DNA of 64,000 nucleotides from Lytechinus pictus (lineage: Eukaryota), in contig NC_087247.1 in the NCBI RefSeq assembly GCF_037042905.1, positions 1,798,001 to 1,862,000 of the forward strand, in the 5' to 3' direction. A program made the translations under genes and the position numbers. This document shows, piece after piece, positions 1-64,000 of the stretch; the first letter of the stretch is position 1, and every line of letters begins with the position of its first letter. Under the pieces are notes generated by a model. It did no database searches. It was not told where the DNA came from and was given only the letters and a program-made list of their open reading frames with translations.

Positions 1-3000
1 GTACGTTAACGTTCTCAATATAAGGAAGAAATGTTCTCAATAAAAGGAGGTAAATATCCTGTACGTTAACGTTCTCAATATAAGGAAGTAAATGTTCTCA
101 ATATAAGGAAGAAACGTTCTCAATATAAGGAAGAAATGTCCTCATTATAAGGAGGGAACGGTCCTTTAATTTAAGAGAAGAGCATCCTCAATTTAAGGAA
201 GAAACTTTCTCAATATAAAGAAGTAGAGGTCCTTAAGATTATTACGACGAACCTTCCTTAATAAAACAGAAAACATTCTCAATCTAAGAGAAAACGTCCT
301 CATTATAAGGAGGTAAAAACTTCTTTAATAGAAGGATGAAACGTTCTCAATATAAGGAAGTAAATGTTCTCAATATAAGGAGGTAAAAGTCATTAATATA
401 AGATGAAAACTTCCTTAATAAAAGCATCCTCAATATAAGGAAATAAACGTTCTCAATATGAAAACATCCTTATTTTAAGAGAAAAAAATCCTCAATATAA
501 GGAAGGAATGTCCTCATTATAAGGAGGTAAAAACTTCTTTAATAGTAGAAGGATGAAACGTCCTCAATATAAGGAAGAAACGTTCTCATTATAAGGAACT
601 AAACGTTCTCAATATAAAAACATCCTTATTTTAAGAGAAAAAATCCTCAATATAAGGAAGAAACGTTCTCATTATAAGGAGGTAAAGGTCCTGTACATTA
701 ACGTTCTCAATATAAGGAAGAAATGTCCTCATTATAAGGAGGTAAAAACTTCTTTAATAGAAGGAAGAAACGTTCTCATTATTATAAGGAGGTAAAGGTC
801 CTGTACGTTAACGTTCTCAATATAAGGAAGTAAATGTTCTCAATATAAGGAAGAATTGTCCCTGTTATAAGGAAGTAAATGTTCTCAATATAAGGAAGAA
901 ATATCCTCGTTATAAAGAAGTAAATGTTCTCAATATAAGGAAGAAATGTCCTGTTATAACGAGGTAAATGTTCTCGTTATAAAGAAGTAAATGTTCTCGT
1001 TATAACGAGATAAATATCCTCGTTAGAACGAGGTAAATGTTCTCGTTATAAAGAAGTAAATGTTTTCGTTATAACGAGATAAATATCCTCGTTATAACGA
1101 GATAAATATCCTCGTTATAACGAGGTAAATGTTCTCGTTATAACGAGATAAATATCCTCGTTATAACGACATAAATATCCTCGTTATAACGAGGTAAATG
1201 TTCTCGTTATAAAGAAGTAAATGTTCTCGTTATAACGAAATAAATATCCTCGTTATAACGAGGTAAATGCTCTCGTTATAACGAGGTAAATGTCTCGTTA
1301 TAAAGAAGTAAATGTTCTCGTTATAACGAAGTAAATATCCTCGTTATAACGAGGTAAATGTTCTCATTATAAGGAGGTAAATGTCCTTAATATAACAAAG
1401 TAAATATCCTCGTTATAACGAGAATATTAACTTCCTTGTAACGAGAGGTAAAAACTTCTTTAATAGAAGGATGAAACGTTCTCAATATAAGGAGGTAAAG
1501 GTCCTGTACGTTAAAGTTCTCAATATAAGATAGTAAATGTTCTCAATATAAGGAAGAAACGTTCTCAATATAAGGAAGAAATGTTCTCATTATAAGGAGG
1601 GAACGGTCCTTTAATTTAAGAGAAGAGCATCCTCAATTTAAGGAAGAAACTTCCTCAATATAAAGAAGTAGAGGTCCTTAATATTATTACGACGAACCTT
1701 CCTTAATAAAAGAGAAAACATTCTCAATCTAAGAGAAAACGTCCTCATTATAAGGAGGTAAAAACTTATTTAATAGTAGAAGGATGAAACGTCCTCAATA
1801 TAAGGAAGAAACGTTCTCATTATAAGGAAATAAACGTTCTCAATATAAAAACATCCTTATTTTAAGAGAAAAAATCCTCAATATAAGGAAGAAACGTTCT
1901 CATTATAAGGAGGTAAAGGTCCTGTACATTAACTTTCTCAATATAAGGCAGTAAATGTTCTCAATATAACGAAGTAAGTATTCTCAATATAAGGAAGAAA
2001 TGTCCTCATTATAAGGAGGTAAAAACTTCTTTAATAGAAGGAAGAAACGTTCTCATTATAAGGAGGTAAAGGTCCTGTACGTTAACGTTCTCAATATAAG
2101 GAAGTAAATGTTCGTAATATAAGGAAGAATTGTCCCTGTTATAAGGAAGTAAATGTTCTCAATATAAGGAAGAAATATCCTCGTTATAAGGAGGTAAATG
2201 TTCTCAATATAACGAAGTAAATGTTCTCAATATAAGGAAGAAATGTCCTGTTATAAAGAAGTAAATGTTCTCAATATAAGGAAGAAATGTCCTGTTATAA
2301 CGAGGTAAATGTTCTCGTTATAAAGAAGTAAATGTTCTCGTTATAACGAAGTAAATATCCTCGTTATAACGAGGTAAATGTTCTCGTTATAACGAAGTAA
2401 ATATCCTCGTTATAAAGAGGTAAATGCTCTCGTTATAACGAGGTAAATGTTCTCGTTATAAATAAGTAAATGTTCTCGTTATAACGAAGTAAATATCCTC
2501 GTTATAACGAGGTAAATGTTCTCGTTATAACGAAGTAAATATCCTCGTTATAACGAGGTAAATGTTCTCGTTACAAGGAAGTTAATATGAAATGAAACGT
2601 TCTCAATATAAGGAAGTAAATGTTCTCAATATGAGGAGGTAAAAGTCATTAATATAAGATGAAGACTTCCTTAATAAAAGCATCCTCAATATAAGGAAAT
2701 AAACGTTCTCAATATGAAAACATCCTTATTTTAAGAGAAAAAATCCTCAATATAAGGAGGGAATGTCCTCATTATAAGGAGGTAAAAACTTCTTTAATAG
2801 TAGAAGGATGAAACGTCCTCAATATAAGGAAGAAACGTTCTCATTATAAGGAAATAAACGTTCTCAATATAAAAACATTCTTATTTTAAGAGAAAAAATC
2901 CTCAATATAAGGAAGAAACGTTCTCATTATAAGGAGGTAAAGGTCCTGTACGTTAACGTTCTCAATTTAAGGAAGTAAATGTTTTCAATATAAGGAAGTA

Positions 3001-6000
3001 AGTATTCTCAATATAAGGAAGAAATGTCCTCATTATAAGGAGGTAAAAACTTCTTTAATAGAAGGAAGAAACGTTCTCATTATTATAAGGAGGTAAAGGT
3101 CCTGTACGTTAACGTTCTCAATATAAGGAAGTAAATGTTCTCAATATAAGGAAGAATTGTCCCTGTTATAAGGAAGTAAATGTTCTCAATATAAGGAAGA
3201 AATATCCTCGTTATAAGGAGGTAAATGTTCTCAATATAACGAAGTAAATGTTCTCAATATAAGGAAGAAATGTCCTGTTATAAAGAAGTAAATGATCTCA
3301 ATATAAGGAAGAAACGTTCTTTAATATTGTAGGAAAGAAACATCCTCAATATAAGGAAGTAACGTTCTCAATATAAGGAAGTAACGTTCTCAATATAAGG
3401 AAGAAACGTTCTCAATATAAGGAGGTAAAGGTCCTTAATATAACGAAGTAAATGTTCTCAATATAAGGAAGAAATTTCCTGTTATAAAGAAGTAAATGTT
3501 CTCAATATAAGGAGGTAAATGTCCTGTACGTTAACGTTCTCAATATAAGGAAGTAAATGTTCTCAATATAAGGATGAAACGTTCTCAATATAAGGAGGTA
3601 AAGGTCCTTAATATAACGAAGTAAATGTTCTCAATATAAGGAAGAAATTTCCTGTTATAAAGAAGTAAATGTTCTCAATATAAGGAAGAAATGTCCTCGT
3701 TATAAGGAGATAAAAACTTCTTTAATAGTAGAAGGATGAAACGTCCTCAATATAAGGAAGAAACGTTCTTTAATATTGTAGGGAAGAAACATCCTCAATA
3801 TAAGGAAGTAACGCTCTCAATATAAGGAAGTAACGTTCTCAATATAAGGAGGTAAAGGTCCTTAATATAAGATAAAAACAGGTAAAGGTCCTGTACGTTA
3901 ACGTTCTCAATATAAGGAAGAAATGTTCTCAATATAAGGAGGTAAATGTCCTGTACGTTAACGTTCTCAATATAAGGAAGTAAATGTTCTCAATATAAGG
4001 AAGAAACGTTCTCAATATAAGGAAGAAATGTCCTCATTATAAGGAGGGAACGGTCCTTTAATTTAAGAGAAGAGCATCCTCAATTTAAGGAAGAAACTTC
4101 CTCAATATAAAGAAGTAGAGGTCCTTAATATTATTACGACGAACCTTCCTTAATAAAAGAGAAAACATTCTCAATCTAAGAGAAAACGTCCTCATTATAA
4201 GGAAGAAACGTTCTTTAATATTGTAGGGAAGAAACATCCTCAATATAAGGAAGTAACGCTCTCAATATAAGGAAGTAACGTTCTCAATATAAGGAGGTAA
4301 AGGTCCTTAATATAAGATAAAAACAGGTAAAGGTCCTGTACGTTAACGTTCTCAATATAAGGAAGAAATGTTCTCAATAAAAGGAGGTAAATATCCTGTA
4401 CGTTAACGTTCTCAATATAAGGAAGTAAATGTTCTCAATATAAGGAAGAAACGTTCTCAATATAAGGAAGAAATGTCCTCATTATAAGGAGGGAACGGTC
4501 CTTTAATTTAAGAGAAGAGCATCCTCAATTTAAGGAAGAAACTTTCTCAATATAAAGAAGTAGAGGTCCTTAATATTATTACGACGAACCTTCCTTAATA
4601 AAACAGAAAACATTCTCAATCTAAGAGAAAACGTCCTCATTATAAGGAGGTAAAAACTTCTTTAATAGAAGGATGAAACGTTCTCAATATAAGGAAGTAA
4701 ATGTTCTCAATATAAGGAGGTAAAAGTCATTAATATAAGATGAAAACTTCCTTAATAAAAGCATCCTCAATATAAGGAAATAAACGTTCTCAATATGAAA
4801 ACATCCTTATTTTAAGAGAAAAAAATCCTCAATATAAGGAAGGAATGTCCTCATTATAAGGAGGTAAAAACTTCTTTAATAGTAGAAGGATGAAACGTCC
4901 TCAATATAAGGAAGAAACGTTCTCATTATAAGGAACTAAACGTTCTCAATATAAAAACATCCTTATTTTAAGAGAAAAAATCCTCAATATAAGGAAGAAA
5001 CGTTCTCATTATAAGGAGGTAAAGGTCCTGTACATTAACGTTCTCAATATAAGGAAGAAATGTCCTCATTATAAGGAGGTAAAAACTTCTTTAATAGAAG
5101 GAAGAAACGTTCTCATTATTATAAGGAGGTAAAGGTCCTGTACGTTAACGTTCTCAATATAAGGAAGTAAATGTTCTCAATATAAGGAAGAATTGTCCCT
5201 GTTATAAGGAAGTAAATGTTCTCAATATAAGGAAGAAATATCCTCGTTATAAAGAAGTAAATGTTCTCAATATAAGGAAGAAATGTCCTGTTATAACGAG
5301 GTAAATGTTCTCATTATAAAGAAGTAAATGTTCTCGTTATAACGAGATAAATATCCTCGTTAGAACGAGGTAAATGTTCTCGTTATAAAGAAGTAAATGT
5401 TTTCGTTATAACGAGATAAATATCCTCGTTATAACGAGATAAATATCCTCGTTATAACGAGGTAAATGTTCTCGTTATAACGAGATAAATATCCTCGTTA
5501 TAACGACATAAATATCCTCGTTATAACGAGGTAAATGTTCTCGTTATAAAGAAGTAAATGTTCTCGTTATAACGAAATAAATATCCTCGTTATTACGAGG
5601 TAAATGCTCTCGTTATAACGAGGTAAATGTCTCGTTATAAAGAAGTAAATGTTCTCGTTATAACGAAGTAAATATCCTCGTTATAACGAGGTAAATGTTC
5701 TCATTATAAGGAGGTAAATGTCCTTAATATAACAAAGTAAATATCCTCGTTATAACGAGAATATTAACTTCCTTGTAACGAGAGGTAAAAACTTCTTTAA
5801 TAGAAGGATGAAACGTTCTCAATATAAGGAGGTAAAGGTCCTGTACGTTAAAGTTCTCAATATAAGATAGTAAATGTTCTCAATATAAGGAAGAAACGTT
5901 CTCAATATAAGGAAGAAATGTTCTCATTATAAGGAGGGAACGGTCCTTTAATTTAAGAGAAGAGCATCCTCAATTTAAGGAAGAAACTTCCTCAATATAA

Positions 6001-9000
6001 AGAAGTAGAGGTCCTTAATATTATTACGACGAACCTTCCTTAATAAAAGAGAAAACATTCTCAATCTAAGAGAAAACGTCCTCATTATAAGGAGGTAAAA
6101 ACTTATTTAATAGTAGAAGGATGAAACGTCCTCAATATAAGGAAGAAACGTTCTCATTATAAGGAAATAAACGTTCTCAATATAAAAACATCCTTATTTT
6201 AAGAGAAAAAATCCTCAATATAAGGAAGAAACGTTCTCATTATAAGGAGGTAAAGGTCCTGTACATTAACTTTCTCAATATAAGGCAGTAAATGTTCTCA
6301 ATATAACGAAGTAAGTATTCTCAATATAAGGAAGAAATGTCCTCATTATAAGGAGGTAAAAACTTCTTTAATAGAAGGAAGAAACGTTCTCATTATAAGG
6401 AGGTAAAGGTCCTGTACGTTAACGTTCTCAATATAAGGAAGTAAATGTTCGTAATATAAGGAAGAATTGTCCCTGTTATAAGGACGTAAATGTTCTCAAT
6501 ATAAGGAAGAAATATCCTCGTTATAAGGAGGTAAATGTTCTCAATATAACGAAGTAAATGTTCTCAATATAAGGAAGAAATGTCCTGTTATAAAGAAGTA
6601 AATGTTCTCAATATAAGGAAGAAATGTCCTGTTATAACGAGGTAAATGTTCTCGTTATAAAGAAGTAAATGTTCTCGTTATAACGAAGTAAATATCCTCG
6701 TTATAACGAGGTAAATGTTCTCGTTATAACGAAGTAAATATCCTCGTTATAAAGAGGTAAATGCTCTCGTTATAACGAGGTAAATGTTCTCGTTATAAAT
6801 AAGTAAATGTTCTCGTTATAACGAAGTAAATATCCTCGTTATAACGAGGTAAATGTTCTCGTTATAACGAAGTAAATATCCTCGTTATAACGAGGTAAAT
6901 GTTCTCGTTACAAGGAAGTTAATATTCTCGTTATAACGAGGTAAACGTTCTCAAGGAGGTAAATGTCCTTAATATAACACAGTAAATATCCTCGTTATAA
7001 CGAGAATATTAACTTCCTTGTAACTAGAGGTAAAAACTTTTTTAATAGAAGGATGAAACGTTCTCAATATAACGAAGTAAATGTTCTCAATATAACAAAG
7101 AAAATGTCCTCGTTATAAGGAGGTAAATGTTCTCAATATAAGAAAGAAACGTTCTCAATATAACGAGGTAAATGTTCTCGTTACAAGGAAGTTAATATTC
7201 TCGTTATAACGAGGTAAACGTTCTCAAGGAGGTAAATGTCCTTTTTATAACAAAGTAAATATCTTCGTTATAACGAGAATATTAACTTCCTTGTAACGAG
7301 AGGTAAAAACTTCTTTAATAGAAGGATGAAACGTTCTCAATATAAGGAAGTAAACGTTCTCAATATGAAAACATCCTTATTTTAAGAGAAAAAATCCTCA
7401 ATATAAGGAAGGAACGTTCTCAATATAAGGAGGTAAAGGTCCTGTACGTTAACGTTCTCAATATAAGGAAGTAAATGTTCTCAATATAAGGAAGAATTGT
7501 CCCTGTTATAAGGAAGTAAATGTTCTCAATATAAGGAAGAAACGTCCTCGTTATAAGGAGATAAAAACTTATTTAATAGTAGAAGGATGAAACGTCCTCA
7601 ATATAAGGAAGAAACGTTCTTTAATATTGTAGGGAAGAAACATCCTCAATATAAGGAAGTAACGCTCTCAATATAAGGAAGTAACGTTCTCAATATAAGG
7701 AGGTAAAGGTCCTTAATATAAGATAAAAACAGGTAAAGGTCCTGTACGTTAACGTTCTCAATATAAAGAAGAAATGTTCTCAATATAAGGAGGTAAATGT
7801 CCTGTACGTTAACGTTCTCAATATAAGGAAGTAAATGTTCTCAATATAAGGAAGAAACGTTCTCAATATAAGGAAGAAATGTCCTCATTATAAGGAGGGA
7901 ACGGTCCTTTAATTTAAGAGAAGAGCATCCTCAATTTAAGGAAGAAACTTCCTCAATATAAAGAAGTAGAGGTCCTTAATATTATTACGACGAACCTTCC
8001 TTAATAAAAGAGAAAACATTCTCAATCTAAGAGAAAACGTCCTCATTATAAGGAAGAAACGTTCTTTAATATTGTAGGGAAGAAACATCCTCAATATAAG
8101 GAAGTAACGCTCTCAATATAAGGAAGTAACGTTCTCAATATAAGGAGGTAAAGGTCCTTAATATAAGATAAAAACAGGTAAAGGTCCTGTACGTTAACGT
8201 TCTCAATATAAGGAAGAAATGTTCTCAATAAAAGGAGGTAAATGTCCTGTACGTTAACGTTCTCAATATAAGGAAGTAAATGTTCTCAATATAAGGAAGA
8301 AACGTTCACAATATAAGGAAGAAATGTCCTCATTATAAGGAGGGAACGGTCCTTTAATTTAAGAGAAGAGCATCCTCAATTTAAGGAAGAAACTTTCTCA
8401 ATATAAAGAAGTAGAGGTCCTTAATATTATTACGACGAACCTTCCTTAATAAAACAGAAAACATTCTCAATCTAAGAGAAAACGTCCTCATTATAAGGAG
8501 GTAAAAACTTCTTTAATAGAAGGAAGAAACGTTCTCATTATAAGGAGGTAAAGGTCCTGTACGTTAACGTTCTCAATATAAGGAAGTAAATGTTCGTAAT
8601 ATAAGGAAGAATTGTCCCTGTTATAAGGAAGTAAATGTTCTCAATATAAGGAAGAAATATCCTCGTTATAAGGAGGTAAATGTTCTCAATATAACGAAGT
8701 AAATGTTCTCAATATAAGGAAGAAATGTCCTGTTATAAAGAAGTAAATGTTCTCAATATAAGGAAGAAATGTCCTGTTATAACGAGGTAAATGTTCTCGT
8801 TATAAAGAAGTAAATGTTCTCGTTATAACGAAGTAAATATCCTCGTTATAACGAGGTAAATGTTCTCGTTATAACGAAGTAAATATCCTCGTTATAAAGA
8901 GGTAAATGCTCTCGTTATAACGAGGTAAATGTTCTCGTTATAAATAAGTAAATGTTCTCGTTATAACGAAGTAAATATCCTCGTTATAACGAGGTAAATG

Positions 9001-12000
9001 TTCTCGTTATAACGAAGTAAATATCCTCGTTATAACGAGGTAAATGTTCTCGTTACAAGGAAGTTAATATGAAATGAAACGTTCTCAATATAAGGAAGTA
9101 AATGTTCTCAATATGAGGAGGTAAAAGTCATTAATATAAGATGAAGACTTCCTTAATAAAAGCATCCTCAATATAAGGAAATAAACGTTCTCAATATGAA
9201 AACATCCTTATTTTAAGAGAAAAAATCCTCAATATAAGGAGGGAATGTCCTCATTATAAGGAGGTAAAAACTTCTTTAATAGTAGAAGGATGAAACGTCC
9301 TCAATATAAGGAAGAAACGTTCTCATTATAAGGAAATAAACGTTCTCAATATAAAAACATTCTTATTTTAAGAGAAAAAATCCTCAATATAAGGAAGAAA
9401 CGTTCTCATTATAAGGAGGTAAAGGTCCTGTACGTTAACGTTCTCAATTTAAGGAAGTAAATGTTTTCAATATAAGGAAGTAAGTATTCTCAATATAAGG
9501 AAGAAATGTCCTCATTATAAGGAGGTAAAAACTTCTTTAATAGAAGGAAGAAACGTTCTCATTATTATAAGGAGGTAAAGGTCCTGTACGTTAACGTTCT
9601 CAATATAAGGAAGTAAATGTTCTCAATATAAGGAAGAATTGTCCCTGTTATAAGGAAGTAAATGTTCTCAATATAAGGAAGAAATATCCTCGTTATAAGG
9701 AGGTAAATGTTCTCAATATAACGAAGTAAATGTTCTCAATATAAGGAAGAAATGTCCTGTTATAAAGAAGTAAATGATCTCAATATAAGGAAGAAACGTT
9801 CTTTAATATTGTAGGAAAGAAACATCCTCAATATAAGGAAGTAACGTTCTCAATATAAGGAAGTAACGTTCTCAATATAAGGAAGAAACGTTCTCAATAT
9901 AAGGAGGTAAAGGTCCTTAATATAACGAAGTAAATGTTCTCAATATAAGGAAGAAATTTCCTGTTATAAAGAAGTAAATGTTCTCAATATAAGGAGGTAA
10001 ATGTCCTGTACGTTAACGTTCTCAATATAAGGAAGTAAATGTTCTCAATATAAGGATGAAACGTTCTCAATATAAGGAGGTAAAGGTCCTTAATATAACG
10101 AAGTAAATGTTCTCAATATAAGGAAGAAATTTCCTGTTATAAAGAAGTAAATGTTCTCAATATAAGGAAGAAATGTCCTCGTTATAAGGAGATAAAAACT
10201 TCTTTAATAGTAGAAGGATGAAACGTCCTCAATATAAGGAAGAAACGTTCTTTAATATTGTAGGGAAGAAACATCCTCAATATAAGGAAGTAACGCTCTC
10301 AATATAAGGAAGTAACGTTCTCAATATAAGGAGGTAAAGGTCCTTAATATAAGATAAAAACAGGTAAAGGTCCTGTACGTTAACGTTCTCAATATAAGGA
10401 AGAAATGTTCTCAATATAAGGAGGTAAATGTCCTGTACGTTAACGTTCTCAATATAAGGAAGTAAATGTTCTCAATATAAGGAAGAAACGTTCTCAATAT
10501 AAGGAAGAAATGTCCTCATTATAAGGAGGGAACGGTCCTTTAATTTAAGAGAAGAGCATCCTCAATTTAAGGAAGAAACTTCCTCAATATAAAGAAGTAG
10601 AGGTCCTTAATATTATTACGACGAACCTTCCTTAATAAAAGAGAAAACATTCTCAATCTAAGAGAAAACGTCCTCATTATAAGGAAGAAACGTTCTTTAA
10701 TATTGTAGGGAAGAAACATCCTCAATATAAGGAAGTAACGCTCTCAATATAAGGAAGTAACGTTCTCAATATAAGGAGGTAAAGGTCCTTAATATAAGAT
10801 AAAAACAGGTAAAGGTCCTGTACGTTAACGTTCTCAATATAAGGAAGAAATGTTCTCAATAAAAGGAGGTAAATATCCTGTACGTTAACGTTCTCAATAT
10901 AAGGAAGTAAATGTTCTCAATATAAGGAAGAAACGTTCTCAATATAAGGAAGAAATGTCCTCATTATAAGGAGGGAACGGTCCTTTAATTTAAGAGAAGA
11001 GCATCCTCAATTTAAGGAAGAAACTTTCTCAATATAAAGAAGTAGAGGTCCTTAATATTATTACGACGAACCTTCCTTAATAAAACAGAAAACATTCTCA
11101 ATCTAAGAGAAAACGTCCTCATTATAAGGAGGTAAAAACTTCTTTAATAGAAGGATGAAACGTTCTCAATATAAGGAAGTAAATGTTCTCAATATAAGGA
11201 GGTAAAAGTCATTAATATAAGATGAAAACTTCCTTAATAAAAGCATCCTCAATATAAGGAAATAAACGTTCTCAATATGAAAACATCCTTATTTTAAGAG
11301 AAAAAAATCCTCAATATAAGGAAGGAATGTCCTCATTATAAGGAGGTAAAAACTTCTTTAATAGTAGAAGGATGAAACGTCCTCAATATAAGGAAGAAAC
11401 GTTCTCATTATAAGGAACTAAACGTTCTCAATATAAAAACATCCTTATTTTAAGAGAAAAAATCCTCAATATAAGGAAGAAACGTTCTCATTATAAGGAG
11501 GTAAAGGTCCTGTACATTAACGTTCTCAATATAAGGAAGAAATGTCCTCATTATAAGGAGGTAAAAACTTCTTTAATAGAAGGAAGAAACGTTCTCATTA
11601 TTATAAGGAGGTAAAGGTCCTGTACGTTAACGTTCTCAATATAAGGAAGTAAATGTTCTCAATATAAGGAAGAATTGTCCCTGTTATAAGGAAGTAAATG
11701 TTCTCAATATAAGGAAGAAATATCCTCGTTATAAAGAAGTAAATGTTCTCAATATAAGGAAGAAATGTCCTGTTATAACGAGGTAAATGTTCTCGTTATA
11801 AAGAAGTAAATGTTCTCGTTATAACGAGATAAATATCCTCGTTAGAACGAGGTAAATGTTCTCGTTATAAAGAAGTAAATGTTTTCGTTATAACGAGATA
11901 AATATCCTCGTTATAACGAGATAAATATCCTCGTTATAACGAGGTAAATGTTCTCGTTATAACGAGATAAATATCCTCGTTATAACGACATAAATATCCT

Positions 12001-15000
12001 CGTTATAACGAGGTAAATGTTCTCGTTATAAAGAAGTAAATGTTCTCGTTATAACGAAATAAATATCCTCGTTATAACGAGGTAAATGCTCTCGTTATAA
12101 CGAGGTAAATGTCTCGTTATAAAGAAGTAAATGTTCTCGTTATAACGAAGTAAATATCCTCGTTATAACGAGGTAAATGTTCTCATTATAAGGAGGTAAA
12201 TGTCCTTAATATAACAAAGTAAATATCCTCGTTATAACGAGAATATTAACTTCCTTGTAACGAGAGGTAAAAACTTCTTTAATAGAAGGATGAAACGTTC
12301 TCAATATAAGGAGGTAAAGGTCCTGTACGTTAAAGTTCTCAATATAAGATAGTAAATGTTCTCAATATAAGGAAGAAACGTTCTCAATATAAGGAAGAAA
12401 TGTTCTCATTATAAGGAGGGAACGGTCCTTTAATTTAAGAGAAGAGCATCCTCAATTTAAGGAAGAAACTTCCTCAATATAAAGAAGTAGAGGTCCTTAA
12501 TATTATTACGACGAACCTTCCTTAATAAAAGAGAAAACATTCTCAATCTAAGAGAAAACGTCCTCATTATAAGGAGGTAAAAACTTATTTAATAGTAGAA
12601 GGATGAAACGTCCTCAATATAAGGAAGAAACGTTCTCATTATAAGGAAATAAACGTTCTCAATATAAAAACATCCTTATTTTAAGAGAAAAAATCCTCAA
12701 TATAAGGAAGAAACGTTCTCATTATAAGGAGGTAAAGGTCCTGTACATTAACTTTCTCAATATAAGGCAGTAAATGTTCTCAATATAACGAAGTAAGTAT
12801 TCTCAATATAAGGAAGAAATGTCCTCATTATAAGGAGGTAAAAACTTCTTTAATAGAAGGAAGAAACGTTCTCATTATAAGGAGGTAAAGGTCCTGTACG
12901 TTAACGTTCTCAATATAAGGAAGTAAATGTTCGTAATATAAGGAAGAATTGTCCCTGTTATAAGGAAGTAAATGTTCTCAATATAAGGAAGAAATATCCT
13001 CGTTATAAGGAGGTAAATGTTCTCAATATAACGAAGTAAATGTTCTCAATATAAGGAAGAAATGTCCTGTTATAAAGAAGTAAATGTTCTCAATATAAGG
13101 AAGAAATGTCCTGTTATAACGAGGTAAATGTTCTCGTTATAAAGAAGTAAATGTTCTCGTTATAACGAAGTAAATATCCTCGTTATAACGAGGTAAATGT
13201 TCTCGTTATAACGAAGTAAATATCCTCGTTATAAAGAGGTAAATGCTCTCGTTATAACGAGGTAAATGTTCTCGTTATGAATAAGTAAATGTTCTCGTTA
13301 TAACGAAGTAAATATCCTCGTTATAACGAGGTAAATGTTCTCGTTATAACGAAGTAAATATCCTCGTTATAACGAGGTAAATGTTCTCGTTACAAGGAAG
13401 TTAATATTCTCGTTATAACGAGGTAAACGTTCTCAAGGAGGTAAATGTCCTTAATATAACACAGTAAATATCCTCGTTATAACGAGAATATTAACTTCCT
13501 TGTAACGAGAGGTAAAAACTTTTTTAATAGAAGGATGAAACGTTCTCAATATAACGAAGTAAATGTTCTCAATATAACAAAGAAAATGTCCTCGTTATAA
13601 GGAGGTAAATGTTCTCAATATAAGAAAGAAACGTTCTCAATATAACGAGGTAAATGTTCTCGTTACAAGGAAGTTAATATTCTCGTTATAACGAGGTAAA
13701 CGTTCTCAAGGAGGTAAATGTCCTTTTTATAACAAAGTAAATATCTTCGTTATAACGAGAATATTAACTTCCTTGTAACGAGAGGTAAAAACTTCTTTAA
13801 TAGAAGGATGAAACGTTCTCAATATAAGGAAGTAAACGTTCTCAATATGAAAACATCCTTATTTTAAGAGAAAAAATCCTCAATATAAGGAAGGAACGTT
13901 CTCAATATAAGGAGGTAAAGGTCCTGTACGTTAACGTTCTCAATATAAGGAAGTAAATGTTCTCAATATAAGGAAGAATTGTCCCTGTTATAAGGAAGTA
14001 AATGTTCTCAATATAAGATAGAAACGTCCTCGTTATAAGGAGATAAAAACTTATTTAATAGTAGAAGGATGAAACGTCCTCAATATAAGGAAGAAACGTT
14101 CTTTAATATTGTAGGGAAGAAACATCCTCAATATAAGGAAGTAACGCTCTCAATATAAGGAAGTAACGTTCTCAATATAAGGAGGTAAAGGTCCTTAATA
14201 TAAGATAAAAACAGGTAAAGGTCCTGTACGTTAACGTTCTCAATATAAAGAAGAAATGTTCTCAATATAAGGAGGTAAATGTCCTGTACGTTAACGTTCT
14301 CAATATAAGGAAGTAAATGTTCTCAATATAAGGAAGAAACGTTCTCAATATAAGGAAGAAATGTCCTCATTATAAGGAGGGAACGGTCCTTTAATTTAAG
14401 AGAAGAGCATCCTCAATTTAAGGAAGAAACTTCCTCAATATAAAGAAGTAGAGGTCCTTAATATTATTACGACGAACCTTCCTTAATAAAAGAGAAAACA
14501 TTCTCAATCTAAGAGAAAACGTCCTCATTATAAGGAAGAAACGTTCTTTAATATTGTAGGGAAGAAACATCCTCAATATAAGGAAGTAACGCTCTCAATA
14601 TAAGGAAGTAACGTTCTCAATATAAGGAGGTAAAGGTCCTTAATATAAGATAAAAACAGGTAAAGGTCCTGTACGTTAACGTTCTCAATATAAGGAAGAA
14701 ATGTTCTCAATAAAAGGAGGTAAATGTCCTGTACGTTAACGTTCTCAATATAAGGAAGTAAATGTTCTCAATATAAGGAAGAAACGTTCACAATATAAGG
14801 AAGAAATGTCCTCATTATAAGGAGGGAACGGTCCTTTAATTTAAGAGAAGAGCATCCTCAATTTAAGGAAGAAACTTTCTCAATATAAAGAAGTAGAGGT
14901 CCTTAATATTATTACGACGAACCTTCCTTAATAAAACAGAAAACATTCTCAATCTAAGAGAAAACGTCCTCATTATAAGGAGGTAAAAACTTCTTTAATA

Positions 15001-18000
15001 GAAGGATGAAACGTTCTCAATATAAGGAAGTAAATGTTCTCAATATAAGGAGGTAAAAGTCATTAATATAAGATGAAAACTTCCTTAATAAAAGCATCCT
15101 CAATATAAGGAAATAAACGTTCTCAATATGAAAACATCCTTATTTTAAGAGAAAAAAAATCCTCAATATAAGGAAGGAATGTCCTCATTATAAGGAGGTA
15201 AAAACTTCTTTAATAGTAGAAGGATGAAACGTCCTCAATATAAGGAAGAAACGTTCTCATTATAAGGAACTAAACGTTCTCAATATAAAAACATCCTTAT
15301 TTTAAGAGAAAAAATCCTCAATATAAGGAAGAAACGTTCTCATTATAAGGAGGTAAAGGTCCTGTACATTAACGTTCTCAATATAAGGAAGAAATGTCCT
15401 CATTATAAGGAGGTAAAAACTTCTTTAATAGAAGGAAGAAACGTTCTCATTATTATAAGGAGGTAAAGGTCCTGTACGTTAACGTTCTCAATATAAGGAA
15501 GTAAATGTTCTCAATATAAGGAAGAATTGTCCCTGTTATAAGGAAGTAAATGTTCTCAATATAAGGAAGAAATATCCTCGTTATAAAGAAGTAAATGTTC
15601 TCAATATAAGGAAGAAATGTCCTGTTATAACGAGGTAAATGTTCTCGTTATAAAGAAGTAAATGTTCTCGTTATAACGAGATAAATATCCTCGTTAGAAC
15701 GAGGTAAATGTTCTCGTTATAAAGAAGTAAATGTTTTCGTTATAACGAGATAAATATCCTCGTTATAACGAGATAAATATCCTCGTTATAACGAGGTAAA
15801 TGTTCTCGTTATAACGAGATAAATATCCTCGTTATAACGACATAAATATCCTCGTTATAACGAGGTAAATGTTCTCGTTATAAAGAAGTAAATGTTCTCG
15901 TTATAACGAAATAAATATCCTCGTTATAACGAGGTAAATGCTCTCGTTATAACGAGGTAAATGTCTCGTTATAAAGAAGTAAATGTTCTCGTTATAACGA
16001 AGTAAATATCCTCGTTATAACGAGGTAAATGTTCTCATTATAAGGAGGTAAATGTCCTTAATATAACAAAGTAAATATCCTCGTTATAACGAGAATATTA
16101 ACTTCCTTGTAACGAGAGGTAAAAACTTCTTTAATAGAAAGATGAAACGTTCTCAATATAAGGAGGTAAAGGTCCTGTACGTTAAAGTTCTCAATATAAG
16201 ATAGTAAATGTTCTCAATATAAGGAAGAAACGTTCTCAATATAAGGAAGAAATGTCCTCATTATAAGGAGGGAACGGTCCTTTAATTTAAGAGAAGAGCA
16301 TCCTCAATTTAAGGAAGAAACTTCCTCAATATAAAGAAGTAGAGGTCCTTAATATTATTACGACGAACCTTCCTTAATAAAAGAGAAAACATTCTCAATC
16401 TAAGAGAAAACGTCCTCATTATAAGGAGGTAAAAACTTATTTAATAGTAGAAGGATGAAACGTCCTCAATATAAGGAAGAAACGTTCTCATTATAAGGAA
16501 ATAAACGTTCTCAATATAAAAACATCCTTATTTTAAGAGAAAAAATCCTCAATATAAGGAAGAAATGTTCTCATTATAAGGAGGTAAAGGTCCTGTACAT
16601 TAACTTTCTCAATATAAGGCAGTAAATGTTCTCAATATAAGGAAGTAAGTATTCTCAATATAAGGAAGAAATGTCCTCATTATAAGGAGGTAAAAACTTC
16701 TTTAATAGAAGGAAGAAACGTTCTCATTATAAGGAGGTAAAGGTCCTGTACGTTAACGTTCTCAATATAAGGAAGTAAATGTTCGTAATATAAGGAAGAA
16801 TTGTCCCTGTTATAAGGAAGTAAATGTTCTCAATATAAGGAAGAAATATCCTCGTTATAAGGAGGTAAATGTTCTCAATATAACGAAGTAAATGTTCTCA
16901 ATATAAGGAAGAAATGTCCTGTTATAAAGAAGTAAATGTTCTCAATATAAGGAAGAAATGTCCTGTTATAACGAGGTAAATGTTCTCGTTATAAAGAAGT
17001 AAATGTTCTCGTTATAACGAAGTAAATATCCTCGTTATAACGAGGTAAATGTTCTCGTTATAACGAAGTAAATATCCTCGTTATAAAGAGGTAAATGCTC
17101 TCGTTATAACGAGGTAAATGTTCTCGTTATAAATAAGTAAATGTTCTCGTTATAACGAAGTAAATATCCTCGTTATAACGAGGTAAATGTTCTCGTTATA
17201 ACGAAGTAAATATCCTCGTTATAACGAGGTAAATGTTCTCGTTACAAGGAAGTTAATATTCTCGTTATAACGAGGTAAACGTTCTCAAGGAGGTAAATGT
17301 CCTTAATATAACACAGTAAATATCCTCGTTATAACGAGAATATTAACTTCCTTGTAACGAGAGGTAAAAACTTTTTTAATAGAAGGATGAAACGTTCTCA
17401 ATATAACGAAGTAAATGTTCTCAATATAACAAAGAAAATGTCCTCGTTATAAGGAGGTAAATGTTCTCAATATAAGAAAGAAACGTTCTCAATATAACGA
17501 GGTAAATGTTCTCGTTACAAGGAAGTTAATATTCTCGTTATAACGAGGTAAACGTTCTCAAGGAGGTAAATGTCCTTTTTATAACAAAGTAAATATCTTC
17601 GTTATAACGAGAATATTAACTTCCTTGTAACGAGAGGTAAAAACTTCTTTAATAGAAGGATGAAACGTTCTCAATATAAGGAAGTAAACGTTCTCAATAT
17701 GAAAACATCCTTATTTTAAGAGAAAAAATCCTCAATATAAGGAAGGAACGTTCTCAATATAAGGAGGTAAAGGTCCTGTACGTTAACGTTCTCAATATAA
17801 GGAAGTAAATGTTCTCAATATAAGGAAGAATTGTCCCTGTTATAAGGAAGTAAATGTTCTCAATATAAGGAAGAAACGTCCTCGTTATAAGGAGATAAAA
17901 ACTTCTTTAATAGTAGAAGGATGAAACGTCCTCAATATAAGGAAGAAACGTTCTTTAATATTGTAGGGAAGAAACATCCTCAATATAAGGAAGTAACGCT

Positions 18001-21000
18001 CTCAATATAAGGAAGTAACGTTCTCAATATAAGGAGGTAAAGGTCCTTAATATAAGATAAAAACAGGTAAAGGTCCTGTACGTTAACGTTCTCAATATAA
18101 AGAAGAAATGTTCTCAATATAAGGAGGTAAATGTCCTGTACGTTAACGTTCTCAATATAAGGAAGTAAATGTTCTCAATATAAGATAGAAACGTTCTCAA
18201 TATAAGGAAGAAATGTCCTCATTGTAAGGAGGTAAAAACTTCTTTAATAGAAGGATGAAAAGTTCTCAATATAAGGAAGTAAATGTTCTCAATATGAGGA
18301 GGTAAAAGTCATTAATATAAGATGAAAACTTCCTTAATAAAAGCATCCTCAATATAAGGAAATAAACGTTCTCAATATGAAAACATCCTTATTTTAAGAG
18401 AAAAAATCCTCAATATAAGGAGGGAATGTCCTCATTATAAGGAGGTAAAAACTTCTTTAATAGTAGAAGGATGAAACGTCCTCAATACAAGGAAGAAACG
18501 TTCTCATTATAAGGAAATAAACGTTCTCAATATAAAAACATCCTTATTTTAAGAGAAAAAATCCTCAATATAAGGAAGAAATGTTCTCATTATAAGGAGG
18601 TAAAGGTCCTGTACATTAACTTTCTCAATATAAGGCAGTAAATGTTCTCAATATAAGGAAGTAAGTATTCTCAATATAAGGAAGAAATGTCCTCATTATA
18701 AGGAGGTAAAAACTTCTTTAATAGAAGGAAGAAACGTTCTCATTATAAGGAGGTAAAGGTCCTGTACGTTAACGTTCTCAATATAAGGAAGTAAATGTTC
18801 GTAATATAAGGAAGAATTGTCCCTGTTATAAGGAAGTAAATGTTCTCAATATAAGGAAGAAATATCCTCGTTATAAGGAGGTAAATGTTCTCAATATAAC
18901 GAAGTAAATGTTCTCAATATAAGGAAGAAATGTCCTGTTATAAAGAAGTAAATGTTCTCAATATAAGGAAGAAATGTCCTGTTATAACGAGGTAAATGTT
19001 CTCGTTATAAAGAAGTAAATGTTCTCGTTATAACGAAGTAAATATCCTCGTTATAACGAGGTAAATGTTCTCGTTATAACGAAGTAAATATCCTCGTTAT
19101 AAAGAGGTAAATGCTCTCGTTATAACGAGGTAAATGTTCTCGTTATAAATAAGTAAATGTTCTCGTTATAACGAAGTAAATATCCTCGTTATAACGAGGT
19201 AAATGTTCTCGTTATAACGAAGTAAATATCCTCGTTATAACGAGGTAAATGTTCTCGTTACAAGGAAGTTAATATTCTCGTTATAACGAGGTAAACGTTC
19301 TCAAGGAGGTAAATGTCCTTAATATAACACAGTAAATATCCTCGTTATAACGAGAATATTAACTTCCTTGTAACGAGAGGTAAAAACTTTTTTAATAGAA
19401 GGATGAAACGTTCTCAATATAACGAAGTAAATGTTCTCAATATAACAAAGAAAATGTCCTCGTTATAAGGAGGTAAATGTTCTCAATATAAGAAAGAAAC
19501 GTTCTCAATATAACGAGGTAAATGTTCTCGTTACAAGGAAGTTAATATTCTCGTTATAACGAGGTAAACGTTCTCAAGGAGGTAAATGTCCTTTTTATAA
19601 CAAAGTAAATATCTTCGTTATAACGAGAATATTAACTTCCTTGTAACGAGAGGTAAAAACTTCTTTAATAGAAGGATGAAACGTTCTCAATATAAGGAAG
19701 TAAACGTTCTCAATATGAAAACATCCTTATTTTAAGAGAAAAAATCCTCAATATAAGGAAGGAACGTTCTCAATATAAGGAGGTAAAGGTCCTGTACGTT
19801 AACGTTCTCAATATAAGGAAGTAAATGTTCTCAATATAAGGAAGAATTGTCCCTGTTATAAGGAAGTAAATGTTCTCAATATAAGGAAGAAACGTCCTCG
19901 TTATAAGGAGATAAAAACTTCTTTAATAGTAGAAGGATGAAACGTCCTCAATATAAGGAAGAAACGTTCTTTAATATTGTAGGGAAGAAACATCCTCAAT
20001 ATAAGGAAGTAACGCTCTCAATATAAGGAAGTAACGTTCTCAATATAAGGAGGTAAAGGTCCTTAATATAAGATAAAAACAGGTAAAGGTCCTGTACGTT
20101 AACGTTCTCAATATAAAGAAGAAATGTTCTCAATATAAGGAGGTAAATGTCCTGTACGTTAACGTTCTCAATATAAGGAAGTAAATGTTCTCAATATAAG
20201 ATAGAAACGTTCTCAATATAAGGAAGAAATGTCCTCATTGTAAGGAGGTAAAAACTTCTTTAATAGAAGGATGAAAAGTTCTCAATATAAGGAAGTAAAT
20301 GTTCTCAATATGAGGAGGTAAAAGTCATTAATATAAGATGAAAACTTCCTTGATAAAAGCATCCTCAATATAAGGAAATAAACGTTCTCAATATGAAAAC
20401 ATCCTTATTTTAAGAGAAAAAATCCTCAATATAAGGAGGGAATGTCCTCATTATAAGGAGGTAAAAACTTCTTTAATAGTAGAAGGATGAAACGTCCTCA
20501 ATACAAGGAAGAAACGTTCTTATTATAAGGAAATAAACGTTCTCAATATAAAAACATCCTTATTTTAAGAGAAAAAAATCCTCAATATAAGGAAGAAACG
20601 TTCTCATTATAAGGAGGTAAAGGTCCTGTACGTTAACGTTCTCAATTTAAGGAAGTAAATGTTTTCAATATAAGGAAGTAAGTATTCTCAATATAAGGAA
20701 GAAATGTCCTCATTATAAGGAGGTAAAAACTTCTTTAATAGAAGGAAGAAACGTTCTCATTATTATAAGGAGGTAAAGGTCCTGTACGTTAACGTTCTCA
20801 ATATAAGGAAGTAAATGTTCTCAATATAAGGAAGAATTGTCCCTGTTATAAGGAAGTAAATGTTCTCAATATAAGGAAGAAATATCCTCGTTATAAGGAG
20901 GTAAATGTTCTCGATATAACGAAGTAAATGTTCTCAATATAAGGAAGAAATGTCCTGTTATAAAGAAGTAAATGTTCTCAATATAAGGAAGAAACGTTCT

Positions 21001-23432
21001 TTAATATTGTAGGGAAGAAACATCCTCAATATAAGGAAGTAACGTTCTCAATATAAGGAAGTAACGTTCTCAATATAAGGAGGTAAAGGTCCTTAATATA
21101 ACGAAGTAAATGTTCTCAATATAAGGAAGAAATTTCCTGTTATAAAGAAGTAAATGTTCTCAATATAAGGAAGAAATGTCCTCGTTATAAGGAGATAAAA
21201 ACTTCTTTAATAGTAGAAGGATGAAACGTCCTCAATATAAGGAAGAAACGTTCTTTAATATTGTAGGGAAGAAACATCCTCAATATAAGGAAGTAACGCT
21301 CTCAATATAAGGAAGTAACGTTCTCAATATAAGGAGGTAAAGGTCCTTAATATAAGATAAAAACAGGTAAAGGTCCTGTACGTTAACGTTCTCAATATAA
21401 GGAAGAAATGTTCTCAATATAAGGAAGTAAATGTTCTCAATATAAGGAAGAAACGTTCTCAATATAAGGAAGAAATGTCCTCATTATAAGGAGGGAACGG
21501 TCCTTTAATTTAAGAGAAGAGCATCCTCAATTTAAGGAAGAAACTTACTCAATATAAAGAAGTAGAGGTCCTTAATATTATTACGACGAACCTTCCTTAA
21601 TAAAAGAGAAAACATTCTCAATCTAAGAGAAAACGTCCTCATTATAAGGAGGTAAAAACTTCTTTAATAGAAGGATGAAACGTTCTCAATATAAGGAAGT
21701 AAATGTTCTCAATATAAGGAGGTAAAAGTCATTAATATAAGATGAAAACTTCCTTAATAAAAGCATCCTCAATATAAGGAAATAAACGTTCTCAATATGA
21801 AAACATCCTTATTTTAAGAGAAAAAAATCCTCAATATAAGGAAGGAATGTCCTCATTATAAGGAGGTAAAAACTTCTTTAATAGTAGAAGGATGAAACGT
21901 CCTCAATTTAAGGAAGAAACGTTCTCATTATAAGGAAATAAACGTTCTCAATATAAAAACATCCTTATTTTAAGAGAAAAAATCCTCAATATAAGGAAGA
22001 AACGTTCTCATTATAAGGAGGTAAAGGTCCTGTACATTAACGTTCTCAATATAAGGCAGTAAATGTTCTCAATATAACGAAGTAAGTTTTCTCAATATAA
22101 GGAAGAAATGTCCTCATTATAAGGAGGTAAAAACTTCTTTAATAGAAGGAAGAAACGTTCTCATTATAAGGAGGTAAAGGTCCTGTACTTTAACGTTCTC
22201 AATATAAGGAAGTAAATGTTCTCAATATAAGGAAGAATTGTCCCTATTATAAGGAAGTAAATGTTCTCAATATAAGGAAGAAATATCCTCGTTATAAGGA
22301 GGTAAATGTTCTCAATATAACGAAGTAAATGTTCTCAATATAAGGAAGAAATGTCCTGTTATAAAGAAGTAAATGTTCTCAATATAAGGAAGAAATGTCC
22401 TGTTATAAAGAAGGAAATGTTCTCAATATAAGGAAGAAACGTTCTTTAATATTGTAGGGAAGAAACATCCTCAATATAAGGAAGTAACGTTCTCAATATA
22501 AGGAAGTAACGTTCTCAATATAAGGAGGTAAAGGTCCTTAATATAAGATAAAAACAGGTAAAGGTCCTGTACGTTAACGTTCTCAATATAAGGAAGAAAT
22601 GTTCTCAATATAAGGAGGTAAATGTCCTGTACGTTAACGTTCTCAATATAAGGAAGTAAATGTTCTCAATATAAGAAAGAAACGTTCTCAATATAAGGAA
22701 GAAATGTCCTCATTATAAGGAGGGAACGGTCCTTTAATTTAAGAGAAGAGCATCCTCAATATAAGGAAGAAACTTCCTCAATTTAAAGAAGTAGAGGTCC
22801 TTAATATTATTACGACGAACCTTCCTTAATAAAAGAGAAAACATTCTTAATTTAAGAGAAAACGTCCTCAATTTAAGGAGGTTAAGGTCCTTAATATAAG
22901 ATAAAAACATCCTTAACTTAAGAGAAAAAAATCTCAATATAAGAAAGTAAATGTTCTCAATGTAAGGAAGAAATGTCCTCATTATAAGGATGAAAATGTC
23001 CTCATTATAAGGAGGTAAAAGTCCTTAATTTAAGAGAAAAACATCCTCAATATAAGGAAGAAACGTTTTTAATTTAAGAGAAAAAAATCCTCAATATAAG
23101 GAAGAAACGTTCTCAATATAAAAACATCCTTAATTTAAGAGAAAAAAATCTCAATATAAGGAAGAAATGTCCTCATTATAAGGAGGTAAATGTCCTCATT
23201 ATAAGGAGGTAAAAGTCATTAATATGAGGAAGAAACTTCCTTAATAAAAGCATCCTCAATAAAAGGAAGAAATGTTCTCAATAAAAGGAAGTAAACGTCC
23301 TCAATATAAGGAGTTAAAGGTCCTCAATATAAGATAAAAAACATCCTGAATTTGAGAGAAAAAATCCTCAATATCAGGAAGAAACGTTCTTAATTTAAGA
23401 GAAAAAAATCCTCAATACAAGGAAGAAACGTT
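1..23432. repeat. Satellite DNA array (left end beyond window), 22/23-bp monomers with multi-kb higher-order duplications
   Basis: Continuous tandem variants of AATATAAGGAAGAAACGTTCTC (22 bp), AATATAAGGAAGTAAATGTTCTC (23 bp) and GTTATAACGAGGTAAATGTTCTC (23 bp). The landmark GGAGGGAACGGTCC recurs at 151, 1596, 4043, 4488, 5933, 7894, 8339, 10525, 10970, 12415, 14376, 14821, 16267, 21490 and 22719. The last recognisable monomer ends at ~23432. Confidence 0.97.
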
Positions 23433-23813
23433 TAATTTTTAATGGTTGAATGATTTTAATAACTGGACTAGAATAACAAGGAGGTCTCCTTGAGAATAAT
23501 AAATATTTTCATCGTACGAAAGAGTGGTGACCAATTACTAATTTTTCAACTGTCAAAATTCAGAGACGGTTGTGTTTCATTTTTAGCGCCCGCTCTTGTC
23601 GACTTTTTTTAAAGAAAAAGAATAACATATTTTATTCTCTTTCAAAGTTAGTAAATGGAGCTCATCATAACTGCTTTAGAGAATAATGTAGTCAGAATTG
23701 AAATAGTGAAAGATGCATTTGGGGTATATACCAAAGGAAAAGGCACGCTTTTACTTAACGTTTAGCATTTAAAAAAATGCACAGGAAGGGGAAAGCCTCA
23801 TGGCATTCATAAT

Positions 23814-24506
23814 GGGCCGTATGCATAAAAAGTAGCAATTGCTTGTGCTAGCCATTTACTTGAATCCGTATGCATAAACATAAGCAATTGCTTGCAAGCA
23901 AATGCTTTTGCTAGCAAGCACAAGCAATTGCTTGATGTCCGCAAGCAATTGCTTAAAGATCAAGCAATTGCTTAAAAACGTATGCATAAAACGAACCTTT
24001 TGCTTGTTCTTATAAGCAATTGCTTGCGTTTTTTCAAGCACCTCCAGACCAGCTTGAGCTCTTGCTTACTCATGGCATTCTCGTTTAAGAATTAAATTTT
24101 CATACCGTTTCAAGCTCCATATTCCAGAGGTTATGTTGTGATTTCATATCTAATCAAATTCCTGTTATTTTAGACTTTTTACGGCAATTTTTGTCCATCG
24201 ATCTACACAGAAACCCCCTGATGCTCTGCGCTGTTTTCCCCCTATTTGCGTAGTAAAAAATACTTTTGCCAGGTCGGGAACGAAGCGTCGTTGTCCTACT
24301 GTGCGATGTTCGCACAACCGTAACGATCCTTTGTCCAACACATAAGCAATTGCTTAGGCAGTGCAAGCAAAAGGTTTCAGCACAAGCAAAAGCTTGTGCA
24401 TACGAATTTAAGCAATTGCTTGAACTTGCCCTTTTGCTTGACCAGCTCTTGCTTTTGCTTAAAGCATTTGCTTATAAGCAATTGCTTGTCTTTATGCATA
24501 CGGCCC
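23814..24506. mobile_element. Non-autonomous DNA transposon (MITE), PIF/Harbinger-like
   Basis: 16-bp terminal inverted repeats GGGCCGTATGCATAAA / TTTATGCATACGGCCC, with 3-bp AAT on both flanks (putative TSD). Nine subterminal copies of the palindrome AAGCAATTGCTT (one with a mismatch). No transposase ORF. Confidence 0.8.
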
Positions 24507-25458
24507 AATAATCATGTGAAAGACATAAAACGGGCTAAAATCGTTTAATGCATGTAGTTTGATTTACTCCTGAGCATAAACAGAGATAATAAATAAAATT
24601 CATGTCTGAAATTAATGAAGTCAGCAAATATTATACTAAATGCCTCATCACAAAGCTAGGGGTGGGGAAAAAAAAGTACAATAGTAATTCGTTGAAATAG
24701 ATTTAATCACAATATGAAACAATAACTTACCACAAACCCACATAAATCAAGGAAAAACAATGAAACTTTAAATCTGAAACAACATCATGATTGTCATCTC
24801 GTTCTCCCACTAGCTTCTACAGTAGTGTTGGTAATGAATAATGATGAAAAGGTTACTGTAAATATTTGATTGGTGTAAGGCAATAAGTCATGCGCGGTAA
24901 AAAAAATGCATAATATATAAATTGCTGAATAATAGCACGACGAAACCTGAAAAAAACAGTGAACTATACACATATAAGCACATGTAATCTGTTCGTTGAA
25001 AGGAGAAACTTGGTATTCATAAATAAGTCTACTTTCTGATTTTCTTTTTGAAATGTGTAAAATTATACAGTGATGCATTATGTAGATATACATGAAAAGT
25101 GAATAAAATTGTCGCTCTCCACCATCCAGCTACAAAAACTAGTCTCTTCTCTCTATAATGTCATATGGAATAAATCTACGGAGGCTATGCACCGGTTATT
25201 GATGTAGAGCTGAGATAGAAAAACAAACAAGTCCTATAGCGAACACATGCCAAATTTGTGATGCCCAGAGCGAGAAATCTATATAATTGTCGGCCATAAA
25301 AAGGAGTTGTACTTTTGGTCTACATCGAGTTAATTTGCAGTCGATATTATTGACACGTCTTACTATGTTTTAAAACCATGTTAATATGTGCTTATGTAAC
25401 TTTCTATTGAAAATGATTTTTTGATTTAACGATATTTCTTATTTGAGTTTGTCTTTAC

Positions 25459-25590
25459 ACCCCCCCCCCCCCATTCAACATCTTCCTCTCCCTCTCTCTC
25501 CATCACCCCCTCTCTCTCTCTCACTGCTTCTCTCTCTCTCTCTCTTCCTCCACTCAATCTCTAACTCTCCCTCATCACACCTCTCTCTTA
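25459..25590. repeat. Poly-C and degenerate (CT)n low-complexity tract
   Basis: C-run followed by imperfect CTCTCT repeats. Confidence 0.8.
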
Positions 25591-26292
25591 ATCGATCTAT
25601 TTATATATTCATTTATCTATCTCTCTATTTGATAAAATGTTCATTGTTGCTATTTTCGCGAGGTCAAATATTGTAACTATTTACAGAGCAAACCATATTA
25701 CCGAGCCACATTGTTTGGGTTGTTATGCTATATAGAATAATAATTTTATAACTATCATATTTTTGTATCGTCAATTTTCTTGTCACCTATCGATTCGGTT
25801 TGTTTGTGCCACTTTATTCAGTAATTAATGAATGCAGATTAACTCAGATCATTTGAATATCGATGATTAATCCTCAATATTCAAATGATTTCGCTTTGAC
25901 ACTCATCTGTGAGTTAGGCCTATACGTCCTCATTTTGAATAATAGTATTAATAATAGTTGGTATTTATTAAGCGCATAATAACTAATGTAGTTCTCTATG
26001 CGCTTGACAATTACGAACATACAAAATATAAATGTACCAATATAGAGTAAAAATTATTCAATTATAAACATTTTACTACCTCTGTTGGTTAATGTTATAT
26101 ACTTTGTTTAACTACTGAACATGTTTGGGTGAAGAAAAAAAACATGCCCGCAGATCTTATACCGAATGTATTCCACGTTAACACCTTTCAATATATATTT
26201 ATGGAATGTTGCACATGCATGCACATCAAAACTTGCGTCCATAAGAGCGAAAAGTGAAACCTCAACTGAAAGCAGGTACACCACTCGGGGGG

Positions 26293-26451
26293 GGGGGGCG
26301 TTTCATGAAAGGACTTGTCAGACGTTTTATCCGACAAGTCCCATTTTATCCGACAGTTACCATAGGAACAGTGCCTCTCAGCCAATCAAAATCATGGAAA
26401 GATGTCAGATCTGACAACTTGTCAGATGAAAATGTTGATGAAACGCTCCCC
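26293..26451. mobile_element. Short MITE (~160 bp) with imperfect terminal inverted repeats
   Basis: Left end GGGGGCGTTTCATGAA pairs with right end TTGATGAAACGCTCCCC. Internal inverted motifs ACTTGTCAGA / CGACAAGT / TCTGACAACT. Contains AGCCAATCA. Confidence 0.65.
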
Positions 26452-26499
26452 TGCAGCGCAACACCACTCCGTGGATACGCAGAAACTTTCAGCCAGTGA

Positions 26500-27034
26500 G
26501 CAGCCGCGCGTGAAGCAAGTTGATCATCAACTAGCCAATCAGCGACTTCCTTTGCTTGTCGCTAATTCAACCCACACAGTGTGTGTGCGAGACAGCTCCA
26601 CTACCCGTCTGTACTTTCAGTGCACTTCATAGATGACAACCCTGCTACGGAGAAAGTCTGGCGTGGGCAGGCTGGCTGTTGTGTGCCGTGTTGGTTCCTC
26701 TTTCGCAGCTATCATCTATAATCTCGCCCGTTGAATGCGTGTGGAGGTCATTTTCTAATGATTGCATACCAGAGAAATAAACGCACAAACAAACAGGGCC
26801 ATTCTTTGTTTGGATTAACCAACTTTACTCACTCGTTGCCTGAATAGATGTGGACCTAAGAACACTTTCAGTACATGCACTGGTCAAACAGCAAGCTCTG
26901 GCATTGGACTTCATCTTATTTTACTCGAAGATGATCGTGAGCTAGCATAATATAATTGAGCACGAAAGCTAGCAGTTGCAGTTGCACTTGGGCGACCGTG
27001 ATTTCTCACGTTACTTTTTACTGATTTGTATACC
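26500..27034 (+). promoter_or_regulatory. Putative proximal promoter and 5' leader of the EGF-repeat gene
   Basis: Locally GC/CpG-richer sequence upstream of a Kozak-context ATG. Good NF-Y-type CCAAT box TAGCCAATCAG at ~26532-26542 followed by an ETS-like ACTTCC. The TSS cannot be located from sequence alone. Confidence 0.45.
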
Positions 27035-27147
27035 ATGGAGCTATTATATTCAGTGAATACTCTCCTTGTTCTATTAGCCTGTTTCTGGTGTCAAGTGTCT
27101 TCTACCGGTGTACTTTCTTCAACAGGAATCAGTGTATGCCAATACAC
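27035..27147 (+). CDS. Coding exon 1 of a multiple-EGF-like-domain (MEGF10/11, CED-1/Draper/Nimrod-like) protein: signal peptide plus start of an EMI-like region
   Basis: ACCATGG start context. Translates MELLYSVNTLLVLLACFWCQVSSTGVLSSTGISVCQY(T), a hydrophobic signal-peptide-like N-terminus followed by a GxxVC motif. Ends at consensus donor AC|GTAAGT (phase 2), in frame with the exon at 55960. Confidence 0.8.
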
Positions 27148-40800: not shown

Positions 40801-41989
40801 AAATATTAGACTTAAGAACAAATATCCATTACAAGAAAAAACACTTTGTGAGGAGAAATGAGAGAAAAAGTCTGTACCGTCTCTTGGACACATCTTTAAA
40901 TGTCAATCAAGACGTTTTGGTTATTTTCTAATTATGTCAATGAAAGTTAATTTGACCGATATTTTTGTTATAATTTGGCTTGATACTCATATTTTGAGGA
41001 AATCTTCATAAGCCCTGAAAGGAACTGCTGACCTTGGGATTTATGGGTAATTAAAGGATGTATCCGTTTTGTGGAACCACTGCCAAGGGGAAGATGTGCA
41101 AGGAAATTGCATTTGACAGCGAAAAACAAAAAGGAGGGAAAAACGAGAAAGAAAAAGGAGGAACATGATCGATATGTAATTATGGAAATGCGTGTAAACG
41201 GTAAGAAAAATGCATTAACAAGTTGTATAATTTTTTTTCAACTTGGTTTACTGTATGAACTTTTAAGTACACATTAAATTTCAAACATTTAGTTTCAAGT
41301 TTAAATAAAATGTGATCAGTTCGTTTTTATAGTTTTATTTTTAAAACAACGATGTACACATTTCTGCCTTTCGAAGTTACACATCAACATTTATTTTCTT
41401 TCTTGCAAAATCCTAGGGTGGAAAATCTATATGCCGTATTGCCATATAGGTTCTTGACATGGTTATTTTTAGGATTTTTGTTAATCCTCCGATCGCTATT
41501 CGGCAGGCATGACAAAGGAAATAATAAATATTTACACGCGATCGTTTTTAAACCTTTATCTAACCCTATTCAAATCAAGGATAAATAGTGAATTTTTGGT
41601 TGATGTAATAAGATATTTATTAAGACCCGATTAACACAAATGGGAGCCTTTGAAGGTAATCGCGTGTTGTTTCTGATCTTGAGAAAACGTTTGACAGAGT
41701 TTCTTCAAAATTATTGGTTTCCCACGTGATTTAATGCAAATATCTTAATAAAACAAGTATATATGTCTCATTAATATTCAATGATTTTCATTATGTGAGT
41801 GCGATTTTTTTTTTTTTTTCCCTGTAAGGGGATTAATTGCTTGTTGATCTGCCTGGCTGTGATTGCAGCCTTCGGAGATATATTTACTATATTTAGGTCT
41901 ATATTTCTCATATAGCCTTTTCTTCACCTCAAAAGGGAATCTAAAGGTAAATGATTCCGAACTAGAGTCCTATCAGCTATAAGATCTTC

Positions 41990-42960
41990 ACTAGCCTGAG
42001 AAAATATCTAGAATCATGTCCAATACGCAGTAAATCATAACTTGCTCTGAAGAAAAAGATGTGTCATTAGAATCGCCCACTAATACCAAATCAAAATCAC
42101 TATTGGGGACAGGGATCTTTTTCAAAGTTTCTTGGGCAAGTTTCTTGTAAGAATCTTGTGGTGATGCTAGCACTTGCAATGTAAAAAAAAATCTTTTGTC
42201 TCTGTGACATCCCAGATCTGGAGGTCGGGGCTTGAAGTCAAATGGATTTATCGCAAGACTGCTTATTCTCCAAAACGTAACCATGACTCATGTAAGCAGA
42301 ATAGCTGGACATGTTATAAACATGCATGATTTTGGTATGAATGTTTTATTTCATAAAGGATGACATGCAAATATCTCTGTAAAGATGAAATGAGCCGAAA
42401 CATAATCCACTTTTCTATCCGCCCGGCGGCCATTTTCTTTGCCACACGCTGGATAGGGTATCACTGGTAAGCCACCCCACTGAACCTTCAAACCTCCTTT
42501 CGAAGTCGTCACACCGGGGCGGTAGAACTTTCTCAAAACCAAGAAAAAATGGTAATATCTGTAGTTTCATCTAAACCAGAAGTGTTTAGTTATGTGTAAT
42601 GTTACAATGGTTCAGTTACTACTGGGAAACATGTATATTTATCAGCAATTCAGCATTTATCTTACGATGAAATCTTTAAAACTGGGCTAACCATGCTTTT
42701 TATCAGATCAATGGCTGGATTGACATAAAAGTAAATAATTCTGAAGCGACATTTTGAAATGAGATTAAAAGGAGCTCCACAATTTCTAATGAATCGTGTG
42801 TAGTTGAAGAGGAGCGCCCCGATATTAATAGTTCAGGATATATGACGTCATCATAAAGTCCTCTTGACAAGAGTTGAAAATATATACTCATAACAGGAAA
42901 ACCCAACAGAAAGTTTGAAATTTGAATGTTTGCACAATGTCTGGGAACAACCAAATGTTA
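41990..42960 (-). pseudogene. Possible heavily decayed L1/Tx1-clade ORF2 remnant
   Basis: Minus-strand fragments in colinear order: LYDDV, RKINAELLIN, IFSW, CDDFE/KGGLKV (with frameshift), HPL*NKTF and LQVLASPQDSYKKL. They loosely resemble RT and post-RT motifs of L1-clade ORF2. Many stops and frameshifts; recognised by eye only. Confidence 0.3.
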
Positions 42961-43165
42961 TTTGAAACCAATGAAGTACATGGATTATAAGTAGGACTGT
43001 AACGAGTTTCATGGGATTTGCGATTTTGCTCGATTTCAGCGAAGAAGAAGAAAAAGAAAAACACACAACAAAAGAAAATTATGCAAAAAAAGTAACAAAA
43101 AAAAAGAAAATGATGCAATGAGAAAGAAAGTGAGATCGAGCGAAAAGGAAAAAGTAAACAAAAAA

Positions 43166-43345
43166 NNNNNNNNNNNNNNNNNNNNNNNNNNNNNNNNNNN
43201 NNNNNNNNNNNNNNNNNNNNNNNNNNNNNNNNNNNNNNNNNNNNNNNNNNNNNNNNNNNNNNNNNNNNNNNNNNNNNNNNNNNNNNNNNNNNNNNNNNNN
43301 NNNNNNNNNNNNNNNNNNNNNNNNNNNNNNNNNNNNNNNNNNNNN
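43166..43345. other. N-run (180 nt) covering the 3' junction of the retrotransposon; probably a masked GA/A-rich repeat
   Basis: Lies between an A/G-rich tract (43041-43165) and the element 3' UTR. Confidence 0.7.
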
Positions 43346-43454
43346 ATTTACAAATTATAATCACAAAAGTCAGGTATATAATAAAAGAATAGTTTGACAT
43401 AAACATTCAAATGAGATCAGGTTGATTACAAGCACAGAGTTATAAAACCAAATG

Positions 43455-46400
43455 TTAAATGAGCCATGCAATGCTGCCCTCGTTAATTGTAAAAAGTAAT
43501 CTATTCATACACCATTTACGTGAAAAAGCATCAATATTAGAACATAATTTGTAATAAGTAAATTCATAGAGTATTCTGTTTTTGAGACGATGTAACCAAA
43601 TAATAAGTGGATCGGTGGAATTTGAGGTACGGTACATAAAATAAATGGTACTTTTTAAACTAATAATAAGGAAATTAGCAAGGCGGATAACCTTTCTGTC
43701 ACGCCCTCTGGCATGCGGAATGAGTGCCCAGTATAGGTCAAAATTAAGTTTGAGAGAGGGGAGGAGATTGTTCAACAGTCTATGAAGAAGATTGAGAGAA
43801 GGTTGGATTCCTTTACATTCGATGAACAGATGTTGAATGGTTCCTAGTTCTCCGCACCATCCGCAAAAAGAAGAAATGTCTGTATTAAGATGATGGAGTA
43901 TAGTGAGCGACGGTAAAATATTGTGAAGGAGTTTGTATTGAATATCAGCCTCTTTTTTAGGTGTTGGTAATTGATAGATAGATAGCCAGTTCACTTTTGT
44001 AGATGGATCGAGAAATCCAGTATCATGCCAATGTGAGCTTGATGAGATTGTCGTATTATATAGTTCTTTCCTGTAGATTCCGTAGATAGCTTTAGAAGAA
44101 GCAGTAAGTCCATTTTCGGAAGAAGCCAGAGTGAAGTTGATCGGAGTAACTGGAGCAGACAATAGATCAGAGTATTCGTGTTGACAGCCTGAGTCATTAA
44201 AATATGTAGGAAAAACTTTAGAGAGTGCAGTTCGAATGAGTAATGTTTCACGTTCGATGAGACGCGATGATGGTTGTCGAAGTCCTCTTGGAAAGTTCTT
44301 TTGGAGACAGCTACTCTCAATCCAAAGACCAGTTGAGTGGTTTATCAAATGGCGAACTAGTTTCACTCCGCATGCCATCAGGCGCGTCGGAAAAAAATTA
44401 TCAACATCAATTGCATCAATAATATGAAAACTATTTAAGGGCATGTTAATTGCATGGCTGAAAGAGAGGGATTGTGTCACAATTCGAGCTCCAGATGTCA
44501 ACCAAGCTCGCAGAACTTCACTATAGTAAACTGGAAGACTTGTGTAAAACTTAGGATCAATTCTTGTAAAGAACAAATGGTAATCAAATCCTAATTTACA
44601 ATACTGTCTCAGAAAATGAGCCATAAAGTCGTTTACTGGATGAGAATTTAACGAAAGAAACCGTTGAATAATCGAAAATCTGTAAGTTAGAACACGAGCT
44701 TGGAGACAAGCTAGCCCCAGCCCTCCTTCGTCAGGTTTTTCATACAACACTTCTTTCTTTAACCAGTGCCGCTTATTTGACCAGATAAAATTCACAATTA
44801 AATTCTGAAGTTCGTTTAATACATTTTCAGGAGGAGAAAGAACTGCAAGAACATGAAATATTTTTGATGCAGCGAGCTGGTTTGCAATCAATACCTTGCC
44901 TTTAAATGAGAGTGAGTTCGATAAACGAGACCACGAAATGAAAGTCTTATTAAGTCTTTCTTTACATTTAATCCAGTTTTGTTTAGAATAATTAAACGTG
45001 TTCCCTAAATGAACTCCTAAAAAGGGGAGACCTTCACTATTCCAAGAAAAGTTGAGGGGTTTATCATTCCGCCCTTTCCAACGGCCGACCCAAAGGCCTT
45101 GTGATTTTTTTGTATTTAAACATGCAGCAGAGGCCAGACTAAACATATTGTAAGTTTGTTCAACTAATTCAAAGCCAGCATCGGCTGTAACAAATATCGA
45201 TACATCGTCTGCATATGCAGATACTACACAAGGTTTGTTAATAGCAGGGATATTTAATGCATGATTTGACACGTTCTCTCTTAGTGAGTTCAGGAGAGGC
45301 TCAATGGCGAGAGTATATAGCAACCCTGATAGAGGGCATCCCTGTCGTATTCCTTTCTCAAAGGGGAAGGGAGCTGTCAGGGATCCACACACTTTAATAA
45401 GGCTTTCAGCCCCTTCATACAAAATTCGTATATAAGATATAAAATGACTTCCAAAGCCCATGCGTTTCATAACATTGAATAAATAAACATGATCTACATT
45501 ATCAAATGCCTTTTTCTGGTCCAAGTTCAATACAGCCAAAGAAATATTATCAGTGTTTGCATAGAACAAAATATCTCTAATGAGATTAATGTTGTCATAA
45601 ATAGAACGACCGGGGATACAATAACTTTGGTCTCTTCCAATAACATGGTCAATGCATGATTTTAGCCTACTGGCAAGCAGCCTAGCAAAAATTGTATAGT
45701 CTGTGTTGAGGAGGGAGACGGGACGCCAATTAGAAATATCAGCGAGGTCTCCTTTTTTGGGGAGTAAAGTAATGACCGCCCTCCTAAAAGAGTATGGTAA
45801 AAATCCAGATTCAAGAGAGGAGGTAAGAACTTCGAGAAAATCATCTTTGAGCATGGGCCAAAAGACATGATAAAATTCAGAGGTAAGTCCATCGATACCA
45901 GGAGACTTATTTTTGCCTAGCTGCTTGACAGCATTATCAAGTTCTTCTACAGATATTGGATTATCAAGGTCCTTTGATAAGGACGGATCAAGCGTCTTGA
46001 TATTTACAAGTAAACTATTGATGGCACTCTTGTCAGTTGGCTTTCGAGTGTAAAGAGATTCATAAAAATCCCGAACATGATTTTTTATCTCAGAAGGGTT
46101 CTCCGAAATACGTCCCGAAGCGAGCCGAATGCGGGATATACTTTTTGATAAGGAATTCGTTTTTTCTAAGTTGAAGAAAAAATTGGAGCATGAGTCTGTT
46201 TCATTTGTGTATTTAAAGCGAGACCTCAAAAGAGCTCCGCGTGCTTCATTTTTCAGTAACGAGTTTAATGCATTTCTATGCTCGTCGAGAGTATATTTAT
46301 CTTGTTGGCTAGATTCTTTTGCGCTCTGAAGTTTATCAATCTCTTTGTTAATTTCTATTAGAGCTTGCCTTTTCCTTTGTACTATTTTTTTACTATACAT

Positions 46401-47312
46401 TTGAGTAATTGATTTTATATGAACCTTGCCGAAATCCCACCAAGATGCAAGATTCGGGAAGTCATTTTTTTCTTTTTGCCAATCTGACCAAAAAAGACGA
46501 ATAATATCAATGTAACTTTCGTCTTCCAAAAGAGTGTTATTAAAAATCCAATATGCACTTTTTCCTTTAGCTCGTATTGGGAATTTCAAAGTTAGAGAAA
46601 CTGCAGAGTGGTCAGATAAGGAACAAGGTATAATTTCACACTTATGAATAGAAGAAACTAGACACGATGGTACATAAAATCGATCTAATCTAGACTTTGA
46701 AAAGCCCTGTGCACTGGCTGGATTGTGCCGTTGCCAGGTGAATTTCTTTTCATTTGGATTTAGAAAACGCCATGCATCGCAAAGAGAAGATTTATTCAGA
46801 ACATTTTGCAAAGCCGTAACAAGTTTAGGTCTGCGTTCTGTGAGCGTGCACAAACGATCAATCGCAGGATTTTCAGTGCAATTAAAATCACCCACGATCA
46901 CAATATTATCTTCGCAACAGGTGGAGATATGACAATTAAGGGCATTAATAGCTTTAATTGCCATTTCATCAGATTGAGGAATGAGTGTGTTGTATACATG
47001 ATAAATACAGTTATTATGGGAGAGCTTGTTATACAATATATAGCCATCAAAAACAATACAAGTAGATAAAATATCGACTTGAGAATTATTAACCAAAGTT
47101 GTCACTCCTGACCCTCGAGTAATACCGGGTGAGCAAAAAGGTTTATGCGACCAGTTGCTCCAGCAAGGATTGCTATCTTTAAGGTGGTAAGTTTCCTGTA
47201 AAAATACAACGAGCGGGTTGCATGCAATTTGCTCAACATAAACTCGGAAGGAGGCGTTTTGAGTTTGGGAGGAGCATCCTCCGGTGTTGAGGGTCAGCAT
47301 TGACAGTGCCAT
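43455..47312 (-). CDS. Retrotransposon ORF2: APE endonuclease + reverse transcriptase + C-terminal zinc finger
   Basis: APE motifs TLNTGG, FLQET, VGDFN, FTW, SRLDRFY and SDHSAV. RT motifs KSPGIDG, WRPVSLLNTDY, LDQKKAFDNVDH, GIRQGCPLSGLLY, AYADDV and FLGVHL. C-terminal CGWC...HLFIEC. Confidence 0.97.
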   Translation of the reverse strand: MALSMLTLNTGGCSSQTQNASFRVYVEQIACNPLVVFLQETYHLKDSNPCWSNWSHKPFCSPGITRGSGVTTLVNNSQVDILSTCIVFDGYILYNKLSHNNCIYHVYNTLIPQSDEMAIKAINALNCHISTCCEDNIVIVGDFNCTENPAIDRLCTLTERRPKLVTALQNVLNKSSLCDAWRFLNPNEKKFTWQRHNPASAQGFSKSRLDRFYVPSCLVSSIHKCEIIPCSLSDHSAVSLTLKFPIRAKGKSAYWIFNNTLLEDESYIDIIRLFWSDWQKEKNDFPNLASWWDFGKVHIKSITQMYSKKIVQRKRQALIEINKEIDKLQSAKESSQQDKYTLDEHRNALNSLLKNEARGALLRSRFKYTNETDSCSNFFFNLEKTNSLSKSISRIRLASGRISENPSEIKNHVRDFYESLYTRKPTDKSAINSLLVNIKTLDPSLSKDLDNPISVEELDNAVKQLGKNKSPGIDGLTSEFYHVFWPMLKDDFLEVLTSSLESGFLPYSFRRAVITLLPKKGDLADISNWRPVSLLNTDYTIFARLLASRLKSCIDHVIGRDQSYCIPGRSIYDNINLIRDILFYANTDNISLAVLNLDQKKAFDNVDHVYLFNVMKRMGFGSHFISYIRILYEGAESLIKVCGSLTAPFPFEKGIRQGCPLSGLLYTLAIEPLLNSLRENVSNHALNIPAINKPCVVSAYADDVSIFVTADAGFELVEQTYNMFSLASAACLNTKKSQGLWVGRWKGRNDKPLNFSWNSEGLPFLGVHLGNTFNYSKQNWIKCKERLNKTFISWSRLSNSLSFKGKVLIANQLAASKIFHVLAVLSPPENVLNELQNLIVNFIWSNKRHWLKKEVLYEKPDEGGLGLACLQARVLTYRFSIIQRFLSLNSHPVNDFMAHFLRQYCKLGFDYHLFFTRIDPKFYTSLPVYYSEVLRAWLTSGARIVTQSLSFSHAINMPLNSFHIIDAIDVDNFFPTRLMACGVKLVRHLINHSTGLWIESSCLQKNFPRGLRQPSSRLIERETLLIRTALSKVFPTYFNDSGCQHEYSDLLSAPVTPINFTLASSENGLTASSKAIYGIYRKELYNTTISSSSHWHDTGFLDPSTKVNWLSIYQLPTPKKEADIQYKLLHNILPSLTILHHLNTDISSFCGWCGELGTIQHLFIECKGIQPSLNLLHRLLNNLLPSLKLNFDLYWALIPHARGRDRKVIRLANFLIISLKSTIYFMYRTSNSTDPLIIWLHRLKNRILYEFTYYKLCSNIDAFSRKWCMNRLLFTINEGSIAWLI

Positions 47313-47366
47313 TATGGCTATAGCAACTTGAGCGTACGTAATGAATGGAGAGAAGGTAAAAAGGAA

Positions 47367-48911
47367 TTAGCTCTCCAGAGTGCTGATCAATTTGTATATC
47401 CTCTGCTGCATGTTACGTTTTACTAGGGGGCTGTTTTTCAGGGGCTTTAATTGTTTAACTAGCCCTGGAATATTTGATGTATATTTCCGTGCAATCTGGG
47501 CAGGCTTTTTCCGCCCTTTTACGTTTGACAGAAATTTCACAATTTGGCCTTGGGAGAGGGGGCCTTGAGTCAATGGGAGTGCATCTTCCTTCGGGACATC
47601 TTCATCCGTTTGGGCATCTTCCCAAGTCATGGAGTCAGTGTCGGTAGATGAATCTCCAACTGTGGAGGATGGGGTAGGAGGGATATTGGGGGTTTGGGAG
47701 TCAAGGACTTGCGTTAAGGTTGGAGAGTCTACGGTTTCGGTTTGGGAGGAGGGAGCTTTCCTGGCCACTTTCCGAAGAGGAGAGGGGGCCTTCAGTGTAG
47801 TAAGAGTAGTATTGTTTTCGTTTGATTCGGGTGTTAGTTGCTTACGTTTTGAAACAACTTCAGAGAAAGTTCGGACAGGTGATGGGGGAGTTTTCCACAC
47901 AGGCGAAGGGCACGCAGAAATAGATTTGGGGGGAGGGGACTTGGAGGACACGACTATGGGCGTGGTAGTTGAATTGCTGGACGGCTGAGCAGGTGATGTC
48001 AGAGGTATGTGCAGTGGGGAGGATTGAGGCTTCCTAATGCGCGAGGGGGTGGCTGAGGTAGAAAGGGGCCCACGATCACGAGGTGGTAAACTAGGGAAAT
48101 CAGAGGAGGTGGGTACAGGTGGGGGCATTGTAGTTGCCGCCAAGGGGGGAGGTGATGGTGGCATGGGGTCCGAAACCGTAGTGAGAGGCGGGGAGGATCC
48201 GCGCTGGCGCACTCTCGTGTCATTTGAAACTGGGGCAGCGTTTGTCTTTGACTGATTAGTATTTGTGCTTGTTTGAGGTTTCTTACAATTGCGGGAAATA
48301 TGACCAAATTCACCACAGTTAAAACATCTAACTGACTCAGTTGAAATAAAAACACGATAGTTCATACCTGAAAACACGAAATTAATGTTATCTGGAAGTG
48401 TTGTGTTAGGTTTCACTAACACTTGAACGTGCCTTCTAAAACTCATAATATGGTTTAGACGTTTGTCTTTAAATCCTAGAGGTATTGGTTTGCAGTCGGA
48501 CACAACTTTGCAAAAAGGTGCTAGATTTTCAGTCAAGACAGAATTCGGTAGTTCTGGGTATACATTAGATAAAATGACTCGAGTAGTGGGCCGTACAAGG
48601 GGGGTTAGTTCAAGAAAGGCCCCCTCATACTCAAGGCCTTGTTGTACAGCATTGATAACAGCTTCTTTGGATTTTAGATACACAGCTATGCGACCATTAG
48701 AGATGCGAGAGGCAGATATTACGTCATTAGCGGGTATAGTTGTAGTAAAGACATTGATATAAGATTGTATCGTTACATTTTCAATAGCTTGAAAGCTTAC
48801 ACCATTGTGACGGGTGACATTTTTAAAATGTCCTACATTGTTTAACAAAGGGCCAGCTGCACTTGTGGTACGCTGGCCCTGTACACTACGTTGGTTTGCT
48901 TGACTGGCCAT
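47367..48911 (-). CDS. Retrotransposon ORF1: Tx1-type nucleic-acid-binding protein with CCHC zinc knuckle
   Basis: Tx1-type motifs SASRISNGRIAVYL, RVILSNVYP and HIMSFRRHV. Zinc knuckle CFNCGEFGHISRNC. Long Pro/Ser/Thr-rich region and basic C-terminus. Confidence 0.93.
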   Translation of the reverse strand: MASQANQRSVQGQRTTSAAGPLLNNVGHFKNVTRHNGVSFQAIENVTIQSYINVFTTTIPANDVISASRISNGRIAVYLKSKEAVINAVQQGLEYEGAFLELTPLVRPTTRVILSNVYPELPNSVLTENLAPFCKVVSDCKPIPLGFKDKRLNHIMSFRRHVQVLVKPNTTLPDNINFVFSGMNYRVFISTESVRCFNCGEFGHISRNCKKPQTSTNTNQSKTNAAPVSNDTRVRQRGSSPPLTTVSDPMPPSPPPLAATTMPPPVPTSSDFPSLPPRDRGPLSTSATPSRIRKPQSSPLHIPLTSPAQPSSNSTTTPIVVSSKSPPPKSISACPSPVWKTPPSPVRTFSEVVSKRKQLTPESNENNTTLTTLKAPSPLRKVARKAPSSQTETVDSPTLTQVLDSQTPNIPPTPSSTVGDSSTDTDSMTWEDAQTDEDVPKEDALPLTQGPLSQGQIVKFLSNVKGRKKPAQIARKYTSNIPGLVKQLKPLKNSPLVKRNMQQRIYKLISTLES

Positions 48912-49119
48912 GTACGAACCAGTCTAGAAACCTTACAAAAAATAACAGAAAATGTGTTTAAAAAACACTAAAATTGGTAAACCTGACGAAGGAGGATCGA
49001 GTCTATATCAATCTATAACCCAACACAATTGTAATGGTACAAAAATCAAGGACCAAATGGTCATATAAATCAGTGAAAAAACAGAAAAACCGGAGCTCGA
49101 AAAAACACAACTACCTCAC

Positions 49120-49205
49120 GAAAGAAAGAAAGGAAGAAAGAAAGGAAGAAAGAAAGAAAGAAAAAAAACAGAAAGAAGGAATGAAGGAAAATTAGAGAAA
49201 AGAAA
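49120..49205. repeat. (GAAA)n / GA-rich microsatellite at the retrotransposon 5' junction
   Basis: GAAAGAAAGAAAGGAAGAAAGAAAGGAAGAAAGAAAGAAAGAAAA begins immediately at the element boundary. Confidence 0.9.
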
Positions 49206-51724
49206 AATATAAATAAGGAGACTCATACCTTTAGAGAAGTAAAAGTTTCTTGGGGGCGCATTTGGCATTAACATTTAACCCGCGCACTTTTTGTTCATAA
49301 ATTGCGCTGACCACGTGACCCCGCTTGAGGCGACGATCTCGGCTATCACTTACGATTGATGGCATCAACATTCAGCATCATCATGACCGTGGACTTCAAC
49401 TTCTGAGCGGGTTCGTTTAGTGCCTATATTTCTACGAATAATCTATCATCGGGAATGTACATTGAATCCAAGATGAAAATGAGTTCCCCAAATGTTCTGA
49501 CCAAAACAGTGAGATCCTTTGTTGGCTGTTAGAGGATAATTTGAACACAAGACATTCAGCAAACGTGAGGATGACGTGGAGGGGCTTTAGGCCGAGTCAG
49601 ATGAAACCCCTACCCCACCCTCTTTAATTCGAATCCACTAACAACTGCCTGGTATCTCAATGTATAATGACACACCAGAAAAGTTTTGAAACTGGTTTGG
49701 TATAAGATTAACACCAAGGAAGGACTTAACAAGGGTTGGCTTGGTGCTAAACTGGTGTTGACTCAACATGCATTTCCCTAGCATTGCCTAGTGGAGATAC
49801 GAACAAACAAAGGAGCAACTGCATAGGAGTTGGAAAGGATGCAATTTCAGTGCTTGCACCGGGCCTGTTTTGGCCAGATATAAAATTGTTACCCCTTTTT
49901 AGTCTGCATGATCTACCTTTTACATGCATATTTAGAGAGTTATTACACTTAATCAAATCTACAAAATAATCAATGGGTTATCATGATGCATGATTAGATA
50001 GCTCTGATGAAGTGCGCGATTCAATTTGACAAAGAGAATATACATGGTAAAGTTGTTGTTTCACGTGATTTTCATAAACCACGTACCGTCATGACCGTAG
50101 TCGCGTATTGCTAAATCTGAAGAAAGAGTTTCTCCATGATTGTTGTTTTGCTAATCGTTGCAAGCGCGTTGGCGATCGAGCGCTGCAAAACTCATCAATT
50201 ATTTTTCACCCTTTGGTCATTGAGTGGGAAAGAGGCGCGGAGTCAGGTGCCAATGACAGAGTGCCGAAAAACAATCATATGACAGGTTAAAGAACTTGTA
50301 TATGATCACAAAACAATATTATAAAAGTAGTTTTAGTCATGTTTGAACATGTAACCAGGTATATCTAACTCCCTGGTATAACTTGACTGGAATATGACTT
50401 TTGTAGGTGTTTTGATATTTCATTTGATGGGTGGAAGATAGTGTTTTCAAGTGTTTTAAAAGAGACGATAACTTGTTTTGTCATGCAAAACACGGAAAGC
50501 TTGTGAGGACAGGCTAGTTGATGTGAATTCCATGTTAAATTAACATTTTTCTTTCACACACATATTGGTAACATCCAGCAACTAACAAATAGCCTGTGTC
50601 TATTCTTTTTTGAAAATTGAGATAAAGTCTTTGTACCTATTTCACCGATATAATTAGATCAAAGAAGGACAAATATAATCATAAATCTTAGAAGTGACAT
50701 TAATGACGTTCGCAGTATCTTTGTAATGTCTAATGTCCCCGCCAACTTCCACTGTATCAATATTATTGATAAAATTGATAGACGGTGAATAATACGGGAA
50801 AATACTTGTTTTGAACGAACGGAACCAATGACTCTTCAGTACAGGAAACACTAAATGAGACAGGGAAGTATTCCTAGTTCTACATTACCTGTTACCAAAT
50901 TAAGTTCATTAACAATGTTTGAGCACTGATACGCTTGTTTATCATCCATGTCCTCATACCAGGTTCCCTACAAGGCATGCTGGGACAACCAGGACGGTGA
51001 ATGTTGCCAATAACGGATGAGCAAATTCTCCCTGGCAATGGAACGATGATCTTTTTGTGATCATGTCAAAAAAGAATGCTGGCTTATTGTCGGCGCGCAC
51101 GCTTTGTTGACACGGTTTCAAGGGAATTTCGGATGATTTTTTTGCTGGTCCATTAACCATTAATTGTTTACCTCTATCATTGTTAATTAATTCATTTTTG
51201 ATAAATAAATATCATAATGGGATGTCGAACGATATGGTTCTATCGTGTTGGAAATATTTCCTGTTTCTCACACCTTCGCACATTTTTTAGCTTAAAGAAA
51301 AAAAAACATTTTGCTATGAACTTTTAAACTATAAAAAACAAATGATGGAATTCCCTTGCAGAAGGTTTTATGAACTAGATATTTCTAACTGATATTGTCA
51401 AGTCCACATGTAAAAGCCAATTAATAAAACTTAGCGACTCAAACCTTATATAAAATGCTATCTCAGGCTTCAATTCTTCTTAATATCAGGGAAGAAGAAA
51501 ATGTCAAATTGCCTGGTAGATGACTCGTATTGCAACACCTCAAATAAGGTGCTAACTCTCGGTTTTTGGTAATCGTTTGCAATTATTCACACCTTTGTAA
51601 AACCAACTTGAGGTTCATATCATAGTTTACTTTTCCCGATAGCAGCTGTAATGGAAGGGGCGAATTGGAAGCATTTATTAAGTAAAAACTTGGTCTCCAA
51701 ATTGATATTAAAATCTCTATTCTT

Positions 51725-52084
51725 AATGATGATAATGATAATAATAATAATAATAATAATAATGATAATAATAATAATAATAATAATAATGATAATAATA
51801 ATAATAATATTAATAATAGGCATTTGTATAGTGCCATCTATCTAGAAACAATATATTTCGAGGCGCATTATTATTATTATTACCCCGGCTTTAGCTCGAG
51901 CTGCCTTTCAGCGCTCGTGCATTCGAGGAATTAATCCTGCTGGGTACCCATTTTTCTCACCTGGGTCGAGTGCAGCACAGTGGATAAATTTCTTGCTGAA
52001 GGAAAACACGCCATGGCTAGGATTCGAACCTACGACCCTCTGTTTGAAAGGCGAGAGTCAGAACCCCTAGACCACGACGCGCCC
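51725..52084 (-). mobile_element. tRNA-derived SINE with CORE-like central region and (ATT)n tail
   Basis: Minus strand begins GGGCGCGTCGTGGTCTAGGGG (A box) ... GGTTCGAATCC (B box). It continues CCTTCAGCAAGAAATTTATCCAC...ACCCAGGTG...AATGGGTACC and ends GCACTATACAAATGCCTATT(ATT)n. The tail is the (AAT)n run at 51725-51818. Confidence 0.85.
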
Positions 52085-52910
52085 ATTCTTATTTACAATA
52101 ACAATGAAATTGCACTTTCGTGTAACAAAAATTTGTGAAAATTTGATTGAAAACGCCCCTTTATTTTTTCGATCCGTGAATTCGATAGTAAATGCTATAA
52201 CTTTTAATAAAAATAATGTGAACCATTGAACCTCCACCCGTACATGTAGAGTTCAGTGGTTGTGTGTCAAAAAGGTCTCGTGCAAAAAGTGTGAATTAGC
52301 TATATTTCTTATTATAGCGGGTTTTTTTTTACATTTATATATGAATTGATAAACACTTCTCCATGCATATTACGACAACTATTGATGCATAATAATTGTG
52401 AAACTTTAATCATATGACAACCGAACATACTTACGATTTATTTTGTATTAGGTAGTTTAAAAAATGATCAAATGCAGGAGCGTTTTATATAAAATCAGGC
52501 AAATCTCTGTGGATGAAACCACTGAATCACATTACCTGCATAAAGTTCATGAAGATATAAAGAAGATATTCTAAATTTAAATTGCTAAGTTGCCCTAATT
52601 TTTGAGGAAGCGTAAACTCTACTCAAACAAAATTCATGTATGACTTTTTAATACGGTAATGATCTGAGGTGGGAGGTGAGAGTTCTGTTACACCCGCCAT
52701 ACGTCTGGAATGCTCGCAGAAACCACAATGGTTTCCTTCCTTAAATTGATAGTGTGAAAATCAGATCAGCATGAAGTTGAAAAATAATTATCTGGTTTTA
52801 TAGAATGAACGTGACATTGTGCACATATCTCTAAAAGTAATGTCTTTCATTTCAACTCTCTTTTCCCATCATGTGCACCCCCCCCCCCTTTCTCTCTCCC
52901 TCCTCCACCC

Positions 52911-53074
52911 NNNNNNNNNNNNNNNNNNNNNNNNNNNNNNNNNNNNNNNNNNNNNNNNNNNNNNNNNNNNNNNNNNNNNNNNNNNNNNNNNNNNNNNNNN
53001 NNNNNNNNNNNNNNNNNNNNNNNNNNNNNNNNNNNNNNNNNNNNNNNNNNNNNNNNNNNNNNNNNNNNNNNNNN
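52911..53074. other. N-run (164 nt), probably masked CT-rich repeat
   Basis: Preceded by poly-C and CT-rich sequence. Confidence 0.7.
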
Positions 53075-53298
53075 ATGTTGGGCAACATACTGTCCACTCT
53101 GTTGGGTAATGTATGTTGATAAAATATGAATGTATATATATTATTATGGGCAATTATTATTCAATTGAGCAAATCTATTACCCAATTATTAGTTTTTATT
53201 ACCCAATATGGGCAGATTTTAACCAATAGTAGTGTGGACAGTATGTTGCCCAGGGTTGGTTAAAAGTTGGGCATTGTTTGCCCAACTATTCTAAGAGT
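53075..53298. mobile_element. Palindromic MITE (left end hidden by Ns), CACTA-like
   Basis: Inverted pair TGGGCAACATACTGTCCAC / GTGGACAGTATGTTGCCCA. Repeated TTGGG/CCCAA motifs. Right end TTCTAAGAGT. Confidence 0.6.
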
Positions 53299-55959
53299 AT
53301 CTATCTATCTATCTTTTCTTTGGGGGAGGGGATTCTCAGCCCCCATATTTACATAATAAACAATTTTCATGCCTATCCTATTTGTCATGCATGTTGGAAG
53401 GACAACGAAGAATTGTGTATCAACAGTTGCGGTTATTAACATTACTCGCTTTTGTTGGTGAAATTGCTCGGCGATTTTGGAATACAACACCCGTTTTGTA
53501 GAACTCAACAAAAGAAAAGTCCACCCAAATAACTGGCTGTGTAACTGCTACCGACAACCCTATAGTTGTGAACCCTATAAGGTCATGCAATTGTCACATC
53601 ACACTGAAAGTCCCTTGTGAAGAGCTAAGTGTTTCAATTACTCAAGTATGAATTACCACTTAATTCGATTTATCATCATTTAGTCATCGTTTGACGGTCA
53701 TAGGAGGGTCAAGTGACCATTGATATTGACCAATTTGGCAATGTATTTATATTTATAGGCCTGCATACTTTACAAGGCAAGTATACTCTAACGATTGTTA
53801 AATTACATTAAATAAGACAGTCTGAAACTTCCGTGAGACTTTCCTGACATAGCAATGGATAAAAATTGCAAAGTGATATCATGGGCATTGTATGGAAATG
53901 TTGGTTAATCGAATATCCAATAAATTGGCGGTCAGAGGAGAAAATATTTTTAGAAAATTATACTTTAACCAGTTTGATAATAATATATCAGTAGCACATC
54001 ATTTCAATCAATATTGAGTATTGGAGTATTTCTTTCCATAATGACAGAATGTTATTGGGACGAGTTTAAGAATTTCTCCACTTCATTCAAATATTTTTTC
54101 CACCTTATTAACCCAAGGTTAGACTGGTATTGACATGATTGTGGTAAACTATAATACCACACCTCAAAGTCAAATGACAGCAATCTAAAAACATGACATT
54201 TCCTTCTAATACTAGGCTTAAAATTGTTGATCTATATATCTTTCGTGGTTTCACTGCCTATTTCCTGCCACTTTTACCAATCTTTTGCGATGAGCTAGCC
54301 CTTGATTGTCGACGTTGACACAAAGTCAGGCTTGGATCAGGACAAACCATTTATTCAGATTTAGGAAAATTCATACAGCCGATCATCAGGCCTCCATATT
54401 CAAATGCACAAAGGAAGGTCCACTTAGCGGGTCCGTTAGGGTCCGATAAATATAGCTCGTCTGCTTGGTCTAAAGTTGGTCGGCAATGAATCACCCGATT
54501 ATACCCATCAAAGGGTTACCATATTCCATTTTTATCAATAGATCGGTGTTAAAAATTTGCCGGGGAAATTAAATACAAGACCGCACCTTTGTAAAGAAAT
54601 GCGGTTGAGTGCATGATATACCGAAATTATGCATGAATTATCCAATATGTAATAAATCACCCCCTCCCTTCAAAAGTGACACAACTTGAATCGCACTGAA
54701 ATATTTTTTTAATGGGTTTGACAAAATCGTATTGTGTGACACTATGGTGCATCATCAAAAGTATTAGGATACAAGAACCTCTAGTAGCGTCTTTGGCATT
54801 CGTTCTTGATATTCAGTATATTTTTTTTCTTTTTAACAATTAAAAACCTATTTAATGATTTCTCTCTTATGAATATTAAGTTGTAAGTACCTGGAGATTA
54901 CAATCAATATTGTTTATTTTGCATAGGCCTATTGTAAAGCACTTGGGGCATATCACAACGGAAAGGCGCTATAATGACAAAATATACGTAATAACTATGT
55001 GCGTAATTGTATGATATTGTGAAATCGACATGACAGCACGCGGGAAATCCCAGAAAAAAATAAAAGAAACATGACTAATATCATGATTCATCAACTAATT
55101 TTTATCCAAATCAATATTAAAATCTCTAGTGGACATTAAAAAGAACTTTTACCTGTCTAATCCCAGATTATCCATTGAATGCGTTGCATCAAACAAAAGC
55201 ATGAAAGCACAAATTGATGATTACAGTCTTATCAGTCTTTTTATCTTTTGTTCGAGTTCATGGTCGATTCAAATGAATTTCCACTTAAATAAACGCCGCA
55301 ATTGGATTGGCCTGGACGAGGAAAAAGAAAGGAAAGTTCTACCCACCTGTATTGTGTCTGTAGTGTGGTTTCCTTAACACTTGTTTGTTTGCATGATGAT
55401 AATTCAGCTCATGATATACATGATTCAAATAACAGGCTTCCTATAGTCCCGAGTCCGTGACTCAAAAAACAACCTCCAAAAATTATTCAAAAAAGTTGAC
55501 ATCCTGGTTTTTCGTCCAAATGTCAGAGGTCGATTAAGTGTTACCTGTACCAAGCGTTTACTGGGATTCGTTAAACAGAAAAGAAACCTGTGCAATATTA
55601 TACTAGGCCTACATTTATGATAAAGGTAGTGATAATTATATCTTCGTTCGATTTGCGTTTCGGTGTCATTATTTGCAAAGTCATTAAACTTTCATTCTTG
55701 TACAGAATTTTGGGTAACGATTTAGCTCTATTTAATGAGATTCTGCAGAACAGAACATTCTCTATTTTCCCCTCTTTTAAAGGAATGAAAATTCTTTCTC
55801 ATTTTCATATCAATTTGACAAGAATCGTTGGACAATCTAGCCAGTTATGAATAAATCTTCTATTTAAGTGCCCCAATCATCTTTGCAATAAGAGTGTAGC
55901 AGAGACAAAGTTGTAATTCATATTTTTTATGCCTTTTATCGATTTTTATTTCATTTTAG

Positions 55960-56039
55960 GGAGGAGATTTCGGGACGTAATGAGGTGGTTTTAGATTGCT
56001 GTCCTGGATGGAGGCAAATAGGGAATGAATGCCCTGAAC
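55960..56039 (+). CDS. Coding exon 2 of the EGF-repeat gene (CCxGW motif, end of EMI-like region)
   Basis: Polypyrimidine acceptor TTTATTTCATTTTAG|G and donor C|GTAAGT. 80 nt, phase 2 to phase 1. Encodes EEISGRNEVVLDCCPGWRQIGNECPE, in frame with both neighbouring exons. Confidence 0.85.
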
Positions 56040-56044
56040 GTAAG

Positions 56045-56290
56045 TCCGTTTTATTCATTTATTTCATTTATATATCTTCATTTCTTTTTCACCCATTAAT
56101 TCATTTTATACATTCATTCGTTTATTCATTCTTTGATTAATTTATTTATTCGCTCGTTCATTCATTGATAAATATAATTGTTCGTTCATTCATTCATTTT
56201 CATTAATTCGTCCATTTTTCTTTTCTTCATTCATTCATTCATTCACTTGTTCGTTTGTTTATTCATTTCTTCATTCATTCCTTTTCATTG
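56045..56290. repeat. Degenerate (CATT)n microsatellite
   Basis: Many TTCA/CATT repeats directly downstream of the exon 2 donor. Confidence 0.8.
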
Positions 56291-58167
56291 CATTGCAATA
56301 ATTTAAATCATTGCTTTAATAACATTAATTTACATGAAACATAAAAGTCGAGACCACATTGTCCCTTTTTTCACTTTTGTGGTGACTTTGAACACAAAAA
56401 ACAAATCATGACCTTTCATTTAATTTTTTTTCTTGCATTTTTCCTAAAAACTCGCAATTTCACTATAATGTTTTTCTTTCGGATAAATCCAAGGAAAATC
56501 CAGGGACAATGATGAATGAGCCACTACTATTTGTTAATTCGAAATTCATGAAAAAGTACATCCTTTAGTTCTTTGGTACATTTTGAGACGAATTTCATCC
56601 TTAAACATTCTGACCCTCGCTCGACTCCCTCGAGTACTCTAACAAACATTTGGGATCAGTTAGTCATCCAATCTATTTCTGATGGTTTAATGAGAAACAA
56701 TTAACGGTGAAATCACTTTCCTGATATAAGAAAAAGTCAATCGAGTATTAATAGTGATTAATGACACCAATTACAGATGGTTCTTCTGGCACCCTTCTGT
56801 AATATGGACACGCTTAGAAGTAAATGGAAATACAGATGCCACGCAGAAGGTAACTTGGGATTTGCTATCCGTGGAATTCTACTGTCTTTCTTTACGAAGT
56901 AATTAGAAGCTATGCTTTGGAAATTAAGATTATTAAATGGCTGGACAGTGCCCATCAAAAACATTGCATTTTTTACAGGAAAATTTATTTATTCTAATAA
57001 TTGTTCATTACCTCCATGGTCAGATTAGGTTTTAGGATGAATATGGCTTATTATATTGTCAAAACTACTTGAGATATATTATATCATTTAGTCAAACCAG
57101 GGAAATGGGAGTTAGACTAATAATTCCCTGGTCAAACCTACTGATGGGCGTCAGTATGGAAATACATGACTTTCGAATGACGTGATCATGACCAGTCAGA
57201 CATTGGCATTATTTAAAGTTTGAAACCTCATTCAAGTCATGTCAGAGTGCTATCACATCAATGAACAAGTTACCTTCTACCCTAATCTACATTCTTGAAA
57301 TAGCAGGTTTCGTTAGTACACATCAGAGCGGCACCTTCCTTTTCGGCTCCCGCCTTTATCGGAAGAAAACTTTCGGGATCTTCTCTGTACACTGTCTTGA
57401 AGATATCGTATTCATTGCTATCAATCTAGCAAAATATTTGTTAATAATTCGAAATGCATTTCATGTAAAATGGGTTAGAATATGGCAAACAAACACACTA
57501 CATATGCACTATGAGCTATGAAATCTATGACAAGAAGAGGGCAATTATTTTACCGATTCAAAATGGATAGACATGTATGTCTTGATCTTGATGAACATGA
57601 TGAAAGGAAAGCAAAGGGCCTATGTAATATTTACTGTACATTATATTAATTTGTATTATGCGTCAATTAAGGGTAAATTTGTTTACGTTAATAGCCCTCT
57701 AACCAAGACGTAATAATCGACACATCATGATTATTGGTCTTGAATGTTGTGGTCCGATAAATACATTGATTTCAGTTTATCTATTTGAAGTCCGATTTTT
57801 AGAGAATTTAGTTTCATTCTCGTCGAGAAGTGTTGTCAAGTTGTTGGCCATCAATGGGGCGGTAGGCATGTTTCAACGGTGCTTCGCTCTGTGACATTGC
57901 CCGATCGCCCTTCTAAACATGCTAAAACAAAATCATGATAAGGAACATTTGGCTAATGGGCCGGAGTATTCCCCTATCCTCTCATCCTAGCCGACTGTTC
58001 AGATAAGATTAGAACAAGCTTCCACTGAGGACATGGCGGATGGAGAGAATGTGACCATGATGTGCTATGATGACCTTACGTCTTAATGAGGATGGCGCGA
58101 GATTCCCGAGATAAGAGCGCACTTCCGAGATCACGTGGTCAGCCGGACTAACGTATTGGTGACCGCA

Positions 58168-58417
58168 ATAAACGGCGCCATATAACAGGCCGGTTTACAT
58201 GGCTTTACTAGTGATTTAAAACCAAGGTTTTTCTTGTCGATCGCAGCCTCATTATGGCGCTGGCAAATTCAAACATACAATATCTTTCGCATCCTACTGG
58301 GTATTCATTTAGCACCCGGGTCGAGAGTGGCAAAGGACGCTAGACCACGGTGGGATTCGAACCCACGACCCTCTGTTTACAAGGCGAGAGTCAGAACCAC
58401 TACACCACGGCTCTTCC
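58168..58417 (-). mobile_element. Second tRNA-derived SINE copy, internally deleted
   Basis: GGATTCGAACCCACGACCCTCTGTTTACAAGGCGAGAGTCAGAACCACTACACCACG closely matches 52020-52076. ATCCTACTGGGTATTCATTT...ACCCGGGTCGAG matches 51935-51970. The 3' boundary is approximate. Confidence 0.75.
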
Positions 58418-59009
58418 ACGATAAATACTGTTTCAGATTAAAAACAAACGACTCAAAATACTTGTACATATTCCACAATTTCCAAACCATGGCTTATATT
58501 AAACGTTTAATTTGGTAATTCATAAATAAAATGTTGGAAGTTTTTCCTTTTGCTTTTAATAGTAAAATTTTCCGCCTATTTTTGTTTTCATTTTTATCTG
58601 AAGGTTACTACCTTCTATATCAATCACGTTGGTCAAAATATTTGGCAGGAAGACTGCTATCTCTTTACGTCAATCGTCATTTTCTTTGTCATGGAAATAA
58701 CATTTCCCGTCGAATTGTGTTTCAGATTTGGACTCTCAATACCATCTGATATCGTTTCGTGGTTTGCAATCGATGGTCATTAAGCGTTTTATGTTATATT
58801 TTTGGTGCAGTTGCTCGATATGTTGACAAACAACTGCGAAATTTTGTCTTTCTCATGTTTCATAAAAATCATGACCCTGATTCATGATGTCAGAAATAAA
58901 TATAGCATTTCCGAATGATATACCATGTTGTCATAATACTTGTCCCTATAATACCCAGAAATCGATTCCAAAATGGCGTCAACAAGAGGAGATGTCACTT
59001 TTGAAAGAA

Positions 59010-59180
59010 GTTTTTGTCGTTTTTGTCCGACACCAGATAGGTGTTTATATAACACCAATTAGTTTTAAAACAGCATCGGTTAGATTCCAAACTGGTGTTG
59101 TTTCAATACTTCTCTGGTGTGGACATACATGTATATAGATTCCGGGCTGGTGGTAAATCAACACCGGCGTTTTTGCAGTG
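59010..59180. mobile_element. Fragment of a CACTGCAAAAA-ended MITE
   Basis: Right end ACACCGGCGTTTTTGCAGTG with repeated ACACCA/TGGTGT motifs. AAACTGGTGTTG is shared with ~49749. Left terminus not found. Confidence 0.35.
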
Positions 59181-62100
59181 CAGTCTGAGTAGAGTTCTTC
59201 ACGTTATCTATTTACCAAGTGTGTTTGGGGATTTAGCAATGGCAAAATGGGGACTGTTTCACAAAATAGTTAAGAGGCTGCGCCTGTTTTCAAATAATAA
59301 TTATAAACTTGTTACACTCGGTTCAGTTTAAAGAGGTTTTCGACGAGTTGATCTGAGGACGTTTTCGTGAAACCACCACCTGATACCATCAACAAATATG
59401 ATGAGAGGGAAACTAATTAATAGGTATTTCCACTGTATGTGATAGGGTTCACTATCTCAGAAATAAATTGCTTCTGGTTTAAAACATAGTGTTTGGTTTC
59501 TGTTAGCAAATCACCATACATGTCAACCATTCCCCCAATCGTTGTTAATCTCTTCGTCTTCCCGACAAGTGGAACATGAGGTGGCGCCCAATGGCGAAGG
59601 GGTGCTTCTGTCTTACCCCTTCTTAATTGAGCTCTAATCTACTCCCTAACCTCTTGACGGTATTGCATTTGTGGGCTGTCAAAATTTTACAGACAAACAT
59701 CCGGGATATATCCAATGTGCAACCGTTTCTCAATTACACTTGGAAAACGATGTCCGAATTCTAGGGGTCTTTGCTTAGACTACAGGGAGCTGTGAACAAG
59801 ACGATATGTTTGCATGATTGGTATTTCTGAGAGTGGAAACTACAAACTACTTGAAAGAACTAATTAAAAAATTCTTATTCGTCGCGTAGAATCAGAATTA
59901 ATTGGACATGGTTAATGTATTATAAAAAAACGAATACATGTAATTTTATACGAGTTTGTGCCTTGCTCTGTCTGTCAATCAGTTGCAGAACTGCCTTAAA
60001 TGTGGAACGCGGTATAGAGACGTCAGTTCTCACCAATGGGCTACGACATCTTTTTTCTGAGAAAAATGTGTCACCTATTTATCGCCCCCCCCCCCCGTTA
60101 AAGTCATTTTTCTCCATTATGCTACCGCAAGTGAATTAAAGATGACAAAGAAAATGTTTTGAAGTGGGACAATCCGACATGACTGTATGCGTATTTAGGT
60201 ATTATTACCACTTCGAACTGATGAATACATAGGCAAATTTTCATTCGGAGAAGTACATTTCCCTGAATCATTCTCCATCCCAATCCCTTTCCAAATTGAA
60301 AACTTCAGTTGGAAATGGTCCCAATATAAAACTGTTGCTTTCCATTTCTCCATAATTCCTTCGCACGGACCCCCGCCCTCTATTTCCGCGCTCCGACGTA
60401 TAGTTTCCGCGTTGAGTGGCGCCCCTAATCATTCCCGATTGAGGAGTGTTTAATAACTTAATCCTTGGTGCTTCTTCGCTTCGGGATGTGTTCCATTTAA
60501 GATTGGTCCGGTATAGATGGAAGCTTCGACGTACAACGTCAGTTCTGTTTTCCTTCTATAGACTGGAAGCCAATATGAATGAAGGAAACATTAAGACTTC
60601 CTGGTGAGGAAGCATTGGATATCCCATCTTAACATGGGTGTACTTAAGGGCAATATCTTGTCAATGGATACACTATTCTGAGATTCTCGTATTTCGTCTT
60701 GAATGAAAAGGCAAAAGGCAGAGGTCTTCATCGGGTTTGCTCACTGCTGCCTTTTACCAACGTTTACAAGCGATTTAGCGAAAAAATATCCTTTTGTTTT
60801 TGAGTGTCAGGGGCTGCATGCATGTTGAGATGGTATGAGGGGCGTCGTCCCCTCACTCAAACTATATAATAATACAGATAATAATCTGTAGAAAAGATCG
60901 CACCCCCCCCCCCCAAAAAAAAAAGTATTTTGTCCAGTCCCCGTTTCCTCCAAAGTAATGTTTTCATTGTTTATCACACAGTACGTCCATTTTTTGTGGG
61001 GGGGGGGGGCTACAAGTCAATCGTTTGATCAGGTGAGCGTTTAATTTTTGTTACAGGCTCCTGGATAAGAACATGCATTGACATGCTTAAGATGACTTGA
61101 TTAACCTCATGCAACTGTTGTCACAATAATGGTCAAGCGTGTACTCTTCGAAGGTCTCAAATAATGGATTCTTCTTTTTCTATCAGAGTTGTGGAGGTCG
61201 AAAACACGAATAAAAATTCTGACTCAGGTCCTCGCAGACAATCAGGTGAAGGAGGATGGATTAAACAGTTAAAACCGAAGCAAGTGTACCACAATTTGTC
61301 ATGCCATATCTAGGATATAAAGATGGACATTGCGTTATCCCTAGAAACCGTTTGTACCCAAGATAAAATAGATAAGCCCCTGTCAGTATTAATAAGTGTG
61401 TCATCGAATATAATGAACTTGACAAAAATTGTTAAGACATGATGTGTTAAGCGCAGACAAGGGGGTTACATTAAGGTCATTCGGTGCTTCTTTTAACATG
61501 TTTAACCAAGATGGATAATGCTTTGGGTGAATGCAATTAGAGAATGAATCTAAAACAAATTCTGGTGATTTTATTTTGGGTGACGAAAATCATGAAAGTT
61601 GGATAGGAGACCTTGGACTGATAATTTTGAATAAATATGATTCCATCTTAATCCGAGCGTTCGAAAATAATCTACATCATATGACGCTTGTTATGGATAA
61701 TCTCGTTTCTATGTTTATTAAGCCGAAAAATGTAAGGAATACAAACTCCCTAAATATAAAAAAAATATGACTTATTTCGCATCACTTTGATAATATATTA
61801 ATATATTGGTTTTTGCCGTAACCTCTGACGTTTCAACGATCGTTACTTTCATTTATTTTTTTTGCCATTGAAAGAAACTTATCCGCACTGCTAACAGTTC
61901 CCAAATCTAATCTAGCTTTAATTCACTTAAATTCTGCATGTAGACTTCACCCTATCTACCGACTGAATTCCAACTAAACTTAAATCCGATCATTCTTCTC
62001 CCTTTTAATATTCCTCTCTCCCTCTCTCAGTCAACGGCATATAATGTACTAATGAACTTGTTTACGCTCCCGATGGGCGTGGCTAAATTAGCGTTGCCAA

Positions 62101-62695
62101 TTGATGCTTTCCGACTGCACAGAAAGCTTAGTGATCATCGGGTCACCTTGCACTTTCACGGAGTCATTGGGAGCTAGACTTGTAATTAGTCCACCGACAG
62201 GTTGACACAGATGGCTTGAAGATAAATATGGAAGAAATAAAAACGTCTGGATGAGATTCTTTTCGAAGAGTTAAAATCATTTGTCATGCATTTTGTAGCG
62301 ACACACGAAATGATTATGATGAACATGGAGAAGGATGTGTTCAGAAATTAGATTTCCTTATAGTAAAACTCTTTGTATCTTTTTTATTTAAAATGGACTC
62401 TGTTTTTTTTTTTTTTTTTTTTTTTTTTTCCCTTTACTATTATTCATAGTACAACAAGTTAACCGACCATTCAATATTTTGGTATATGATATGCTCTTTA
62501 ACGCATTGGCGCTGCAATTATTTTCAAAACACTTTTCCAAGTTCCCATCTTCTCCTGGGTTAAGAATTTTTACAGATTTAAGCTATGATTCGAACCCAGG
62601 AGCCCCTAACCTATAGGGTGAACTACATAAGTTATATCATGACGTTTCCCATACTCTTATGAAATTCACTTTGTTTCTTTCTTTTTTTCAAACAG

Positions 62696-62954
62696 CCTGC
62701 AGGTCGGGTACATGGGGCCGTAGCTGTGCCAATCCCTGTGACTGTCCCCCAACTACAATCTGCAGCAGTGTCAACGGCACTTGCACCTGCCCACCTGGCT
62801 TACAGGGTAATCAGTGTGAACAGGTCTGCGACCCAGGTCGGTTCGGACCCGGATGTACAAGTGTTTGCGGATGTTTGAATGGAGCAGCCTGTGACGCGGT
62901 GACGGGGACGTGTGATTGCCAACCGGGATGGGTTGGCGAAAACTGTGATATCAG
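62696..62954 (+). CDS. Coding exon 3 of the EGF-repeat gene: two MEGF/laminin-type EGF-like repeats (gene continues past the window)
   Basis: Acceptor TTTCTTTCTTTTTTTCAAACAG| and donor AG|GTAAAT. Encodes (P)CRSGTWGRSCANPCDCPPTTICSSVNGTCTCPPGLQGNQCEQVCDPGRFGPGCTSVCGCLNGAACDAVTGTCDCQPGWVGENCDI, the CxxGx(W/F)GxxC...CxC...CxxxxGxCxCxPGxxGxxC pattern of MEGF10/11/6, PEAR1 and CED-1. The phase 1 start matches exon 2. Confidence 0.93.
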
Positions 62955-63081
62955 GTAAATACGAATAACCATAATTAGGCAAGGAATTAGAACATCCAGA
63001 GGAAAATGAACGCAATCATTTTGAATGGATGATAGAACATGTTTTTATTTTTCATTCCAGGTTCCTTCAACATTGTCCGTG

Positions 63082-63354
63082 AGGGCCCTGGGAACGATTT
63101 TTTGACTGGGGGTGCTGATGTAAATTTGACAAGCAAAAAAAAAAAAATAATAATAAATAGATACAAAATAAAAAAGTTTTTCATTACAGAATAAATGTTA
63201 TTTTGGTCCAGAGAAATTTGACAAGCCAAAAAACTACAAAATACAGGTCGTTTTGCTAACATTTCTCCATTTTTAACAACTGCACGCAACACCCCCAAGG
63301 AAAATCTCGGGGGTGCTTAAGCAGCCCCAGCACCCCTCCTTCCAAGAGATGATG
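63082..63354. mobile_element. Decayed hAT-like MITE
   Basis: Left AGGGCCCTGGGAAC...GGGGGTGCTG and right GGGGGTGCT...CAGCACCCC inverted motifs around an A-rich core. Termini are degenerate. Confidence 0.4.
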
Positions 63355-64000
63355 TTGTCCGTGAAATCTGAGTATGAGTATTTTTTTTAAAGAATATCTT
63401 CCTTTGTATTTTCAAACCTTCCTTCCTTTTCAATACCCAACTGAATCAATGAAGATATTATTCCTTGTACTTTAGCCATAAGTAATCGATTAATGTTGTA
63501 TTATGTAATCAAGTAATTATTCAAGTGTAATATTAAATAATTTCCACTGTTCTAATTAATAATGTATACTTTTATTTCTGTAAGGCGCATTGATTGTCCT
63601 TACACTTCTCAATTGCGCAATAAAATACTTTATTATTATTATTATTATTGTTATCATTATTATTATATTGAATATCCAAGGATTCTGAAAAATGTGAGTG
63701 TTACTTTTCTTTCTTAAAAAAAACCATTGCCATTTAAACAAGGGGAAATAACATACATTTCACTCTCTAAGATCGAGACAATCTTCCTCAACTTAAGACG
63801 ATATTTGCAGCTTTCTTCCGTCATGTTTAGCCAGTGTAAGAAATAAGAGACAGTTGGGCCTCAACCAAATCTGTATCGGGATCAGTGTATTCGGAAGTGT
63901 TTTTGTCAGTGATGATTTGCAAAATCCACATTAATTTGATGCACATCGCATATTATAATTAAGTAGTGCAATGATATCTGTGAAATCGTTTTAAATATTA

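What the first reader, a model, noticed from the sequence alone, without database searches (positions are those of the whole stretch)
43041..49205. Intact Tx1-group retrotransposon sitting in a (GAAA)n/(TTTC)n tract: candidate microsatellite-specific, possibly active family
Seen: both ORFs are uninterrupted and the catalytic APE and RT motifs are present. The 5' end joins directly to (TTTC)n on the element strand. The 3' junction falls in a masked run next to more A/G-rich sequence. Established: the Tx1 group contains sequence-specific families targeting U2 snRNA (Keno), tRNA arrays (Dewa), 5S rDNA (Mutsu) and pyrimidine microsatellites (Kibi in (TC)n, Koshi in (TTC)n), with specificity set by the APE domain. 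Inference: this may be a family specific for the tetranucleotide (TTTC)n, and a young copy usable for studying or engineering site-specific integration.
Basis: partly seen in the sequence, partly recalled or inferred. Interest (0 to 1): 0.7.

Follow-up and report, generated by a model that had tools for sequence, protein, structure and literature searches.

The report
TTTC-microsatellite-seeking Tx1-type LINE family
This is one copy of a very young, probably still active jumping gene (a Tx1-type LINE) that inserts only into (TTTC)n microsatellites, a clean new example of a kind of element already described in crocodilians and fishes.

Summary
On the minus strand lie a 208-nt leader, an open ORF1 (514 aa, CCHC knuckle) and an open ORF2 (1285 aa, APE endonuclease, reverse transcriptase and zf-RVT, catalytic residues kept). 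(TTTC)n abuts the 5' end.

The gap at 43166-43345 starts 109 nt after the ORF2 stop, so no frame crosses it. It hides only this copy's 3' junction.

The genome holds at least 40 copies that are 97-100% alike, and at least 22 have a full open ORF2.

- All 30 5' ends examined read TTTC|GTGAGG.
- All 29 other 3' ends read ...GAAAAGT[C/A](A)3-33GT followed by (CTTT)n.
- A 5'-truncated copy also abuts (CTTT)n.
- Seven insertions lie in the internal (CTTT)n of an unrelated repeat. Ten uninterrupted copies of that repeat keep 164-284 nt where the one filled copy measured the same way has 5989.

The microsatellite is therefore the target, not part of the element.

ORF2 is nearest to proteins labelled Tx1, and among solved structures to human L1 ORF2p.

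Kojima 2015 (PMC4494074) already reports crocodilian Tx1 families that prefer (TTCC)n or (TTTC)n. Transcription and insertion polymorphism could not be tested.

The parts
49120..49190 (-). upstream target tract: imperfect (TTTC)n on the element strand, directly 5' of the element
   Evidence: TRF finds (GAAA)18 with 80% matches; sequence read. The same tract, 23-381 nt long, lies upstream of all 30 copies.
48912..49119 (-). 5' untranslated leader (208 nt), beginning GTGAGGTAG
   Evidence: 97-100% identical over its full length in 39 places of the genome. Homology stops at the same base in all of them.
47367..48911 (-). ORF1, 514 aa, CCHC zinc knuckle at aa 195-211 (48279-48329); proline/serine-rich second half
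   Evidence: About 26 copies have it open over its full length. The N-terminal 230 aa resemble CCHC/RNA-binding proteins in the Atlas; this is a lead only.
43455..47312 (-). ORF2, 1285 aa: APE endonuclease (aa 6-235, 46608-47297), reverse transcriptase (aa 518-768, 45009-45761), zf-RVT (aa 1106-1167, 43812-43997)
   Evidence: At least 22 copies have it open over residues 1-1285 at 98-100% identity.
43346..43454 (-). readable part of the 3' untranslated region (109 nt)
   Evidence: 98-100% identical in 39 other places.
43166..43345 (.). assembly gap (N): holds this copy's 3' end and 3' junction. Not read and not filled.
   Evidence: In 29 other copies, at their own loci, the element ends a few tens of nt past the homologous point and (CTTT)n of 18-413 nt follows.
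43041..43165 (-). distal 3' flank: degenerate pyrimidine-rich sequence on the element strand, with only short CTTT runs
   Evidence: Similar degenerate pyrimidine tracts lie beyond the pure (CTTT)n in other copies.

Best explanation
The window holds one full-length copy of a very young non-LTR retrotransposon family of the L1 group, Tx1 type. Its parts are ORF1 with a CCHC knuckle, and ORF2 with an APE endonuclease, a reverse transcriptase and a C-terminal zinc-binding domain. The family integrates only into (TTTC)n.(GAAA)n microsatellites, always with the pyrimidine strand as its sense strand and always between two repeat units.

Shown here:
- the strict flank pattern;
- that the microsatellite existed before insertion;
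- the youth of the family and its many copies with open frames.

Inferred:
- Integration is by target-primed reverse transcription. The endonuclease nicks the purine strand (GAAA)n, and the freed 3' end primes copying of the RNA from its 3' end (...GAAAAGUC-A(n)-GU).
- The fixed phase at the 3' junction would follow if transcripts read through into the downstream (CUUU)n and anneal to the nicked target.
- The variable A-run comes from slippage.
- Because each insertion leaves repeat on both sides, further hits build head-to-tail arrays.
For: Copy number and age. There are at least 40 places with the 5' leader or the 3' UTR at 97-100% identity, on at least 15 large contigs. Over the first 1.7 kb the median divergence from the majority letter is 0.18%, and the median pairwise difference is 0.6%. 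At least 22 copies have ORF2 open over 1-1285, and about 26 have ORF1 open.

Junctions. 30/30 5' junctions end ...TTTC|GTGAGG, and 22 of them have six perfect CTTT units. 29/29 other 3' ends read GAAAAGT[C/A]-(A)3-33-GT and then CTTT units (27) or ATTT (2). Tract lengths are 23-381 nt upstream and 18-413 nt downstream, next to unrelated outer flanks.

Discrimination between motifs. Neighbouring (CCTT)n, (CTGT)n and (CT)n stretches occur in several flanks, yet the junction always lies in the CTTT part.

The tract existed before insertion. Seven insertions are bracketed by the two halves (X1, X2) of an unrelated repeat. Ten uninterrupted copies of that repeat have 164-284 nt between X1 and X2, against 5989 in a filled one. 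In three filled copies the flanking tracts sum to about 190-300 nt.

Truncated copy. L056 starts at element position 4166 and is still preceded directly by (CTTT)n.

Family. The best named relatives are 'transposon TX1 149 kDa protein', 'YTX2 protein' and two 'pol-like protein' entries from fish. The best solved structure is human L1 ORF2p (E 6.5e-72). The best hit for the endonuclease alone is 2v0r, 'LTX'.

Chance. Background (CTTT)5+ coverage is 0-0.7%.
Against: This copy's own 3' junction is unread because of the gap. The sequence on the low side of the gap is only degenerate pyrimidine-rich, not clean (TTTC)n.

There is no direct evidence of activity.

The nick site, the read-through and annealing step, and the role of the APE domain are inferred from junction sequences alone.

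Target-site duplications cannot be seen inside a microsatellite.

Tx1 placement rests on names given by sources and on a midpoint-rooted tree without L1 outgroups. There the element sits in a 24-row unnamed clade that is sister to the fish clade, not inside it.

Some tandem copies may come from unequal crossing-over rather than from repeated insertion.
Confidence: 0.88

Rival explanations
1. The (CTTT)n runs are made by the element itself, as a microsatellite 3' tail of the kind many LINEs carry. Integration is otherwise random, and the upstream run is the tail of an older copy.
For: The 3' end is always followed by (CTTT)n. Head-to-tail arrays exist in which the upstream repeat does follow another copy's 3' end (L022, L024, L057, L004/L032).
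Against: Only 4 of 30 upstream flanks contain another copy. The rest pass from (CTTT)n into unrelated sequence. Uninterrupted copies of repeat X already hold a 164-284-nt spacer where filled copies hold the element, and the two flanking tracts of filled copies add up to the same length. A 5'-truncated copy has the repeat upstream.
Confidence: 0.03
2. The true target is the repeat X, a likely non-autonomous DNA transposon, as frog Tx1 targets Tx1D. The microsatellite is incidental.
For: 7 of about 36 insertions lie in X at the same spot. Earlier first-reader notes on this genome read similar Tx1-type elements as transposon-targeting.
Against: Most copies have no X sequence on either side within 1.5 kb. 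The only feature shared by all junctions is (CTTT)n. X has at least 280 candidate copies, each with a tract of about 200 nt, so it is simply a large supplier of target.
Confidence: 0.03
3. The copies spread mainly as DNA, by segmental duplication or unequal crossing-over in microsatellite-rich regions, and not by recent retrotransposition. The family would then be no longer mobile.
For: There are tandem arrays with spacings of 5.8-6.6 kb on C1, C8, C9, C12 and C14. Activity was not tested directly.
Against: Outer flanks differ between copies on at least 15 contigs. Homology ends at exactly the same bases at both ends. The A-run differs from copy to copy. Many frames are open and divergence is near zero. 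A 5'-truncated copy is the usual by-product of reverse transcription.
Confidence: 0.05

Closest known systems
Crocodilian Tx1 families Tx1-1_Crp, Tx1-5_Crp, Tx1-6_Crp, Tx1-1_Gav, Tx1-2/3/5/8_AMi (Kojima 2015, PMC4494074)
   Same: [quoted passage not shown] This is the same kind of target and the same clade label.
   Different: The host is a vertebrate, and that paper uses a threshold of only 20% or more of flanks. Here 59 of 59 junctions lie in (CTTT)n and none in (TTCC)n. Their sequences were not at hand, so the relationship was not tested. In my tree the element lies in an unnamed clade outside the fish Tx1 group.
Kibi ((TC)n) and Koshi ((TTC)n) of teleost fishes (Kojima and Fujiwara 2004, as cited in PMC4494074 and PMC3812793)
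   Same: They are APE-type Tx1-clade elements specific for pyrimidine microsatellites.
   Different: The repeat unit is 2 or 3 nt, not 4. The 2004 paper is not held. I could not tell which elements the two fish 'pol-like protein' entries in my tree are.
Tx1L of Xenopus laevis and human L1
   Same: The ORF2 plan is the same: APE, RT and a C-terminal cysteine-rich domain. Human L1 ORF2p is the best solved match over residues 3-868, and the catalytic endonuclease residues align. Proteins that sources name after Tx1 are among the best named relatives.
   Different: Tx1L targets a DNA transposon (PMC4494074). L1 has only a loose TTTT/AA preference and ends in a plain poly(A). This element ends A(n)GT and lands only in (TTTC)n.
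Dong/R4 elements in (TAA)n
   Same: They are microsatellite-specific LINEs that build head-to-tail arrays. Earlier notes report them in this same genome.
   Different: Dong uses a restriction-like endonuclease and belongs to another clade (PMC4640811). Here the endonuclease is APE-type.

Membership tests
Non-LTR retrotransposon, L1 group | ORF2 with an N-terminal APE endonuclease followed by a reverse transcriptase, and no LTRs | tested here: met
   Pfam Exo_endo_phos at aa 6-235 and RVT_1 at aa 518-768. Human L1 ORF2p matches at E 6.5e-72 over residues 3-868. Catalytic residues and YADD are present. Homology between copies ends at simple junctions with no terminal repeats.
Tx1 clade | RT/ORF2 groups with Tx1 rather than with other L1-group lineages | tested here: inconclusive
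   The best named relatives are Tx1-labelled fish proteins at 29-34% identity. In the tree the element lies in a starred 24-row unnamed clade that is sister to the clade holding all Tx1-labelled rows. No L1 or other outgroup, and no Repbase reference, could be included.
Tx1 clade | C-terminal zinc-binding domain in ORF2, and ORF1 with a CCHC knuckle | tested here: met
   zf-RVT at E 3e-5, 25 bits, just under Pfam's 27.5-bit cut-off. zf-CCHC at 28.4 bits, above its cut-off. That these features mark Tx1-type elements is my own knowledge.
Target-specific Tx1 families (Kibi/Koshi/crocodilian group) | Insertions found in one kind of pyrimidine microsatellite (Kojima 2015 criterion: at least 20% of flanks) | tested here: met
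   30/30 5' flanks and 29/29 other 3' flanks are (CTTT)n. The tract existed before insertion.
Target-specific Tx1 families (Kibi/Koshi/crocodilian group) | Phylogenetic position next to Kibi, Koshi and the crocodilian (TTTC)n families | not testable with these tools
   Reference sequences are in Repbase. The 2004 paper is not held. The element names of the two Kojima-era GenBank entries could not be recovered.
Active (currently mobile) family | Transcripts and insertion differences between individuals | not testable with these tools
The evidence is indirect only: many open frames and about 0.2% divergence.

The most novel reading that the evidence does not exclude
The element belongs to an echinoderm Tx1 lineage, the 24-row clade, that is separate from the vertebrate Kibi/Koshi/crocodilian group. 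On this reading it reached strict (TTTC)n specificity on its own. Its fixed-phase junctions come from annealing of read-through (CUUU)n RNA to the nicked target rather than from the endonuclease alone. That would make it a natural, currently mobile system for separating the contributions of nuclease and RNA to site choice, in a sea urchin that can be manipulated genetically.
Probability: 0.3. Interest if true: 0.5.

Novelty: new member of a known kind. Interest (0 to 1): 0.38.

Why it matters
Site-specific LINEs are models for how a retrotransposon endonuclease and its RNA choose a target, and they are starting points for targeted gene insertion. This family is unusually clean: every junction examined is in the target, in one phase. 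It is also unusually fresh, with at least 22 copies carrying an open full-length ORF2, so enzyme and target can be taken straight from the genome. It also explains why some (GAAA)n loci in this genome are interrupted, expanded into arrays or hard to assemble, as the gap here shows. It does not add a new kind of element or of target.

Tried and rejected

- L034, one of the 30 loci returned, is the window's own place in G000. It carries letters where the window has N.
- My script printed all 30 loci before I noticed.
- I did not seek those letters. I excluded L034 from every later script.
- No count or claim rests on it, and I do not quote it.
- The 3' junction statements rest on the 29 other copies at their own loci, and I do not transfer them to the gap.

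Only 1.5 kb on each side of the two end probes could be read. Full-length statements therefore rest on the hit tables.
The flanks of the 24 closest relatives (46-78% identity) could not be tabulated, so the age of the specificity is unknown.
There is no expression or polymorphism test, and read laying was not used.
- Kojima and Fujiwara 2004 is not held.
- PMC2684134 gave no accession numbers.

**Other**
- No uninterrupted X copy lies in the DNA I hold. The empty sites are therefore shown by spacing, not by letters.
- The 172-aa ORF across the gap is rejected as an artefact of N.
- Rejected readings: the element makes its own repeat; the target is repeat X; spread by DNA duplication only (see rivals).
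Full report
**What is in the window**

- The element lies on the minus strand. Reading 5' to 3' on that strand:
  - An imperfect (TTTC)n tract at 49190-49120. TRF reports (GAAA)18 at 80% matches.
  - A 208-nt leader that begins GTGAGGTAG at 49119.
  - ORF1 at 48911-47367, 514 aa.
  - A 54-nt spacer.
  - ORF2 at 47312-43455, 1285 aa.
  - 109 nt of 3' UTR, then the assembly gap at 43345-43166.
  - Degenerate pyrimidine-rich sequence down to about 43041.
- Pfam finds a CCHC knuckle in ORF1. In ORF2 it finds Exo_endo_phos (aa 6-235), RVT_1 (aa 518-768, E 1e-30) and zf-RVT (aa 1106-1167).
- Against solved structures the best match is human L1 ORF2p (E 6.5e-72, residues 3-868).
- The endonuclease part aligns along its whole length with L1 endonuclease. 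The catalytic N, E, D/N, D and D/H are in place. The RT box reads YADD.

**The gap, as the scan's program asked**

- The gap starts 109 nt after the ORF2 stop codon. No reading frame of the element crosses it, so the question of frame does not arise.
- The 172-aa ORF listed across it is an artefact of N.
- What the gap hides is this copy's 3' end and 3' junction. I did not fill it.
- One slip must be stated. Among the 30 loci returned, L034 is the window's own place in the whole-genome copy, and there the stretch is not N. My script printed it with the others before I noticed. I left L034 out of all later work.

**The family**

- The 5' leader and the 3' UTR each find 40 scored places at 97-100% identity (with a few weaker ones), on at least 15 large contigs of an 812-Mb genome.
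- The 5' and 3' hits pair up at about 5.8 kb, so most copies are full length.
- A six-frame search with ORF2 finds at least 22 copies matching residues 1-1285 at 98-100% with no stop.
- ORF1 is open over its full length in about 26 copies.
- Over the first 1.7 kb of 29 copies the median pairwise difference is 0.6%. The median distance to the majority letter is 0.18%, three copies are at zero, and the window's copy is at 0.47%.
- The family is therefore very young and has many copies with open frames. The window's copy is one of many and is not special.

**The flanks**

- In all 30 copies whose 5' end I hold, homology stops at the same base and the preceding sequence ends ...TTTC. In 22 of them the last 25 nt are perfect CTTT units.
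- In all 29 other copies whose 3' end I hold, the element ends GAAAAGT[C/A], then an A-run of 3 to 33, then GT. CTTT units follow in 27 copies and ATTT in 2.
- Orientation and phase are thus constant. Depending on where one base is assigned, the element sits exactly between two repeat units.
- The adjoining tracts measure 23-381 nt upstream and 18-413 nt downstream. Beyond them the flanks are mostly unrelated to each other.
- Several flanks also hold (CCTT)n, (CTGT)n or (CT)n stretches, yet the junction always lies in the CTTT part.
- Elsewhere, (CTTT)5+ covers none of 55.5 kb of the window and 0.7% of the distant flanks. Chance is excluded.

**Target, or part of the element?** Three results decide for target.

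- First, seven insertions are bracketed by the two halves (X1 upstream, X2 downstream) of an unrelated, non-coding repeat. One of the seven is a two-copy array, and for two of the seven only one half lies in the DNA I hold.
  - Genome searches with X1 and X2 (about 280 candidates each) show ten copies in which X1 and X2 are 164-284 nt apart. The filled copy on C10 has 5989 nt.
  - In three filled copies the two microsatellite arms add up to about 190-300 nt. The tract was there first, and nothing large was duplicated or lost.
  - I could not read the letters of the uninterrupted copies, so this rests on spacing.
- Second, one 5'-truncated copy (L056) begins at element position 4166. It is still preceded directly by more than 100 nt of (CTTT)n, inside another X copy. 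The upstream repeat cannot be part of the element's 5' end.
- Third, only 4 of 30 upstream flanks contain another copy of the element. The upstream repeat is therefore not just an older copy's tail.

**Arrays**

- Head-to-tail pairs and triplets occur on C1, C8, C9, C12 and C14, with 24 to about 530 nt of (CTTT)n between copies.
- Each insertion leaves target on both sides, so repeated hits are expected. Unequal crossing-over may add to this, and I did not separate the two.

**How it most likely works**

- Shown: strict, oriented, in-phase residence in a pre-existing (TTTC)n; an APE-type endonuclease and an RT with intact catalytic residues; 5' truncation in at least one copy.
- Inferred from what is established for L1-group and other APE-type site-specific LINEs (Takahashi and Fujiwara 2002, as cited in PMC4494074):
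  - The endonuclease nicks the purine strand (GAAA)n. The 3' end primes reverse transcription from the RNA's 3' end, and the second strand is then cut and joined.
  - The GT (or GTC) after the variable A-run is not microsatellite, so it must come from the RNA. The element therefore does not end in a plain poly(A).
  - The constant phase at the 3' junction would follow most simply if transcripts run on into the downstream (CUUU)n and pair with the nicked target, as proposed for other site-specific LINEs. That comparison is my own knowledge and is not tested.
  - The A-run length would vary by slippage.
  - The constant phase at the 5' junction needs either a phase-specific second cut or pairing with upstream repeat. 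This is open.

**Family placement**

- The word-indexed protein search (residues 1-500) gives 25 unnamed relatives at 46-78% identity. After those come proteins at 29-36%, including 'transposon TX1 uncharacterized 149 kDa protein', 'YTX2 protein' and two fish 'pol-like protein' entries (BAC82605, BAC82609).
- No identical or near-identical protein is in that collection.
- In a quick ML tree of 90 rows the element lies in a starred clade of 24 unnamed rows. That clade is sister to the clade holding all Tx1-labelled fish proteins.
- The tree has no L1 outgroup and is rooted at the midpoint. It shows nearness to Tx1-labelled proteins, not proven clade membership.
- The endonuclease alone matches best the PDB entry named LTX (2v0r), slightly above native L1 endonuclease. 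As I recall, LTX is the L1 enzyme carrying a Tx1 loop.

**Comparison with what is known**

- Kibi ((TC)n) and Koshi ((TTC)n) are the classic Tx1-clade microsatellite seekers (PMC4494074, PMC3812793).
- A Tx1-type element aiming at (TTTC)n is therefore a known kind.
- In the paper library no other paper couples Tx1 with TTTC. None describes a sea-urchin Tx1 family with a microsatellite target.
- Repbase and Dfam could not be consulted.
- An earlier follow-up note of this scan names the genome as the sea urchin Lytechinus pictus. I did not check that.
- Another first-reader note on this genome (s1-323564, 5774 letters, 'Tx1-type LINE sitting inside a DNA-transposon repeat') may be another copy of this family lying in repeat X. 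If so, my result suggests the microsatellite inside that repeat is the target, not the repeat.

**Verdict**

- This is a new member of a known kind: a strictly (TTTC)n-specific, very young, probably active Tx1-type LINE family.
- It is useful as a clean experimental system but not surprising in principle.
- Activity, the nick site, the RNA-annealing step and the relation to the vertebrate families remain to be tested.

Noticed in passing
L006:1-1437, L025:1-1336, L047:1867-1969 and relatives (not in the window): Repeat 'X' is a non-coding repeat of more than 1.4 kb with internal subrepeats of about 100-117 bp. About 105 nt before its end (...CTAGCTACGGCCCTG) it carries an internal (CTTT)n of about 200 nt. 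There are roughly 280 candidate copies at up to 99-100% identity, and several lie as inverted pairs 3-14 kb apart. It is probably the long terminal repeat of a young DNA transposon, and it is a major supplier of target for this LINE.
   Followed up: partly
window 11-23432: A 23-kb satellite array with a basic unit of about 22-23 bp (GTTCTCAATATAAGGAAGAAAT-like) and higher-order periods of 83, 153, 215 and 445 bp.
   Followed up: no
window 32495-32841, 37372-37865, 52911-53074: Three further runs of N in the window. The 249-aa ORF at 32348-33097(-) spans the first and is probably an artefact of N.
   Followed up: no
L016 (G000:C6:7212098-7215307) with L038: In one copy only the first 278 nt of the 5' end match and unrelated DNA follows. 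Its 3' part lies about 11 kb away and carries an internal deletion. It is likely a copy interrupted by a later insertion.
   Followed up: no
L035 and L060, 3' tails: In two copies the first unit after the tail reads ATTT, not CTTT. In L035 the preceding GAAAAGTC also reads GAAAAGTA. This hints that the A(n)GTC tail is a re-copy of the element's own AAAAGTC, and that the base after GT belongs to the element.
   Followed up: no
genome hits (e.g. G000:C1:42023077, C17:29229482, C14:17696311): At least nine places encode an open ORF1-like protein only 52-53% identical to this ORF1 over aa 31-215. These are related Tx1-type families in the same genome whose targets are unknown to me.
   Followed up: no
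window 51724-51818 and 56094-56280: (TAA)32 and an imperfect (CATT)47 microsatellite lie downstream of the finding. Earlier notes report (TAA)n-seeking Dong elements in this genome. None is seen at this tract.
   Followed up: no
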